Positions 1 through 64,000 of a DNA stretch of 64,000 nucleotides are shown in pieces. A model generated the notes under the pieces. It saw only the letters and a list, made by a program, of their open reading frames with translations, was not told where the DNA came from and did no database searches. Every line of letters starts with the position of its first letter. Within the stretch, counting starts at the first letter, position 1. The position numbers and the translations under genes were made by a program. Origin of the DNA: Opitutia bacterium (GTDB lineage Bacteria > Verrucomicrobiota > Verrucomicrobiia > Opitutales > T3Sed10-336); the NCBI GenBank assembly GCA_050506795.1, contig JBJHCF010000015.1:1-64000 (forward strand), read 5' to 3'.

Positions 1-3000
1 CCCCCCGACCCCGGGGAACTCACCGATGTCGAGCCCGAAGGCGTAGCGAATCAGGTTGGTCACCCCGAAAGCATCCTCGTTGAGATCGGCCGCGTCGCCG
101 GAATTTTCCGCCGTTCCGTGGTTGGCGAGCCGCCATTCCAGGAGTTGTGACAGGGTGGTCACTTCCGGACCCAGGGTCGGAGCCGATTCGGTCCAGGGCG
201 TGAGGGTGGTGACCCGGTAGCGGAGGGTGGCCTGGGAAGGGGCCAATTCATCGATGAAATCGGGGGACGGTTGTGCACCCACGGTTGTGAGAACGGTCCA
301 ATCTTTGTCATCATGCCGTCGTTCGATCAGAAAGCGGTAGGGATTGTTCGCGGGATTCAGCGAACCGAGTCCCTCCGGTTGCGGTAGCGGCCAGGTCAAG
401 AGCACCGTGCTGGCATTGAGGGCGTGCGTCTGCAGCGTTTCCGGCGCGGGCGGGTCCGGAACGAACTCCGAGATCACCCGCACATTGTCGATCGCCCAGT
501 TGCCGGTGGTGAACGAGGGGACCATTCGCCAGCGAAAGCGGGTGGTGGCCGAATGGGCGCCCGCCGGCAATTCGAGCGCAATGTTTTCCCACCGGCGAAA
601 ATCGGGATAGTCCAGGCGAAGAAACCTCATGGTTTGCCAGGTTTGGGCATCCAGGCTGTATTCGACATACACATACCTTTGATCGAGATGCGAGCTCGCC
701 CAGTACTCCGGACCGTCCACCGGGGCATTGCCCCCGCGAATGGAAAACGTCAAATAGCCCCCGTTGCGCAGGTCGACCGGATAGGTTTCGGCGCGACCGG
801 CTTCCGGGATGAACCAGAGTGCGGCGCCCGTATCGAATCCCGGACCGCCGTCGACGGACTGACCGTTTTGCACGTCGCGCCAAATGCGGGGGTTCGTGCC
901 TTCTTCAAAGTCGTCATGAATCAGATTGACGACCGAACGCGGAATGCCGGCGAGAGGAGAGGAGTAATGCGACGTCGCGTTCTGGTTGAAGGCCCGGACA
1001 CGGTATTGGTAGATGTGGTCCGGAGTCAGTCCAGTGTGAAGGAAGCTGGTTTGGTCGGCGTCGGTGGTGGCGGCGGTTTCCCATTCCAGGGCGCCCTGCG
1101 GACGATACTGCAGTCGATAATTTTCCGCTCGTCCCAATGGGTCGGGACTCCAATGGACCATCAGGGAGGTTGAGTCGTTGGGGTAGGTGATCACCATTTG
1201 GGGCGTTGAAGGTTGGGTAAGATTGACGGCAGTAATCGACCGCTCGGCCGAGTACTCGGTCGAGCTTTCACCACGTACCCGTTGCACGCGGTAGGAATAT
1301 TCGGAGGCCGGCTCGACGTCTTCGTCGACATAGCTGTGCTGCGGTGAAAAGAGGCGAATTATCTCCTGCCATTCCTGGGAACCCGCCGGACGCCGTTCGA
1401 CGATGAGAATGTCTTCGGGATGCGGGAAGGCCGTGGCGATTCGAATGAGAATCTCCCGCGTACCCAATGGCTCGAGTGAAAAGATTTCCGCCGGGGTAAA
1501 TGGCAGTGGTTCGGTAGTCGCTGTCACCACATTGCTCCAAGGGCCTTCGGTCATGGGGGTGAACGCTTTGATGCGGAAGGAATAGGTGCTTTCCGCGTTC
1601 AGGGAAGTTATCTGGTGGGAGGTGGTGTTGCGGTTGAGCGTATCCTGATTGGGAGTGATAAATACGTTCCGCCAGGAATCACTGTCCGGGTCGCTCCTTT
1701 GCAGGATGAAGCCGGTTTCAAGGGAGTTGTCGATCCACTCCAGCGCAACGGAATTGTGGGTGACGGAAGCGACCGAAAGTTCCGGGGCCGTCAGCGCGGC
1801 TTCGTCGGTCAGTTCGTAGAACCCGAAGCCGCCGTTTTCGGCCGTTACCAGCCGGTTGGCGGTTGAGTTGTAGGCGCTGCCGGCGACGCCGGCGGGCATG
1901 CCCCAGAGGGTCGTCTGGGTGGGGACGTCGTAAATGAAGCTGCCCCCTACGAGCAGTGAGCCGTCCGAGGTGGTGGCATAGGCGCGAGGCGCGTTAGCCC
2001 ATTGGACGGCCAGGTCGGAGGAAACGACTTGTGATCCCGTGAAAAGCCGGGATCCGTCTTCGGAGATCAACAGCCGGGGCGGGCTGATGCTGCTTGTCGA
2101 GATGCTGGCCAGTTGCACGGCCCGGTCGCCGAACAGGTCGAATTTTGAAAGCGAAGCGTTGGAAGTGCCGGTGGTTCTGAAGTAGAGGTAGCGTCCGGTC
2201 GGGTCCGAAACGCTCCAGCCGTGATGAACCCCGAATGCATCGAGGCTCGCTCCGGTGGCGGTGTCGATCAGGTGCTGGTTCCACCGGTCGGCTTCCTGTA
2301 CGACCAGGCGCCCTTCGCTTGTGGCGGCTATTCGGCGCATGTCGCCGCGAATGCCGGAGCGGGCAAAGGACAGGACGCTTGTCAGTTCCATCGAGTCCTG
2401 GTCGAAGTACAGGAGGTGGCCGTCCTGGAAATTCATGACGTAGATCCGGCCTTCGTGGGGATGCAGTGCGAAATCGCTGACGACGCGTCCGGCGTTTCGC
2501 ACACGGGTAACGCGTTCCTCCTGCGCGTCGATTTCCACAAGGTACGCGTTGCGGGTGTCCGGGGTGTCGCTGAGAGCGTAAACACGACTCGAAAACCGGT
2601 CGGATTGCATAATGGTAATGTTTACCGGCTCGACCTCCAGCCGAACCGGGACCAATAGCGTGAAATCATGATCGATGGAAACTTCGATCTCACCGTGATG
2701 AACGCCGGGCTCCAGAAGAGTGGTGTCGAGGTTGACGAGCAAAGGCTCCGGAACGACGCCTGTGGCGGCCGGGAAACGGATCCAGTCCGCATCGCTGTGC
2801 GCGTGCCACTGGTACGCGATTTCATCGGCCGGTACTGACTGGCCGATGGAGGTACTCGAAGAAACGGGGTGGGAGAAAAGGTTGATTGTTACGATTTGGT
2901 TGGAGTCGATTTCCAGGGTCCGACGAGAGATGGAGACGGGGGAAACCCCGACGGGAGAGGCGCTGAAGGAGCGGACGGCTGTGGTTTTGGTACCTTGGCC

Positions 3001-4314
3001 GGTGACGCCTTCGACGCGCCAGAAATAGGTTTCATGGGGAGAGAGGATGGTCTCCAACTCGAACTCGGGCGTCTGGCTTTCGCCGAGGAAAGCGGCATCA
3101 CCCGGTTCCGCGAGGGCGGTGTCCTCCGCCGAATGGCTCAGGTAGATCCGGTACGATTGGGCCTCTGGAATGGCGGGCCAGGTAAGCGTGGGCGGGGAAG
3201 GGACGATTCCGTTGTCGGGGGGATAAAGAGTCGCGGAAGGGCCTTCGGGAAGCGCCTCATGAGAAATGTTCAGCGTTCGCAGTCCTTCCGATGCCGGATC
3301 GAAATAAACCAGCCAGGAGGAATCCGAGGTGATCGTTTGCACCGCATAGGAGTCGGGGAGCCGGAAAAAGGGAAGGCCGCTGTCCACGAAATAGAGGTAG
3401 GATTCGGTGGCCGCAATGTCGGCTGCCGGGGTGATGGAGCGCACGGGTGAAGGAAAACGATTGATGACTGCTTCGAGATCGGAAGCGTCGAAGGCGAAGC
3501 GCGGGGCCATCACGATCGTGTCGTCGCGGCTGACGAAGACGGGGGCGTCGGGCCGGATTCCGAAGATTTCCATGGGACGGTTTTTGTTGCTCGCCACATA
3601 CTCCAACTGGTTTTGGACATCGATTTGAAATTTCGAAATCAGCGTGCCCTGGTTGGGGTCGGGCGATGTCCACCTTGCTGCGGAGTAGGTGTAAAGCCGG
3701 GTTCTGTCGTGTGAAAGGGCGAACTGGCCGATTCCGCGCGAATCGCCGGGAGCGATGGTGCCGACGGTTTGCAGAACTTCTCCCGAGTCGCGTGAAAGCC
3801 GGTGGAGGACCGCGTTTCCGTCGGTGTAGAAAATCTGATTGTTGGCGCCGGCGGCGATATTTCCGACGTCGCGGTGATTGCGAGTGGCGAAGGAAGGCAA
3901 GGAGAGCACTTCGGAGACCGTCAGGTTTCCGAGGTCGATTATGTGAATCTCGGCGCTGCCTCCGGAAATCACCAGCAGTTCGTCGCCATCCGTGGTGATC
4001 GCCATGCCGGACGGTCTCAGGCCAAGGGTGATCGGTTCGTGGTAGTTTTCGGTGGCCGGATCGAAGATGATCAGCGCGCCCGGGCCGCCGTCGGCAGGCT
4101 GGTGCGTCCCGTACACGCGGGAGCGAAAAGGGTCGTCGAGAACGCGGACGACGTTTAGGGATTCGACTCCGGGACCGGATGTCGCGGATGCTTCCGAGGT
4201 CCAGGCGCAGCAAGACGCTACAACGAGCAGGCATGACCCGGCGGTGCTCCAAAATCTGTGCCGGAATCGTTTTTGATTTTCTGGAAGAGGTAAGTGGGTG
4301 CCGTGGGTGGTCAT
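1..4314 (-). CDS. Large secreted beta-propeller / FN3 / reelin-like surface protein (3' end runs off the window, >=1438 aa); paralog of 4353..9179
   Basis: Translated by hand from ATG at 4314: MTTHGTHLPLPENQKRFRHRFWSTAGSCLLVVASCCAW...VVRVLDDPFRSRVYGTHQPADGGPGALIIFDP. The same frame at the window edge reads SQLLEWRLANHGTAENSGDAADLNEDAFGVTNLIRYAFGLD. Both ends match the neighbouring 1608-aa protein. The track lists no ORF ending in this frame, consistent with no internal stop. Confidence 0.9.
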   Translation of the reverse strand, partial: MTTHGTHLPLPENQKRFRHRFWSTAGSCLLVVASCCAWTSEASATSGPGVESLNVVRVLDDPFRSRVYGTHQPADGGPGALIIFDPATENYHEPITLGLRPSGMAITTDGDELLVISGGSAEIHIIDLGNLTVSEVLSLPSFATRNHRDVGNIAAGANNQIFYTDGNAVLHRLSRDSGEVLQTVGTIAPGDSRGIGQFALSHDRTRLYTYSAARWTSPDPNQGTLISKFQIDVQNQLEYVASNKNRPMEIFGIRPDAPVFVSRDDTIVMAPRFAFDASDLEAVINRFPSPVRSITPAADIAATESYLYFVDSGLPFFRLPDSYAVQTITSDSSWLVYFDPASEGLRTLNISHEALPEGPSATLYPPDNGIVPSPPTLTWPAIPEAQSYRIYLSHSAEDTALAEPGDAAFLGESQTPEFELETILSPHETYFWRVEGVTGQGTKTTAVRSFSASPVGVSPVSISRRTLEIDSNQIVTINLFSHPVSSSTSIGQSVPADEIAYQWHAHSDADWIRFPAATGVVPEPLLVNLDTTLLEPGVHHGEIEVSIDHDFTLLVPVRLEVEPVNITIMQSDRFSSRVYALSDTPDTRNAYLVEIDAQEERVTRVRNAGRVVSDFALHPHEGRIYVMNFQDGHLLYFDQDSMELTSVLSFARSGIRGDMRRIAATSEGRLVVQEADRWNQHLIDTATGASLDAFGVHHGWSVSDPTGRYLYFRTTGTSNASLSKFDLFGDRAVQLASISTSSISPPRLLISEDGSRLFTGSQVVSSDLAVQWANAPRAYATTSDGSLLVGGSFIYDVPTQTTLWGMPAGVAGSAYNSTANRLVTAENGGFGFYELTDEAALTAPELSVASVTHNSVALEWIDNSLETGFILQRSDPDSDSWRNVFITPNQDTLNRNTTSHQITSLNAESTYSFRIKAFTPMTEGPWSNVVTATTEPLPFTPAEIFSLEPLGTREILIRIATAFPHPEDILIVERRPAGSQEWQEIIRLFSPQHSYVDEDVEPASEYSYRVQRVRGESSTEYSAERSITAVNLTQPSTPQMVITYPNDSTSLMVHWSPDPLGRAENYRLQYRPQGALEWETAATTDADQTSFLHTGLTPDHIYQYRVRAFNQNATSHYSSPLAGIPRSVVNLIHDDFEEGTNPRIWRDVQNGQSVDGGPGFDTGAALWFIPEAGRAETYPVDLRNGGYLTFSIRGGNAPVDGPEYWASSHLDQRYVYVEYSLDAQTWQTMRFLRLDYPDFRRWENIALELPAGAHSATTRFRWRMVPSFTTGNWAIDNVRVISEFVPDPPAPETLQTHALNASTVLLTWPLPQPEGLGSLNPANNPYRFLIERRHDDKDWTVLTTVGAQPSPDFIDELAPSQATLRYRVTTLTPWTESAPTLGPEVTTLSQLLEWRLANHGTAENSGDAADLNEDAFGVTNLIRYAFGLDIGEFPGVGG

Positions 4315-4352
4315 GCGAGCGGATTGGTTTGGCTGATTGTGGGCTGTAGGGG

Positions 4353-7300
4353 TCAGAGGTTGATGCGGCGGACTTTGACGCGGGCGAAGATGTGGGGTGT
4401 GGCGCCGAGTGATGCGGGCTGGACAAAACGCACTTCCTCCCAGAGATCGTTGACCGCTGTAATCGCGTAGGGCGCCGCGGGTTCCGTCCATTCGTTCAGG
4501 TCGTCGCTGTATTCGGTCAGGTATTCGATCTCCGGATGGGTCGAAGGTTTGCGGCGAAGGAAGGCCACATGCACCAGTCCGGTTTCAGGATCGATCCAGA
4601 TCGCCGGTAAACCAGGAATTGAGGCGCAGGGTGAGTAGGTAACAGCGGGGCTTCCCGTTCCCAGTCCGAAGGCGTACCGAGTGAGGTTGGTCAAACCGAA
4701 GCTGTCGAGCGCCAGGTCGGCGGCAAGACCGGCGTTCTCCATGCTGCCGTAATGGGTCTGTCGCCAGGCTTCCAACTGGGTTCCCAGGGACACGGTCACG
4801 GGAAGCGAGGGGCGCGATTCGGTCCAGGGCCTCAGCGTGCTGACGCGGTAAAACACGGTTCCGTAAGCCGGCGCATTGACATCCACGAACGATGGTTCGG
4901 CGCCGCCGGTTACCGTGCCGATCGGTTGCCACACACGGCCGGCGAGCCGGCGTTCGATGCGGAACTGGTAGAGGCTTTCGGGGTGGCTCAGGGTGGCGGA
5001 ACCGCCGGGATGGGGCACGGGCCAGCGCAGGCGAATTTGCGATTCGGCTTCCAGGCCGGCGAGGACGTACGCCGGAGCAGGAGGGGGCGCGGCGCTTTCG
5101 GAGAGCATGCGAATGTTGGCCACGGCCCAGTTTCCCTGACCGCCTCCGGTGGCGACTCGCCAACGGAACCGTGTCGCCGCCGTTCTTGCCTGGGGCGGCA
5201 CCTCGAGAAACACGCTGTCCCAGCGCAGGAAGTTGGGGTACCCGAGGTCCAACCGCTCAATCAGGGTCCAGTTGTGTCCGTCCGTGGAGTAACTGACGTC
5301 GAGGTTCCTCGAGTCGAAATTTTCCCAGTAGTCGGGTCCGTCATCCAGCGTGTTGCCCGCCCGGAGGTCGAAGGAGAGAATTCCGCCGTTGCGGGCATCG
5401 ACCGACAGGGCTTCCAGGGACACCGTCTCTGATTCAAACCAAAGCGCGCTTCCGCGGTCGAATCCCGGCATTCCCTCCAGCACCTGTCCGCCGAGGACCC
5501 GGGCCCAGTTTCGCGGGTTGGGGGCCTCGGCGAAATCCTCCCGGAGCAAGGCGGTCCATTCGGCTACGGTGGCGGCGACGACGTCGGAGGGAGTCGCCGT
5601 GGTCAACTCGTTACCCGCCCGGAGGCGGTATTCATAGGTTTGGCCGAAATCCAGGCCGGTGTGCCGGTACGCGTTCTGTTCGCGTCCGACGGTGGCGGCG
5701 TGGGTCCATTCCGCGGCGCCCGCGGCCCGGTATTCGATTGTGTACCATTGTGCCCGGGGAGAGCGTTCCCAGGTCAGGGTCAGCGAAGTGGGCGTGTCGG
5801 GAATAAGGTTGGCGATCTGAACCCGTTGCAGGGATTCAAAGCTATCTGGCCGGGCGGAACGCGCCGGGGAGGGTTCGGAGAGTACTCCGTCACGTTCCAG
5901 GAAAACGCGGTAGTGGTGGAGTACTCCCGGCAGCAGGTTGTCTTCGTCGAGGTACCGGTCCACTTCCGCTGGAATCGTCCGCAAATGGGTCCAGGGATCC
6001 TCCGGTGAGATGCGTCGTTCGACGATCGCGGATTCGTAGGTCTCGCTGGTGTTCCAGCGTAAAAGCACCGCGAACGCGGATTGTGCGGTTACGTTCAAAC
6101 CGGGGGCCGCCGGCGGTGGAGCGGAGGTCATTACGTCGATGGCCTCGCTCCATTCGGAATTTCCGGAAGTGGAGGTGGCTCGCAGACGGAACCGATAGTC
6201 GGTTTGCGGGTTGAGTCCGGTGACCCGGAAAGAGGTGGCGTTCTGCGGCGGCGAAGCCACCGGACTCCAGGAGGAATCTCCGTTCGCCTGCATTTCCAGT
6301 GAAAACCCGGTTTCCAGTGACCGGTCGATCCATTCCAGGTCGATCCAGGTGTCTGCGCGGGCGGCGATCTTCAATTCCGGCGCGGCGAGGGCCGCGGGTG
6401 CTTCTGGATCGAAGAACGCCAGGCGATTGCCGGTCTGCACGACGAATTTCCCGGAGGTGGCATTGAAGACGCTGGGTCCGGGGTCCTTGGGCATGCCGAG
6501 AACGGCTTCCTGTTGGTCGATATCGTAGATCAGAGTCTCGCCGGCGGCCAGGCGCCCGTCGGCGGAAGCCGAGTGAATCAGGGCGCCGATTTCCCATTCC
6601 TCCGCCAGGTTCGGTGAAAAAACCGAGCCGTTCCAGAAAAGCCGGGAGCCGTCGTGGGAGATGGTGACAATCGGGGAGCCGAAGTTGCTCACGCTGGTGA
6701 CTCGAACGCTCGACGCTTCGGTGAACTGATCCGCGTTCAAGCTGTACCGGCGCAGGTGGGCGCCCGAACTGTTCGACTCACCGTGATAGTAGATCAGCCC
6801 GTTCTGGGCGGAAGCGCCACCGCCGGTGCGGACCGATCCGGCGTTGGTGACGGTGTTGCCGGTGGTCGTATCGATAACCCGAATACCGTAGCTCGGGTCG
6901 GTGTGGCCGACGATCAGCCGTCCGGCCGCCCCGGGGTAAACCCCCATGATGTTCGGAGGCGAGGTCGAGGAGCCGGTCAGGGAAAAGGCGTTCATGGTTT
7001 CCAGGTTGGCGGGATTGACCGTCAGGACTCGCGCTCCGGGGGAGGCCGACAGGTAAATGCGGTTGTCGTGGGAATGTACGGCGATCCCGGATACGCCCGG
7101 AGCGATGTAGCGGCTGCGGACGATCCGCTCCTCCGTACTGTCCAGTTCCAGCAGGTAGGCCCTGTGGCCGCGGTTCTGTTGGAATTGACTGATGGCGTAA
7201 ACCCGGTCGGAGTCGGGGTCGGTTGCGATCCGGCTGATCTGCAGGGGAAGCACTTTCAGCTCGACCGGGATGCGGAACGGAGTGCCGCCGTTCGCCGAGA

Positions 7301-9179
7301 CCGAAACCACGCCCCGGTGCCATCCGGGGCCGGCCAGCTTGGCGTTCAGTTCCAGGACCAGGGGTCCGGGAGTGATGCCTTCCGATTCGCGCAGCGAGAT
7401 CCAATTCCGGTCGGATTGCCCTTCCCAGGCGACGGAGGGCGAGTCTTCGGGATCGCGAATAAAGGGGTGGGACAAGTGGATGGAGACTTCGTGCCGGGTT
7501 GCCGATTCAAATGCCTCCGTGCGGACGACGTTGGGGGCGACGTAAATCGGGGCGGTGGTGAATGACCGGGTCGGTCCCGGGACAATGCCGTCGACGGTTA
7601 CGGCGTCCACGCGCCAGAAATAGGTTGTGTCGAGCGCGAGGCTCGGCAACTGAGACCAGGCGTTCTTGTGGGTGGCGCCGCGAAAAAGGGGACTTTCCGG
7701 ATTGGCCGCGGCGACGTTTTGCTCGGAGTTGCCGAAATAAACGTGGTATTCCCCGGCCCCGGGAACCGGCAACCAGTTCAGCAGTACCGGAAGCGATGCG
7801 GTCTCGCCGTCTGCCGGGGTCGTGGTCAATCCGAGTTGCCCGTCGCTCAGGACGGTCCCCAGGTCCAGGGTGCGCAGGCTGCGGGAGGTGCGGTGGAAAT
7901 AAACAAAGCGGGAAAAATCCGAAGTGAACGCCTGGACGGTGACGGTGGGGTGCAGTTCGACCAGACGTTCTCCAGTGTGAATATCGTAAAGCCCGTTGGC
8001 GGCTCCGGCGATGCGGGCGTTGGGGGTCATGGAGTAGACCGGTGAGGGAAGGGTGTTGACCCATTCACTCAAGGAGGCGGTACGGAGCACCTCGTCGCGG
8101 ACCACCGCGGTCGTGCCGTCCCGGTCCAGCAGCACGGGACTTTCTCCCGGCTCCACTGAGTTGTTTAGAAGCTGCGGGAGATGCTGGAATTCCCGGTGGG
8201 TGAGCGTTCCGGCGCCGCCGATGGAGAAGCGGGAAATCAACGCATCCCTGGGCGTGAAGCCCCAATTCGATTGCGACCAGCCGAAGAGATGCGTCCGGCC
8301 GGGATTGACGGCGAAGTTGCCAAAGCCGGCGTTGTTGCCGGGGGCGATGGTGACAGTTTGGATGACGTCGCCGGTGTTGCGGCTGTAGACCCGCAACCGG
8401 GGAGGTTCAGCCCCGTCGGTGTAATACAGAACATTGTTGGGTCCGGTGGCGACATTTCCGACGAACGGGTGGTCCCGGGTTTCGAATTCAGGGAGAGAAA
8501 TCACTTCGGACACTGTCAGGCTCTGCAAATCGACCACGTGGATCTCAGCGCTGCCGCCGGAGACGACGAAGAGTTCGGCGCCGCCGGCGCTCAGCGCCAT
8601 CCCGGAAGGACGGACGCCGACGGTGGTGTGACCCAGGTAGTGTTCGTTTACCGGGTCGAAGAAGATCACTGCCCCGGGCCCGCCGTCTTCGGCCTGGTGG
8701 GCGCCGTAGACATGGGAGCGAAACGGATCGTCCTGCAATCGGACGATCTGCAACGGTTGCAGCCGGGCGTGGATCGATACGGTGCCGCTGAGTTCGCCCC
8801 AGTTGACGAATAGGGTGGCATTCGGCTCAAGCACGGTCAGGTGGCTCGTGGCGAACTCCAGTGTGATGGTGCCGGCAGTGGCGTCGACCGACGGGATCAC
8901 CCAGCCCTGGTCGGAATGGGCTTGCAGATCGCCGCCATTCGGGTCCGCGGGAGCACCGCTTACTGAAAGGGTCACCGGCCGGTGATCGCCGGCAGGTGTG
9001 ATAGTGAGCGTCAGTTCGGCGGGATCGAGCTCAAGGGCGGCGAGTTGGGCGACCGGAATGAGCGCGACGAAAACCGCCCGCAAGATCCACCGAAAAGTGG
9101 ATGCCGCGGAGGTGGGGATCGGATTCGGAGGAAGCGGTTCCGCGTGCGTGCGGGATCTCGGAGGCAGGAAGGTTCTCAT
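4353..9179 (-). CDS. 1608-aa secreted surface protein: signal peptide, BACON-like Ig domains, two YVTN-like beta-propellers, several FN3 domains, reelin-like domain, verrucomicrobial C-terminal module
   Basis: Long ORF with a hydrophobic N-terminus. FN3 motifs (LEW...F.VTGLNPQTDYRFRLRA; GLDFGQTYEYRLRA), Asp-box YSTDGHNW, C-terminal WRQTHYG...DSFGLTNLTRYAFGL...YSDDLNEW...FARVKV. Confidence 0.85.
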   Translation of the reverse strand: MRTFLPPRSRTHAEPLPPNPIPTSAASTFRWILRAVFVALIPVAQLAALELDPAELTLTITPAGDHRPVTLSVSGAPADPNGGDLQAHSDQGWVIPSVDATAGTITLEFATSHLTVLEPNATLFVNWGELSGTVSIHARLQPLQIVRLQDDPFRSHVYGAHQAEDGGPGAVIFFDPVNEHYLGHTTVGVRPSGMALSAGGAELFVVSGGSAEIHVVDLQSLTVSEVISLPEFETRDHPFVGNVATGPNNVLYYTDGAEPPRLRVYSRNTGDVIQTVTIAPGNNAGFGNFAVNPGRTHLFGWSQSNWGFTPRDALISRFSIGGAGTLTHREFQHLPQLLNNSVEPGESPVLLDRDGTTAVVRDEVLRTASLSEWVNTLPSPVYSMTPNARIAGAANGLYDIHTGERLVELHPTVTVQAFTSDFSRFVYFHRTSRSLRTLDLGTVLSDGQLGLTTTPADGETASLPVLLNWLPVPGAGEYHVYFGNSEQNVAAANPESPLFRGATHKNAWSQLPSLALDTTYFWRVDAVTVDGIVPGPTRSFTTAPIYVAPNVVRTEAFESATRHEVSIHLSHPFIRDPEDSPSVAWEGQSDRNWISLRESEGITPGPLVLELNAKLAGPGWHRGVVSVSANGGTPFRIPVELKVLPLQISRIATDPDSDRVYAISQFQQNRGHRAYLLELDSTEERIVRSRYIAPGVSGIAVHSHDNRIYLSASPGARVLTVNPANLETMNAFSLTGSSTSPPNIMGVYPGAAGRLIVGHTDPSYGIRVIDTTTGNTVTNAGSVRTGGGASAQNGLIYYHGESNSSGAHLRRYSLNADQFTEASSVRVTSVSNFGSPIVTISHDGSRLFWNGSVFSPNLAEEWEIGALIHSASADGRLAAGETLIYDIDQQEAVLGMPKDPGPSVFNATSGKFVVQTGNRLAFFDPEAPAALAAPELKIAARADTWIDLEWIDRSLETGFSLEMQANGDSSWSPVASPPQNATSFRVTGLNPQTDYRFRLRATSTSGNSEWSEAIDVMTSAPPPAAPGLNVTAQSAFAVLLRWNTSETYESAIVERRISPEDPWTHLRTIPAEVDRYLDEDNLLPGVLHHYRVFLERDGVLSEPSPARSARPDSFESLQRVQIANLIPDTPTSLTLTWERSPRAQWYTIEYRAAGAAEWTHAATVGREQNAYRHTGLDFGQTYEYRLRAGNELTTATPSDVVAATVAEWTALLREDFAEAPNPRNWARVLGGQVLEGMPGFDRGSALWFESETVSLEALSVDARNGGILSFDLRAGNTLDDGPDYWENFDSRNLDVSYSTDGHNWTLIERLDLGYPNFLRWDSVFLEVPPQARTAATRFRWRVATGGGQGNWAVANIRMLSESAAPPPAPAYVLAGLEAESQIRLRWPVPHPGGSATLSHPESLYQFRIERRLAGRVWQPIGTVTGGAEPSFVDVNAPAYGTVFYRVSTLRPWTESRPSLPVTVSLGTQLEAWRQTHYGSMENAGLAADLALDSFGLTNLTRYAFGLGTGSPAVTYSPCASIPGLPAIWIDPETGLVHVAFLRRKPSTHPEIEYLTEYSDDLNEWTEPAAPYAITAVNDLWEEVRFVQPASLGATPHIFARVKVRRINL

Positions 9180-9349
9180 GGCCTGGGTGGTTGCTGGAGG
9201 GGATGAACGGAATCAATGAATCCTGTCCGAAACCGTGGAATAGACTGAGTAAATTCCAAGGAGGATGCAAGGCATTTGAGCCCGTCATCAAAGGTTCGAA
9301 CGATGAACCGATGATCCGTCCGAATCCACCCTGGCATCGACCGACCGGA

Positions 9350-9988
9350 TCAGGTTTCGGCTTCGGGTTGGCCGCGCTTGGTGGCGGAAATCGACACTCC
9401 ACCGGTGAGGACGGTGCGCATGGCGTCTTCGATGGACAGGTCGAGCGGTTGAGTCATGGATTCCGGAAGCACCATGGTGTAACCGCCGATCTGGTAGCTC
9501 ATGGGCATGTAGACGGCGATGAGCTTTTCCTCGCCCGGCTCTTCGTCGACCATCACGTGGGCGTCCTCACGGGTGACAAAACCGATGAGACGGCATTGCG
9601 GGGTGAGGTGCACGCAGACCACTTTGCTGAACTTGCGTTCGTTAGAGGCGGAAAAGAACTGAACGAAGTCACGCAAGGCGCCGTAGATGCTTTTGATCAG
9701 AGGAACGCGTTCGATAAGGCTGCCAATGTAGGAGACCAGGCTGCGGAAACCCCAGGCGTTGGCCAGAATTCCCACGATAAGCACGGCGGCGATTCCCACC
9801 GCGATTCCCATGCCGGGGATGTAGGCCGCTTCGGGAAGAACGCGTTTAAGCAGGGGGCCGAGACCGTTTTCCGTGGTGGCGAGCAGCCAGTAGAGCAGAT
9901 AAAGGGTAATAAAAACAGGCAGGACCGAGCCGAGACCCTTGAGAAAAGCGTAACCAAGATTGCGCAGGAGACGTTTGATCGGGTTCAT
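9350..9988 (-). CDS. DUF502 family membrane protein
   Basis: Two TM helices, then IERVPLIKSIY, IGFVT, VYMPMSYQIGGY and LSIEDAMRTVLTGG, typical of DUF502/COG2928. Confidence 0.85.
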   Translation of the reverse strand: MNPIKRLLRNLGYAFLKGLGSVLPVFITLYLLYWLLATTENGLGPLLKRVLPEAAYIPGMGIAVGIAAVLIVGILANAWGFRSLVSYIGSLIERVPLIKSIYGALRDFVQFFSASNERKFSKVVCVHLTPQCRLIGFVTREDAHVMVDEEPGEEKLIAVYMPMSYQIGGYTMVLPESMTQPLDLSIEDAMRTVLTGGVSISATKRGQPEAET

Positions 9989-10171
9989 GGAGGGTCACAG
10001 TACTTCTCGAGACCGGAATGTCGAGAGAGGGGTGGCGCCGGGGCCGAAGTGCGCCTGACATTCTTTTGACATGGGTTTGACCCGGTGCTGACAAATTCGG
10101 GGGCAATGGATGGCAGACTGTGCCTTGAAGGACCGCCGCGACGGCGATCCGAAATCAAGGAGATCCGAACC

Positions 10172-11485
10172 ATGAAAATACTGATAATGGCAATCTTGGG
10201 AGCGGCCCTGATGGCGCCCCCTCCAATGAAATCCGAAACGGTGGAACTCGAGTTGCACAGCGATCGTCCCTGGGTGGAAGCGGGGAAAGAGCAAACGGTG
10301 CTGGTGAAAATCGCCACCCGAGGCGGGGAACTTCCCGTCGCCGACCGGCCTCCGATCAACCTTTCGCTGGTCATCGACAAGTCCGGGTCGATGTCGGGCG
10401 ATCGCATTGTCAACGCCCGCCAGGGCGCAATGGAAGCCATTCGGCGGCTGGGGCGTGACGATGTTTTTTCGGTGGTGGTTTACGACAGTCAGGTGCGCAC
10501 TTTGATTCCCGCGGGCCGGTTGACCGATATCGACCGGGTGGAGCGTATCATCTCGGGAATTATGGCCGGAGGCACCACCAATATTTACGGGGGTCTGGAG
10601 GCGGGGTTTGCCGAACTGGACAAGCACTTCAATCGCCGGTACCTGAACCGCATGATCCTGTTGTCAGACGGCCTGGCCAACGTGGGACCGACCAGCCCGC
10701 AGGCGTTCGCCGAACTGGGGAGGTCTTTTTCGGGCAAAGGAGTGGTGGTTTCGACCGTTGGGCTCGGACTGGATTACAACGAGCGTCTCATGGCCGACCT
10801 GGCTCAGGCGGGAGAAGGGAACACCTATTTCGTCCGCGACGGTGAAAGCCTTCCGAAGATCTTTCGCGAGGAAATCGGTCACCTGGTCAGCACGGTGGCA
10901 CGCAACGTGATCATCCGGATCGAAATTCCGGAAGGCGTGGAAGTGGAACGGGTGCTCGGACGCGGCCATCGCCGGGAGGGTCGGGTGGTGGAAATCGATT
11001 TCCACGATCTGGCCGCGGGGCACCTCAAGTACGGTCTGTTGGAATTGAAGGTGCCGGCGGGGGCCGATGGCGAGGTTCTGCCCGCTCTGAGGGCGACGGC
11101 GACCTACCGGCGCGCTTCCGACCTTGCGACGGGACGGGTCGCGGGACAGACCGAGGTGCGGTACACCGCTTCGGCGGATCAGGTGGAACGGGAGGTGCGT
11201 CAGGACGTGCGCGACGCCTGGGCCGAGTTGCGTCAGGCGGACTTGCAGGAAGAGGTCCTGGATCTCGTGGCGCAGGGACGGCGGGAAGAGGCCCGAGGGG
11301 CGCTCCGGCGGGTTTCCGATGAGGCCGTCGGCCTCGGTTTGTCGGGCATGCCGCCCGCCCTTGAGGAGTACCGCCTGCGGGAGGATGCGGTTCTCGGCGA
11401 GCGCGATTTCAGTCCCGAGGAGGTCCGTGCCCGGCGCGCGGAATCGTATCAACTCCGCACCCAACAGGCGACGGGAAGGGAGTGA
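10172..11485 (+). CDS. Secreted VWA-domain protein (YfbK-like)
   Basis: AAGGAG RBS upstream of ATG 10172, signal peptide, MIDAS motif DKSGS, GGTTNI..GL, ILLSDGLANVG. Confidence 0.85.
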   Translation: MKILIMAILGAALMAPPPMKSETVELELHSDRPWVEAGKEQTVLVKIATRGGELPVADRPPINLSLVIDKSGSMSGDRIVNARQGAMEAIRRLGRDDVFSVVVYDSQVRTLIPAGRLTDIDRVERIISGIMAGGTTNIYGGLEAGFAELDKHFNRRYLNRMILLSDGLANVGPTSPQAFAELGRSFSGKGVVVSTVGLGLDYNERLMADLAQAGEGNTYFVRDGESLPKIFREEIGHLVSTVARNVIIRIEIPEGVEVERVLGRGHRREGRVVEIDFHDLAAGHLKYGLLELKVPAGADGEVLPALRATATYRRASDLATGRVAGQTEVRYTASADQVEREVRQDVRDAWAELRQADLQEEVLDLVAQGRREEARGALRRVSDEAVGLGLSGMPPALEEYRLREDAVLGERDFSPEEVRARRAESYQLRTQQATGRE

Positions 11486-11488
11486 GTT

Positions 11489-11602
11489 AAAGTGAGAAGT
11501 GAAAGGTAAGAAGTAAGAAGGAATCGATATGCAGGGTTGTCGGTAGCGGGCCGGCGCATACATTACAGATAACAAAGAACAAAGAACCAAGAACCAAGAA
11601 CC
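11489..11602 (+). repeat. Two short heptamer tandem arrays in the VWA-HK intergenic region
   Basis: AAAGTGA GAAGTGA AAGGTAA GAAGTAA (11489-11516) and AACAAAG AACAAAG AACCAAG AACCAAG AACC (11571-11602), which abuts ATG 11603. Confidence 0.75.
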
Positions 11603-13462
11603 ATGCTCACGCGTTCGCGCATTGTTTTTTACTGGCTGATGCTGCTGGTCCCGACCGTCATCCTCGGAGTGTGGGGGTGGCGGTTGCTGGCGCGAGAGGA
11701 GGCGAGACTGGCGGAGGCGGAGGCGCTGGCCCGGCAGGAACGGTTGTCGCTGACGGCGGAGAATCTGGACCTGTTTTTCGAGGAGGTGAAAGGAGCGGTC
11801 CTCGAAGGGTTGAGCGGGTTGCCGGAGGAGTTCGAGCCGGCCGTGTTGTCCGCTTGGAGCGAAGCCAATCCGCTGGTCTCGAACGCCTTCATCTGGCGTC
11901 CGGGGGAGGCGTTGGTTTATCCGGATCCGAACGAGCCGGCGAGCGAGGTGCAGGCACGGTTTGTGAACCGTTACCAGAATCTGTTCTCCCGCCGCGATTC
12001 CTGGATGGGCTCGGAGCTGGCGGTTCCGGAGGACATGCCGGAATACGAACGACGTGACGAGGAGGCGGCCTTGCCTTTGTCGCCGCGTCGGGAAGTGCAA
12101 ATGCTGGCGCAGCAGGACCGGTTCGCCGCGGCGCTGCGGCAAAGGGATACCCTCTCGGCGGAATCGTTCTTCGCGGAGGAAGAATCCGCGGTGGGGCTCG
12201 GTATGGCGGGTGCTTTGAGAGCCGACGAGGACGTTCACTCCCGGCGACCGGACGTCGTTCTCGAAGGCGAGAGTCTGGGCGATATAGCTATGGCGGAGCC
12301 GTTCTCGCCGCCGATGGAGGGTGTCGTGGGATCCCGGATACTGCCGGCCGGGCAGGGATGGATTCCCTGGCTGGGGGATGAGGATGACTGGGCGGTGCTG
12401 GGGTGGGTGAGGTCCCGTCCCTGGGGACCGGTGCACGGCGCGGAACTGAATCCGGATCACTTGCGGAGCCGGGTGCGGATACTGTTGAACGGCGCCGCAT
12501 CGGGGGGCGAGCACCTGGCCCTGATCAACGGCAACGGGACAATCGTGGCGGCATCAGACAGGGAGTCGCCGGAGGTGGAGCCGGATCTGGTGCTGCCGGT
12601 GGGAGCGCTCTTTCCGGACTGGCGGCTGGCCGCCTTCCCGCCGGGCAACGGGTTGCTGCCCGGCAGCGGTTTTTTTCTGGTTTCCCTGTTGCTGCTCGGG
12701 GTGTTCCTCGCCGCCATCCTCTCCGGCGGGTCGCTCTTGCTCTGGCAGGCCTATCGCAACGCTCTCGACGCCCGGCGCAAAAGCGGATTTGTTTCCAACG
12801 TGTCGCACGAACTCAAGACGCCGCTGACCACTCTTCGGATGTATGCCGAGTTGCTCGAGACGGCTCCGGCGGATCCGCCGGAGCGGCGCGAACGTTATCT
12901 CGGGGTGATTCGTTCGGAGACGGATCGCCTGACGCGCCTGGTCAACAACGTACTCGATTTCAATCGGCTGGAACGAAAGCAGAAAACGTTGCGGGTGCGC
13001 GCGCTCGACGCGGGTGTCCTGCTGGCGGGTTTTTTGGAGAACCAGCGCCCCCGCGCCGAAGCGGCCGGTCTGACGGTGCGCGTTGACGGATGCCGGGAGG
13101 CGGAGCTGCCCGTGAAGGCGGACCGCGATGCCCTGGAGCAGGTTTTCCTCAATCTGTTGGACAACGCCATCAAGTACGCCGCGGAAGGGCGGGACCTGAC
13201 GGTTTCCGCCGACCGGGAGAGTGTAGGGGTGTGTATCCGGTTTATGGATCGTGGTCCCGGTGTGCCGGCCGCGCACCGGGAGCGGATTTTTGAGGAGTTC
13301 CACCGGGTGGACGACAGCTTGACGGCGGAGAATCCGGGGTGTGGGCTCGGTCTGAACATAGCCCGTCAACTGGCGCGCGCCATGGGCGGCGACCTGGCCT
13401 ATGAACCGCGACCGGGCGGCGGTTCTGTTTTTCTTTTGACCCTTCCCCTTGTTGCATCATGA
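11603..13462 (+). CDS. Membrane sensor histidine kinase (HisKA + HATPase)
   Basis: Two TM segments around a large extracytoplasmic region; H-box NVSHELKTPL, N-box NLLDNAIKY, DRGPG, GCGLGL. Confidence 0.95.
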   Translation: MLTRSRIVFYWLMLLVPTVILGVWGWRLLAREEARLAEAEALARQERLSLTAENLDLFFEEVKGAVLEGLSGLPEEFEPAVLSAWSEANPLVSNAFIWRPGEALVYPDPNEPASEVQARFVNRYQNLFSRRDSWMGSELAVPEDMPEYERRDEEAALPLSPRREVQMLAQQDRFAAALRQRDTLSAESFFAEEESAVGLGMAGALRADEDVHSRRPDVVLEGESLGDIAMAEPFSPPMEGVVGSRILPAGQGWIPWLGDEDDWAVLGWVRSRPWGPVHGAELNPDHLRSRVRILLNGAASGGEHLALINGNGTIVAASDRESPEVEPDLVLPVGALFPDWRLAAFPPGNGLLPGSGFFLVSLLLLGVFLAAILSGGSLLLWQAYRNALDARRKSGFVSNVSHELKTPLTTLRMYAELLETAPADPPERRERYLGVIRSETDRLTRLVNNVLDFNRLERKQKTLRVRALDAGVLLAGFLENQRPRAEAAGLTVRVDGCREAELPVKADRDALEQVFLNLLDNAIKYAAEGRDLTVSADRESVGVCIRFMDRGPGVPAAHRERIFEEFHRVDDSLTAENPGCGLGLNIARQLARAMGGDLAYEPRPGGGSVFLLTLPLVAS

Positions 13463-14181
13463 AACGGACCAATATCCTGGTGGCGGAGGACGACACTCAC
13501 ATTCGCAACGGGCTGCGCGACGCGCTCACGGACGAGGGATATGAGGTGACGCCGGCCCGCAATGGCGACGAGGCGTTGAAACTGTTTCGGCAGGGGGAGT
13601 GCTCGCTGGTGATCCTGGACGTGATGATGCCCGGCATGAGCGGGTTCGATGTCTGTCGGGAGATCCGCAAGCGGAACGCCGGAGTGCCCATTCTATTTCT
13701 CACCGCCAAGAGCGAGGAAATCGACAAGGTGATCGGTTTGGAGCTGGGTGCGGATGATTACCTCACCAAGCCGTTTGGAGTTCGCGAAATGCTCGCCCGG
13801 GTGGCGGCGTTGCTGCGCCGGGCCCGCCATTCGGGGGGAGGGGAGGACGGGCCGTCGATTCCGGAGGAATTTGCCTTCGGCGCTGCGCGGGTCGACCGCA
13901 AACGCCATGTGTTTTTCGGCGCGGTGGGTGAGATCTCGCTGACCGCGCGCGAAATGAAGCTGGTTCAGGTGTTTTTCCTCGCGCCGGGGGAAACCCTTTC
14001 CCGGAACGTTCTCCTGGATCGCGTGTGGGGCGTCGATTACGTCGGCACCACGCGCACGCTCGATCAACACATTGCCCAGTTGCGGAAAAAAATAGAACCG
14101 CAACCGGAAAGCCCGCGTTTCCTCCACACCGTGCACGGAGTGGGTTACCGTTACGATCCTCCGGTTGAAGAGGGAAACTGA
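13459..14181 (+). CDS. OmpR/PhoB family response regulator
   Basis: Receiver (AEDD, LDVMMPG, DDYLTKPF) plus winged helix (RTLDQHIAQLRKK, TVHGVGY); ATGA overlap with the kinase. Confidence 0.95.
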   Translation: MKRTNILVAEDDTHIRNGLRDALTDEGYEVTPARNGDEALKLFRQGECSLVILDVMMPGMSGFDVCREIRKRNAGVPILFLTAKSEEIDKVIGLELGADDYLTKPFGVREMLARVAALLRRARHSGGGEDGPSIPEEFAFGAARVDRKRHVFFGAVGEISLTAREMKLVQVFFLAPGETLSRNVLLDRVWGVDYVGTTRTLDQHIAQLRKKIEPQPESPRFLHTVHGVGYRYDPPVEEGN

Positions 14182-14200
14182 CCGATGGTGCGGTCGCGGC

Positions 14201-17200
14201 TTATCCCGGTAGCGGGGCGTCAGGTCTTTTCCGTTCGGCGGCCATGAAAAGGTAAACCGCCGGCACCACAAAAAGAGTGAACGCGGTGCCGATCGTCATG
14301 CCGCTGGCGATGATCAGACCCATGGCGAAGCGCGACCCTGCCCCGGGACCGTCCGCGATAAGCAGAGGCACCATGGCGAGCACGGTGGCGGCGGTGGTCA
14401 TCAGGATGGGACGCAGCCGAATGGAGGTGGCCTCTTCAATGGCCTCCCGTTTGCTGCGGCCTTCGTCCTGCAGCTTGTTGGCGAACTCCACGATGAGAAT
14501 GCCGTGCTTGGCGATCAGTCCGATCAGGGTCAGGAGACCCACCTGGGTGTAGATGTTGAGGGTGGTGAGGCCGAGGCTGACGAAAATCATGGCGCCGCAG
14601 ACGCTCATTGGCACCGTTACCAACATGATGAAGGCGTTGCGGAAGGACTCGAATTGGGCGGCGAGCACCAGGAAGATGACCAGCAGAGCGAAGAAAAAGG
14701 TCACCACCAACCCCTGCCCCTCGGCGCGGTATTGGCGGGATTGGCCGGAGTAATCGACGGTGAACTCCGTCGGCAAGACCTGGGCGGCGATTTGCTCCAG
14801 GACCTCGAGGGCTTCGCCCAGGGGAACCCCGGGACGCGGTACGCCGGAAATCGTCACGGCGTTGAGTTGCTGAAACCGCTTGAGCTGCTGGGGCTGGACC
14901 GATTCTTCCAGGGTGACCAATGCGGAAAAGGGCACCATTTCACCGTAGCGATTGCGGGTATGAAAGTTGGTGAGTTGATCGGGATTCAGTCTTTCGGTTC
15001 GCTGAACCTGCGGAATGACCCGATAGGAACGATTGTCGAGGGCGAAACGTCCCACGAAGCCCCCCGCCATCATACTCGAGAGGTCGGCCGAAATCTGCTG
15101 CATGTCGACTCCCATCAGCGCCGCCTTTTCGCGATCGATGCGAACGGTCTGCCGCGGCCGGTCGATTTTAAGGTCCGTATCCAAAAATATAAAGCGCCCG
15201 CTCTCCATGGCGCGTTGAACGATCTGGCTGGTCACCTCGTTCATGACCTCGAACGGCTGCGTGGATCCGACGATGAACTCGACCGGGGGACCGCCTCCGG
15301 GAGAAGGCAGGGAAGGGGGGATCAACGCGAAGAGGTTGAGGCCGGGCAGGGCGTCAAGCCGGTGCTGGACGTCGGATTGCAGGATCTCCTGGGTGGTGCG
15401 GTCTCGCCGCTCCCAGGGCGCCAGCACGATGCCGGCTCCGGCGGTGTTGGTGCCGCCGAATCCGTTGATGATGAAAATCTTTTCCACCTCGGGAATCTCC
15501 TCGATCATGCGGTTGATCTGGGAAGTATTCCGGCCCACGTAATCGAGGGTGGCGAAGCTGTCGGCTTCGCCGATGGTGAAGATGAAACCCTGGTCTTCCG
15601 CCGGTTCCAACTCGGAGGGGCTGGTCACAAACAGGAAATAACACGAAACCAGCACAATCATTCCGAACACCAGGACCACCGGATAGGTGTTGAGCGCGCC
15701 GTGCAGGCGTTGCTGGTACCAGCGCCGGAGTTGATCGAACCGGTGGTCAAGCCAGACTTCGAGCTTCGGGCGCGGTCCCCCGTGACGTCGGGAGCGCAGG
15801 ACGCGGGAACAGAGCATGGGGGACAGCGTGATGGCGACCACCCCGGAAAGGATGACGGTGGCGGCCAGGGTGAAAGCGAACTCGACGAACAGTGTGCCGG
15901 TCAGGCCGCCCACGAAGCCGAGAGGGATAAACACCGCCACCAGCGTCGTTGACATGGCGACGATGGGCCAGGCGAGCTGGCGCGCGCCCAGGATGGCCGC
16001 GTCCAGACGCGACATTCCCTCCTCCAGGTGGCGCTGGATGTTTTCCAGCATGATGATGGCGTCGTCCACCACAATGCCGATGGCCAGCACCATGGCCAGG
16101 AGGGTGAGGAGGTTGATCGAGAACCCCATCAGCAGCATGAGGAAGAAGGTGCCCACCAGGGAAAGCGGCACCGCCAGGGCGGGAATGATCACGCTGCGCA
16201 GAGAACCAAGAAACGCGTAGATGACGACGATCACAATGATGAGCGCCAGCACGATGGTATTGAGCACTTCATTGATCGCGCCCTCGATGTATTCGGTGGA
16301 GTCATACGGAATCTCCGCCTGCAATCCCTCCGGCAGGGCCGGGATGATCTGGTTGTCCCAGACCCGGCGGACTTCGCCGATGACATCGAGCGCGTTGGCG
16401 TCGGGGGCCACTTCGATCCCCATAAAACTCGCTTCGAGGCCGTTGAACGAAACCGAGACGTCGTAGTTTTCCGAACCCAGCTCGATTTCGGCGACCTCCT
16501 CCAGGCGTACCAGTGCCCCGTTTTCCGAGCGGATGACCAGGCGCCGGAACTCCTCGGCGCTTTGCAGGTCGGTGGCGGCGTTGAGATCGATGGCCACCAT
16601 TTGCCCCTTGGTGCGCCCGACGGCGGAGAGCACATTGTTGGCGCGAAGGGCGTTGGTGACGTCGCTGCCGGTGACTCCGAGGGAGGCCATGCGGTCGGGG
16701 TCCAGCCAGGCGCGAATGGCGAAGGTGCGTGCGCCCAGGATCTGCGCACGCTGCACTCCGGGGATGGTGGAGAGCTGGGGTTCGACGACCCGGACGAGGT
16801 AGTCTGTTATCTGGTTGTTTTCCAGGACGTCGCTGTAAAAAGAGAGGTACATGGCGGCGATCTGCTCGCCCACCGCCAGTTCCACCACCGGATCCAGGGC
16901 GTTTTCCGGCAGGTCGGACCGCAGCTTGTTCACCTGGGCGGCGATTTCAGTGAGCGCTTCGTTGGGATCGCGATCCATCCGGAGGTACGCCTGCACGGTG
17001 CTCATGCCGGCGACGGAGGTCGAAACGATGTAATCGATCCCCTCGGCGGCCGCCACTTCGCGCTCCAGCGGAGTGGTGATGAACCCCTGAATCAGGTCGG
17101 CGTCGGCGCCGATGTAGGAAGTCGAGACCGTAACCACCGCGTTCTGGATCTCGGGGAACTGACGGACGTTCAGATCGTAGACCGCGCGAATGCCGAGCAG

Positions 17201-17266
17201 CAGGATAAAAAGGCTGACCACGGTGGCCAGCACCGGCTTGTGAATGAAAACATCGGTGAAACGCAT
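14201..17266 (-). CDS. RND efflux permease (AcrB/MexI-MexW type)
   Basis: 1021 aa; AIGIVVDDAII, KHGILIVEFAN, RLRPILMTT motifs. Confidence 0.95.
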   Translation of the reverse strand: MRFTDVFIHKPVLATVVSLFILLLGIRAVYDLNVRQFPEIQNAVVTVSTSYIGADADLIQGFITTPLEREVAAAEGIDYIVSTSVAGMSTVQAYLRMDRDPNEALTEIAAQVNKLRSDLPENALDPVVELAVGEQIAAMYLSFYSDVLENNQITDYLVRVVEPQLSTIPGVQRAQILGARTFAIRAWLDPDRMASLGVTGSDVTNALRANNVLSAVGRTKGQMVAIDLNAATDLQSAEEFRRLVIRSENGALVRLEEVAEIELGSENYDVSVSFNGLEASFMGIEVAPDANALDVIGEVRRVWDNQIIPALPEGLQAEIPYDSTEYIEGAINEVLNTIVLALIIVIVVIYAFLGSLRSVIIPALAVPLSLVGTFFLMLLMGFSINLLTLLAMVLAIGIVVDDAIIMLENIQRHLEEGMSRLDAAILGARQLAWPIVAMSTTLVAVFIPLGFVGGLTGTLFVEFAFTLAATVILSGVVAITLSPMLCSRVLRSRRHGGPRPKLEVWLDHRFDQLRRWYQQRLHGALNTYPVVLVFGMIVLVSCYFLFVTSPSELEPAEDQGFIFTIGEADSFATLDYVGRNTSQINRMIEEIPEVEKIFIINGFGGTNTAGAGIVLAPWERRDRTTQEILQSDVQHRLDALPGLNLFALIPPSLPSPGGGPPVEFIVGSTQPFEVMNEVTSQIVQRAMESGRFIFLDTDLKIDRPRQTVRIDREKAALMGVDMQQISADLSSMMAGGFVGRFALDNRSYRVIPQVQRTERLNPDQLTNFHTRNRYGEMVPFSALVTLEESVQPQQLKRFQQLNAVTISGVPRPGVPLGEALEVLEQIAAQVLPTEFTVDYSGQSRQYRAEGQGLVVTFFFALLVIFLVLAAQFESFRNAFIMLVTVPMSVCGAMIFVSLGLTTLNIYTQVGLLTLIGLIAKHGILIVEFANKLQDEGRSKREAIEEATSIRLRPILMTTAATVLAMVPLLIADGPGAGSRFAMGLIIASGMTIGTAFTLFVVPAVYLFMAAERKRPDAPLPG

Positions 17267-17279
17267 TGGAAAGCTGGAA

Positions 17280-18419
17280 TCAGTTGTTGGCAGGCCGCGG
17301 ATTCAGGTCGGAGGAGGGCTGGAGATCGCCGTTGTCGCTGATTTCCACCCGTGCGTTGTTGCGGAGCTTGAGCAATCCTGAACTGGCCACCCGATCCCCG
17401 GTATCCAGGCCCCCGAGAACGGTGACGAGGTCGCCGCGCCGCTCGCCGGTTTGGATAAAGCGTTGCCGCACCCTTGAAACGGACTCTTCATCGCCGTTCT
17501 CGGACACTTCCTCGAACAACACGTAGACCGAGTTGCCGTAGGGATTATACTGGATGGCGGTTTGCGGGATCACGAGAACCGCGGCGGGTTCGCCGATAAC
17601 CAGGGAGACGCGGGCATACATTCCGGGCCGCAGGTTCTCGTCGGGATTGGCGAAGGTGGCCTGAATCTCCACCGTGCGGGTCGATTCCCGCACTCGCGGT
17701 TCGATGGCGGTGACCTCACCGGTAAAGGTTTGGTTCGGGAAGGAATCGACCCGGGCTTCCACCGTTTGCCCCGGATGCAGGTCGCTCAATCGTTGTTCCG
17801 GCAGGAAAAAGTTCAGGTACAGGGGATCCAGGGATTCGACGGCTACCGCCGGAGTTCCCGGAGCGACGTACTGTCCGAGATTGACCCGACGGATGCCGGC
17901 GACTCCGTCAAAGGGGCTGCGTATGGTTTTCTGGCGAATGCGCGCCTCCTGTCCTCTAACCGCGGCGCGGGCCTGGGCGGCCTCGCTTTCGCGTCTTTGG
18001 AGTTCGGATTCGGAAACGCTGTTTTCCGAGCGAAGCCGCTGAAAACGCTCCTCCTCCAGTTCCGCCAGCCGGGCGACGGCCCTCAGCCGTTCCAGTTCGG
18101 CTTCGTCGGCATCGGTGTCGAGCGACACCAGCCGCTGGCCGGCTTCCACCGCTGCGCCGTTTTCAAAGTGGATGGCGGTGACAATGCCGCCGACCTCAGT
18201 GGTCAGCTCGGCGCCGTTGCGGGCGGTGAAGCTGCCCACCGCCTGAACCGTGGGGGTCCAGTGGTCCTCCTTGACCTCCGCCGCGGTGATGGTGGCGGGC
18301 GGTTCGGTCATGGTGTCGAAGTACTGGTTCATGAAATAATTGCCAACGGCCTTGAAGCCGAAAATACCGCCGAAAAGCAAGGCAACGGCAGCCAACATGA
18401 GGAACATGCGTTTTTTCAT
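17280..18419 (-). CDS. RND efflux membrane fusion (periplasmic adaptor) protein
   Basis: Likely start MKKRMFLML at 18419 after AAAGGAAA; lipoyl/hairpin motifs (IRSPFDG, LRPGMYARV, GLDTGDRV). Confidence 0.9.
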   Translation of the reverse strand: MKKRMFLMLAAVALLFGGIFGFKAVGNYFMNQYFDTMTEPPATITAAEVKEDHWTPTVQAVGSFTARNGAELTTEVGGIVTAIHFENGAAVEAGQRLVSLDTDADEAELERLRAVARLAELEEERFQRLRSENSVSESELQRRESEAAQARAAVRGQEARIRQKTIRSPFDGVAGIRRVNLGQYVAPGTPAVAVESLDPLYLNFFLPEQRLSDLHPGQTVEARVDSFPNQTFTGEVTAIEPRVRESTRTVEIQATFANPDENLRPGMYARVSLVIGEPAAVLVIPQTAIQYNPYGNSVYVLFEEVSENGDEESVSRVRQRFIQTGERRGDLVTVLGGLDTGDRVASSGLLKLRNNARVEISDNGDLQPSSDLNPRPANN

Positions 18420-18474
18420 CTGTGGTTTCCTTTCGAGAATTTGATTCGGTGCGTAGCGGGCAAACGGGAGCGGG

Positions 18475-19188
18475 TCAGGCGTCGAATACGTCCTTCCGAA
18501 TCGTTTGCACCAGGTCGGCGATGGCTTCCGGTTCGATGGGATGGAGCAGGGGTTTCCACCCCATTCCGTTGAGCAGTATCTGGACGTGCAGGTAAAGCAG
18601 GACCTCCGGTCTTTCCACCTGGCAGGCCTCCAGGAGGCCCTGGGTGTGCACCAGACTGTGCATTCCTTCACAAAGACACCAGGGGCCGAGAGCCAACTCC
18701 ATGGGGCGCAACCCGTTCGGTTCCAGTTCACCGTTTCGGCAGGCTTCGCTGACCAGTTGATTGATGATTTTGTTAATGGGTTCGCATTGGCTGAGCAATG
18801 ACTCTCTCCGGGACGAGGAGGCGTTCTCCCACACCGCTTCGGCGAAGATATACTGCATCAGTTTGGCGTGCTCCGGGTTTTTCTGGGTGAAAAAGACATC
18901 GCCCACCGCGATGGCGAACATCCGGTTTCGTGTGCCGGCGTCCCAGGCGGCGGCCCGGCGAAAAATATTGATGTGCTCACAGGCGCCCTGCTCCGCCAGC
19001 GCGACAAGGAGGTCCTCCTTGGAGGAAAAATGCTGGTAGAGAGTTCCGGTGGCGTATTCGCAGGCCTCGGCCAGGCGAGCCATCTGCAGGTTCAGCAGGC
19101 CTTCCGTCCGAATCAATTCGGCCGCTTTTTCCAGAAAGAGCGTTTCCCGATCTTTTTTCTCCTTTTGTCTGCGTTCTGCGGTCCCCAT
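18475..19188 (-). CDS. TetR/AcrR family transcriptional regulator
   Basis: N-terminal HTH (LAEACEYATGTLYQHFSSKEDL); first gene of the efflux operon. Confidence 0.9.
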   Translation of the reverse strand: MGTAERRQKEKKDRETLFLEKAAELIRTEGLLNLQMARLAEACEYATGTLYQHFSSKEDLLVALAEQGACEHINIFRRAAAWDAGTRNRMFAIAVGDVFFTQKNPEHAKLMQYIFAEAVWENASSSRRESLLSQCEPINKIINQLVSEACRNGELEPNGLRPMELALGPWCLCEGMHSLVHTQGLLEACQVERPEVLLYLHVQILLNGMGWKPLLHPIEPEAIADLVQTIRKDVFDA

Positions 19189-19229
19189 AGCCAAGGCGGA
19201 AAATCCATTATTGAATTTAATCCAAAGAA

Positions 19230-19261
19230 TGAATTGAGTTCAAAACTCGGGTCGTCGTCAA
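19230..19261 (-). promoter_or_regulatory. Candidate promoter/operator of the TetR-RND operon
   Basis: TTGACG on the minus strand (19256-19261) and an inverted repeat TGAA-TTGAG-TTCA (19230-19242) in an AT-rich stretch about 40 nt upstream of the tetR start. Confidence 0.35.
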
Positions 19262-19494
19262 ACGAGATCTTTCCGTGGACCGATTTTTCCCCCGGGCGGT
19301 GGGATTTGTGATTTAAGTTTGTGATACCTTATTGATATTAATGGGATTGTAGCGGATCGCCTGTTTCAGGTTTCGGGTCCGGTGTCGCGAGGCTTGAAGC
19401 CGTCGAACCGGAGGGTCGCTTCACAGAGATTTTTACTTTTTTCCCTTGACCTAAATGCCTCGTCTGGCATTAACAGATGAAACGGTAAAAAATT

Positions 19495-20205
19495 ATGGCT
19501 AAAAAAATTATTTCCCCGATTGCTCTGCTTTCCGCCGCCGCGTTCATCAGTGGTTCGCTTCATGGTCAAACAACATTCGCTGACGAGCAGGCGTTTCTCG
19601 ATGGTCTGTTGCCCTCTTACTACAACGAGGATTTTTCGGATTTTAACGACTCCGACAACAATGTGGGCAACCTCTCGCAGGTTTTTGATTTTTCGGACGA
19701 TTTTTCATTTACAGCGACTACCCTTTCGGCTGACGGAACAACTTCTCCGAGCGGCGCGATTTGGTATACTGAAGGTCAAAACTATGCCGGCACGGGTTTG
19801 TCTGCTCTTGATGCAGGCGCTCAAGTCTTGTTTACCGATTTCACTGGTGGAGTGGATGCCATCGGCGGCCACTTCTTCCTGACGGCCGACGCTTTGAGTC
19901 CGAATGCCGATTGGGTTGATGGCTCACTGACCGTTACCGTCCGGTTCAGCGATACCACTTTCGTAACCGAAACGCTGACCAGTTCCACAGCCAGCGGGCA
20001 ATTCGAGTTTTTCGGGGTATATGCCGCCGAAGGATTGGCGATCACCTCGATGGAAGTGGTTAGCAATACCGCGAACACCTTCCCGACGGTTGGCAATATC
20101 ACTGTCGGCAGCCAGATTCCGGAACCCGCAACCGTGGTTCTCTGGTCCGGTTTGGGTGTATTTGCCTTGGTCGTCGCCTTGCGCCGTCGCAGGCGCTCCG
20201 CTTAA
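19495..20205 (+). CDS. PEP-CTERM sorting domain protein
   Basis: Signal peptide; C-terminus IPEPATVVLWSGLGVFALVVALRRRRRSA (PEP, TM helix, basic tail). Confidence 0.92.
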   Translation: MAKKIISPIALLSAAAFISGSLHGQTTFADEQAFLDGLLPSYYNEDFSDFNDSDNNVGNLSQVFDFSDDFSFTATTLSADGTTSPSGAIWYTEGQNYAGTGLSALDAGAQVLFTDFTGGVDAIGGHFFLTADALSPNADWVDGSLTVTVRFSDTTFVTETLTSSTASGQFEFFGVYAAEGLAITSMEVVSNTANTFPTVGNITVGSQIPEPATVVLWSGLGVFALVVALRRRRRSA

Positions 20206-20234
20206 TCAAGCGTTTTTCAGTCATAATTTTTTGC

Positions 20235-20270
20235 AAAGCCCCGCGAGAAATCGCGGGGCTTTTTGTTTTT
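20235..20270 (+). terminator. Intrinsic terminator
   Basis: AAAGCCCCGCGA-GAAA-TCGCGGGGCTTT followed by T-runs, 30 nt after the PEP-CTERM stop. Confidence 0.85.
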
Positions 20271-20392
20271 CGTTCTGTTTCCTGACCACGAATTACGTGA
20301 ACTGCACGAAATTTTGGCGGGCAGGCTGCCAGCCGGAGGTAATGTGATTCAGCAAATTAATCTGTCTATGGAATCGGGATCGATCGACGGGG

Positions 20393-23494
<3,102 letters not shown>

Positions 23495-25654
23495 TTATTC
23501 ACTATTGTAGCGACGTTCGTAAAGATCGTAGGCGAGTCGGCGATTGGTGGAGATGAGATCGAAATGGGGGGTATCGGTGATATTCACCAGGCCCCGCGGA
23601 ATGGCTTCGCCGTCGGGTCGGCCGGAGATCGGTTGGTCTCGGAACTGAAAGAAGTGAGCGCCCACGAGCAGGGGGTGACGAAAACCGGCCTCCAGGTAAC
23701 GGGCGAACGAATCGGCCCGTTCGCGGGGATTGGGTGAAATCGGGTCGTCGCCCCGGAAGGGAGTCTGCAAGGGATTTGAACGAATGCCCCATTCTCCCGA
23801 GATGATAGGCAAGTCGAGATGCAGGTACTGGTTAAGCCGTCCCTGGGGCGGGTTATCGTAGATGTTGTAGCTGACCACATCCGCGTATCGGCCGCAGAGC
23901 TCCACGACGGCCGGATCGATGTGGCCGTGGAAACGGACGCCCAGGTACATGTTGTCGGGAGCCACCCGTTTGACCTCTTCGCGAACGGTGGAGAAATAGT
24001 ACTCGGCGAATTGCATGCCGAAATCTCCGCAGTCTTCGATCACTTGGGGGACCTCCGTGTTCGGCGTCCGACGTGATTCGAGCAGGGCATTCCAGGAGGC
24101 ATATTCCGCTTCCCACGCTTCGTTCAAGGCTTCGATGGAATCGTATTTCTCCCGCAGCAGGTTGAGGAACTCCTGCTTGCTGTACGTCTCGGCGGGAGCT
24201 TCAATCGCGGTGAGACCCACTGACGCCGCGCGTGGTCGCCAGCCCCACCAGAGCTCGTTGTCCACGAAGTATCCGAGATTCCAGGGGTCGCCGGCGGTGG
24301 TTTCGCGCTCGCGCTCCATGGCCCGGCGCAGGTTGCGCCGCCAGTCGGGATGATAGATGTCGCGCATGCGGTAATGCATGGAAGGCCCTCCGGCGTGAAT
24401 GGCGACGGTGTAGGGGGTTCGGCGGAGGAGGTAGACATCCGGCGAGGACCAGTTGGCCATGGTGTTGAAACCCCAGCTTCGCATCCGGTCATGCAGCAGG
24501 CCGGCGGCTTTTCTCTCAGCATCTTCTCCGAACTTGCGGTGAATATTATAGGTTCCGAAGTCGAAGCCGGTCCATTCGCGATTCTCGTAATACATGTAGG
24601 TGGCGCCGCGCCCCTCGCCGTAGAACTGTCCCGCCGGTCCATCCCGGTCGGGCAGGTGCGCGAACCAGTATTCGCGGTCGTTGATGGGGGTGAAATCCCC
24701 GCCGTAACCGACTCCGGTCGGGCCGTGCGACCAAAAAAGGCGGCCTTCCGGATCGACCAGCCACCATTTGCCGTTCACCTTCTCGGTGCGGAAAAAGCCG
24801 GTGGCTTCCAATTGAGGGCCTTCGTTCCAACCGCCGTATTGGTTCCAGGAGCCGGGGCCGGGCCAGTCCGCCATCTCCTGTCGCTCTTCTTCAATTTGTG
24901 CGGCAAAGCCGTCGTCTCCATGGATCTTGCCCGGCCAGTCCGAATGACGATACTGGCCGTACTGATCCACGAAGGGGAAAAACTCCGGCGTCCCCGTGCC
25001 TTCGCCCGAGGGCCAGACCTCGAGCAGATGAACGGCGTCGTCCTGTTCGGGCGCCTCGATCCAAAGCGAGACCGATTCAATTCGGGACGGGTCGATGGTA
25101 TTGTCGCGAACATTGATGTTCCGGTAATACATCATAAACTGACGGAAAGGCTCGTATCCGGGATCCTCCGGGCGGCGATTTAGCCGAAGTTTAAGGGTTT
25201 TGGTTTCCTCCGGCATCAGCAGGATGGCGTTGCGGGTATTGTCCATGAGCTGTTCGGGGTCCGGGTTTGCCGCCCGCGCGTACACGACGATCGGGCGGGC
25301 TCCCGGGTTGTGCAGTTGGAAATTCAACGCTCCGTGCTCGGAAAAGTTCCAGAGGTTGGGGGTCGCGAAGGCGTCGGCTCGGGCTTCCCGCCCGGAACGG
25401 GTGGCTTCGAGACGCAGGTGGTCTTCCGTGGCGGAGAGGCGGGCGCCCTCACCGGCGGCGATGTGCCCATGCCGCAGAACTTCGGCGAAGTCGATGTCGA
25501 TCCGCTGTTCCGACCGGTCTGAGGGGGCGTTGTCGGCGGTCAGCGCCGGGCAGGCGATGGCGGCCGCGGCAACGGCCAGAAGGGCGATCGTTTTGCCGTA
25601 GGCCCGGCCGGAGTTCGAGGATTGTGTGTTTGGCTTGCAGGTGAAAACTGCCAT
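23495..25654 (-). CDS. Secreted GH50 family glycoside hydrolase (beta-agarase-like)
   Basis: Signal peptide; FVDQYGQY...WPGK, GFFRTEKVNGKWWLVDPEG, WGFNTMANWS, GYFVDNEL, IISGEW, VGAHFFQFRDQP. Confidence 0.85.
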   Translation of the reverse strand: MAVFTCKPNTQSSNSGRAYGKTIALLAVAAAAIACPALTADNAPSDRSEQRIDIDFAEVLRHGHIAAGEGARLSATEDHLRLEATRSGREARADAFATPNLWNFSEHGALNFQLHNPGARPIVVYARAANPDPEQLMDNTRNAILLMPEETKTLKLRLNRRPEDPGYEPFRQFMMYYRNINVRDNTIDPSRIESVSLWIEAPEQDDAVHLLEVWPSGEGTGTPEFFPFVDQYGQYRHSDWPGKIHGDDGFAAQIEEERQEMADWPGPGSWNQYGGWNEGPQLEATGFFRTEKVNGKWWLVDPEGRLFWSHGPTGVGYGGDFTPINDREYWFAHLPDRDGPAGQFYGEGRGATYMYYENREWTGFDFGTYNIHRKFGEDAERKAAGLLHDRMRSWGFNTMANWSSPDVYLLRRTPYTVAIHAGGPSMHYRMRDIYHPDWRRNLRRAMERERETTAGDPWNLGYFVDNELWWGWRPRAASVGLTAIEAPAETYSKQEFLNLLREKYDSIEALNEAWEAEYASWNALLESRRTPNTEVPQVIEDCGDFGMQFAEYYFSTVREEVKRVAPDNMYLGVRFHGHIDPAVVELCGRYADVVSYNIYDNPPQGRLNQYLHLDLPIISGEWGIRSNPLQTPFRGDDPISPNPRERADSFARYLEAGFRHPLLVGAHFFQFRDQPISGRPDGEAIPRGLVNITDTPHFDLISTNRRLAYDLYERRYNSE

Positions 25655-25668
25655 AGGGATCCAGGTGT

Positions 25669-26790
25669 TATTAAGCCTTTCAGAATAAGAGGGACATTCT
25701 CATGCTGCGTAAACGGTAGATGGAACACGGAAGAAACTCATTACTAGCTCGGGTGATTTTTGGAGCTTTCTCAGGTGATTGATGGCCATTCGTTTCATCT
25801 TGTCTTTTGTTTCATGACGTACACGCCCGAGCGTATTCTTGAGGTTGTTCCATACCTGCTCGTCAGGATTCAGTTCGGGACTGTAACCGGGAAGAATGAA
25901 CAGCTCCAATCGTCCTTCAAGTGAAGCAACATATTGTTTTACCATCTTCGCCTTGTGACTGGGGTGGCCGTCAACGACAAGAAATACGGGATGATCCACG
26001 CCATGAATCAAGCGCTTGAGAAACTCGATGAATTTCGCCGCTCCGACTTTTCCTTCAACCACCATGAATCGAAGGCTGCCCTGCGAGCTCACGGCCGATA
26101 TCATGTTGAATCCGAAACGCGCCCCGGTACTGGAAACAACAGGCGTCTTTCCTCGCGGCGCCCACGTAGTTCCAGAGTGATGGTCGGAACGTACGCCCGC
26201 CTCGTCGCCGAAGAAAATCTCGGCTCCGCGCCGCTTGGCAAGGCGCTTGATCTTCGGAAACTCGGTGTGAATCCAATGCTCAACCGCTTCGGGGTTTTGC
26301 TGATAAGCACGCCAAAGAGGTCTTTGGGGAGTCAGTCCAAGCTGGGCCAACAATCGCGTGACCGAAGAATAACTGAGTTTCACCCCAAATCGATCTTTGA
26401 TCAGTACAATGATCATAGGAACCGTCCACAATGCGAACTCAAACTTCATTTGGAGGGGATTCTTCATTGTGAGGGTGTTGTAAAGCCAACGAAGGTCCCG
26501 ACCTTTAAGCTTCGGTGGCCGTCCCCCTCTCTTGCGCGCATCCAATGCGTCCCACCCTCCACGTCGATACAAAGCGAGCCAGTCGTAAACGGTCGTTCGA
26601 TTTACCCCGAAGGCAGTGGCAACCTCCGCAGGAGATTGACCACCCTGGACGGCCTTTACAGCACGAACGCGCAGCTGGGTTAATTCATTATGACTCAAGC
26701 AACGAGCATCGGTATCACGCACTTTCTTCATAGTCTTATAAGATTCGGCGTAATCTTGTAGATGTCCCTACTATTTTGCAAGTCTTAATA
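25669..26790 (-). mobile_element. IS630 family insertion sequence with TA target duplication
   Basis: Left end TATTAAGCCTTTCAGAATAAGAGGGACAT (25669-25697) versus reverse complement of right end TATTAAGACTTGCAAAATAGTAGGGACAT (26762-26790): 24/29 match including the flanking TA at each side. Visibly lower GC than the flanks. Confidence 0.92.
25700..26731 (-). CDS. IS630 family transposase (single intact ORF)
   Basis: N-terminal HTH, GGRPPKL, DDE triad in DEAG, VVDGHPSH and YSPELNPDE. Confidence 0.95.
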   Translation of the reverse strand: MKKVRDTDARCLSHNELTQLRVRAVKAVQGGQSPAEVATAFGVNRTTVYDWLALYRRGGWDALDARKRGGRPPKLKGRDLRWLYNTLTMKNPLQMKFEFALWTVPMIIVLIKDRFGVKLSYSSVTRLLAQLGLTPQRPLWRAYQQNPEAVEHWIHTEFPKIKRLAKRRGAEIFFGDEAGVRSDHHSGTTWAPRGKTPVVSSTGARFGFNMISAVSSQGSLRFMVVEGKVGAAKFIEFLKRLIHGVDHPVFLVVDGHPSHKAKMVKQYVASLEGRLELFILPGYSPELNPDEQVWNNLKNTLGRVRHETKDKMKRMAINHLRKLQKSPELVMSFFRVPSTVYAA

Positions 26791-26857
26791 TCTGCTTTCG
26801 ATAGGCTCGATGGAGGAATCGGTAAGGGGTGACGGGTTGGCGGGCGGTGGTGATTTT

Positions 26858-26894
26858 AAAAAAGGCCGGCCGCCTTCCGGAGCGGCCGGCCTTT
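26858..26894 (-). terminator. Intrinsic terminator after GH43 gene
   Basis: 13-bp stem AAAGGCCGGCCGC / GCGGCCGGCCTTT with a U6 tract on the minus strand, 6 nt after the stop. Confidence 0.85.
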
Positions 26895-26899
26895 GCCGG

Positions 26900-27973
26900 T
26901 CATTCGAAATAGCTCAGATCCCAGGCGTCGTGCCACCGGAATGTCGGGTGCTCTTCATTTGCGCCGTCGGGCAGATCAATCGGCAGCCAGACGTGCGGGC
27001 TGGTATTCAGGCGTCCGGGTCGCCAGCGGTTGCCGACGTAGATAAACGCGTCCTCTTTCCCGGCGACTGGAATGACGTAGGTGGACTGTGAGTAAAAGGT
27101 GGTGCCGGCGCCTTCACCCCGGCCGGGGTTGCCAAGATGTTCCCAGGGGCCCCAAATCGAATCGGCCACGTGCAGTTGGGGCGCATTGGGATTCCAACCG
27201 GTGCAGGCGCTGGTGAGCAGGTAGAGCCGGCCGTTGTAGGGGAACAGGGCCGGAGCTTCCCGGTGCCGGCGAAAGAGCAATTCATCGCGTTCGGTCACCC
27301 CGAGATAATCTTCGGTCAGTTGAGCCACCCGCAGGTCGAAATTCACATCCGAAGCGTAAACGAGGTACGCGGTGCCGTCGGGTTTCCGGTACACGGTCAT
27401 ATCGCGCGAGTCGTGACCATTGGGCCGGAAACTGTGATGGTACTGGTAGGGGCCTTCAATGGTGTCGCTCGAAGCCACACCCACCAGTGCCGAGCCGTAT
27501 CCCTCGCCCTTTAATTCCAGGTGGAACCAGAGCACGTACCGCCCGGTTTCCTCATTGTACACCAGTTTGGGGCGTTCCATGATGCAACCTTCCTCCAGGT
27601 CGTGCCCTTCCTCATCAACCGTGGGCAGGATGTTGGCGACGTGTTCCCAGTTGTAGAGATCGTTTGATCTGTAGAGATTGATTCCGATCGACGCCCAGCC
27701 TTCACGCGCTTCCCCGACCCAGTAGTAGGTGCCGTCTTCGTGGTAGAAGCCGCCGCCGTGGGCGTTGATATGGTTTCCCTCGGTATCCGGCCAGAAACCG
27801 CCGGGTTCAATCTGTTCGAGCTGGCCGGCTTTTGCTTTGAGGCGTTCGACGTCCTCGTCGGCGGCGGGCCCGGTGAGGGCGCCCTCATCAGCGAAGGTGT
27901 ATGTCGTCGCTGCCGCTAAGAACAACAGTGAAAGAGTCAGTCGGGCGGGAGTGGGTTTTGGCATGTGTTTCAT
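26900..27973 (-). CDS. Secreted GH43 (subfamily 24-like, exo-beta-1,3-galactanase-like)
   Basis: Signal peptide; INAHGGG...YYWVGE, ERPK, SRDMT, REAPA, SACTGWNPN, SQSTY motifs. Confidence 0.85.
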   Translation of the reverse strand: MKHMPKPTPARLTLSLLFLAAATTYTFADEGALTGPAADEDVERLKAKAGQLEQIEPGGFWPDTEGNHINAHGGGFYHEDGTYYWVGEAREGWASIGINLYRSNDLYNWEHVANILPTVDEEGHDLEEGCIMERPKLVYNEETGRYVLWFHLELKGEGYGSALVGVASSDTIEGPYQYHHSFRPNGHDSRDMTVYRKPDGTAYLVYASDVNFDLRVAQLTEDYLGVTERDELLFRRHREAPALFPYNGRLYLLTSACTGWNPNAPQLHVADSIWGPWEHLGNPGRGEGAGTTFYSQSTYVIPVAGKEDAFIYVGNRWRPGRLNTSPHVWLPIDLPDGANEEHPTFRWHDAWDLSYFE

Positions 27974-28119
27974 AACGGTATTCGCAAGTTGAATTTCAAA
28001 GGCATGGACGCACCGGCCGACGCGAAACGGTGGCCCGCAGCTCCGTCAAATCATCCTTGGCATCAGAAAAGCAAATCGGTGAAAATCGTGGCAACGCTAA
28101 TCGAGCCGTTGGGCGGCAT

Positions 28120-29226
28120 TCAGGCCGGTCTCGCTCGGTCGAATTGTTGACTTGCGACCGTGGCGGGTGCGGTGGGGTTCCGGTTTTCTTTTATGAATGC
28201 GATGATTTTGCCCAAGCCGTCCTTGATCGTCGCCGGGAGGTCACTCCGCTCCAAGGCTCGGTCTGAGGCGGTAAAAAGCTCTTCGACCTCCATTCGGGTT
28301 GCCTCCAAAGTCTTCGATTCCCGGAGGGCCCGAAGCAAACCAGAGTTATTTCCGTTTTGGAGTTGGTCCGAAGAGAAACCGTATGCGCTCGGCAGCCGGT
28401 GGGCCAGGCGAACCACCGGAAGGGAAAGCGATGCTTCCCGGAAGTCGCGTTCGTGTGTACCGCCGGCGACGAGTTTGTGTAATTCGTGGAGATCGTTTTC
28501 CAGTTGAAAGGCGGTCCCCAGAGGACGGCCGACTTCGGCCGCCGTTGTGAACCACTCGGGGTGGGCGCCGGAAAGTATGCCGGCCAGTGCCAGGGGAGCT
28601 TCGAAGGTGTATCGTGTGGTTTTTAGGTAGTAAGTGTCCAGGACCGAATCCGGCGCGACATCCCTTGGTTGTTTGCAGGCGTGCATAATGTCCATCAACT
28701 CTCCAATGCCGGTATCGCGGGCGATTTCCAGATGGTAGCGCAAGGCCTTCAATGAGCGATCGGGGTCGACGGTTTTGCGCAGGAACAGGTCGTTGGCCCA
28801 GGCGTAGACAATGTCGCCGAGAACTAAAGCCGTCGCTTCGCCGGCCTGGGGCGAGCCTATCCGGGCCAGGCATTGATGCAGTGAGGGCCGCCCGCGACGC
28901 TGATCGGATTGATCGACGATATCGTCGTGAATAAGAATAAAGGAATGGAAGAGTTCCAGCGCACAGGCGATTTCCATCGGCGCTTCGACCGGCGCCTGCC
29001 TCGAGGCGAGCAGTTGGTGGCCGGCGAGGAAGAGAAGTGGACGGATGCGTTTCCCGGGCTGCCGCAGGAAAGCCGACAGCTCCTCGGCTGCAGGCGAGAG
29101 CGTCGGGCGCAGGGAAAGGGTGTCCCGCAGGGCGTCGATCTCCCTGGCGAGGGAATCGTCGATGACTCTCCGGGCGGCGCGGAAGTCGAATTCCTTAATT
29201 GTTTGGCTGGTGGCGGTTGAATTCAT
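28120..29226 (-). CDS. Polyprenyl diphosphate synthase family (GGPP synthase-like)
   Basis: GKRIRP, FARM LIHDDIVDQSDQRRGRP, GD, KT; second Asp-rich motif is divergent (FQLENDLHE). Confidence 0.85.
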   Translation of the reverse strand: MNSTATSQTIKEFDFRAARRVIDDSLAREIDALRDTLSLRPTLSPAAEELSAFLRQPGKRIRPLLFLAGHQLLASRQAPVEAPMEIACALELFHSFILIHDDIVDQSDQRRGRPSLHQCLARIGSPQAGEATALVLGDIVYAWANDLFLRKTVDPDRSLKALRYHLEIARDTGIGELMDIMHACKQPRDVAPDSVLDTYYLKTTRYTFEAPLALAGILSGAHPEWFTTAAEVGRPLGTAFQLENDLHELHKLVAGGTHERDFREASLSLPVVRLAHRLPSAYGFSSDQLQNGNNSGLLRALRESKTLEATRMEVEELFTASDRALERSDLPATIKDGLGKIIAFIKENRNPTAPATVASQQFDRARPA

Positions 29227-29332
29227 CGGAAGGAATCGCGAAAGATATTGTCATTTTTTCGATCCGGCAACATAAGGAAGGAAAATGCCAGTGAATGCCA
29301 GTGCCACCGCCATAAAAGGTCGCGATCGCGCC

Positions 29333-29896
29333 ATGACATCGTCGAAGTCTTCAACCCCGCAAACGAATCTTTACCTGGTGGGGTTTATGGGCACCGGGAA
29401 ATCGACTTTGGGACGTATGGTGGCGTCGTCGTTGGGATTTGCTTTCCTCGACAGCGATCAGGAAATCGAACGAACCCGGAAGAAGAAGGTGAGTGATATT
29501 TTCGCCGAGGAGGGTGAAGCGGCTTTCCGGCGTTACGAGCGGGAGTTTATCGAGGACGGCCATCCGCGCAGCAGGTGTGTGGTGGCGTGTGGGGGAGGAT
29601 TGGTGACGCAGCCCGGGATGTTGGCTCTATTGAAGGAGCGCGGGGTGGTGGTCTGCCTTTACGCTTCTCCGCGTGAGATTCTCAGCCGGACCCAGGGCAA
29701 TCGCTCGCGTCCGCTGCTGGAGGTGGAGGATCCGGAAGCGAGAATTCGCCAGTTGATGGCTGAGCGGGAACCGGTGTACCGGCGGGCCGGTTCGTTGGTG
29801 CTGACCGAAAATCGCTCGCGTGCGGACGTTTTGGCCCACATCAAGAGAATCTATTTGCGGGAGGCCCGCCGCCGGCCGGGTGGAAAGGAGTCATGA
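29333..29896 (+). CDS. aroK: Shikimate kinase
   Basis: LVGFMGTGKST, DSD, IFAEEGEAAFR, CGGG, RPLL; start could be 29285 or 29333. Confidence 0.93.
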   Translation: MTSSKSSTPQTNLYLVGFMGTGKSTLGRMVASSLGFAFLDSDQEIERTRKKKVSDIFAEEGEAAFRRYEREFIEDGHPRSRCVVACGGGLVTQPGMLALLKERGVVVCLYASPREILSRTQGNRSRPLLEVEDPEARIRQLMAEREPVYRRAGSLVLTENRSRADVLAHIKRIYLREARRRPGGKES

Positions 29897-31074
29897 ATCC
29901 CGCGCGGCAGGAGGCATTCCGTGCCGCCGCGATTAGTGAGGGCTTCGACGAGGTGCGTTTCGCCTCGGCCGATGCCTTATCCGAATTTCATGCCGGACGT
30001 TTCGAAGGGTGGCTCGATCGGGGCATGCACGCCGACATGGCCTGGCTGGAGCGCGGGCGCGAGAAGCGGCTCGATCCGGAGGGTGTGCTTTCCGGAGTGC
30101 GCTCGATTGTGGCATTGGGGATCAATTATTGGCCGGATGAATCCCGGGCGACCGATCAATCCGTCTGGGCGAAATACGCCTTGTATAAGGATTATCATGA
30201 CACGGTGGAATCGGGACTGAAGCGTATGGGGACCACTCTCGAGTCGATGTTTGGAGTCGATCGGTCCGACTATCGGTATTATGTGGATACCGGACCGATC
30301 ATGGAGCGGGGCGTGGCCGCGCGATGCGGTATGGGGTTCCAGGGAAAGAACGGCATGCTGATCTCGCGCCGGCACGGCAATTGGCTTTTCCTTGCCTGCC
30401 TGCTGACGCGTATTCCGTTCGTACCCGATCCTCCCCTGCAGGGCGGGACGGGAGAAATCGACGGGGTGGGTCGGTTCTGCGGCACTTGCCGTCGTTGCAT
30501 CGATGCCTGTCCGACGGATGCCATTCCCGAGCCCGGGCTGGTGGATGCCCGCCGTTGTATTTCCTATCAGACCATTGAGAACAAAGGAGTCATTCCCCGG
30601 GAACTGCGTCCGCTGATCGGCGAAAAGCTTTTCGGGTGCGATATCTGCCTGGATGTTTGCCCGTGGAATCGGTTCGCCCGCAGTGGACGGCGTCTGCTGC
30701 TCGAGTCCCGGTACTACCTGGCGGACCTGACCCTGCTCGACGTCCTCTGCCTGAGTCGGGAACGCTTCGCGGAGCTTTTCCGTCGCAGCCCGGTGAAACG
30801 TCTCAAATGGCGGGGATTGCTGCGCAATGCCTGTGTGGTGGCCGGAAACGCGACCGGCCTGGATGACGAAACCAGGGACGCCCTGCTGGATGCGTTGGAA
30901 CGTCTTGTCCGTTGTGACGAGCCGCTGGTGCGGGCGCACGCCGTTTGGGCGGTCAGGCGGCTCGCCGGCGAGTCCGCCGCCGGGCGGCTGCGTAATGCCC
31001 GTGCAGCCGAAAGCGATCCCGTCGTGCTGCGGGAATTCACGCAGGCCGTCCCCGTCCTGAGGAATGCGGATTGA
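29893..31074 (+). CDS. queG: tRNA epoxyqueuosine reductase
   Basis: DYH, VDTGPIMER, GKN, CGTCRRCIDACPT, RCISYQTIE, GCDICLDVCPWN. Confidence 0.93.
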   Translation: MNPARQEAFRAAAISEGFDEVRFASADALSEFHAGRFEGWLDRGMHADMAWLERGREKRLDPEGVLSGVRSIVALGINYWPDESRATDQSVWAKYALYKDYHDTVESGLKRMGTTLESMFGVDRSDYRYYVDTGPIMERGVAARCGMGFQGKNGMLISRRHGNWLFLACLLTRIPFVPDPPLQGGTGEIDGVGRFCGTCRRCIDACPTDAIPEPGLVDARRCISYQTIENKGVIPRELRPLIGEKLFGCDICLDVCPWNRFARSGRRLLLESRYYLADLTLLDVLCLSRERFAELFRRSPVKRLKWRGLLRNACVVAGNATGLDDETRDALLDALERLVRCDEPLVRAHAVWAVRRLAGESAAGRLRNARAAESDPVVLREFTQAVPVLRNAD

Positions 31075-31132
31075 GCGGGTATTTCGGTTGCCTCCAAATG
31101 CAAATTCTGAAACATTCCGGCGGCATTGCCTT

Positions 31133-31639
31133 ATGAGTGTTCAAGCCCGCCTATTCCTTTCGCTTTCCCTTGTTCTCTGCCTGTTGATAGCGACCGGCTG
31201 CCGCAGTTTTCGCCGGGACGACTTTCCTCGTCAGGTGGCCCGGTTCTATGTGGAAACCAGCGAAATGTATCCGGAGCGCTTTCGGGTTCCCGTTACCCTC
31301 CCGTACAGTGAGGCCACGATTCAGATTGATCCGCGAATCCGCATCGCGGAGTGGGATATCGCCATGGTGGATGTATTTGAAGCGGAGCTCGGTCCGGCCC
31401 TGATGTTCACGCTGACTTCGGACGCCGCACGCGATGTCCGCATTCTGACCTACAACAACCAGGGGCGCCGAATGGTGCTGCTGGTGAACGAAGTTCCGGT
31501 AGGGGCCAAACTGATCAGTCGTGGTATCGAGGATGGAAGGGTCCGGATGTATCTGGAAGTACCGGATGAGGATTTGGAGGATCTGGCCACCAATATTGCG
31601 AAAACCTCCGCCCTGGTCCGGAGGCGGATCGGAAACTGA
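31133..31639 (+). CDS. Lipoprotein with stand-alone SecD/SecF P1-head-like domain
   Basis: Lipobox IATGC; pattern DI..V......PALMFTLTSDAA......TYNNQGRRMVLLVN...GA..I...I..G. Confidence 0.6.
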   Translation: MSVQARLFLSLSLVLCLLIATGCRSFRRDDFPRQVARFYVETSEMYPERFRVPVTLPYSEATIQIDPRIRIAEWDIAMVDVFEAELGPALMFTLTSDAARDVRILTYNNQGRRMVLLVNEVPVGAKLISRGIEDGRVRMYLEVPDEDLEDLATNIAKTSALVRRRIGN

Positions 31640-31653
31640 AAGGAACGGCAAAA

Positions 31654-32679
31654 ATGAGAACCTGGATTCCATCGTTTCTGATCGTTCTGCTATTGTTGAG
31701 CTTCGGGCCCGAATTGCGGGCGCTGGGACTGGTGTGGCCGACGCCCAACCCAGCCTGGCTGGAGGGGCGGGCGCTGGAGGATTTTGTTCAGCCCGCCGCC
31801 TCCGGCAGAACGGAGTCCGCGTTATTCGGCTGTACCCGCACGGACGGCACCCGGTTTCATGAAGCGATCGACTTGAAGCCGATTCAACGGGATCGCCGGG
31901 GTGAGCCGCTGGACGCGATTTTTTCGGTTATGGATGGTCGGGTCCTTTATGCCAACCGCACACCCTGGCACAGTTCCTACGGGAACTACGTGGTTATCGA
32001 ACATACTGAGGTTTCCCCGTCGGTGATTTCCCTTTATGCCCACCTGGCCTCCATCGAGGATGCGGTGGTGGAGGGTCGCCGGGTGGTGTCGGGTCAGAAG
32101 ATCGGGGTTATGGGTCGATCGGCGGGCGGCTATACGATTCCGGTGACCCGGGCCCACCTGCATTTCGAACTCGGACTGTGGTTGAGTGAGACGTTCCAGG
32201 ACTGGTATGATTCCATGAACTACGAAAGTCCCAACCGCCATGGAGTGATGAGCGGACTCAATATGGTCGGCTTTGATCCGCTCGATTTCTACGACCGGTA
32301 CCGTACCGGGGAAGTCCGCGATTTTGCCGATTACCTGCGCCGGGAACCAGTCGCTTTCACCGTTCGGGTCGCCTCGGCACGGGTGCCCGACTTTGTGGCA
32401 CGCTATCCGGTTCTGCTGGAGGGAGACCTTCCCGAATTCGGTGTTTCCGGCTGGGAAATCGATTTTACCTGGTACGGGCTTCCCAAAATGTGGCGACCTT
32501 TGACCGAAACGATTGATTCTTCCGGCGGGAGGTTTCCGGTGGACGTTGTTTCCTTCGATGCGGATCTTCTGGCCGCCAACACCTGCCGCCCCACGGTGGG
32601 GTTGACGGCCGCCGGAACGCCTCGAATCGGTGCTCACACCGAGCGGGTGTTACGCATCCTGTTCGCGCTTTACGATTAG
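31654..32679 (+). CDS. M23 family metallopeptidase
   Basis: Signal peptide; HEAID, YGNYVVIEH, SLYAHL, HLHFE. Confidence 0.9.
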   Translation: MRTWIPSFLIVLLLLSFGPELRALGLVWPTPNPAWLEGRALEDFVQPAASGRTESALFGCTRTDGTRFHEAIDLKPIQRDRRGEPLDAIFSVMDGRVLYANRTPWHSSYGNYVVIEHTEVSPSVISLYAHLASIEDAVVEGRRVVSGQKIGVMGRSAGGYTIPVTRAHLHFELGLWLSETFQDWYDSMNYESPNRHGVMSGLNMVGFDPLDFYDRYRTGEVRDFADYLRREPVAFTVRVASARVPDFVARYPVLLEGDLPEFGVSGWEIDFTWYGLPKMWRPLTETIDSSGGRFPVDVVSFDADLLAANTCRPTVGLTAAGTPRIGAHTERVLRILFALYD

Positions 32680-32698
32680 AGCGCGCCGTTGGCGGAGG

Positions 32699-33115
32699 TC
32701 AGCGGTTATTGTCCCCGGCCATGTCAATCAACTCCTCGATCTTCTGGAGAAGTTCCGCCGGACGAAAGGGTTTGGCTATGAAATCGGTATTGCCCGCCAG
32801 GTCTTCTTCGGTATTGAGCTGGCTGTCGAGGTACCCGGACATATAGAGGACTCCCACGTCGGGGCGCTCCCGGCGGCACTGTTGGGCCAGTTCCTTACCG
32901 TTCATTCGCGGCATGACGATATCGGTGACCACCAGGTCGAGCCGGCTGGCGTTTTCCTTGAAAAAACTGAATGCTTCCTGCCCGTCCGGATAGGAGAATA
33001 CCTCGTAGCCGTCGTTCTTTAGAATCTCCTCGACCATTTCACGCACAATCTCAGCGTCTTCGGCTAAGAGAATGGTTTTATCGCGACTGGCGTGTTTTTT
33101 GGCTGCTGCATTCAT
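32699..33115 (-). CDS. Single-domain response regulator (CheY-like receiver)
   Basis: ILLAED, TDIVMPRMNG, MSGY, FIAKPF. Confidence 0.9.
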   Translation of the reverse strand: MNAAAKKHASRDKTILLAEDAEIVREMVEEILKNDGYEVFSYPDGQEAFSFFKENASRLDLVVTDIVMPRMNGKELAQQCRRERPDVGVLYMSGYLDSQLNTEEDLAGNTDFIAKPFRPAELLQKIEELIDMAGDNNR

Positions 33116-33275
33116 TGGCTCTGTCAGGCAAACCTTGGAGGGAATGAGGAGCGTGACGATGTTAAACTTGGATCAATTAACAAATTAATTACACAATCGC
33201 GGGTCAATTCGATTTGAATTGTTTCTTCAAATCACTTTCGGTGTCCGGTCCTGATGCCGCCCATTGCATCCCGCC

Positions 33276-35243
33276 TCAGCGCGGCGGTCCGTTGCCGGCA
33301 ACGTATTGATCGTGGAGGATCTGTATGCCCAGCAAGTGATTGAGAAGGGCGTCCTTGCGGGTGAGCGAAACGGAATCGGTGTCGGCTTCGTACTCTTTCA
33401 TGAAACTTTCGATTTTCGCGGGATCCAGGAGGCCCGCTTCCTCCACCTTTTCCCGGCAAAGGTAGAGATCGGTGAGTTTGGCCAAAGCCGTTTGCTTCTT
33501 CTTTTCCGTGTGGCCGGGAGGCGCCATAAAGGCGAATTTCTCCCGTTTATAAAGCACCTCTGGGAGGACGCCTTTCATGGCTTCACGCAGAACCCACTTT
33601 TCAATATTGCCTTGGATGCGTAAACCGGGGGGGACCTGCACCGCCGCTTCGGCCACGTGGTGGTCGAGGAAGGCGGGGCGGGATTCCATGGAATTGGCCA
33701 TGTCGACCCGGTCTCCACCCCAGTTGAGGATTTGCCCCTCCAACATCGTTTTGCTCCAGGTGTATTGGGCGATGTCGAGCGGGTGCCTGCCCTCGATCTG
33801 GGAGGGGTTCAGGGTTGCGGCGATGGCGTCGATGGGATCGTAGTCGCCGATCTCCTCCAGCGCTCCGCGGCTCAGCAGGGGACGGGCCAACTCCAGCGTG
33901 GCCATCCAGGGCTGAATCCACGACGGCGTGAAGCCGCAAAGCTCGTCGAACGAGGGGTGGTGGGCCTGGACCTCCGCCAGAATGGCCCCCTTGAAAATCC
34001 GGTTGCTCTTTTCCAGCGCCCGGTGGAAGGACTCCACCACCTCGGGGGGTTCGTCCTTGAGGCCGTGCATGAACATGTCGCGTTTGAACGACGGGTAGCC
34101 TCCGAAAAGTTCGTCGGCCCCTTCTCCGGTCACCACGCTCTTATAACCGGCCTCGCGCACGTGACGGCTCATGCAGAACTTGGCCACCCCCAGAGTATTG
34201 TAGAAGGTCCGTTCCGCGTGGTACATGGTGCGGAGGTAATTGTCGCCGTAAAGATCCTCCGCATTCAGGCGAATGAGGTCCTGCTCGGCGTTCATGCTTT
34301 CCGCCATTTGGGTCGCGATGACGGCCTCATCGTAATCGTCGCTGTCGAAACTGATGGTGAAGGCTTTGACCGGGGCCTGCTGGGCGCCGCTGGCCAGGCC
34401 GAGAATCGAACAGCTGTCGATACCGCCGGAGAGGTAACAACCCACGGGGACATCGGCTTCCAGGCGAAAGGTGACGGATTTGACCAACTCTTCGCGAATG
34501 CGCAGAATGTGTTCTTCCGGCGTAATCGCCGTGTCGCGCTCCTCGGGGAGCGGAAAATTCATATCCCAGTAGCATTGGTCCTCGATTTCCAGGCGTCCGT
34601 TCCGGCGCTGGACAATCAGCATGTGTCCGGGACGCAGGGCCTGGATGCCTTCGAAGGCGCTGGTTCCCGGCACCATGGTGTGCATGAGTTGGTGCAGGGC
34701 GGCTTTGCGGTCGAGTTTGCAGGGAACTTCGGGGTGCGCCAGCAGGGACTTGACCTCGGAGCCGTAGAATAGAGCGCCATCCTGTACGTGATAAAAAAGC
34801 GGCCGTACGCCAAAGCGATCCCGCACGAGAATCATGCGGTCCCGGGCCTGGTCGTAGAGGACGAAGGCGAACTCACCGCGCAGCTTGTGCACGAAGTCCA
34901 ATCCCATGCGCTGGTAATAGTGTATGGCGATCTCGCTGTCCGAGCGGGTGCGGAAACGCGCGCCGTCCGCCATCAGCGAAGCCCGGTGACGCTTGTAGTC
35001 GTAGAACTCCCCGTTGGCCGTGAGTACGATCTCGCCGGAGTGCGAGCACATCGGCTGGCTGCCGGTGTGCAGGTCAATGATGGTGAGCCGGGCGTGGCCC
35101 AGGGCGAGACCGCGTTCGGCGTCGATATGCATGCCGGTGCCGTCGGGACCGCGGTGGTGAATCGATTTCACCATCGCCTGTAATTCCTGCTCCGCCCCGG
35201 CGTCGAGGCCCTTTGCTTTCCAGAATCCGGTTATTCCGCACAT
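33276..35243 (-). CDS. AsnB-family glutamine-dependent amidotransferase (asparagine synthase-like)
   Basis: Start MCGI at 35243 (Ntn catalytic Cys), HRGPDG, HARLTIID, NGEFY, RDRFG, LSGGIDS, GEGADELFGGY, EKWVLRE. Substrate not assignable. Confidence 0.92.
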   Translation of the reverse strand: MCGITGFWKAKGLDAGAEQELQAMVKSIHHRGPDGTGMHIDAERGLALGHARLTIIDLHTGSQPMCSHSGEIVLTANGEFYDYKRHRASLMADGARFRTRSDSEIAIHYYQRMGLDFVHKLRGEFAFVLYDQARDRMILVRDRFGVRPLFYHVQDGALFYGSEVKSLLAHPEVPCKLDRKAALHQLMHTMVPGTSAFEGIQALRPGHMLIVQRRNGRLEIEDQCYWDMNFPLPEERDTAITPEEHILRIREELVKSVTFRLEADVPVGCYLSGGIDSCSILGLASGAQQAPVKAFTISFDSDDYDEAVIATQMAESMNAEQDLIRLNAEDLYGDNYLRTMYHAERTFYNTLGVAKFCMSRHVREAGYKSVVTGEGADELFGGYPSFKRDMFMHGLKDEPPEVVESFHRALEKSNRIFKGAILAEVQAHHPSFDELCGFTPSWIQPWMATLELARPLLSRGALEEIGDYDPIDAIAATLNPSQIEGRHPLDIAQYTWSKTMLEGQILNWGGDRVDMANSMESRPAFLDHHVAEAAVQVPPGLRIQGNIEKWVLREAMKGVLPEVLYKREKFAFMAPPGHTEKKKQTALAKLTDLYLCREKVEEAGLLDPAKIESFMKEYEADTDSVSLTRKDALLNHLLGIQILHDQYVAGNGPPR

Positions 35244-35333
35244 TTGATCAAAATAATTGAGTTCAGTCGCCGGTGCCAAGCTTCCTCTGGAACTCGGGGG
35301 CCGGCGATTTCGGGTGAATTCGGTTGAAACGGA

Positions 35334-36458
35334 TCAGCTCAGCGGAATGCCGTCGGGCAGCCGGTCGAAGCGGTCAAAGACCGCGGTGAGAAGCGCCTGC
35401 CGCACGAACACCGCCCCGTGGGCCTGCGCGAAGTAAAGGTTGTGGTTGGTGTCATCGAGGCTGGTATCCAGCTCGGTGAGACGCGCAAGCGGGTGCATGA
35501 TGACCGCCTCCTTTTTCAGCTGACTTGTCCCGTCAAGTTTGTTTTGGCTGTCCAGGGTGTGATAACTGCCACCGAGGTGGGCGATGGAATTGAGATATAT
35601 CACGTCCAGATCGGAAACCAGTTCGCCGATGGAATTGGACTCGTTGAACTCGATGCCGGCGGCCTCGATATCGTGTCTCAGTTCCGGTCCGAGGGGATCG
35701 GCCATTTCCGAAATGACGCTGATGCGGCGGAAATTCTCCTCGAAAAGAAGCGACATGAGCAGGAAGCTCTTGACCGCGCGCATGCTGCCCGGGGTGCCCA
35801 TGATGCCCAGATGGAGGCCGCCGTTACGTTTTCTTCCCTTGGCGTCGGCCAGTGCCGGGTTCCATTTGAGCAGTGCGTACCAGTCGGCCAGGGCCTGGGT
35901 GGGGTGTTCGCCCGAGCCGTTGCCCGCGTTGATCAGCGGGATACGCAGGTTCTTGCGAATGAGGTCGAGCGAATCGGTTTCGGTGTGACGCATGATCACG
36001 AGGTCGCCGTAGGCATTGAACATCTCGCCGATATCGCCCAGCGATTCGCCTTTCTTGACCCCGGTGATGGCGGCGTCCGGGATACTGATGATCTTTCCGT
36101 CGAGCCGTAGAGTGGCGCTTTCAAAAGAGGTCCGGGTGCGGGTGCTGGCTTCGAAGAAGGCGGTAATCACGATCTTGCCGTCCAGCAAATGGTAGGGCGC
36201 GATCTCCATCACTTCCAACAATGCGGCGAAACGGCACAGTTCAACCACCGTTTTGCGGTCGAAGTCCTTAACCGAAAGAATGGATTTTCCACTGAGATTC
36301 CGCAGGATCTTGAGGTCGATCGGCCGGTCGCCGAGCAGGTGCCTCGGGTCGGGTCTCAGGGTTTGGGAATCGGCGGGCGGTTCCAGTGCTTTGGTGCTTT
36401 GATTGGCCGGAAGGATGGAACCTGTCGCGGCGGATTTTCTGGTGACGTTTTTTTTCAT
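35334..36458 (-). CDS. Aspartate/ornithine carbamoyltransferase-family enzyme with non-canonical acceptor site
   Basis: FFEASTRT, KGESL, MRH, NAGNGSGEHPTQAL, MHPLAR, YFAQA are conserved. The ATCase YMTRxQxER motif is replaced by YLNSIAHL. Confidence 0.88.
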   Translation of the reverse strand: MKKNVTRKSAATGSILPANQSTKALEPPADSQTLRPDPRHLLGDRPIDLKILRNLSGKSILSVKDFDRKTVVELCRFAALLEVMEIAPYHLLDGKIVITAFFEASTRTRTSFESATLRLDGKIISIPDAAITGVKKGESLGDIGEMFNAYGDLVIMRHTETDSLDLIRKNLRIPLINAGNGSGEHPTQALADWYALLKWNPALADAKGRKRNGGLHLGIMGTPGSMRAVKSFLLMSLLFEENFRRISVISEMADPLGPELRHDIEAAGIEFNESNSIGELVSDLDVIYLNSIAHLGGSYHTLDSQNKLDGTSQLKKEAVIMHPLARLTELDTSLDDTNHNLYFAQAHGAVFVRQALLTAVFDRFDRLPDGIPLS

Positions 36459-36541
36459 CAGGATGCTGAAAATAAAATTGGTGCCATGTTAAATGGTGTT
36501 GAAGGTCGATGGTTCCGGATTTCCCTGGCCGGGACGGAGGT

Positions 36542-36667
36542 TTACCAGATCTGTTTGCGCAGATAGTCGACCAGAATCATCAGGAGCAGGATGAGGGCCG
36601 CGAGTCCGGTTAAGACCAGTGATCCGATAATTAAAAGCTGCAGCACGGGAGCGGGATAGTAGATCAT
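36542..36667 (-). CDS. 41-aa single-TM membrane protein (not in ORF track)
   Basis: MIYYPAPVLQLLIIGSLVLTGLAALILLLMILVDYLRKQIW*; its ATG overlaps the symporter stop (ATGA). Confidence 0.75.
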   Translation of the reverse strand: MIYYPAPVLQLLIIGSLVLTGLAALILLLMILVDYLRKQIW

Positions 36668-38133
36668 TGCAGAGTCCCTTTCCTGAGTTCTTCGTTGGAT
36701 TCGTTCAGCCTGGCCCAATCGAAATCATGGGGCCACGTGAGCGTACTGAACAAGGTGATGGTCATGGAAACGGCCGCCCCCACGAGCGCGCCCGAATACC
36801 AGCCGATTCCGAAATAGGCCCAGAGGCCAAGGCCGCTTCCCAGGACCATTGCGGCAATCACGCCCCAGGGATTGGTTTTTCGCCAGAACAGCCCGGCCGC
36901 CACCGGCCAGATCACCGCCCCGACCAGCGGGCCGGCGGCGAAGAGGAGTTGGGCCAGGGTCGCTTCGAAGACTGTGATGTTGAGGATACAGACCAGCCAG
37001 GTGGCGAATCCGAGACCCGCGATTATGACGATGGATGCGGTGCGGAGATGGCGTTCGCCGGGCTGGGATGCGATTCCCTTGCGGTAAATGTCTTCCGTGA
37101 TCAGGTCGGAGGTGGCGGCCAGCAGACTGTCTATGCTGGAGGCCAGAGAGCAGAAGAGGACGATAAAAATAATCACCGCGCCGGCCGCACCGAGCACCTC
37201 GCTGGCCGCCAGGGGGCCGAGCATGTCGGGTCGCGGCAGGTTGATGCCGAGCGAATCGCTGGAGAGCGCGACGAATCCTACCGCGATGGGGATGGGCAGC
37301 CAAAAGAGGCCGCCCAGCAGGTAGGCCTTGAACGCGACCCCCTTTCGCATGGCAAAGGCCCGGCTCCACCAGACGTTGTTATGAAAGATCTCTCCGAAAC
37401 CGAAGAGCATGTTGTTGAAAAAGGCGATGATCGCCGCCGGCAAAAGCACGTAGAGCAGGGCGGGTTGGTCGGCCATGACCGTGGTGTAAGTCGCGTCGAA
37501 ATCGATGCGGTGGTAGATCACCGCGCCCACGATTACCACGCCGACCAGAATGATGATACTTTGAATGAAGTCGGTGCCGATGACCGCATAAAGTCCGCCA
37601 AAGAGGGTGTAGAGCACACAGACCAGCAAGATAACGGTCATGCCGAGCGGAATCGGAATCCCCGCCACGGCATTCATTAGCAAGCCTCCCGCCATGGCCA
37701 TGGTCAACAGCCAGGCGAAACTGTAGAAGAGAGAAATCAAGAGAAAGATCACCCAGGCCAATCGACCGAACCGCAGGCGAATGAAATCGCCGCTGGTTAA
37801 TCCATTGGGCATGATGCGGCGGATACGGCGGGCCATGGGCGCGAAGAGAAACAGACCGAAGCAGGCGGTGGAGTACCCGAGCATGCCCCAGACGCCCAGT
37901 TCCAGTGCGAATTGCGGCGCCAGCATGGTGGTGTTCGAGGTGATCCAGGTCGCCATTGCGGTGGCGGCTCCGAGGGCCAGGCCCACGTTGCGTCCGGCCA
38001 CCATGTAACCGTCCATGTTCTTCGCCTTCCGGCCCCACAGGACGCCCAGGAACACCCAGAGTACGCCCAGTGCGCCCAGCAACACCCAGCCGGTTTGCGT
38101 GGAAAGGACCGCGGTTTCATGGCCGGCGTTCAT
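36664..38133 (-). CDS. Sodium:solute symporter (SSS, DUR3/urea-transporter-like)
   Basis: About 13 TM helices; GYMVAGR, ATWI, YTLFGGLYAVIGTDFIQ, WWSRAFA, LASSIDSLL. Start MNAGHET at 38133 overlaps the upstream stop. Confidence 0.9.
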   Translation of the reverse strand: MNAGHETAVLSTQTGWVLLGALGVLWVFLGVLWGRKAKNMDGYMVAGRNVGLALGAATAMATWITSNTTMLAPQFALELGVWGMLGYSTACFGLFLFAPMARRIRRIMPNGLTSGDFIRLRFGRLAWVIFLLISLFYSFAWLLTMAMAGGLLMNAVAGIPIPLGMTVILLVCVLYTLFGGLYAVIGTDFIQSIIILVGVVIVGAVIYHRIDFDATYTTVMADQPALLYVLLPAAIIAFFNNMLFGFGEIFHNNVWWSRAFAMRKGVAFKAYLLGGLFWLPIPIAVGFVALSSDSLGINLPRPDMLGPLAASEVLGAAGAVIIFIVLFCSLASSIDSLLAATSDLITEDIYRKGIASQPGERHLRTASIVIIAGLGFATWLVCILNITVFEATLAQLLFAAGPLVGAVIWPVAAGLFWRKTNPWGVIAAMVLGSGLGLWAYFGIGWYSGALVGAAVSMTITLFSTLTWPHDFDWARLNESNEELRKGTLQ

Positions 38134-38729
38134 GACGAATTCTCCTCTTCTCGCGCTTCCTCGCGGTCTTTGCGGCTGCCCGCCACCACGAGGACCAGGG
38201 TCGCCAGGACCACGATTCCGCCAATGGCGAACAACAGAATCGCGTCCCGCATTGATTGATACGTTATCCGGACCTGCAGCGGACGACTCCATTCGCCCGG
38301 CGGTCCGTCGTCAACCGCCGCGCGGACGCGGAAGTAAACCTCCCCTTCCGGCAGACCTCCCCGAAACGAAGTCCGATCCTGTCCTTCGTAAAGGGTTCGG
38401 GCCTCGCTGAAATCGGCAGACGCGGATTGTTGGAGCGTAAAGATCCTAATCTGGCCGTCGGGGGTTTCCTCCTCCCCGTCGATAGACCAGGACAGGCTGA
38501 CGTGGGGAACGTTGGTTTCCATGACATCGACCACGGTTCCGTCGACCTCGGCTTCGCCGGGTTCGTCGATCCCAAAAACGGCCCGGGGCCCCTGCGTTTC
38601 GTCCGCCGCGAGGGGAAACCTTGGGATCACGGTCAGGCAAAGGATCAAGGCGCAGGTCGCAAGGCGTTGCGGGAGGGGGCGGGGGTAGGGGCTTCGGCCG
38701 CCCCCGGAAGGCTGCGGACGGTATTCCAC
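38130..38729 (-). CDS. FN3-domain membrane-anchored protein
   Basis: Hydrophobic N-terminal segment, FN3-like core (VSLSW...LQQS...LYEG....GLPEGEVYFRVRA...GEWS), C-terminal TM helix. Start uncertain (GTG 38729 or further upstream to 38822). Confidence 0.7.
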   Translation of the reverse strand: MEYRPQPSGGGRSPYPRPLPQRLATCALILCLTVIPRFPLAADETQGPRAVFGIDEPGEAEVDGTVVDVMETNVPHVSLSWSIDGEEETPDGQIRIFTLQQSASADFSEARTLYEGQDRTSFRGGLPEGEVYFRVRAAVDDGPPGEWSRPLQVRITYQSMRDAILLFAIGGIVVLATLVLVVAGSRKDREEAREEENSS

Positions 38730-39016
38730 TTTGGCGTTGAACGTTGCGTTGGAAAAAAAGATGGACGGGCTCCTTTCAGCGTACGAGAGAACAGGAAACA
38801 GAATTGTGCCGAAAAGTAACACCTTATGCCACGAACCGGAGACCGGTTCAACCGAAAACTGCAGGGAGGCTCCTGCGGGGGGGGTCGTGCGGCGCCGTTG
38901 AGCCGAGGGTATAGGCAGACGAAACGAGCGGACTCAAGGCCGAAGCAAACCGTTGAAATCAAATACGTTCTGTTGCCAGCACGGACGAGGAAGGGGGGCG
39001 GTTTCCGGTGTGAAGT

Positions 39017-40369
39017 TCAGTCCTCCGATCGGACCGGGAGGTCGCCGTCGGCGAATTGATTGATCAGTCGGGTTCCCGGTGAGATTCCCTCCCGGCGCGA
39101 CAGCGGGACGCCGTTTTCGTCGCGTACCAGAACGAATCCGCGCTGGAGAACGGAATCCGGCCCCAGGGTTTGCAGTCGTTTTCCGAGGTGAATCATTTTT
39201 TCGCGCCGGGCGGGAAGTTCGGTGGCCATGAGGCGTTCGAAGCGGGCCCGCAGAGCGGAATAGCTCGCCACCGCCAGATTAAGGCGATGGGAGGGCAACG
39301 ATTGATCGAATCGCGACCGCAGTTCCGCGGTCAGGCTCTTTTTCTCCCAGAGAACCGCTTTGGCGCCCGCATGCAGGCGGTTTGCCAGGTCGTCCAGACG
39401 CAAGTACCCGTTTTCGATCCGGTTTACCGGGGAAACGCTCTGCAGGCGGTGGTGCAGCAGTTTCAATTCGCGTGCGCACGTTTCGAGGCGAAGGTCGACC
39501 TTTTCCCGCAGCCGGTCACGCGCCGCGGCCAGGCGGTCACGGCATTCGATGAAACCGCTGGAAATCACTTCCGCCGCGGCGGAGGGGGTTTCCGCCCGCA
39601 GGTCGGCCGCGAAATCACAAAGAGTGAAGTCGATTTCGTGCCCGACCGCGGAAACCACGGGCAGGGGACAGGCCGCCACCGCGCGAGCCAGGATTTCCTC
39701 GTTGAAGGGCCAAAGGTCCTCCAGGCTACCTCCTCCTCGACCGATCACCAGGGCGTCGAGAAAAGGCAGACTGGCCGCGTATTTCAACATGGAGACCATC
39801 TCGGCGGCCGCTTCCGCCCCCTGGACCCGTACCGGCATCAGGATGAGGCGTCCCCACCATCCGCGCCGTTTCAGGATTCGCAGGAAATCCTGGGCCGCCG
39901 CGCCGGTAGGGGAGGTGATGAATCCGACTGTGGACGGAATCTTGGGGATGGGGCGTTTGTTGGCAGAATCGAAAAGCCCTTCCGCCGCCAGTTTCCTTTT
40001 GAGGCGCTCGAATTCCATCTGCAAGCGCCCCTGACCGTCCTCCTGCAATTGCCGGACGATGAGTTGGTAGGCGCCCCGCGGTTCGTACACGTTCACCGCT
40101 CCCTGTGCCAGAACCTGTATTCCGTCGCGCAGCGTCGCCCCGGTTCGGGCCGCGTCGCCCCGAAATAAAACGCAGGGAAGCTGACTGCCCGCGTCCTTGA
40201 GCGAGAAATAGCAGTGCCCGCTGCTTTGCCGTCGAAAATTCGAAATCTCCCCCCGCACCCACACCTCCGGCAAGGACGTTTCCAGGAGCGCCTTGATGCG
40301 CCGGGTAAACTCCGTAATGGTCAGCGGGCGATCCGTGGTGTCGGTTGGCAGGTAAAAGTCGGTAGGCAT
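39017..40369 (-). CDS. xseA: Exodeoxyribonuclease VII large subunit
   Basis: VWVRGEISNF, SGHCYFSLKD, ITSPTGAA, VQG, RGGGSLEDLWPFNEE, SAVGHEIDFT, ETPSAAAE. Confidence 0.95.
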   Translation of the reverse strand: MPTDFYLPTDTTDRPLTITEFTRRIKALLETSLPEVWVRGEISNFRRQSSGHCYFSLKDAGSQLPCVLFRGDAARTGATLRDGIQVLAQGAVNVYEPRGAYQLIVRQLQEDGQGRLQMEFERLKRKLAAEGLFDSANKRPIPKIPSTVGFITSPTGAAAQDFLRILKRRGWWGRLILMPVRVQGAEAAAEMVSMLKYAASLPFLDALVIGRGGGSLEDLWPFNEEILARAVAACPLPVVSAVGHEIDFTLCDFAADLRAETPSAAAEVISSGFIECRDRLAAARDRLREKVDLRLETCARELKLLHHRLQSVSPVNRIENGYLRLDDLANRLHAGAKAVLWEKKSLTAELRSRFDQSLPSHRLNLAVASYSALRARFERLMATELPARREKMIHLGKRLQTLGPDSVLQRGFVLVRDENGVPLSRREGISPGTRLINQFADGDLPVRSED

Positions 40370-40378
40370 GGGGGGCGA

Positions 40379-40588
40379 TTCTTTGTTCTTTGTTCCTGGT
40401 GCTTTGTTCCTGGTTCTTGGTTCCTGGTTTTTTGCTTGGGAGAGTGGAGCGAGTTTTGAGGGGTGGGTTTCTGATCGTCAATGGCCTGTTTGCGATTGTT
40501 CACATCATTAACCATCGGTACAACCAACAACAAAGAACCAAGAAACAAGAACCAGGAACCATGGAACCGAGAACCAGGAACAAGGGAA
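40379..40588. repeat. Inverted pair of degenerate heptamer tandem arrays
   Basis: Eight TTCYTKG-like units at 40379-40434, and about nine complementary CMARGAA-like units at 40524-40588, around a roughly 90-nt core. Confidence 0.85.
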
Positions 40589-40876
40589 GCCGGCAATCGG
40601 GTAAACCGAAGACTAGTTTTGGGCAAAATTCGCCGAGACGGTTCCGCGGCTCTCCAGTATTCAGAATGAGATGGGGATAACCAGTCGCTGGGAAAAAATA
40701 TGGACCGAGGCAAGCCGGCGTGTTAGCGTCCGGACTCGTTTCGCATTGACTGGGCGTGTTTTCGGAGAATGACCGACAGTTCCGAAGCCCGCGGCCCTTC
40801 ACGGGCCCCCATGATTGCCGGCCTTCCGCCTCATGGCGAATGACTTTTGATCCATAATCACACGAGGACATCAAAT

Positions 40877-42865
<1,989 letters not shown>

Positions 42866-42992
42866 GCGGTTGACTTGCGGGGGTGGGAGCGTAGCGAGCG
42901 GGAGAACGGGTGAGGGGCGAACGGCAACTGCTGCCGCCCCGATCCCCGCTCCGCTCAATTTCCGTTTACGGTCAGGGAAACCGGTGTGCCAA

Positions 42993-43029
42993 GGGTAACG
43001 ATTATCTGATATCGGATAACCGGTTACCC
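42993..43029. terminator. Near-perfect palindrome between convergent genes (possible terminator)
   Basis: GGGTAAC-GATTATCTGATATCGGATAAC-CGGTTACCC overlapping the stop of 43024..43305; no clear U-tract. Confidence 0.4.
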
Positions 43030-43305
43030 TTTCCGCACCTTTTCTTTCCGCTCTTCCCGTTCCTCTTCCAGGCGGGCCTTTTCATTGGCCAACTGCTTCT
43101 TGATCTTTTCGGCCTCTTCGAACTCTCCCTTTTTCAGAGCATCGGCCAGATGCTTTTGCAGGAAGATTTCCCGTTCGGCGATCTTGGCCGACATGGTTCG
43201 GTCGATTTCCGCCAGGGCTTCTTTTTGTTCCTCGGTCAGCGGTTTGGCCGCTTCCGGATCCGTCACCTGCAGGCGTTCCATTGCCAATTCGTAAGCACTT
43301 TTCAT
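43024..43305 (-). CDS. Small coiled-coil hypothetical protein
   Basis: 93 aa, MKSAYELAMERL..., charged and helical; directly follows comEC. Confidence 0.75.
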   Translation of the reverse strand: MKSAYELAMERLQVTDPEAAKPLTEEQKEALAEIDRTMSAKIAEREIFLQKHLADALKKGEFEEAEKIKKQLANEKARLEEEREERKEKVRKG

Positions 43306-43320
43306 CCTGTGAACGATCCG

Positions 43321-44988
43321 TTACTGCACGGGAAATGTCAATCGCACCCCCAGGGCCACCAGGATTCCGACCACCAGGAACGGGAGGGTGGCGTTGATCC
43401 AGGAGGGGCGACCGCGCCGTTCGGCGTAAAGCAGCAGGCTGCCAAGGAGCGCCGCGGTGGTGGCGCCCGCGAGGAGATCGTGACGGTATTCCGCGCTCCA
43501 AAAATGGATGGGAAAATACTGCCAGGTTCCGACCGCGGCCTCCATAATCACGATCACCAGCCAACCGGCGTGATTGAAGAGCGAAGCCAGGGGCGCCAGG
43601 CCCAGAAGTCCGAGGGCCAGTGCCAGCATCCCGGCCGAGATCACCAGGGAGGCCAGACTGACGAGGATAATGTTCAATACCACCGCGCCCGGGGCGAAGA
43701 CGTTGAAGTAGTGGATGCTTAAGGGACTGCTGGCCAGGGTGGCGGTCAGACTTACGGCGGCTGTGACCAGAAAGAATCCGAGACAGTCCTCGATCACACG
43801 GTGGGTGCGGCTGAGGTCGTTTGCCGGCAACCACCCGAACAGGCGGCACCTGGCCTTCCAGTGCTCGGAAATCGGTATGCCGAGCAGCAGAATGGCGGTG
43901 ACCACAGTGTAGGAAAGCTGGAAACCGGCGTTCCAAAGTTGGTGGGGAAATAGCAACAACACACACACTGCGGAACAACCCAGGGCGGAAACGGGGTTTC
44001 CAGGACGGGCAAACAACGACGAACTCCAGAAAAAGGCGACCATGATGTAAGCCCTGACCGCTGAAGGCGCGCCGCCGGTGACCTCCACGTAAAACAGCAG
44101 CAGACCCAGCCCGATCATCGCCGCGGGCAGGGGTGGCGTGCGGGCCAGGGTCAGGATCGAATGCAGGGCGAAGGCGATGACCCCGATGTGGAGCCCGCTG
44201 ATAGCGAAGAGATGCAGCGTGCCGGTTCGGGTGAAAGCATCGCGTTGTGAATCCTCCAATACATGACGTTTTCCCAGCAGCATGGCCACGTAAACGCGGA
44301 CATGTCCGGCGGCATTATCCCGCGCTCCCTGACGCAGGTGGGCGGCAAAACGGTCGCGGTAATCGCGACAAAATCGAAAAAAACTCCGGGCCGGCCGGGT
44401 TTGTTCCGGAGGAGGACCGCGCCCAAAGCGAAACTGAACGCCCGATTGCTGCAAAAACCGGGAAAAACCGTCGTCGTAAGTCTCCTCCAACGGGATCGAC
44501 TCCAGGACGCCTCGGGTGCTCAGCCGTGCGGTCCGGGCGGGCGACGGCGAACCGGGATTTAGGCCAAAGGAAAAATGCAACTTTGAACCCACCAGGTCCT
44601 CGAGAACCGGCGGCGTGGCGGTGATACGACCGATGCCGGAAATCCGTTCCGGGTCCGCGGAAGCGAAAACTCGCTCGACTTGAAATTCCAGTTGGGCTTC
44701 CCGGGGCGGCAACGTATCCCATTCCGGCAGGCGGCCGTGGCGGTGCTGGTAATAGGCGAACGACAGGCAAAAGGCGGCGCCGGAAAAACAGGCCGTCCAG
44801 GCGAGTCCCGCGGATGCAGGACGGCCGCGCCGGTCGAAAATCAACAGCGTCGCGGCCAGTGCCAGCAACACTCCCAGGGCCAGCGCGGTGGCCGGGAATC
44901 CAAAAACCAAATACTCCGCCGCGCTGTACCCGGCGATCAGGGGCAGCAGCAGTCGAAGGATCGGACAACGGTGGTTGACGGGGCGCAT
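43321..44988 (-). CDS. comEC: ComEC/Rec2 family competence protein (DUF4131 + competence domain, no metallo-beta-lactamase domain)
   Basis: AMLLG, HLFAISGLH, PSAVRA, GFQLSY. Confidence 0.85.
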   Translation of the reverse strand: MRPVNHRCPILRLLLPLIAGYSAAEYLVFGFPATALALGVLLALAATLLIFDRRGRPASAGLAWTACFSGAAFCLSFAYYQHRHGRLPEWDTLPPREAQLEFQVERVFASADPERISGIGRITATPPVLEDLVGSKLHFSFGLNPGSPSPARTARLSTRGVLESIPLEETYDDGFSRFLQQSGVQFRFGRGPPPEQTRPARSFFRFCRDYRDRFAAHLRQGARDNAAGHVRVYVAMLLGKRHVLEDSQRDAFTRTGTLHLFAISGLHIGVIAFALHSILTLARTPPLPAAMIGLGLLLFYVEVTGGAPSAVRAYIMVAFFWSSSLFARPGNPVSALGCSAVCVLLLFPHQLWNAGFQLSYTVVTAILLLGIPISEHWKARCRLFGWLPANDLSRTHRVIEDCLGFFLVTAAVSLTATLASSPLSIHYFNVFAPGAVVLNIILVSLASLVISAGMLALALGLLGLAPLASLFNHAGWLVIVIMEAAVGTWQYFPIHFWSAEYRHDLLAGATTAALLGSLLLYAERRGRPSWINATLPFLVVGILVALGVRLTFPVQ

Positions 44989-45072
44989 AGGGGTGGTGCG
45001 GGGGAATCATTCCCAGTCCAAAACGGCGGGCGCGTTCAAGGCAAGCCGCGAATCGCGGTCCTCTCCGGACAA

Positions 45073-45966
45073 TTATTCGATTTCCACGTTCCCGGGTTGG
45101 GTGGTGGGGTTGATAAAGCGACACCCACTCAGCGTTTTTGCCTCCAGCATGGCTGCCTGCAAATAGGCCCTGGCACGTCCCACGGCTTGTTCGAGGGGGA
45201 GTCCCCGCGCGAGGTAAGCGGTGATCGCGGCGGAGAAGATACACCCGCTGCCGTGGGTGTTGAGCTCGGCAACCCGGGCGTACTCAAAAATCCGGGGATC
45301 GCCGCCAACGGTCACCAGGGCGTCGGTCACCCGGTCACCCTCCAGGTGGCCCCCTTTCATCAGAACCGCGCAATTGTACTCGGCCGCGAGCAGCCTTCCC
45401 GCGGCGATCATGCCGTCCATATCCGCCGGACGTTCCGCCAGGAGCACAGCGACTTCATCCAGGTTCGGGGTGATGAGCGTGGCCCGGGGAAGCAGCTCCG
45501 CTTTCACCGCCTCGATGGCGTCGGGTTGCAGGAGCACCGCGCCGCTGGTGGCGACCATGACCGGGTCGATAACGGTCTGGATGGAGGGGTTTTCTTGAAG
45601 GAAACCGGCGAACGAGCGGATGATTTCGGCTGAGAACAGCATGCCGGACTTCAGGGCCGCGATTCGAAAGTACCGCCCGACCTGGTCCATTTGCTCGCGG
45701 ACAAAGGCCCCCGTGGCCGGAAACACCTCGGTCACCGAATCCGGATTCTGAGCTGTGAGGCAGGTGATGGCGGAGGCGCCGTGGACCCTGAGCGCGTTGA
45801 AGGTGGCCAGGTCGGCCTGAATACCGGCGCCGCCTCCACTGTCGGAGCCGGCGACGGTCATTGCGGTGGGAAGGTCGGAGGTGTGTTTTGATACTGACGG
45901 CACGACGGGAATTGAAAGCCCGACAGGGTAGCTTGGCAAAACGATTCCCTTTGGATTAACAGCCAA
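45073..45966 (-). CDS. thiD: Hydroxymethylpyrimidine / phosphomethylpyrimidine kinase
   Basis: TVAGSDSGGGAGIQADL, KSGML, DPVM, TPNLDE, KGGH, THGSGC; true start probably near 45900. Confidence 0.93.
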   Translation of the reverse strand: MAVNPKGIVLPSYPVGLSIPVVPSVSKHTSDLPTAMTVAGSDSGGGAGIQADLATFNALRVHGASAITCLTAQNPDSVTEVFPATGAFVREQMDQVGRYFRIAALKSGMLFSAEIIRSFAGFLQENPSIQTVIDPVMVATSGAVLLQPDAIEAVKAELLPRATLITPNLDEVAVLLAERPADMDGMIAAGRLLAAEYNCAVLMKGGHLEGDRVTDALVTVGGDPRIFEYARVAELNTHGSGCIFSAAITAYLARGLPLEQAVGRARAYLQAAMLEAKTLSGCRFINPTTQPGNVEIE

Positions 45967-46062
45967 CGCTCAATCATTCCGCAGGGCTTGGGCGGCCGCC
46001 TAAGTCCGACAGGATGCTCGGGTTTGCCAAACCGCAAAAAATCGGGAATGGTGGGAGGCGTT

Positions 46063-46530
46063 GTGAACAATCGCAAAAATTCGCGGCAGATATCCGTTTA
46101 CCGCCGGGGGCTCCTGGTCGTTCAATCCTGGTTGTTGCTGGCGGTTGGCATTCTGGTGGCCGCCGCCCTGATTCCGGGGATCCGCTACGATACCTTCGGC
46201 ACTCTGTTGCTGGTGGTGGTTTTGCTCAGCCTGCTGAACGCTTTTCTCAAGCCGATACTGATGCTGTTCACGCTGCCATTCATTATGCTGACCATGGGCC
46301 TGGGCATCGTGATCATCAATGCGGTTTTGTTTCTGCTGGCCGGTTTGCTGGTGCCGGGATTCGCGGTGGACGGATTCGGAGTGGCTTTACTTGGAGCGCT
46401 GATTATCAGTGGGATAAATCTTCTGGTGAACCTTATCCTTCCCCTTGAGGTTTCCTATCGGGCGACCCTGCGTCATCACCGGCAAACCCGGCAAAAACCG
46501 AAAAACGACGACGATATTATCGACATCTGA
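46063..46530 (+). CDS. 4-TM 'phage holin family' (YvlD-like) membrane protein
   Basis: LLNAFLKPIL..FTLP...LTMGL...INA; GTG start after GGGAGG (start uncertain). Confidence 0.8.
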   Translation: MNNRKNSRQISVYRRGLLVVQSWLLLAVGILVAAALIPGIRYDTFGTLLLVVVLLSLLNAFLKPILMLFTLPFIMLTMGLGIVIINAVLFLLAGLLVPGFAVDGFGVALLGALIISGINLLVNLILPLEVSYRATLRHHRQTRQKPKNDDDIIDI

Positions 46531-46575
46531 AGCGATCCTCTGTCTTATCGAATCTTTAAACACCGACAAAATATC

Positions 46576-47979
46576 ATGGCTGAAAACACGAATTACGACC
46601 TGGTGGTGATCGGCGGGGGACCCGCCGGCTACGCCGCCGCCATCCGGGCGGGGCAACTTGGCAGGAAAGTGGCCTGCATCGAATCGGAGCGCGCCGGCGG
46701 GACCTGTCTTAACTGGGGTTGCATCCCGAGCAAGGCGCTGTTGAAAACGGCGGAGCTGTATCGCAAGCTCCACCACTTGGAAGAGTTCGGCCTTTCCTGC
46801 CAGAAACCGAGCTTCGACTTTCAAAAGGTTATTGCCCGCTCGCGCTCGGTCTCGGATCAGATGGCCAAAGGCATCGAATTTCTTTTCAAGAAAAACAAGG
46901 TCGATTATGTTGTCGGTACCGGACAGATCAACGTGCCGGGCATGGTCGAAGTGACCTCCGGCCCCGATCAGGGGAAATTCTTCAAGACGGAAAATATCCT
47001 GCTCGCGACCGGGTGCCGGGCGCGGAAGTTGCCGGGGATCGAGGTTGATGGCGAGCGGGTTATGACTTCGCGCGAAGCGCTGGTGACCAAGAAGTTGCCC
47101 AAATCGATTACCATTCTCGGAGCCGGCGCGATCGGCGCCGAGTTCGCCTATTTTTTTAACGCTCTTGGCAGTGAGGTCACCCTGGTGGAGATGTTGCCGC
47201 AGGTCCTTCCCCAGGAGGACGCGGAGATTGCGCGCGTCCTGGAACGAAGTTTCAAGAAGCAGGGAATGACCGTGCATAAGGCCACCCGGCTCGAGGACGT
47301 CAAAGTTCTCAAGAACGAGGTCACCTACACGTTGAAACCGGAAAAGGGCGACGCCGTGAAGGGCCGTTCGGAGAGCCTTCTGCTGGCTATCGGTGTGGTG
47401 CCCAATCTGGAGGGGGCCGTGTCGCCGAAAGCGCGCGTGGACCTGGACGACCGGGGTTACGTCAAGGTGGGCGACGACTACCAGACGTCGGTTCCCGGCG
47501 TGTACGCGGCCGGAGACATTATCGGACCTCCCTGGCTGGCGCATACCGCCACCTACGAGGCCGTCCAGGCGGTAAACGGAATGTTCGGCGAGGCCAAACC
47601 ACGGCGGGTGACGCTTTTTCCGGCCTGCACTTATTGTCAACCGCAGGTGGCTAGCCAGGGAATGACCGAACAGGCGGCCAAGGAAAAGGGAGTCGCCTAC
47701 AAGGTCGGCAAATTCCCCTTCGCCGCCTCAGGGAAGGCGGTGGCGTCCGGTGATTCCGATGGTTTTATCAAGATTCTATCGGCGGAGGCCGACGGCGAGA
47801 TCCTCGGCGTTCACATCATCGGCGCCGAGGCGACGGAGCTTATTGCCGAATACGGTCTGGCAATGTCGCTGGAGGCCACGGCGGAAGAGATTCACGCCAG
47901 CATCCACGCCCATCCCACCTTGTCGGAAGGTCTCGGCGAAGCCGCCGCCGCGGTCAGCGGCGAAGCGATTCATATCTGA
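46576..47979 (+). CDS. lpdA: Dihydrolipoyl dehydrogenase
   Basis: GGGPAGY, GGTCLNWGCIPSK, GAGAIG, HAHPTLSE. Confidence 0.95.
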   Translation: MAENTNYDLVVIGGGPAGYAAAIRAGQLGRKVACIESERAGGTCLNWGCIPSKALLKTAELYRKLHHLEEFGLSCQKPSFDFQKVIARSRSVSDQMAKGIEFLFKKNKVDYVVGTGQINVPGMVEVTSGPDQGKFFKTENILLATGCRARKLPGIEVDGERVMTSREALVTKKLPKSITILGAGAIGAEFAYFFNALGSEVTLVEMLPQVLPQEDAEIARVLERSFKKQGMTVHKATRLEDVKVLKNEVTYTLKPEKGDAVKGRSESLLLAIGVVPNLEGAVSPKARVDLDDRGYVKVGDDYQTSVPGVYAAGDIIGPPWLAHTATYEAVQAVNGMFGEAKPRRVTLFPACTYCQPQVASQGMTEQAAKEKGVAYKVGKFPFAASGKAVASGDSDGFIKILSAEADGEILGVHIIGAEATELIAEYGLAMSLEATAEEIHASIHAHPTLSEGLGEAAAAVSGEAIHI

Positions 47980-48323
47980 TTGGATCCTGAGGACGGGAAG
48001 CTCCGTTATCATCCGACGGCCGACTGGATGGCAGGCACGTTGTCTTCCAGTCACCGCTTTTTGGAGACGCGGAGCTTCCCCGAAGTCCCGAGCCGCAGGT
48101 GTTTCAGCAGGAAAGTTTGACCCAGAGCCAGATTTTTTTGCTATTTGCTTGCCTGCGGACCGGATTTGGGCACCATCGAGTTTGTTCTAGAGATTTGTCC
48201 GTTCTACTACCGAGAGGCTACCCGGTTTCATTCAGGCATGGTGCTTGAATGGTTGGATTCCGAGAATCGAGGGCAGAGAGCGCAGCTAACCGAAACCAAG
48301 AAGACAAACTCTCTGCATCGATT

Positions 48324-48659
48324 ATGAAGTTATATGTTGGAAACCTGCCGTTTAGTGCCACCCGTGAGGATATCGAAGGAGTTTTTGAACCTTACGGACC
48401 GATCGACGACATTCATGTCGTCATGGATCGCGAGACCCAGCGTCCGCGTGGATTCGCCTTTGTGACCTTGGCTGAGAAGTCTCAGGCCATCAAGGCCGTC
48501 GAAGCATTGAACGAAAGTGATATGGGAGGACGTAAGTTGGTCGTCAACGAAGCTCGGCCGCGTGAAGAACGTGCGCCCGGCGGTGGTGGTGGCGGTCGTC
48601 GCTCCTTCGGTGGTGGCGGTGGCCATCGCGGAGGAAACCAGGGTTACCGCGGACGTTAA
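48324..48659 (+). CDS. RRM RNA-binding protein with Gly/Arg-rich tail
   Basis: RNP2 LYVGNL, RNP1 RGFAFV, VNEARPRE, GGGGG tail. Confidence 0.93.
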   Translation: MKLYVGNLPFSATREDIEGVFEPYGPIDDIHVVMDRETQRPRGFAFVTLAEKSQAIKAVEALNESDMGGRKLVVNEARPREERAPGGGGGGRRSFGGGGGHRGGNQGYRGR

Positions 48660-48683
48660 TTCCCGGCCTCGAACCTTTTACCA

Positions 48684-48716
48684 GACGCCCTCCGGTATTC
48701 CGGAGGGCGTTTTTTG
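48684..48716 (+). terminator. Intrinsic terminator
   Basis: GACGCCCTCCGG-TATT-CCGGAGGGCGT followed by a T-run. Confidence 0.88.
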
Positions 48717-48922
48717 TGTTTGATATCCGGCCTGCCGGAATGGGACTCGCTTAAGGGCGTGGATCGAAGTCGCTTGGGCGCAACCGAATCGTATTCACTC
48801 TCCTCGTGTAGGTCGGTGCGTCACATAGGACAATTCCGAGATTGAGACGCCGAGTGAAATGCGGCGAACTTCGCGAATTTCGAGGCCTCGGCGTACGCCA
48901 TGATTTGGGTTTGGGAGAAGTC

Positions 48923-49501
48923 CTATCGTCGCTTCCACACCTGCCAAAACTCCATGCCGGCAAAGATCGGAAGCGGATCAGAACTGGGACGGCTTACCAG
49001 CAGATCAAAATCTTCCAGGAAAGCGGTCCGTTCTTTTTCGGGAGGCATCGGATACGGCGGCGGATCTTCCTCTTCGCCGTATAGAAAGTATCCCATCAAC
49101 AATCCACCCGGTCGCAAGAGTGATTGAACCCGCTTCGAATATTTCATTGCCAGGTCCGGTGGCAGGGCGCAGAGAAACGTCCGCTCGTAAATCGCGTCAA
49201 AGGACGCCTCAGGTAACGGAGCTTCGAAGAAATCGGCTTGGCACAGGGCCTCCCCGCCGACATCTCCGAGAACCGACCTCGCTTGAATCACGGCCTCGTG
49301 GCTGAGCTCGACACCGATCGCCTCGTTCCCCCTGTCGAGTAATTCTCCGACCTCATAGGCCGACCCACACCCTGGAATCAAAACTCGTCCCAGGTTTCCG
49401 CTCTCTACCAAAAACGATCGAAAGTCCGCGGGGACACCTCCAAAGTCCCACGGTGTACGGCCGCTTTGGTAGCGCTCGTTCCAAAATGCTTCGTTGGTCA
49501 T
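48923..49501 (-). CDS. Thiopurine / thiol-halide S-methyltransferase family
   Basis: FWNERY...TPWD, VLIPGCG, DFF, IYERTFLCAL, PPYP. Confidence 0.85.
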   Translation of the reverse strand: MTNEAFWNERYQSGRTPWDFGGVPADFRSFLVESGNLGRVLIPGCGSAYEVGELLDRGNEAIGVELSHEAVIQARSVLGDVGGEALCQADFFEAPLPEASFDAIYERTFLCALPPDLAMKYSKRVQSLLRPGGLLMGYFLYGEEEDPPPYPMPPEKERTAFLEDFDLLVSRPSSDPLPIFAGMEFWQVWKRR

Positions 49502-49541
49502 CGTTCTGTTCTCCGGCCGAGCAGCGTGGTTGATCAAGGAT

Positions 49542-50981
49542 TCAAGGGCTCTCCCGGATGACGAGGGCGCGGATTTCGGTCATGTCTTCCATGGCGTAGC
49601 GGACGCCTTCGCGGCCGATGCCGCTCTCCTTGACCCCGCCGTAGGGCATGTTGTCGACGCGCCAGGAGGGGACTTCGTTGATGAGCACGCCACCCACGTC
49701 GAGTTCATCCCAGGCGCGCATGGCGTTTGCCAGGGAGGGGGTGAAGATGCCCGCGTGAATTCCGTACTTGGCGTCGTTCACCCGCCGCAGGGCCTCATCG
49801 AAATCGGCGAAAGTGTCGATGACCGCCACCGGCCCGAAAGCTTCCTCGCACGAGAGCGGCTGGTCGGGCGGTACGTTCTTCAGGAGGGTTGCCTCCACAA
49901 TGGGTCCGTTGCGTCTTCCGCCGCACAGGATCGACGCCCCCGCGTCGGTGGCTTGTCGTATCCATTTTTCCAGGCGGGCCGCTTCCTTTTCGGAGATCAT
50001 CGGCCCGATGAAAACGTCCTCGTCCGACGGATCTCCCGATTTCAACTCGCGGGTGGCGTTCACCAGTTTTTCCTCAAACTCTTCGGCGAGCGATTCATGA
50101 ACGAGTATCCGCTGGACCGATATGCAGCTTTGACCGGATTGGTAGAAGGCGCCGAAAATGATGCGTTTGACGGCGTCGTCGACGTCCGCTCCCCGGTCCA
50201 CCACACAGGCCGCGTTGCCTCCGAGTTCCAGCACCACCTTTTTCTTCCCCGCCTTAGCCTTGAGCGCCCAGCCGACTTCCGGGGAGCCGGTGAAGCTGAG
50301 CAGTTTGAGGCGTTCGTCGGTGGTGAACAGCTCCGCTCCGTCGCGGCTGCACGGCAGAATGGAAAACGCTCCTCGCGGCAGGTCGGTTTCGGCGAGGATC
50401 TCCCCGATCAGCAGTGCTCCGACGGGAGTGCGGCTGGCGGGTTTCAGAACGAAAGGACAACCGGTCGCGAGGGCGGGGGCGATTTTGTGAGCGGCCAGGT
50501 TGAGAGGGAAATTGAAGGGAGAAATAAACGAACACGGCCCGATCGGAACGCGTTTGGTCCAACCGCGGTACCCGCGGGTGCGGCCGCTGATTTGCGGCTC
50601 CAGCATTTCCCCTGAAGGTCGGACCGACTCGTCCGCCGCGATCTGAAAGGTGTCGATCAACCGCGTCACTTCCCCCCGGCTGTCCTTGATCGGTTTACCG
50701 GCCTCGACTCGCAGCGCCTGCGCCAACTCCTCGGCGCGCTCCTTGAAACGCGCCACGCAGTGATCGAGCACGGCGCGTCGGTCACACGGCGCCATGCGGG
50801 CCATCGCGGACGCCGCCTCCACGGCGGCGGAGATCGCGCGATCGATCGTGTCGGGATCGGCCAGGGGCACGCGGGTGGCGAGTTCGCCCGAATACTTGTC
50901 GAAGACCTCAAGGTCCTTATTTGGTGATTCGGGCCGGTTCGCGAGATAGAATGGATAAGTGGATTTCATTGATGCTGTCAT
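49542..50981 (-). CDS. NAD(P)-dependent aldehyde dehydrogenase
   Basis: ISPFNFP, KPAS, FTGS, LELGGN, GQSCISVQR, EEAFGPV, PYGGVKESGIGREG. Confidence 0.93.
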   Translation of the reverse strand: MTASMKSTYPFYLANRPESPNKDLEVFDKYSGELATRVPLADPDTIDRAISAAVEAASAMARMAPCDRRAVLDHCVARFKERAEELAQALRVEAGKPIKDSRGEVTRLIDTFQIAADESVRPSGEMLEPQISGRTRGYRGWTKRVPIGPCSFISPFNFPLNLAAHKIAPALATGCPFVLKPASRTPVGALLIGEILAETDLPRGAFSILPCSRDGAELFTTDERLKLLSFTGSPEVGWALKAKAGKKKVVLELGGNAACVVDRGADVDDAVKRIIFGAFYQSGQSCISVQRILVHESLAEEFEEKLVNATRELKSGDPSDEDVFIGPMISEKEAARLEKWIRQATDAGASILCGGRRNGPIVEATLLKNVPPDQPLSCEEAFGPVAVIDTFADFDEALRRVNDAKYGIHAGIFTPSLANAMRAWDELDVGGVLINEVPSWRVDNMPYGGVKESGIGREGVRYAMEDMTEIRALVIRESP

Positions 50982-51121
50982 GTATGGGTTTTCTCCAATT
51001 TTGGCCCTTTGGCGACCAACACGATTTTTGTACCAGAAAAATCCCCGGAATGCGAATTCGAGTGGTCGATATTCTTGATCTGCTCTGGTTGGTGACCTCA
51101 ATGGGTTGTGCCGGAATCCAG

Positions 51122-53386
51122 CTAGAATTTCATCCGCAACCCGGCCCGCGCGTGGCGGCCGGGGAGGGGGGCGAGGTCTTTGACGAACGACGTGTGATTG
51201 CGTGCTTCTTCGTCGAGGAGGTTTTCCAGTCGGAAGAAGAAATCCAGGGTGATATTCCGAAAGTCTTCGCGGTACCCGAAACCGCTCCCAAGCAGCGTGT
51301 ATCCCGGGGTGGCCGTCTCATTCGCCGCGGTTTGACTTTGCCGCAGGACCCGCAGCAGGTCGGCCGAGGCGAAGAAACCGTTATGCTGCCAGAGGATCTC
51401 AGTGCCGAGTCTTACGGGAGGAATCCGCGGCAGCGGCTCGTTTTCGTCCAGATCGCGCGCCCGAATCCAGTCCGCCCGAAGGATCCAGTCCAGGGATTCG
51501 TCCGTTGGTCTCATCGCTTCCTTGAGCGCAAACACCACCTCGGCCTCGGCGCCGATAAACAGGGCCTCGGTCAATTGGTAGCGTGTCACATCCAGGAACT
51601 CGTTGCCTTCACCGTCGTCTTCCCGCCCCTGGAGAAAGGCGTCGTCCACCTCTTCGCGCCGTCGCAGGTCGAAGGTTCCATCCATATTCTCAAATGCGAG
51701 TTCGTCGGTTCGGCGCAGGCTGACGAAGTCGGGGAAAAACTGGGCAAAGCCTGTCAGCTCTCCCGATACCCGGCCCGCCTTCCGGCGCAACGCGGCGTCC
51801 AGACCGATCGAACGTTCCCGGTCGAAGTTCCCGGTTTCAAGGTGATCGCTGATCTCGAACGCAAAGGTGCCGACGTGCGGACCATCCGCGTAAAGCTCCT
51901 GGGCATTGAAGAGGCGTTCGGTGTAGCTGAGATTGATCGCCGCCTCATGATTCTCCACAAATTCGAAAATGACGCCCGCGGCCCCGCTGGCTCCTGTCTT
52001 TTGGTAGTCTGCCGGCCGCACGGGATCGGGGGACAACTCGTCGCGCTCGAACAGCTCCGGGCGGATGTGCTGCTGCTCGAGGCGGGCTCCAAATTGAAGG
52101 GTAATCGGGTCGCGCTGCCACTCCTGGAAGGAGAAAACACCGCCCTTCCAGGTCCGTGTCGGGCGCAGGAACGCTTCGGCGCCGGTCGCCGAAAAGCGGC
52201 TGTGCGCGGCGTCGAATCCCACTCCGCCCTCGATCTCCCCCAGGGGGCGGTGCGAAAGCTCCAGGCGCGAATCGAACCCCCGGTTGCGGAACGTGGTTCC
52301 GATCACGCCGTTTTCCAACTCGTGGTGAACATAATCGACGGCGCCGACGCGAACATCCACCCGTTCAATCAAGCTACCACGTGTTTCGAACTCCGATTGC
52401 AGGTCAAGACGTTTGCGATCGAGGTCAATGCTCACGAATTCATCGAATGCGCGGTCCACGATCAACCGGCCTTCGGCGTCGCGCCCGACCGCCATCTGTT
52501 CGACCTCCCGGCCGATCCCGTAGTCGGCTCCGAACCGGCTCACCGCCACCCCCACATAGCCGTTCTCTAAGAATCGACTGGCCCCGAAAAAGAATTCGTC
52601 GGTGTTGTTGTGGCTCTGTTCGAGCCGACGGAAGGGCTGGTCCTCCCGCAGCGCCGGGTCAACCGCTCCGAATCCCGGTATCCTCAGATCGCCGCCGCGC
52701 CTCTTGAGCCCGCCAAACGCCAACGCGACTTCGTCGCCGTTGATCTGGGTTCTGAACGCTCCGGTTGTGCCGCGATTGGAGCCGTCGGCCACGCCGGAAA
52801 AATCACCTTCCACATCCTGGGCACCCAGAGATCGCGGAATCATCGAATCGGTCACATTGACGACACCGCCGACCGCGCCGCCCCCGTACAGAAGGGCTCC
52901 CGGACCGCGTATGATCTCGACGCTCTCGGCCCGGTAGGGCTCGATCGCCACGGCATGATCGAGACTGCCGGCGGACGCGTCCACCGGATCCAGACCGCCC
53001 TGCAGGACCCGAACGCGGAAGTTGCTGAAACCGCGCACAATCGGGCGGCTCGCTCCGGGAAAGTAGTTCGTGCTCGAAACTCCGGGCAATCCCGACAGCG
53101 TTTCACCCAGCGACTGATCCAGCCGCCGCTGCAGTTCCCGCTCCTCGAGCAGAATCACCGGCTGTGCATACTCGCCGGGACCTCGAGCCAGGGGACCGCC
53201 CAACACCCGGAGCGCCGGCAGATCGACTGCCTCGTTATCCCCTCGGCGTTCGCCATCCGGCGTTCCCGAAGCGCGAAACGTGTCCGTACGCCCCGCACCG
53301 GAGGGCTCAATTTCGTCCTCGGCAAACACGACTCCGGAAGCCGAATACAGGAAGAACAAGATCAGGAAACTCAATCGAGCAATCAT
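51122..53386 (-). CDS. TonB-dependent receptor, ZnuD-like (metal/heme)
   Basis: Plug SLGETL..LPGV, SRPIVRG, DH, RGPGALLYG; His motifs YVHHE and GPH; C-terminal RNHTSFVKDLAPLPGR...MKF. Confidence 0.85.
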   Translation of the reverse strand: MIARLSFLILFFLYSASGVVFAEDEIEPSGAGRTDTFRASGTPDGERRGDNEAVDLPALRVLGGPLARGPGEYAQPVILLEERELQRRLDQSLGETLSGLPGVSSTNYFPGASRPIVRGFSNFRVRVLQGGLDPVDASAGSLDHAVAIEPYRAESVEIIRGPGALLYGGGAVGGVVNVTDSMIPRSLGAQDVEGDFSGVADGSNRGTTGAFRTQINGDEVALAFGGLKRRGGDLRIPGFGAVDPALREDQPFRRLEQSHNNTDEFFFGASRFLENGYVGVAVSRFGADYGIGREVEQMAVGRDAEGRLIVDRAFDEFVSIDLDRKRLDLQSEFETRGSLIERVDVRVGAVDYVHHELENGVIGTTFRNRGFDSRLELSHRPLGEIEGGVGFDAAHSRFSATGAEAFLRPTRTWKGGVFSFQEWQRDPITLQFGARLEQQHIRPELFERDELSPDPVRPADYQKTGASGAAGVIFEFVENHEAAINLSYTERLFNAQELYADGPHVGTFAFEISDHLETGNFDRERSIGLDAALRRKAGRVSGELTGFAQFFPDFVSLRRTDELAFENMDGTFDLRRREEVDDAFLQGREDDGEGNEFLDVTRYQLTEALFIGAEAEVVFALKEAMRPTDESLDWILRADWIRARDLDENEPLPRIPPVRLGTEILWQHNGFFASADLLRVLRQSQTAANETATPGYTLLGSGFGYREDFRNITLDFFFRLENLLDEEARNHTSFVKDLAPLPGRHARAGLRMKF

Positions 53387-53427
53387 GCCGACCCAGATTT
53401 CCGGAGTTTCTTCGGGGGTCAATAAGA

Positions 53428-53445
53428 ATTTTGAGTAATCAAAAT
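53428..53445. promoter_or_regulatory. Palindromic operator upstream of TonB receptor
   Basis: ATTTTGA-GTAA-TCAAAAT; near copy at 55337-55353. Confidence 0.6.
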
Positions 53446-53497
53446 AAAAATTTATACTAGGATCATACTTGGCTGGTCCCCTCAATGCCACGGAAGG

Positions 53498-55156
53498 TTA
53501 CGGCTCGCGTTCCAGGCGACCGCTTTCTTCGGGAATTTCGTGAAAGAGGGCGGAGACGTTCTGGGAGTAGTCAACCGGAAGATCGATCAGGTGAACGCCG
53601 CCCGCGGTGAAGGCTTTTTCGAGCGTGGGCGCGAGATCGGCGGTGGCGGCGATGCGGTGTCCGGCGGCGCCGTAGCTTTCGGCGTATTTGACGAAGTCCG
53701 GGTTGTTGAACTGGAGGCCGAAATCCTTGAATCCCATGTCGGCCTGCTTCCAGCGAATCATTCCGTAGGAGGCGTCGTTGAGAATGAGAACGACCAGGTC
53801 GAGCCCGAGGCGGACGGCGGTTTCCAGGTCCTGGGAATTCATCATGAAACCGCCGTCTCCCACTACGGCGAGAACCCGTCGGTCGGGGTGAACGAGTTTC
53901 GCCGCCATGGCGGAGGGGAGTCCGGCCCCCATGCTGGCGAGGGCGTTGTCCAGCAAAACGGTGTTGGGACGGCGGGCCATGTAGTTGCGAGCAAACCAAA
54001 TCTTGTAGATGCCGTTGTCGAGCGCGATGACGCCGTCGTCGGGCATGACGTCGCGCACCACTGAGACCAGATGCTGCGGGAGTACGGGAAAGCGGTCGTC
54101 GTCCATGTCGCGGCAAGTGTGTTCGCGCAGGGCGGAGGCGACTTTTTCGAAAAAGGAAAAGTCCCAGTGCGCCTGGGGTTCGAGGGCTTCGTTCAACTGC
54201 CAGATGCTGTTGGCGATGTCGCCGATCATCCCGGCCTGGGGGAAGTAAACCGAGTCGATCTCGGCAGACAGGAAATTGATGTGAATGACCTTGCGCGCGG
54301 CGTCGTTCATGAAAAAGGGCGGCTTTTCCACGACATCGTGTCCGACGTTAAGAATGAGATCGGCGGCGGCGAGGGCGCGGTGGGGGAAATCCTTGTCGGA
54401 GACGGCGCAGTTGCCGAGGAAGAGCGGATGGGTCTCGTCCACCACGCCTTTGCCCATTTGGGTGGTCACGAAGGGAATGCCCTGTTTGTCCACGAAAGCG
54501 CGCAGCATTTTCGCGGTCATTTTCCGGTTGGCGGCGGCTCCGATGAGGAGCACCGGTCGCTTGCTTTCGCGCAGCAGGGTGAGCGCGCGATCGAGCGCCT
54601 TCCCTTCGAGAATCGGACGCCGGGCTTGACTCAATTGAATCGGTTCGGCGGTGACCTCCTCACGGGCGATGTCCTCGGGCAGTTCAATGTGCACGGCGCC
54701 GGGGCGTTCCTCCTCGGCGAGCCGAAAGGCGTTGCGCACGCGTGCGGGGATGGCGGCGCCGCTGATGATCTGGCGCGTGTATTTGGTGATGGGCGTCATC
54801 ATGTCCACCACGTCGATGATCTGAAACTGGCCCTGCTTGCTCGTCTTGATCGGCTTCTGGCCGGTGATCATGAGCATGGGCATGGCACCGAGCTGGGCGT
54901 AGGCGGCGGCGGTGACCAGGTTCGTGGCGCCGGGCCCGAGGGTGGCGAGGCAAACGCCGGTTTTGCCGGTCAGGCGACCGTAGGTCGCGGCCATGAACCC
55001 GGCGGTCTGCTCGTGGCGCGTGAGGATGAGTTTGATCTTCGAGCCCGAAAGGGATTCCAGAAAATCGAGGTTTTCCTCTCCGGGAACGCCGAAGATGTAG
55101 TCCACGCCCTCGTTTTCGAGGCAGCGGATAAAGAGATCGGAGGCTTTTTCGGGCAT
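53498..55156 (-). CDS. ThDP-dependent acetolactate synthase-like enzyme (possible 2-oxoacid decarboxylase)
   Basis: GVPGEENL, RHEQ, TLGPGATN, GDGG...N ThDP motif; no small subunit gene nearby. Confidence 0.88.
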   Translation of the reverse strand: MPEKASDLFIRCLENEGVDYIFGVPGEENLDFLESLSGSKIKLILTRHEQTAGFMAATYGRLTGKTGVCLATLGPGATNLVTAAAYAQLGAMPMLMITGQKPIKTSKQGQFQIIDVVDMMTPITKYTRQIISGAAIPARVRNAFRLAEEERPGAVHIELPEDIAREEVTAEPIQLSQARRPILEGKALDRALTLLRESKRPVLLIGAAANRKMTAKMLRAFVDKQGIPFVTTQMGKGVVDETHPLFLGNCAVSDKDFPHRALAAADLILNVGHDVVEKPPFFMNDAARKVIHINFLSAEIDSVYFPQAGMIGDIANSIWQLNEALEPQAHWDFSFFEKVASALREHTCRDMDDDRFPVLPQHLVSVVRDVMPDDGVIALDNGIYKIWFARNYMARRPNTVLLDNALASMGAGLPSAMAAKLVHPDRRVLAVVGDGGFMMNSQDLETAVRLGLDLVVLILNDASYGMIRWKQADMGFKDFGLQFNNPDFVKYAESYGAAGHRIAATADLAPTLEKAFTAGGVHLIDLPVDYSQNVSALFHEIPEESGRLEREP

Positions 55157-55323
55157 GGTGGATTCGGTTTCGTGAATGGCTCGAGCATTGGGTGAAAGAA
55201 TCAAGGCACTCTATCATTAAACCCGTTCGAAGTCATGAGGAATGAAAGAACCTTATGGCCGCGGACTATCGCCCGATAAACCGGTTCAGGGACTTTTCAT
55301 TTGCTCCAATTAGAAGTCTTATT

Positions 55324-55358
55324 GTCAAAAATAAACTTTTGACGACTCAAAATAAAAA
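55324..55358. promoter_or_regulatory. Palindromic operator(s) upstream of porin
   Basis: TTTTGA-CGAC-TCAAAA (55337-55352), overlapping GTCAAAA-N6-TTTTGAC (55324-55343). Confidence 0.55.
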
Positions 55359-55374
55359 CTTTCAATATGGACGA

Positions 55375-56652
55375 ATGAGACCTATCGACGAAGATTCGGA
55401 AACCTTCCGGCGTTGTTTGAAACGCTCCATATGGCGAGTTTGTCGGCCGGCCTTACCGGCGGCTTTTTTTGCGGCATTGACGGCGCTGAATGCTTCGCCG
55501 GTCGGTGCGGAGACTGAAGACACCCGGTCCCGAGGGGCGGAGTCGGCCGGTTTCAATGAAGACGAAGTGCGCCGTGTGATGCGGGAGATTCTTGCCGAGG
55601 AAGGGATCGGGGTGGCGGGACTCGAGAACGGGCGATTTTTTATCCAGTCGGCCGATGGCAAGAACCGGCTGAACATCGGCGGACGCATTCAGCCGCGGTT
55701 CGAGTTCGAGCGGCGCGAGGGCGAGGATAACATCAGCCAAGCTCGATTCCGCCGGCTGAGGGTGGACTTTCGAGGGCATGTGATCGACGAGAACCTGACG
55801 TTCCGGATCATGCCGGAGTTGAGGGACAATGCCCGGCTGGATACGGCCTACGTGAATTACCGCTTCTCTGACGCCGTCCAGATACGGGTGGGTCAGTACA
55901 ACGTCCCGTTTGCCTGGGAACGGGACTCCTCCAGCAGTCGCCACCAGTTGACGGAGCGCTCGACCGCTCACAACGAATTCCAGTGGCCCGGAGGCGGCGG
56001 AAAGGACGTCGGCGCAACGCTCCATGGACGGCTCGCCGATGATGTGCGTTACGCGGCCGGCGTCTTCGGTGGAGGGGGGCGAAACCTCTCGGGCGAAAGC
56101 ACCGAAGGGATCATGGTGTCCGGTCGCGTCACCTGGTCGCCGCTTGGCGAATACCCGGGCAGCGAGGCGTTGGTCCAACCTGTCGAAGGAACCAACCTTT
56201 CTTTCGGCGCCGGCGCCTGGTACGCCAATCAAAGTGCCGTGCGCGACTGGTACCCGTGGGACGATGACGAGGATCAAACCGCCCACGCCTTCGCGAACAC
56301 CCTGGACGCACAGTGGCAGAAAGGGAGATTCTCCGCTTCCGCCGCCGTTTTCTTCCGTCAGGTGAATCCGCGGGAGGATGGTTTTTCCACCTTTGATGGC
56401 TTTGGATTCAACGTGCAGGGCGGATACCTGATTCTGCCCGAGCGCCTGTTCGGTGGGTTGCGGTACTCGCAGGCCGCCCCGGATGATACCGTGGACGAGG
56501 GGAAGACGCGCGAAGTGCTCGGCGGGATTCAGTTCTATCACAAAGGTCACCGCTCAAAAGTCCATCTGGAAGCGGGTTGGGCGCAGCGACACGACGCCGA
56601 CGACTGGCGCGACACCGAGGTCGTTCGAATGCAGTATCAATTGTTGTTTTGA
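55375..56652 (+). CDS. Outer-membrane porin, OprO/OprP-like
   Basis: IGGRIQPRF, FRRLR, LDTAYVNY, RVGQYNVPFAWE, alternating beta-strands, terminal F; start uncertain. Confidence 0.8.
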   Translation: MRPIDEDSETFRRCLKRSIWRVCRPALPAAFFAALTALNASPVGAETEDTRSRGAESAGFNEDEVRRVMREILAEEGIGVAGLENGRFFIQSADGKNRLNIGGRIQPRFEFERREGEDNISQARFRRLRVDFRGHVIDENLTFRIMPELRDNARLDTAYVNYRFSDAVQIRVGQYNVPFAWERDSSSSRHQLTERSTAHNEFQWPGGGGKDVGATLHGRLADDVRYAAGVFGGGGRNLSGESTEGIMVSGRVTWSPLGEYPGSEALVQPVEGTNLSFGAGAWYANQSAVRDWYPWDDDEDQTAHAFANTLDAQWQKGRFSASAAVFFRQVNPREDGFSTFDGFGFNVQGGYLILPERLFGGLRYSQAAPDDTVDEGKTREVLGGIQFYHKGHRSKVHLEAGWAQRHDADDWRDTEVVRMQYQLLF

Positions 56653-56671
56653 GGTGATCAGAAGCCCAAAA

Positions 56672-58645
56672 TCAGAACAAACTGAACGGGCATCCGGTTG
56701 GCGCCGGGACTGCTAAAATCGGGGGCGCCGGGCAGCCGAGGGCGGCGGCTACGGCGCGCAGGAGTTCGGCTTCCTCGGGAGAGACCGTTCCGTCGGATGC
56801 GGCGCAATGCACGGCGGCGTTGAGCACCCGGCGACGGATCCCGGGGCTGAGTTGATGCAGGACGCTGAATGCCCGGTGCAGGGCTTGCGGGGTGGCCGGC
56901 TTTTGCAACGGCTCTTTGTGAAACGTTGCCGGCAATTTGGATAAGGCGGCCTTCCAGGCGGTTTCGTTGTCCTTCCGTCCGGCGCGGGCCAGGGAGCCCA
57001 ACAGGATCGAAATTTCCTCCCAATGGCTTCCGATCGAGTAAATGCGTTTCTCCGTCCGTCGATCACAACCGAATTGCCGGTCGAAGTGCTCGGTGACGAT
57101 CTGAAAAATGCAGATCTGGTAAATCGTTCCACCCGTTTTCTCCAGGAGGATTTCCGCCCGTTGCCGGAAGACTTCGTAATCGCCTTTCTCTATTGAATGA
57201 AGCGCCGGGATGGCCAGTTCCACCAAGGCCAGACGAGATTTCCGGTCCAGCGACCCGCATGCCGGTGCGAGTTGGTTCGGATCCGGCCGGTGGTGTTCGT
57301 CCGGGAAGGGGACGGATAATTCATCCATCGAGAGACCCTCGCCGTCTTCGCCGTCCGCTCCAATCAGGAACAAGAGGACGGCGGCGGCGCCGTCGGGGGT
57401 GCGTACCGCTTCGCGCAGTCGTATTGGAATTCGCTCGAGAATCGCCCGGGAGCGCTCGAGTCGTGACGCCTCCAGTTGTCCGATGGCGGCGGTGATGGCT
57501 TGCGCCTGCACGCGGTCCAACACGGGTTTCGACGGAGGGGGCGGATCGGGCAGTTTGATGTCGGGTACCCGGATGATCTTCGACCGGCGAAGGGCGCGTT
57601 CGTCGAGGATCACCGGAAAACGACCGTCGAAAGTGGGATCCAGAATGCGGATACGTGCTTCCAGCGGAGGGTGGGTGGTGAGGATTCGGGCGAGCACGCC
57701 GTTGACGCCGTCCACGAAAAAAATGTGGCCGGCCTCTTCGGCGAACGGGTGTTCAATCCCTCCCCCGCGCGACCATCCTCCCACCTTAAGGAGGGCTCCC
57801 GCCAGACCCTGAGGGTTGCGGGTGAATTCGACCGCCGCCGCATCGGCGATCCATTCGCGCTGTCGTGAGATGGCGCACTGGACGAGGCGTCCGAACATAA
57901 ACCCGACATAGCCGATCGCCATGAGAACGGCTCCCAGGGCGGCGACGATCACGTTGCCGATAACGTTCGAGCCGCGTTGGGTCCAGTTTGACGCAATCGA
58001 TCCGCCTTCGTCGGGGATTATCGAGTGCACGGCCTCCACTCCCAGCTCATGCACGGCAAACAGGCCGTGCAGCAGGCAGATCATCCACAGATTCAACCGC
58101 ATGTCGCCGTTGAGGATGTGACTGAATTCATGGGCCACCACCGCTTGCAGTTCGGCGCGATTGAGGTTGTCGACGGCGCCGCGGGTCAAACCGATGATGG
58201 AATCTTCAATGGTGAAACCGGCCACCAGGGCGTTGATTCCGAGCTCGTTTTCGAAGATGTAGATTTCCGGCTTCGCGATGCCGGCCGCCACCGCCATTTC
58301 CTCGACCACATTGTGCAATTGTCTTTCTTTCAGGTTGCTCGCGGTTTCGGACAGACGCTTCCCCCGCAGAAGGCTCGCTACGGCCGGCCCGCCGTTCCTC
58401 AGCAGGAAATAGCGCCGGAGTACGGTCGCCGCGACGAATCCGCCGAATCCCAGACAGGTCCATCCGAAAATCTCCCAGTTCCAGAAGGGTTTGTCCCACG
58501 AGGCGAAAAGGGTTCCCCAGACATGGACGCAGATCGCCACCAGCGGATACAGCAACAGCGCCACCGCCAGAAACGTGACAAAGTAGATGATCAGAAAGAA
58601 CCGCAAGCGCCTCCGCGCTAAAATCTGGCGATCGAAGAAGTCCAT
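56672..58645 (-). CDS. M48 (HtpX-like) zinc metallopeptidase with TerB-like C-terminus
   Basis: MDFF..Q start, NVVEEMA, AHEFSH, SRQRE..ADA, THPPLEARI, C-terminal ASDGTVSPEEAELLR. Confidence 0.88.
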   Translation of the reverse strand: MDFFDRQILARRRLRFFLIIYFVTFLAVALLLYPLVAICVHVWGTLFASWDKPFWNWEIFGWTCLGFGGFVAATVLRRYFLLRNGGPAVASLLRGKRLSETASNLKERQLHNVVEEMAVAAGIAKPEIYIFENELGINALVAGFTIEDSIIGLTRGAVDNLNRAELQAVVAHEFSHILNGDMRLNLWMICLLHGLFAVHELGVEAVHSIIPDEGGSIASNWTQRGSNVIGNVIVAALGAVLMAIGYVGFMFGRLVQCAISRQREWIADAAAVEFTRNPQGLAGALLKVGGWSRGGGIEHPFAEEAGHIFFVDGVNGVLARILTTHPPLEARIRILDPTFDGRFPVILDERALRRSKIIRVPDIKLPDPPPPSKPVLDRVQAQAITAAIGQLEASRLERSRAILERIPIRLREAVRTPDGAAAVLLFLIGADGEDGEGLSMDELSVPFPDEHHRPDPNQLAPACGSLDRKSRLALVELAIPALHSIEKGDYEVFRQRAEILLEKTGGTIYQICIFQIVTEHFDRQFGCDRRTEKRIYSIGSHWEEISILLGSLARAGRKDNETAWKAALSKLPATFHKEPLQKPATPQALHRAFSVLHQLSPGIRRRVLNAAVHCAASDGTVSPEEAELLRAVAAALGCPAPPILAVPAPTGCPFSLF

Positions 58646-58662
58646 GGAAAGATGTAGGTGGG

Positions 58663-61092
58663 CTAGAAAGTGACGGTAACCTCCTCGTCGGTCCACGTGA
58701 CGCTCCGGCGCTCTCCATCGGGGATCAGTTCGATCTCGAATTCCCGGTCGTTATGGATTGGGGCGCTCCCGTCCGGAGCGGCGGGACGGAGGGTGAGTGT
58801 CAGTTCCGTGTCGTTCCACTCCATTCCGATCCAGGTTCCCTGTCCATTGAGGTATTCGAGGTTGACGCCGTCGTCGTCGTAGAGCGTAAACTCTCCATCG
58901 GCGCCTCGGAAAATCTTGAGGGTGATGGGTTCGTCCACCACCTGGCTCGAGTACTGGCGAATCGGGTCGATCGGAATGATCGCGCCTGCGCGGGCGTAAA
59001 GCGGCATGATCGTGAGATCAACCTCCCGGCTCACGGTTCGACCGCCCTTGATCGGTTCATGAGACCACCAGTCGTACCATAGGCCTTCGGGAAGGTAGAG
59101 CGCCCTGTTTTCAGCGCCCTGCTGATAGACCGGAGCCACAAGGATATCGCGTCCCCAGAGGTATTGGTCGCCGAGGGAGGTGGCATAATCGTCATTCGGA
59201 TAGTGAAGCCACATCGCGCGCATCAGCGGCAGCCCGGTCTCCCGGGCCTGCCAGGCGAGTGAATAGACGTAAGACTGAAGCTGGTACCGGAGTTCCGTGA
59301 ACTTTTTTGTGACCGGTTCGATTTCCGGGTTGTTCATTTCCGACTCCAGCGGCGGGGTGTTCGATTCGAGCGGTCCGCGCTCGATCAAGCCCCAGCCCCA
59401 TGGGAGCCGAGTCCACCAGGTCCGTCCGTGGCTGCGGAACGAAGGGGTGAATGCGGCGAATTGAAACCACCTCGCAAAAAGCTCTCCAGTCAGCTCCGTG
59501 GTGGGGTAAAAACCGCCGATATCAGACCCCCACCACGGTGAGAGGCTCAGGGAATGGTTCAAACCGACCGCTATTTGGCCTTCAAGCGTTTTCCAGGTGG
59601 AGGTGGTATCGCCCGACCAGATCCAGCCACCCCAACGGGCAATCCCGAGATGGCCATTCCGGTTGATGTTCCATGGCCGAACGTTCGGCGTGGTGGAGAT
59701 CGGGCCTTCGTAGTACATTTGGTGCCGCTTCATTCGCTCCCACAGGTTGAACCAATCCCCCTCATCGGGCCACCAGCCGTCGATGCCGTCATTGACCAGA
59801 TCGACATGTTCCTGCCAGTAGTTGTCAATGTGGGACGCGTCTAGAATTTCGCCGGGTTGGGGCGGAATGGTCCCCTGGAGAGTCGGCAGGCGATTACGGC
59901 TCCAGGGGATCATGTGCAGAATCACTTTCACGTTTCGCTCGTGCAAATCGGCGATTACGTCCCGCGGGTCCCGCTTAAAAACTTCGGGATTGTATTGATA
60001 GGACGGTTGGTTCTCATTCCAACCGCGGGGGGTGAAGCCGGTTCCGAGATAGATGACGGCATCCACCGGGATCTCTTTCTCGCGGAATGTATCCACGATA
60101 TCGATCATTTGATGCTCATCCTCCAGCGTGCGGTGCGACTGCATGTAGCCCAAAGCCCATTTCGGAGGCAGGACGGTCGGGCCGGTCAGTTCCGAGAGGT
60201 CCTTCATGAACCCGGCCGGATCGCCGGCGTCAAAAACGAAAAGATCATAAACTCCGGGGTACATCGTCTCGAGCGGAGGGATCCCCTGGCCCTCATCGCG
60301 ATGCTGCTGAGCCCGGTCCTGCACGGGGCTTGCGAGGCTGGTGCGATCCCTTGGGATGTAGAGCCCCTCGTTGATCGTCCGCTCCTCCACGTTGTCAAAC
60401 TCCAGGTCGATCCTACCCCAGGGAGTGGCGAACCAGAGGGCCCAGCCGTCCGTCCCGACCAGCAGTGGGACCGGATTTCGGGAACCGTAGGCGTTAGCCT
60501 GCCAGCGGGGGTGCATGTTGTGGAAACGTCCGCGCCGGTCGAATTCAATCGGTTCTTCACGCCAGTCGGAGCCGGGCTGCGGTCGCGGACCACCAGGGCC
60601 CATGCCGAGAACCGGCGCATCCTGCACCTGAAATCCGACTGTTCCGTTTTCCTTGAAAACGAGCCGTTGGATCGTTCTACCCTCCCCGTTTATAACAGTG
60701 ACGGTGAGCGGGTCGGGTTCCACCTCCACACGGAAACGCCCGACCTGGCTGGATACTCCGGAATCGAGATGCCGGATACTCAGTGCCGGGGTGGGGTAGT
60801 CCCGTTCGATCAGGGCGGGGGTGAAGGGAAATTCTTCTTCGAAATGAATCGGTTTCAGCGTGATCCGGACACTTTCGTGTCCCGCTTCGCGGATGTCGAG
60901 TTGAGCGGGCATGCCGTAGGAGCGAATTGGAGTTTGTGCCTCGATCGCCGAAGCGGTGAGGCCGGTCAGTGACACCGCACCCGCGATCACAAGACTCCGA
61001 ACCCAGCCGCGCCACCTGAGTCTGCCGGAAGGGGTTTCACCCTGATCGGAATGATTGTTCAAGGTGAAAGGGAGCCACAGGTAATCGATCAT
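58663..61092 (-). CDS. Secreted GH31 glycoside hydrolase (alpha-glucosidase/xylosidase-like)
   Basis: PPKWALGYMQS, IPVD, GIDGWWPD (nucleophile), WSGD (acid/base), SDIGGF, PLMRAM, QYLWG..ILVAPV. Confidence 0.9.
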   Translation of the reverse strand: MIDYLWLPFTLNNHSDQGETPSGRLRWRGWVRSLVIAGAVSLTGLTASAIEAQTPIRSYGMPAQLDIREAGHESVRITLKPIHFEEEFPFTPALIERDYPTPALSIRHLDSGVSSQVGRFRVEVEPDPLTVTVINGEGRTIQRLVFKENGTVGFQVQDAPVLGMGPGGPRPQPGSDWREEPIEFDRRGRFHNMHPRWQANAYGSRNPVPLLVGTDGWALWFATPWGRIDLEFDNVEERTINEGLYIPRDRTSLASPVQDRAQQHRDEGQGIPPLETMYPGVYDLFVFDAGDPAGFMKDLSELTGPTVLPPKWALGYMQSHRTLEDEHQMIDIVDTFREKEIPVDAVIYLGTGFTPRGWNENQPSYQYNPEVFKRDPRDVIADLHERNVKVILHMIPWSRNRLPTLQGTIPPQPGEILDASHIDNYWQEHVDLVNDGIDGWWPDEGDWFNLWERMKRHQMYYEGPISTTPNVRPWNINRNGHLGIARWGGWIWSGDTTSTWKTLEGQIAVGLNHSLSLSPWWGSDIGGFYPTTELTGELFARWFQFAAFTPSFRSHGRTWWTRLPWGWGLIERGPLESNTPPLESEMNNPEIEPVTKKFTELRYQLQSYVYSLAWQARETGLPLMRAMWLHYPNDDYATSLGDQYLWGRDILVAPVYQQGAENRALYLPEGLWYDWWSHEPIKGGRTVSREVDLTIMPLYARAGAIIPIDPIRQYSSQVVDEPITLKIFRGADGEFTLYDDDGVNLEYLNGQGTWIGMEWNDTELTLTLRPAAPDGSAPIHNDREFEIELIPDGERRSVTWTDEEVTVTF

Positions 61093-61356
61093 GGTATTCC
61101 CGGATTCGGTGCGGGGAAGCGGACCGCTTCAAGCAGAGCCCCTATGGGAAAATCCCCTGATTTGAGCAAAGTTTGATTAACCCGAAATAAGGTTGAATGC
61201 AATCAAACGGATCGGCCTGCCCGGGGGCAAGGTTGGAATTCGGTAATGTTGCCATTCCCGGGCATGCTTTGTTATGAAGAGTTGGAAACGGCCGGAGATT
61301 CTTTCGGATCTCAATCATCCCGACACGAGGTCTTTCGAGACCCCTCAATACGCACC

Positions 61357-61386
61357 TTGACGTGAAATCTGCCTGCATTTTAAAAT
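61357..61386 (+). promoter_or_regulatory. Sigma70-like promoter
   Basis: TTGACG-N18-TAAAAT ending 6 nt before ATG 61393. Confidence 0.55.
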
Positions 61387-61392
61387 GTCAAA

Positions 61393-62349
61393 ATGAGCTG
61401 TTATCCCGCCTCCTGGTTTCTTTGTGGTTTTTTGGTTTTCAGTAGCGTTGTCTCGGTCGGTCAACCGGCGATTGCCGCGGATAATCCGGAAAGGTGCGAG
61501 GGGCGGGGTATTGCTGGTGTCGGCGCAGTTGACGGGCAGGTGTTGGACCCGGAACAGCCGGCTCCGCGAGAGCTGGTATTGGAAACGTTTCGACAAATGT
61601 TGGCTCTGCCTCCGGAGGACCAGATCAACTGGGACAAAGCGGTGGAGGCGGGACGGATACCTCCGAACGTCCAGGTTTTGCACGAGTACCTTCGCGATCG
61701 GCCGCACGAGGACGTTTGGGACGCGGTGCCTCCGCCCGAAATGCGGGTCCTCCCAGACGGACGAGAGGTGGAGGTTTTTCCAGTGGAAGTTCTTGGTCCA
61801 AACCTGGGGGCGAACGTAACGCAGGAGGACCTGGACCGACTGCTGCCGGAATTGGCCGATGCTCATGAACGAATTGAGGCGTATTCGCGAACTCGATACG
61901 ATGACCCGGACCCCTGGAGTCGCGTTCGATTTGAGCCCGAGGATTTTGAAATCGCAATTGCGTACGAGGAGGAACAACCGGGGACGGAGAAGAAGGTGCT
62001 TACCCGGGGAGAGGCCGGCATGGAATATTTCGTGGAGCGAGACCGTCTGCTCGCCGGCCGACATGTCCATCGGGCATGGCAAGTCACGGATGACAGTGGT
62101 CGGGCCATTATGTACCTCGATTTTTCCGAGGAGGGTGCCGAAATTATAGCGCAAGCGACTCGCGAGGCGGTGGGAGGGTACCTTGCCCTGATGGTAAGAG
62201 GTGAGCTGCTATCCGTTCCGCGAATTCGCGCCGAGATCACAGGAGGCGAAGTGAGCATAACCGGTCTTGATCCCGAGACATTCCGGGCGATTATCGAGGA
62301 GGGCAAATCGCGTTTTCTGAACGAGAAAAGCGATCGCCAGGAACAGTGA
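61393..62349 (+). CDS. Secreted protein with C-terminal SecD P1-head-like domain
   Basis: Signal peptide; LAGRHVHRA.....SGRAIMYLDFSEEGA....ATREAVG..LALMV.GELLSVPRI...ITGGEVSITG; no TM domain. Confidence 0.7.
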   Translation: MSCYPASWFLCGFLVFSSVVSVGQPAIAADNPERCEGRGIAGVGAVDGQVLDPEQPAPRELVLETFRQMLALPPEDQINWDKAVEAGRIPPNVQVLHEYLRDRPHEDVWDAVPPPEMRVLPDGREVEVFPVEVLGPNLGANVTQEDLDRLLPELADAHERIEAYSRTRYDDPDPWSRVRFEPEDFEIAIAYEEEQPGTEKKVLTRGEAGMEYFVERDRLLAGRHVHRAWQVTDDSGRAIMYLDFSEEGAEIIAQATREAVGGYLALMVRGELLSVPRIRAEITGGEVSITGLDPETFRAIIEEGKSRFLNEKSDRQEQ

Positions 62350-62475
62350 AGGCTTATAGGTTGCTAAAGCGAGTGGTACTCGGTTAAGGCCGTTGATCGA
62401 AACAGCGCAGTCCTGCTTTGGCAAGTTCACCAAAAACCACGCCCGGTTTTAAAGCATTGCTGAACTGTGAAGGTT

Positions 62476-62539
62476 CTCACACGGAGGCACGGAGAGTTCA
62501 ATCGGACCCACCTCCGTGAGCTCCGTGGCTCCGTGTGAG
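62476..62539. repeat. REP-like palindromic element built of CACGGAG/CTCCGTG units
   Basis: CTCACACGGAGGCACGGAG (62476-62494) versus CTCCGTGGCTCCGTGTGAG (62521-62539), 18/19 complementary; extra CTCCGTGAG at 62512. Confidence 0.75.
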
Positions 62540-62604
62540 TCCAATTTCCGCTGTATTTTTTGCTTCATCAAACGATGAAACGCCTTAACCGAGTGCCATT
62601 CGGG

Positions 62605-64000
62605 CTAGCGCACTTCGATCTGCGTTCCGGCACTTTCCGAGCGAACCTCGGGATTGTAGTAATCGTAAATGGCGGCGGTTGGCGCGGTAACGCGCAGGGG
62701 ATGTTTCGCGCGGAGTTGATAGCTGAATTGAAAGGGCTGCCGAACGGGTAGTTCGTGCAGGTAGAGAATAAGCTGATTTCCGGTGATCTCGTAGCGTGCG
62801 ATTCGTTCTCGGGCGACCAGAATGTCGAGGGAGTCTGCCAGGAGTTCGAACCCGGGAGGCACGCCCAGGTCGATCAACGGCATGAACACCGGGCCGGCGG
62901 TCTCGTTCACGACGGTCACGTGCGCGGTCAGAAGGTCGTTCACGCTGAGGGTCCCCCGATCGTAGGACACCTCGATAGAGAGTGCCTCCGCATTCAATGG
63001 GTCCGGTTTGATCTCCTCGGCATCGTCGCGGACCCAGTAAGAGGCCGCCAATTGCACGCCGAGGTCGCTCGGGTTCCCGGTCTGCAAACGCACGGCATTT
63101 TCACCGGTGACTACCTTCGAGGTCAGCGAAATTAAACGCATGACTTCATACTCCTCCGGCGTGATCTCCAGGCTTTCTACCGGGTCTTCGTTGAGCGAGA
63201 CCGCGAGCCGAATCGTTTCCTCGGATGCGGCCACCGTGGACGTCGCCTTGAGAAGGGCCTGTATCGAGAGAATCGTCGCTTGTGTCGATCCGAAATGCCC
63301 CCAGGAGGTTCGCTGTCGTGAGATCCATGATACAGCCTCGAGCCCAAGTGGAACGGTTGCCGGGTCGTTCAGAAGCACGAGGGCGGCCAGCGCCGTCGCC
63401 TCGACGTCCGCGGCACTGCCCGATGAGCGGGCTATGCTCCGACTTCCCGCCGTCCAGTAAGCGGCGCCACCTTCCACGCTCTGAACGGTCTGCACCAATC
63501 GCCGGGCAAAAGCCCTTCCGGTTGCGTCCGAGCGATCCAGCGCCAGGAGTGCGTTGGCGGCCAGCGCCGTTTCGTACGGCGTCTCGAATTCTCCGGCGTT
63601 TCGGCGCAGCCAAGCCGCCCCGGCTTGCACGCGCTGACCGCGCTGGTTTGCCGATGCCAGGGACCAGACCGTGTAGGCGGTGGTTAATTGCCGAGAGCCG
63701 AATCCGCGACTGTTCCATGATCCGTCCTGTGCCTGTTCGCCATAAAGCCAGTCCATTGCGCTCGCCGTCACGCTCGGATCCACGGAGTGAATGCGCGCCA
63801 TGTCAGTGAACTGCCGGACCCCGTAAGCGGTCAGCCAAACGTTTGCCGGAGAGCGTCCGAACCAATCGAATCCTCCCTCCGGGGTCTGGAAGGTGAGCAG
63901 GCGCTGGTAGCCGGTGTTGATGAGCTTTCGGGCGCGAACCTCAACTTCCGGCGTAAGCGTCTCTGTCTCCTCCAGGTAGGCGAGCACCAGGACATTGGGA
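62605..64000 (-). CDS. Alpha-2-macroglobulin / thioester-protein family, C-terminal part (5' end outside window)
   Basis: PNVLVLAYL, GYQRLLTF....GGFDWFG, WLTAY, FGSTQAT, IDLGVPPGF, IYDYYNPE: TED plus receptor-binding domain. Confidence 0.88.
   Translation of the reverse strand, partial: PNVLVLAYLEETETLTPEVEVRARKLINTGYQRLLTFQTPEGGFDWFGRSPANVWLTAYGVRQFTDMARIHSVDPSVTASAMDWLYGEQAQDGSWNSRGFGSRQLTTAYTVWSLASANQRGQRVQAGAAWLRRNAGEFETPYETALAANALLALDRSDATGRAFARRLVQTVQSVEGGAAYWTAGSRSIARSSGSAADVEATALAALVLLNDPATVPLGLEAVSWISRQRTSWGHFGSTQATILSIQALLKATSTVAASEETIRLAVSLNEDPVESLEITPEEYEVMRLISLTSKVVTGENAVRLQTGNPSDLGVQLAASYWVRDDAEEIKPDPLNAEALSIEVSYDRGTLSVNDLLTAHVTVVNETAGPVFMPLIDLGVPPGFELLADSLDILVARERIARYEITGNQLILYLHELPVRQPFQFSYQLRAKHPLRVTAPTAAIYDYYNPEVRSESAGTQIEVR

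Follow-up and report, generated by a model that had tools for sequence, protein, structure and literature searches.

The window analysed here is a 64,000-nt stretch of the Opitutia bacterium assembly GCA_050506795.1 (contig JBJHCF010000015.1, positions 1 to 64,000). It contains a cassette of five genes at 33276-38729, all on the minus strand (Table 1). The stop codon of the FN3 gene and the start codon of the symporter gene overlap in an ATGA at 38130-38133, and the symporter stop and the peptide start overlap in the same way at 36664-36667, so that the co-oriented, twice-overlapping arrangement described in the original prediction is present as described. The remaining gaps are 83 nt between the peptide and carbamoyltransferase (CT) genes and 90 nt between the CT and AsnB genes. 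The start of the FN3 protein is uncertain; the GTG at 38729 is the one chosen originally, and the frame is open to 38822. For the symporter, the longest ORF begins at 38292, yet the alignment of homologues begins only at the ATG at 38133. The true AsnB start is the ATG giving MCGI, with the TTG of the ORF further upstream at 35279. Neighbouring genes are xseA, a response regulator, an M23 peptidase, queG, aroK, a polyprenyl synthase, acs and comEC. Profile annotation of these neighbours agrees with the claim that no pyrC, pyrI or arg gene adjoins the cassette.

Table 1. Genes of the cassette, with the basis of each assignment
Feature	Coordinates	Strand	Basis
FN3-fold membrane protein gene	38130..38729	-	ORF; no Pfam/NCBIfam match; model and Foldseek
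SSF symporter gene, DUR3-like	36664..38133	-	Pfam SSF 76.7 bits; PDB relative DUR3
41-aa hydrophobic single-TM peptide gene	36542..36667	-	Sequence; equivalent ORFs in relatives
Carbamoyltransferase (CT) gene	35334..36458	-	Pfam OTCace_N and OTCace; ATCase branch
AsnB-type amidotransferase gene, long form	33276..35243	-	GATase_7 and Asn_synthase

Relatives of the CT were found in 312 species genomes, and the best 80 of these 312 were used for a survey of loci. The best 80 span at least eight phyla, with loci from Verrucomicrobiota, Bacteroidota, Ignavibacteriota, Calditrichota, Nitrospirota, Gemmatimonadota, Acidobacteriota, Melainabacteria and GN15. All 64 of these loci that have the three other parts keep the order FN3-SSF-CT-AsnB on one strand (64/64). 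Where the best 80 loci leave room, a tblastn match to the FN3 protein lies upstream of the SSF gene in 63 of 66 and AsnB lies downstream of the CT in 67 of 67, while an ORF for a TM peptide of ~40 aa sits between SSF and CT in each of the 59 loci examined (59/59). This recurrence of gene order is far above chance. The distribution is patchy: the CT occurs in 4/301 Verrucomicrobiota genomes, about 1% of the phylum, and the symporter in the identical four. Among the carriers are Nitrospira MAGs, Chitinophaga japonensis and Anseongella; those in culture include Flexithrix dorotheae DSM 6795, Haloferula, Pelagicoccus and Luteolibacter marinus as well as C. japonensis. We take the Nitrospira MAGs and C. 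japonensis to be non-saline taxa, and salt dependence of the cassette therefore remains a supposition. The cluster is intact across at least eight phyla in the best 80 loci, and its carriers are not halophiles alone.

Public names for the CT relatives ('aspartate carbamoyltransferase' or 'hypothetical protein') would suit a reading in which ordinary paralogues of pyrB, asnB and putP lie together by chance, without joint function. We consider this next to impossible, as the order is fixed across phyla in all 64 of the best 80 loci that have every part, the symporter, the CT and the two hydrolases described below co-occur all-or-none in 301 genomes, and the ATCase specificity motif is missing from the CT. 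The conservation data contradict chance assembly. An operon-like cassette, as originally proposed, rather than housekeeping genes, is upheld by the fixed order, by pyrB and argF located elsewhere, by a CT without RxQxER, by an AsnB that is dispensable for Asn-tRNA and by an altered transporter pocket.

The CT scores 172 bits against TIGR00670, under the 237 cut-off, and falls below both NCBIfam cut-offs, ATCase and OTCase. Its carbamoyl-phosphate site is predicted to be intact, with the motifs FFEASTRT, HPTQ and HPLA kept. A motif check of the CT sequences, using the specificity criteria and residue roles in PMC4581275, found neither the ATCase RxQxER nor the OTCase DxxxSMG. At the RxQxER site the family instead has an invariant N-S-I-A-x-L-G, and N-S-I-x-x-L-G-x-S-Y is a new invariant motif of the family. 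From the loss of RxQxER, the enzyme is predicted to be unable to bind aspartate. R227 aligns to ATCase R167, and S291 and A293 align to R229 and Q231, with a 2-residue insertion. Because both replacement residues are small and the insertion lies with them, the alignment suggests an acceptor side chain longer than that of asparagine. ATCases give the best matches in both PDB and NCBIfam, and FxExSTRT, HPxQ and the R167-equivalent Arg are shared with the aspartate/ureidoglycine carbamoyltransferase branch. Unlike those enzymes, the CT lacks RxQxER, carries HPLA rather than HPLP or H(T/S)LP and, besides the new motif, is extended at its N-terminus by a conserved stretch of ~55 aa. Judged by its sequence, the CT constitutes a family of its own within the ATCase branch and is neither ATCase nor OTCase. 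As anticipated, the genome has separate canonical pyrB (318 bits, RIQHER) and argF (350 bits, DVWVSMG) elsewhere.

The AsnB-type protein scores 405 bits against TIGR01536 (asparagine synthase; cut-off 267) and is the only match in the genome above that cut-off. It falls under the specific cut-offs for the XrtA-type (374/817 bits), NAGGN (280/570 bits) and E. coli AsnB (266/499 bits) models; of these three, the score is highest for the XrtA-type, a non-Asn long-form model. Orthologues start with MCG[IV] in 64/65 and contain SGGIDS in 65/65, and with its Cys1 nucleophile and PP-loop the enzyme looks catalytically complete. Also retained is the acidic GEG(A/S)DE cluster, which in human ASNS binds the amino group of aspartate; the hydroxyamidotransferase 7ylz has this cluster too. 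Since GatB is present (560 bits) and a profile search found no AsnRS in the genome (best 109 bits; cut-off 343), an asparagine synthetase is unneeded for translation. The probable target of the AsnB-type enzyme is a carboxyl group on the carbamoylated intermediate, which it would convert to an amide. Both its score above the asparagine-synthase cut-off and the retained cluster count against a carbamoyl-amide product.

These same two features would fit a true asparagine synthetase making free asparagine for the CT to carbamoylate to the anionic N-carbamoyl-L-asparagine, with the hydrolases reversing the steps. With no AsnRS found and GatB present, no further source of free asparagine is expected beyond this sole TIGR01536 match. 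Asparagine is also isosteric with aspartate, and the CT, placed by FxExSTRT on the ATCase branch, keeps the alpha-carboxylate Arg and has lost only beta-carboxylate-binding residues. We nevertheless judge this route unlikely: the small R229 and Q231 equivalents and the 2-residue insertion suggest a side chain beyond asparagine length, the uncharged residues of the transporter pocket would accommodate a neutral ligand more readily than an anion, the XrtA-type score (374 bits) exceeds that of E. coli AsnB (266 bits), and the fused hydrolase described below has a glutaminase rather than an asparaginase fold.

A known parallel is the asnO-ngg system. The C-terminal amide of NAGGN (N-acetylglutaminylglutamine amide) is added by an AsnB homolog, AsnO. 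As in the scheme proposed here, that system yields a neutral osmolyte with a masked amino group and a carboxyl group amidated by a glutamine-dependent AsnB-family enzyme. NAGGN differs in being masked by an acetyltransferase/ligase, whereas carbamoyl phosphate and an ATCase-like enzyme are proposed for the cassette, which also has a dedicated importer. Against TIGR03104 ('N-acetylglutaminylglutamine amidotransferase'; cut-off 570) the cassette AsnB reaches only 280 bits, and a profile search did not find Ngg in the genome.

The symporter falls under every specific NCBIfam cut-off. Its closest solved relative is the plant DUR3 9j7c (119 bits, E 2e-33), with the next SSF at 45 bits, and its description as DUR3-like holds. 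It shares W93, T98, Y117, W338, P342 and P474 with the DUR3 urea-proton symporter of plants and yeast. Across 61 orthologues, W95T, Q124G, N305G, Y315W, Y461L and E402L are invariant changes, and the D312 position is N or S. With residue roles as given in PMC11840088, five of the nine urea-contacting residues and both proton-coupling residues (D312 and E402) differ from DUR3. Most pocket replacements are smaller and all are uncharged, which suggests, at the level of sequence, a roomier pocket and a larger neutral ligand. Unlike DUR3, the cassette symporter is ~490 aa long, lacks the DUR3 C-terminal domain and has two predicted small partner subunits. A stretch S-S-I-D-S in TM8 resembles that of Na+-coupled SSF members.

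A urea-carrying closest relative is what one would expect if the transporter took up urea or an external ureido compound for nitrogen, with the CT acting phosphorolytically, like catabolic OTCase or putrescine carbamoyltransferase. Catabolic transcarbamylases exist, according to PMC4581275, and the linked hydrolases come from families active in the breakdown of ureides and biuret-like compounds. Such scavenging seems very unlikely given the altered urea-contacting and proton-coupling residues. Neither urease nor urea carboxylase was found in the 97.8%-complete genome, and carbamate kinase is absent among the conserved neighbours. Moreover, an ATP- and glutamine-consuming amidotransferase is out of place in catabolism, yet it is the obligatory component and the hydrolases are optional.

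Neither the FN3 protein nor the 41-aa peptide matches a Pfam or NCBIfam family. The FN3 protein is read as single-pass: in its AF2 model (pLDDT 87.4) a helix at 21-37 corresponds to a signal or TM segment, strands at 50-155 to the FN3 domain and a helix at 158-198 to a C-terminal TM segment. In a Foldseek comparison with the PDB, FN3 domains match it best (6pol, E 9e-6), confirming the fold first assigned to it. Modeled with the symporter, it gave an ipSAE of 0.88, compared to 0.01 for the best of three controls; this level is reached by 116/157 solved complexes and 2/215 mismatched pairs. The runs share at least 96% of contacts, with partner pLDDT of at least 80. This modeling supports binding of the FN3 protein to the symporter as a predicted accessory subunit. 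The peptide equivalents between SSF and CT (59/59 loci) are hydrophobic and, as called, measure about 39-56 aa; over-extension at the N-terminus probably accounts for the longer calls. L27, D34 and W41 are invariant, and the family ends in D-x6-W. From the ATGA overlap, the peptide is predicted to be translationally coupled to the symporter.

Two hydrolases depend on the cassette, an M20 enzyme of the N-carbamoyl-amino-acid amidohydrolase type and an isochorismatase-type amidase. Strong M20 orthologues (at least 57%) occur in the same 4/301 Verrucomicrobiota genomes, with 32 genomes having only paralogues at no more than 38%; strong amidase orthologues (at least 56% identity) occur in the same 4/301, with three weak paralogue matches elsewhere. 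Among 50 multi-phylum cassette genomes, 31 have the amidase and 35 have the M20 enzyme. At least one hydrolase gene adjoins the cassette in 26 of the best 80 loci, and in 11 loci both directly follow AsnB on the same strand. In the present genome both are unlinked to the cassette (contigs C5 and C16). The M20 enzyme scores 511 bits against NF006771 (cut-off 399), 376 against the hydantoinase/carbamoylase amidase family and 364 against the N-carbamyl-L-glutamate amidohydrolase ErtE. The amidase (Pfam Isochorismatase) has invariant D47, K152 and C185, the Asp-Lys-Cys triad of BiuH and RutB. The two thus belong to the same families as hydrolases of hydantoins, N-carbamoyl amino acids and ureides (L-carbamoylase, allantoate amidohydrolase, ErtE; BiuH, RutB). 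Unlike these known enzymes, they form orthologue groups of their own, confined to cassette carriers in the 301-genome sample, and they score under the BiuH, RutB and ErtE cut-offs.

In four Bacteroidota loci, a fusion protein of ~970 aa is encoded inside or beside the cassette. Its N-terminal domain adopts the fold of a protein-glutaminase (Z 12.5, rmsd 2.7, 149 aligned; next family Z 6.3) with invariant Cys, His and Asp, and its second part is M20 carbamoylase-like. The fusion replaces both separate hydrolases in some Bacteroidota; with the queries used here, amidase and fusion were both undetected in 14 of the 50 cassette genomes. The proposal of carbamoylation and amidation gains independent backing from these strictly co-occurring, often adjoining M20 carbamoylase-type and amidase genes and from the fusion. 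Against it, hydrolases directly after AsnB would, if co-transcribed, look like a futile cycle.

We put at about one in two the probability that the cassette is a single self-contained module for making and retrieving a small uncharged ureido-amide, for which an N-alpha-carbamoyl amino-acid amide is the likeliest identity. Using carbamoyl phosphate as donor, the ATCase-like CT would carbamoylate a neutral amino acid on its alpha-amino group, the alpha-carboxylate being free. The AsnB-type enzyme would then adenylate a carboxyl group of the product and amidate it with glutamine-derived ammonia. A three-subunit importer, composed of the DUR3-like SSF, the FN3 protein and the ~40-aa peptide, would retake the compound, probably coupled to Na+. 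In this genome, as in about two thirds of carriers, the isochorismatase-type Cys amidase would strip the amide and the M20 enzyme would subsequently strip the carbamoyl group. Glutamine is our best guess for the acceptor, drawn from three features: the CT pocket is roomier and uncharged, that of the transporter is uncharged, and the fused hydrolase has a glutaminase fold. The substrates, the step order, Na+ coupling and a role as compatible solute and/or nitrogen reserve are all what we infer. Against this interpretation, compatible solutes do not usually have an importer co-transcribed with the genes for their synthesis.

The promoter-proximal, translationally coupled importer could also take up a precursor, and carbamoyl phosphate and an amidated acid could yield a different product, such as a ureide that stores nitrogen, a signal or the precursor of some secreted metabolite. 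A MarR-type regulator directly upstream in 18 of the best 80 loci would suit this possible, if doubtful, alternative, as would the patchy distribution in ~1% of the phylum, typical of many accessory pathways, and enzyme substrates that sequence does not fix. It is opposed by the lack of conserved NRPS, PKS, tailoring enzymes or exporters beside the cassette in the best 80 loci, and by the fact that the sole dependent partners found are two hydrolases matching the two synthetic steps.

For the favored carbamoyl amino-acid amide, N-carbamoyl-glutamine amide (CGA) has chemistry like that proposed, although the link is purely chemical. Going by passages of PMC1224877 and PMC7824335, CGA is the only described natural solute whose formation from an amino acid takes a single N-carbamoylation plus a single carboxyl amidation. 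Neither those passages nor the papers examined that contain the compound's name assign biosynthetic genes to it. Its one known producer is Ectothiorhodospira marismortui, of a genus absent from the best 80 loci, which come from Verrucomicrobiota, Bacteroidota and others. If the proposed reading is true, the cassette would represent the genes for a carbamoylated, amidated amino-acid derivative, to which genes have never before been assigned.

We predict, with a probability of about 0.5, that the five-gene cassette at 33276-38729 belongs to a system that makes, recaptures and breaks down a generic ureido-amide. The five genes had been described as co-oriented, with ATGA overlaps joining the first three. 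Both features are confirmed: all five lie on the minus strand, and the overlaps link the FN3-like gene to the symporter gene (38130-38133) and the symporter gene to the peptide gene (36664-36667). Gaps of 83 nt and 90 nt separate the peptide from the carbamoyltransferase (CT) and CT from AsnB. The AsnB start is an ATG giving MCGI, with the Cys nucleophile at position 1 once Met is removed, and the family models align from there. The cassette neighbors are xseA, a receiver-domain protein, an M23 peptidase, queG, aroK, a polyprenyl synthase, acs and comEC; Pfam and NCBIfam show no pyrimidine or arginine gene next to the cassette, in line with the reported lack of adjacent pyrC, pyrI and arg genes. 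Cassette G+C is similar to that of the remaining window. An Rfam scan of 32000-40500 with E up to 1 gave no match and hence no riboswitch lead, and promoter and terminator consensus scans found no more sites than in shuffled sequence. Among the matches listed in a search of sequencing runs for the stretch, one DNA run contained it entirely and may be its source, two runs contained small shares, and no RNA run was present. A 580-aa ORF with no family match (40919-42661, minus strand) lies antisense to the acetyl-CoA synthetase gene (40847-42865, plus strand). The high G+C of this DNA makes it probably a shadow ORF, and others of this kind oppose the cassette genes.

Cassette genes of the window and glutaminase-fold/M20-like fusion genes at four related cassette loci (L numbers)
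Feature	Coordinates	Strand	Remarks
FN3-like membrane protein	38130..38729	-	start uncertain, ORF open to 38822; no family in Pfam or NCBIfam
SSF symporter	36664..38133	-	Pfam SSF
41-aa hydrophobic peptide	36542..36667	-	no Pfam or NCBIfam match
Carbamoyltransferase (CT)	35334..36458	-	Pfam OTCace_N and OTCace
AsnB-type amidotransferase	33276..35243	-	Pfam GATase and Asn_synthase
Fusion protein	L043:9074-11971	+	between CT and AsnB
Fusion protein	L054:9972-12095		between CT and AsnB
Fusion protein	L060:2757-5696	-	beside cassette
Fusion protein	L070:5027-7960	-	beside cassette

Very close relatives of CT (60-90% identity) occur in many metagenomes and genomes, where the source names are 'aspartate carbamoyltransferase' or 'hypothetical protein'. 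With one genome scanned per species, 312 genomes had a CT relative, and we compared the best 80 loci by tblastn with the window's proteins. AsnB had a match in 79 of the 80 loci, the SSF symporter in 78 and the FN3 protein in 65; where the locus holds enough DNA, the counts are 67/67, 69/69 and 63/66, respectively. Conservation of the cluster, which had been proposed as a check, extends across phyla, as all 64 loci among the best 80 that have the three other parts keep the same-strand order FN3, SSF, CT, AsnB. Of the 59 loci examined for the peptide, all 59 have a hydrophobic ORF between SSF and CT; its called length is ~39-56 aa and its end reads D-x6-W. According to the record titles of the 80 loci, the carriers are Verrucomicrobiota, Bacteroidota, Ignavibacteriota, Calditrichota, Nitrospirota, Gemmatimonadota, Acidobacteriota, Melainabacteria and GN15. 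A quick maximum-likelihood tree was built from 71 CTs, excluding nine rows with a CT ORF shorter than 340 aa or outside the cluster. Bacteroidota form one supported clade in this tree, Nitrospirota form one, and Verrucomicrobiota need two changes. Judged by this tree, the cassette looks old and patchily kept rather than recently scattered. It is rare in its own phylum, being found in 4 of the 301 sampled Verrucomicrobiota genomes, own genome counted, and tblastn of a plasmid collection with CT at 1e-40 gave no match. Cultured carriers include Flexithrix dorotheae DSM 6795, Haloferula luteola, H. sargassicola, Luteolibacter marinus, Pelagicoccus sp. and Chitinophaga japonensis DSM 13484.

Several other genes recur around the cassette. 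A MarR-family regulator is directly upstream of the FN3 gene in 18 of the 80 loci (e.g. L037:5019-5558, L086:5528-5944), and four Bacteroidota loci have an extra ~130-aa protein, with no family match, between the regulator and the cassette; the window has neither. A HAMP histidine kinase and an OmpR-type response regulator are found downstream of AsnB on the opposite strand in three Lewinellaceae/Saprospiraceae loci (L026, L027, L042), and such a pair adjoins the cassette in two others. Five loci share an arylsulfatase-like gene close to the cassette.

Separate canonical pyrB and argF genes, which the original prediction called for, are both present in the genome. Contig C7 carries pyrB (317.9 bits; FLEPSTRT, HPTQ, RIQHER) and contig C42 carries argF (350 bits; FAKSSTRT, HPCQ, HCLP, DVWVSMG). 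The cassette CT scores below the cut-offs of both corresponding NCBIfam models, with 172.4 bits against 236.95 for the ATCase model TIGR00670 and 64 bits against 281 for the OTCase model TIGR00658. In the available excerpts of a 2015 review of the transcarbamylase family, SxRT, HPxQ and HxLP are described as carbamoyl-phosphate-binding motifs, RxQxER as the ATCase signature and DxxxSMG as the OTCase signature; in ATCase, R167 binds the alpha-carboxylate of aspartate, while R229 and Q231 bind its beta-carboxylate (PMC4581275). CT has FFEASTRT, which is the ATCase-branch form, and HPTQ, and both STRT and HPTQ are invariant in an 18-sequence CT alignment (A1). In place of the superfamily HxLP motif with its cis Leu-Pro, CT has HPLA, with Ala in at least 90% of the 18 sequences. 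CT lacks DxxxSMG and also RxQxER of the 240s loop, where the aligned N-S-I-A is invariant or nearly so in the 18 sequences. A HMMER alignment to solved ATCases pairs CT R227 with R167, and S291 and A293 with R229 and Q231; two inserted residues come next. Residues N290, S291, I292, L295, G296, S298, Y299 and D303 are invariant in 18 diverse CTs. We infer from these alignments that the second substrate would be an alpha-amino acid with a free carboxylate and an uncharged, or possibly cationic, side chain that exceeds that of aspartate in length. ESM Atlas returned only 'carbamoyltransferase' clusters for CT. The enzyme also has a 55-residue N-terminal extension (36294-36458, the first ~55 codons) that reads L-E-P-P-x-D-S-x-T-L-R-P-E-P..., is conserved in 18 CTs and does not occur in ATCases; it might serve in partner binding or in regulation. 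The review excerpts list nine specificities and call for more (PMC4581275), and the predicted activity, if true, would be a new substrate class for the family.

The AsnB-type enzyme scores 405 bits against the broad asparagine-synthase model TIGR01536 (cut-off 267), and this counts against a ureido-amide product. It falls below three specific cut-offs: XrtA-type (374 against 817 bits), NAGGN (TIGR03104; 280 against 570) and E. coli AsnB (266 against 499). Its nearest solved relative is the hydroxyamidotransferase 7ylz, at 166 bits, compared with 139 bits for E. coli AsnB. The cassette differs from the NAGGN system in that the AsnO-model score is under the cut-off and the genome has no match to Ngg (TIGR03103). 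Orthologues begin with MCG[IV] in 64 of 65 cases and have the PP-loop SGGIDS in 65 of 65, and by these motifs the family looks like active glutamine-dependent amidating enzymes. With regard to asparagine synthesis, AsnRS was not found in the own genome (best 109 bits, cut-off 343) and GatB is present (560 bits), so the organism appears, judged by gene content, to make Asn-tRNA by transamidation. Asparagine would therefore be formed on the tRNA, with no need for a housekeeping Asn synthetase. The two best AsnRS-search matches resemble AspRS and LysRS by length and score (coordinates of these matches and GatB: C19:52512-53279, C16:21680-22984, C30:24000-25436). The available excerpts on a human ASNS model describe an acidic cluster, GEG(A/S)DE, that binds the amino group of aspartyl-AMP (PMC6748925). 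This cluster was considered as a marker of a free-amino-group substrate and rejected. Cassette AsnB retains it, and because 7ylz, a non-amino-acid enzyme, keeps it too, it does not settle the AsnB substrate.

The symporter meets the Pfam SSF model with 76.7 bits (gathering score 22.8), and its description as DUR3-like holds, since its nearest solved structure is plant DUR3 (119 bits, E 2e-33; next SSF, 45). In the accessible part of the AtDUR3 work, the urea-contacting residues are W93, W95, T98, Y117, Q124, N305, Y315, W338 and Y461, and the proton-coupling residues are D312 and E402 (PMC11840088). We mapped these positions through a HMMER alignment and a 61-sequence family alignment. Four of the nine contacts (W93, T98, Y117, W338) are kept in the cassette SSF, as are P342 and P474, whereas the other five are replaced (W95T, Q124G, N305G, Y315W, Y461L), invariantly in 61 orthologues. 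At the proton-coupling positions, N or S replaces D312 and L replaces E402. TM8 of the cassette SSF reads S-S-I-D-S, which we take to resemble the Na2 site of Na+-coupled SSF members. The substitutions suggest a roomier, uncharged pocket suited to a ureido-type ligand larger than urea, and coupling is predicted to be probably to Na+. Neither a urease alpha subunit nor a urea carboxylase scores above cut-off in the genome (97.8% complete). An importer of urea alone would lack a partner enzyme here. SSF homologues (E <=1e-30) occur only in the same 4 of the 301 phylum genomes as CT.

The FN3-like protein model (pLDDT 87.4) shows a signal or TM helix (21-37), a beta-sandwich (50-155) and a helix (158-198). 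Its top Foldseek matches are FN3 domains (E 9e-6, probability 1.00), with no Pfam sequence match. We then modeled a three-chain complex of SSF, the peptide and FN3 residues 40-199 using custom alignments; the scores cover the FN3 protein, and the peptide chain was present but unscored. The FN3 protein reached ipSAE values of 0.88, 0.88 and 0.87, compared with 0.01 for the best of three controls. In the calibration, 116 of 157 solved complexes attain this mark, as do 2 of 215 mismatched pairs; the calibration is rough here, given the custom alignments and three chains. At least 96% of contacts agree between runs, and partner pLDDT is at least 80. The C-terminal helix of the FN3 protein packs on SSF residues 96-106, 235-246, 408-417 and 446-457, and the FN3 loops contact the extracytoplasmic SSF loops 77-80, 222-233 and 298-302. 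This modeling supports, short of proof, binding of the FN3 protein to the SSF. If true, the transporter would be an SSF that has two further subunits, an extracytoplasmic FN3 protein and a micro-peptide.

Clustering of all ORFs of the 80 loci revealed conserved neighbors beyond the core. An M20 enzyme of ~430 aa is present in 21 loci and an isochorismatase-family protein of ~250 aa in 17, with both together in 16. The L034 representative of the M20 enzyme exceeds the cut-offs of NF006771, 'allantoate amidohydrolase' (511.6 bits, cut-off 399), and of the TIGR01879 hydantoinase/carbamoylase amidase family (376 bits, cut-off 204), and falls below that of the N-carbamyl-L-glutamate amidohydrolase ErtE (364 bits, cut-off 520). 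The isochorismatase-type protein matches PF00857 with 114 bits and has a D47, K152, C185 triad that is invariant in 18 sequences; it weakly resembles biuret amidohydrolase (BiuH) and RutB but lies under both cut-offs. In 11 loci the pair comes immediately downstream of the cassette, on its strand; elsewhere it is divergent upstream or convergent. Possible co-transcription of hydrolases with synthetic genes in those 11 loci also counts against the ureido-amide reading. The own genome has orthologues of both, unlinked and amid unrelated genes (C16:26758-28047, C5:69350-70165).

Among the 301 Verrucomicrobiota genomes, strong amidase orthologues (56-66% identity) occur in exactly the 4 cassette genomes, as do strong M20 orthologues (57-58% identity, >510 bits), a pattern rather than a statistic given four carriers and related, non-independent genomes. 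Elsewhere in the sample only paralogues are found, in three genomes for the amidase (36-40% identity) and in 32 for the M20 enzyme (<=38% identity). Of 50 cassette genomes from several phyla, picked from the 80 loci because their flanks are longer, 31 have the amidase and 35 a strong M20 orthologue. In the 301-genome sample strong orthologues of the two enzymes thus occur only with the cassette, yet not all carriers have them, indicating that the hydrolases depend on the cassette and not the reverse. The amidase match has two in-frame stop codons in each of two other cassette genomes, G316 (C151:282-992) and G336 (C66:29-631), reached via L033 and L067; these may reflect gene decay or assembly error near contig ends.

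Four Bacteroidota loci among the 80 encode a fusion protein of 707-979 aa (~970) with no Pfam match. From about residue 380 it is divergent M20 carbamoylase-like (131-135 bits to NF006771 of NCBIfam), and in its N-terminal 375 residues C51, H155 and D176 are invariant in 26 sequences. The N-domain model (pLDDT 88.7) has protein-glutaminase as its best structural match (VIA-align Z 12.5, rmsd 2.7 Å, 149 of 185 residues aligned), followed by N-terminal glutamine amidase (Z 6.3). Foldseek alone was weak (E 6e-3), and ESM Atlas gave no usable match for the N-domain. Of the 19 cassette genomes without the isochorismatase-type amidase, 5 have the N-domain, leaving 14 of the 50 with neither by the queries used. 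The family has 51 members, by source names including Flavilitoribacter nigricans, Leptospiraceae MAGs and the Gammaproteobacteria Lacimicrobium alkaliphilum and Bowmanella dokdonensis. Because an amide-hydrolase fold is fused to a decarbamoylase-like part inside the cassette, the fusion provides independent support for a metabolite with an amide as well as an N-carbamoyl group. The modeled glutaminase fold is a weak hint of a glutamine-type amide.

In the proposed pathway, CT would carbamoylate the alpha-amino group of a neutral amino acid and AsnB would then amidate a carboxyl group; the SSF complex would take the uncharged product back up. For breakdown, the Cys amidase would free the carboxylate and the M20 enzyme would strip the carbamoyl group. 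M20 carbamoylases generally need a free carboxylate. [quoted passage not shown] Carbamoyl-amide solute is so far known from a few purple sulfur bacteria and is best documented in one. The accessible parts of reviews on CGA name no biosynthesis genes, and the papers found to use the compound's name contain nothing on genes. The own genome has no match to the ectoine synthase model, whose control was silent in all 14 control genomes, and no OtsA/GgpS family protein or Ngg. This leaves room for a de novo solute and proves nothing. Two BCCT transporters are present. Some cassette carriers presumably come from non-saline habitats, which we count against the ureido-amide reading.

The enzyme and transporter superfamilies are already known. 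In the literature searched, which lay outside subscription-only sources, there appears to be no description of the CT subfamily, of an SSF in three parts, of the hydrolase pair with its fusion or of the whole cassette; the listings and abstracts contain nothing relevant on a cluster of such genes. It is conceivable, if rather unlikely, that hundreds of species from at least eight phyla produce a carbamoyl-amide as a compatible solute or nitrogen reserve. A new transcarbamylase of glutamine type would make it, a kind of three-subunit SSF with an FN3 subunit that has not been described before would recapture it, and a dedicated two-step hydrolysis would turn it over. Since several carriers are cultured, the hypothesis is open to direct metabolite analysis and heterologous expression. 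If true, it would give an orphan solute class its genes and would explain a gene set that is publicly labelled 'aspartate carbamoyltransferase' or 'hypothetical protein'.

Follow-up and report, generated by a model that had tools for sequence, protein, structure and literature searches.

The 64,000-nucleotide stretch of Opitutia bacterium DNA analyzed here (the window) encodes, at 35334..36458 on the minus strand, a 374-amino-acid pseudo-ATCase carbamoyltransferase, and its motifs, alignments, HMM scores, structural model and tree place it in a published, unassayed marine pseudo-ATCase family. Judged from these data it is a paralogue of aspartate carbamoyltransferase (ATCase) and not the pyrimidine enzyme, and the inference that it acts on the alpha-amino group of an amino acid other than aspartate is well supported. 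What points to a substrate is its operon, which the preliminary description of this DNA had missed. We lean toward a reading in which the transferase would catalyze the carbamoylating step of a module that makes, imports and recycles an N-carbamoyl amino-acid amide with an osmotic role.

The roles of the active-site residues of E. coli ATCase are well established, with Arg167 binding the alpha-carboxylate of aspartate and Arg229 and Gln231 binding its beta-carboxylate. Aligned with the annotated E. coli PyrB record, the window protein had identical residues at S52-T55, K84, R105, H134, Q137, P266, L267 and R167, and it carried the motifs STRT (residues 105-108), MRH (with R157), HPTQ (185-188), HPLA (322-325) and GTPGSMRAVKS (with R227). 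The K84 loop was registered by hand, with S80 aligned to T132; MAFFT puts the gap elsewhere in this region. At the beta-carboxylate site, R229 was replaced by S291 and Q231 by A293, alongside T228 by N290 and P268 by A325. The surrounding segment reads YLNSIAHLG (288-296) in place of YMTRVQKER, and an alignment gap makes the 240s loop about 4 residues shorter than in E. coli PyrB. HMMER alignments to solved ATCases concur on the loss of R229 and Q231.

The preliminary description had proposed, from this single sequence, intact carbamoyl-phosphate ligands, a retained Arg in the first of these loops and loss of the aspartate beta-carboxylate motif in the second, a pattern that we found throughout the family. 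R107, K136, R157, H185, Q188, R227, N290 and S291 were invariant in 121/121 sequences (the window protein and 120 homologues), and position 293 was Ala in 115 and Thr in six of the same sequences. Among all 147 distinct locus sequences, which fall in two clades, position 291 was Ser or Ala and position 293 Ala, Val, Thr or Ser, and an equivalent of Arg229 or Gln231 was found in 0/147. The sole candidate we noticed for a basic residue that may compensate for the loss of Arg229 is K230 (E. coli H170), a position occupied by Lys in 68, Asn in 11 and Arg in one of 80 sequences in one clade and by Arg in 66/67 in the other. The invariant catalytic set rules out a decaying pseudogene. A Pfam scan matched both OTCace domains, and an ornithine transcarbamylase (OTC) paralogue is ruled out by the absence of both DxxxSMG and HCLP from the protein, as first noticed in the preliminary description, together with a TIGR00658 score of 64, below 281; the genome encodes its OTC elsewhere, on contig C42. 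An AlphaFold model of the transferase (pLDDT 95.5, pTM 0.94) found its best matches in solved ATCases, at a TM-score of about 0.8.

Although ATCase models rank first among NCBIfam profiles, the protein scores below their cut-offs (TIGR00670, 172 vs 237; NF002032, 166 vs 263). A separate pyrB lies elsewhere in the genome (C7:106318-107283), directly followed by an amidohydrolase gene that we read as pyrC; it has a RIQ motif, and Barba et al. 2013 (PMC4016543) give RxQ as the ATCase marker in their Table 1. All five named carriers that we tested likewise had both an above-cut-off PyrB and a below-cut-off paralogue. The window protein resembles PyrB (EC 2.1.3.2) in fold, carbamoyl-phosphate site, Lys84 and Arg167, at about 30% identity, but differs from it in lacking R229-x-Q231, in having HPLA for HPLP, a shorter 240s loop and an N-terminal extension of about 50 residues, and in its operon. 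A midpoint-rooted FastTree phylogeny of 68 rows, built without bootstrap, split the family (37 rows) from 25 ATCases at a branch support of 100, and within the family resolved an 11-row clade with the window protein and a 9-row proteobacterial clade.

On the window protein's side of this tree were a Kangiella shandongensis protein and three Planctomycete proteins, and the Kangiella koreensis protein C7R705 is 44% identical to the window protein (E 3e-92) and carries AIA and HPLA motifs. Barba, Dutoit, Legrain and Labedan described in 2013 a marine pseudo-ATCase group with HPLA and AIA/AIS/SIA motifs in a symporter context, named K. koreensis in its group 3, and listed the pseudo-ATCase gene RB13301 of Rhodopirellula baltica (PMC4016543). 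The window protein has the STRT, HPTQ, HPLA and AIA/AIS/SIA motifs of that subgroup, and its gene has a Na+ symporter on one side and an asparagine-related gene on the other (the carbamoylase being unlinked here); its genome also encodes a genuine ATCase. The preliminary description had inferred a new transcarbamylase class acting on an amino acid other than aspartate: the sub-cut-off scores, the separate pyrB and the five carriers argue for the non-aspartate part, whereas the novelty of the class gives way to membership, by sequence, in this published group. The assay in the accessible text of Barba et al. is for the Rubrobacter subgroup only, with no activity given there for the marine subgroup (PMC4016543). 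In Table 1 of that paper the motifs of pseudo-ATCase 1 and 3 appear interchanged relative to the text and the Figure 5 legend, since the HPLA row is labelled 'pseudo-ATCase 1' yet K. koreensis of group 3 has HPLA and AIA.

The tree and searches also contained more divergent proteins. Inside the family branch (support 100) lay a clade of proteins of about 355 residues (P0139, P0141, P0146, P0153, P0156-P0159, P0178, P0182, P0183 and P0233) in which STRT, KGE and HPTQ/HPLA are lost or degraded and the R167 equivalent is kept; these are apparently catalytically dead transcarbamylase homologues, and no second copy was present in the retrieved loci. The family members P0123 (from Actinophytocola), P0124, P0125, P0127 and P0130 have 229-231 motifs of ALV, VIA, SLT or SLI and may act on a different acceptor. 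Outside this protein family, P0163, P0211, P0214, P0256 and P0229 are ATCase-like, lack RxQ and possibly represent other pseudo-ATCase subgroups.

The transferase is the fourth gene of a minus-strand operon that encodes a membrane protein (38130..38822), a DUR3-like Na+ symporter (36664..38133), a 41-amino-acid hydrophobic peptide (36542..36667), the transferase and an AsnB-like amidotransferase (33276..35243). We compared this order in two sets of loci, the best 80 of 251 from named genomes and the best 80 of 271 from metagenomes, the latter belonging to the proteobacterial clade and including many near-duplicates. The amidotransferase adjoins the transferase in 79/80 and 77/80 loci and the symporter is present in 78/80 and 72/80, respectively; the three neighbors missing from the first set (one amidotransferase, two symporters) correspond to contig ends. 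Rfam had no match in 32000-41000, and promoter and terminator counts were no better than chance. Elsewhere in the window, a 343-amino-acid minus-strand ORF (25700-26731) lies between ORFs at 23495-25654 and 26900-27973; it resembles an IS630-type transposase, and its neighbors are glycoside-hydrolase-like.

The gene is patchily distributed, being present in 18/301 genomes of the order and in 9/9 of the window's own family. Among 150 genomes of the phylum there were no other carriers (best other E 4e-40), and a phylum-level search of 300 genomes around a locus labelled Blastochloridaceae gave three further carriers, whose contig coordinates coincide with those of three carriers from the window's own order. 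The 29 plasmid records were all true ATCases, with identities no higher than 34%, and among viral loci the best 80 reached 29-40%, which is the ATCase level. Two E-value-limited searches returned 1701 and 2371 proteins, sets that may overlap and may include true ATCases; family members are mostly named aspartate carbamoyltransferase in databases. The one scan of named genomes yielded close relatives only, and the name Ectothiorhodospira was absent among the matches and clusters listed.

The amidotransferase is a class-II glutamine amidotransferase and AsnB-like ATP-dependent amide synthetase (PF00733 plus GATase) that starts MCG with its catalytic Cys intact, and Cys2, SGGIDS and TGEGxDE are near-invariant across the loci. 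It exceeds the cut-off of the broad asparagine synthase model TIGR01536 and falls below those of AsnB (NF006949, 267 vs 499) and of the NAGGN enzyme AsnO (TIGR03104, 280 vs 570), and its best PDB match is a hydroxyamidotransferase, ahead of AsnB. It retains the catalytic residues common to AsnB and so may carry out aspartate/asparagine chemistry. Two tandem, overlapping AsnB-like genes on another contig (C12:61327-65186), unrelated to the operon, start MSG and lack the glutaminase cysteine.

The symporter (PF00474), whose start we place at the ATG that overlaps the upstream stop codon, has DUR3 as its best PDB match (E 2e-33), 22 orders of magnitude ahead of the next (6e-11). In DUR3, Y117, W93 and T98 rank highest for urea binding (PMC11840088). 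HMMER alignments, numbered by hand, showed that the symporter keeps W93, T98, Y117 and W338, near-invariant in the family, and has Thr for W95, Gly for Q124 and Gly or Ser for N305. Both residues of the DUR3 proton pair are lost (Asn for D312, Leu for E402), and the replacement of W95 leaves the W95/W338 dyad incomplete. The retention of urea-binding residues, with smaller residues around them and the proton pair lost, suggests that the protein is probably a Na+-coupled importer of a larger N-substituted urea. No urease was found in any of the five carriers tested and no urea carboxylase in four of the five (controls positive), and plain urea uptake is ruled out by the lack of urease.

Two small membrane proteins accompany the symporter. 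The product of the first gene is bitopic, with a C-terminal membrane helix and a suggested Ig/Fn3-like domain; it had no Pfam or NCBIfam match, and in the Atlas its best matches were unnamed clusters, with Ig-like families appearing only at about 0.8, which we treat as a lead. Its true start probably lies downstream of the listed GTG, and a homologue is encoded upstream of the symporter in 58/80 loci of the first set. The 41-amino-acid peptide, whose start codon overlaps the symporter stop, is a probable accessory subunit of the symporter: a short hydrophobic ORF occupies this position in 134/145 loci in which the transferase follows the symporter, and those hydrophobic sequences that were displayed end in ...W.

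Two hydrolases also track the cluster. Across 301 genomes of the order, an M20 L-carbamoylase (TIGR01879) was encoded in 17/18 transferase-positive vs 18/283 transferase-negative genomes; these counts include kin, nine of the 18 carriers being from one family, and the gene was present in 8/9 carriers outside the window's own family. It lies inside 39/80 loci of the first set and 42/80 of the second. Its best specific equivalog is ErtE, an N-carbamyl-L-glutamate amidohydrolase (395 vs a cut-off of 520), and it retains a DxR segment, which presumably supplies a carboxylate-binding Arg. In this genome the carbamoylase (C16:26758-28047) is unlinked to the operon and is orthologous to the cluster-adjacent copies: it grouped with them in a quickly built 77-row tree, which took in 13/18 non-carrier genomes and 11/41 proteobacterial loci and placed 11/13 non-carrier rows beyond a branch of support 99. 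The ORF beside it resembles lipoyl synthase.

The second enzyme is a cysteine hydrolase of the isochorismatase family, with biuret and ureidoacrylate amidohydrolases among its relatives; it was found in 33/80 loci of the first set and 1/80 of the second, always with the carbamoylase; in 14/80 loci of the second set, of cyanobacterial type, DUF1028 stands alongside the carbamoylase. A 55% identical isochorismatase-family copy in this genome (C5:69386-70129) is also unlinked, so that both hydrolases adjoining the operon in relatives are on separate contigs here. Two capping and two hydrolyzing enzymes together suggest that an N-carbamoyl amino-acid amide is synthesized, taken back up and broken down.

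Regulators near the cluster and co-occurring transporters hint at osmotic stress. There is a precedent for SSS importers and MarR repressors encoded next to genes of osmolyte synthesis (PMC13342039). Compared with the plasmid collection, a MarR protein near the cluster matched regulators of Vibrio and Leisingera; of the three matched regions that we inspected, two adjoin ectA or proVWX and one is unannotated. With the ectA-adjacent protein as query, a MarR gene was found in 15/80 loci of the first set, 14 of them within 2 kb upstream of the symporter, and in 17/80 of the second, ten of these several kb off in near-identical contexts. The same query found no EctR-like MarR in the window's genome. 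BCCT osmolyte transporters occurred in 14/18 carriers vs 38/283 other genomes, including 7/9 carriers outside the window's own family, and in another family (f4) the same two of 24 genomes have both BCCT and the transferase. The Na+-NQR marker NqrA showed no association (0/18 carriers vs 13/283 others). A few loci have osmotic-stress genes within a few kb (L152:732-1664, L162:11204-12172 and L163:9-1217), namely sarcosine/dimethylglycine methyltransferase-like genes at two loci, MscS at two and glucosylglycerol-phosphate phosphatase at three, too few and too related to lend support.

The window's genome itself encodes two BCCT transporters and two proteins resembling sarcosine/dimethylglycine methyltransferases, and it probably already makes and imports betaine, which would make a carbamoyl-amide route dispensable as an osmolyte source here. 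The searches run found no EctA or EctC (tblastn with annotated queries), no OtsA or GgpS and no Ngg in it.

We propose that the transferase would move the carbamoyl group of carbamoyl phosphate onto the alpha-amino group of a non-aspartate L-amino acid, most likely glutamine or glutamate, whose alpha-carboxylate would be held by the retained Arg167, Lys84 and Arg105 equivalents in a pocket that no longer favors a beta-carboxylate. Using ATP and glutamine, the AsnB-like neighbor would then amidate the carboxylate. The outcome would be a doubly capped amino acid that carries no charge, most likely the compatible solute N-carbamoyl-L-glutamine 1-amide. The DUR3-like symporter and its two small membrane partners would import or recapture this product, and the cysteine amidohydrolase (DUF1028 in cyanobacterial-type loci) and the M20 L-carbamoylase would remove the two caps. 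In support of this scheme, the carbamoyl-phosphate site and alpha-carboxylate ligands are invariant while the beta-carboxylate ligands are lost from every locus sequence; an amidotransferase with an intact glutaminase Cys adjoins the transferase almost without exception; the carbamoylase co-occurs and a second amidohydrolase is found in the loci; and the symporter is nearest DUR3 and keeps its top urea-binding residues in carriers that lack urease. A doubly capped product is rather probable within this reading and, given such a product, an osmolyte role slightly more so, as argued by the EctR-like MarR genes upstream and by BCCT co-occurrence.

The NAGGN osmolyte system (Ngg, AsnO, peptidase and MarR; PA3458-PA3461; PMC8070244) offers a cluster with the same logic: an N-cap, carboxyl amidation by an asparagine-synthase-like enzyme, a hydrolase and a MarR regulator. 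It differs in using an acetyl group on a dipeptide in place of a carbamoyl group, the window amidotransferase scores below the AsnO cut-off, no Ngg was found in the window's genome, and, unlike in the NAGGN system, a transporter belongs to the operon.

Naming the product draws on the osmolyte reported from Ectothiorhodospira marismortui, the one organism to which N-carbamoyl-L-glutamine 1-amide is ascribed in the accessible text of the sources (PMC1224877, PMC3857566, PMC7824335). We found no paper that assigns genes to this compound, in a search that most subscription journals lay outside. The full proposal that the operon is the pathway for this compound, comprising a glutamine carbamoyltransferase, an alpha-carboxyl amidotransferase, a retuned DUR3-related Na+ importer and two-hydrolase recycling, is tentative, and we hold it with less than even confidence.

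Several observations count against the osmolyte role. R. baltica carries the gene, and its NMR solute pool is given as glutamate, sucrose and MGG, with 'carbamoyl' and 'amide' absent from the accessible text (PMC3694870). RB13301 is absent from the salt-induced gene lists in the available supplement of PMC2754498, where two neighboring hypotheticals, RB13294 and RB13300, not mapped to the operon, are mildly up with salt, among some 700 listed rows. The picocyanobacterial cluster is associated with warm water depleted in N and P (bioRxiv 2022.08.17.504260), an odd niche for a nitrogen-rich osmolyte. To these we add the lack of a Na+-NQR association, the absence of an EctR-like MarR from the window's genome, and the fact that at least one named carrier of the transferase, Chitinophaga japonensis, is a soil isolate.

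These points bear on a reading with the same chemistry and another product or role, in which N-carbamoyl-asparagine, N-carbamoyl-glutamine or another carbamoyl amide would serve as a nitrogen store or exchanged metabolite and not mainly as an osmolyte; in one variant the amidotransferase may act on a side chain, for example converting Asp to Asn before carbamoylation. The N-poor niche of the picocyanobacterial cluster and the silence of the accessible R. baltica text on such a solute (PMC3694870) would suit it. The invariant N290 could bind a side-chain amide, Asn being isosteric with Asp; the amidotransferase exceeds the broad asparagine synthase cut-off; and the DxR segment of the M20 hydrolase, if its Arg binds a carboxylate as we presume, suggests a substrate with a free carboxylate. 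We nevertheless consider this reading unlikely, as the amidotransferase falls below the AsnB equivalog and is nearer a hydroxyamidotransferase, the loss of R229 and Q231 with the shorter loop suggests a larger pocket, and the EctR-like regulators and BCCT co-occurrence indicate osmotic stress.

Improbable, in our assessment, is catabolic phosphorolysis, in which an imported ureido compound would be split by the enzyme running backwards to carbamoyl phosphate and an amino acid, for nitrogen or ATP. A DUR3-like importer at nearly every locus, the linked hydrolases and the N-poor niche fit such a route, and another pseudo-ATCase subgroup, the ureidoglycine carbamoyltransferase, runs in this direction (PMC4016543). 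That enzyme, from Rubrobacter xylanophilus, is likewise an ATCase-like paralogue with an altered acceptor site, but it is catabolic and lies beside allantoinase and carbamate kinase, neither of which recurs at the loci of this family. Carbamate kinase was not found in any of the five carriers tested (controls positive), the tightest partner of the transferase, the amidotransferase, consumes ATP and has its glutaminase site intact, and a separate carbamoylase would make phosphorolysis redundant.

It is very improbable that the enzyme serves as another aspartate transcarbamoylase or in an alternative route to pyrimidines, as Dore et al. suggested for picocyanobacterial pyrB2-asnB-pydC (bioRxiv 2022.08.17.504260): the ATCase fold, the ATCases that are the closest solved relatives and possibly the conserved basic residue K230/R fit such a role, but R229 and Q231 are missing from 147/147 locus sequences, scores fall below ATCase cut-offs, the family branches apart from the 25 ATCases, a true pyrB is present here and in all five carriers, and no dihydroorotase is among the recurring neighbor families.

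The neighbor called a 'putative asparaginase' for the marine subgroup of Barba et al. (PMC4016543) corresponds to the AsnB-like amidotransferase, and the hydrolase of that context is non-adjacent in this genome. The picocyanobacterial pyrB2, asnB and pydC, which are inherited together (bioRxiv 2022.08.17.504260; PMC10119275), are the same three gene types as in the cyanobacterial-type loci of this protein family, where DUF1028 joins them; the identification of pyrB2 with this family comes from gene context and not from sequence. The residue pattern of this family argues against the alternative pyrimidine pathway read from that cluster by Dore et al.

What the copy described here contributes is a verrucomicrobial family with the gene in its core (9/9 genomes), rather than a new system. 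The picocyanobacterial cluster follows ocean niches and has so far been read as pyrimidine metabolism (bioRxiv 2022.08.17.504260). If the proposed chemistry is right, the operon would supply a new transcarbamylase activity and the genes for an osmolyte known since 1991. The producers of a solute described from one organism would then span Verrucomicrobiota, Planctomycetota, Bacteroidota, marine Proteobacteria and picocyanobacteria, and the solute would constitute an unrecognized pool of marine dissolved organic nitrogen, possibly a new currency of dissolved nitrogen.
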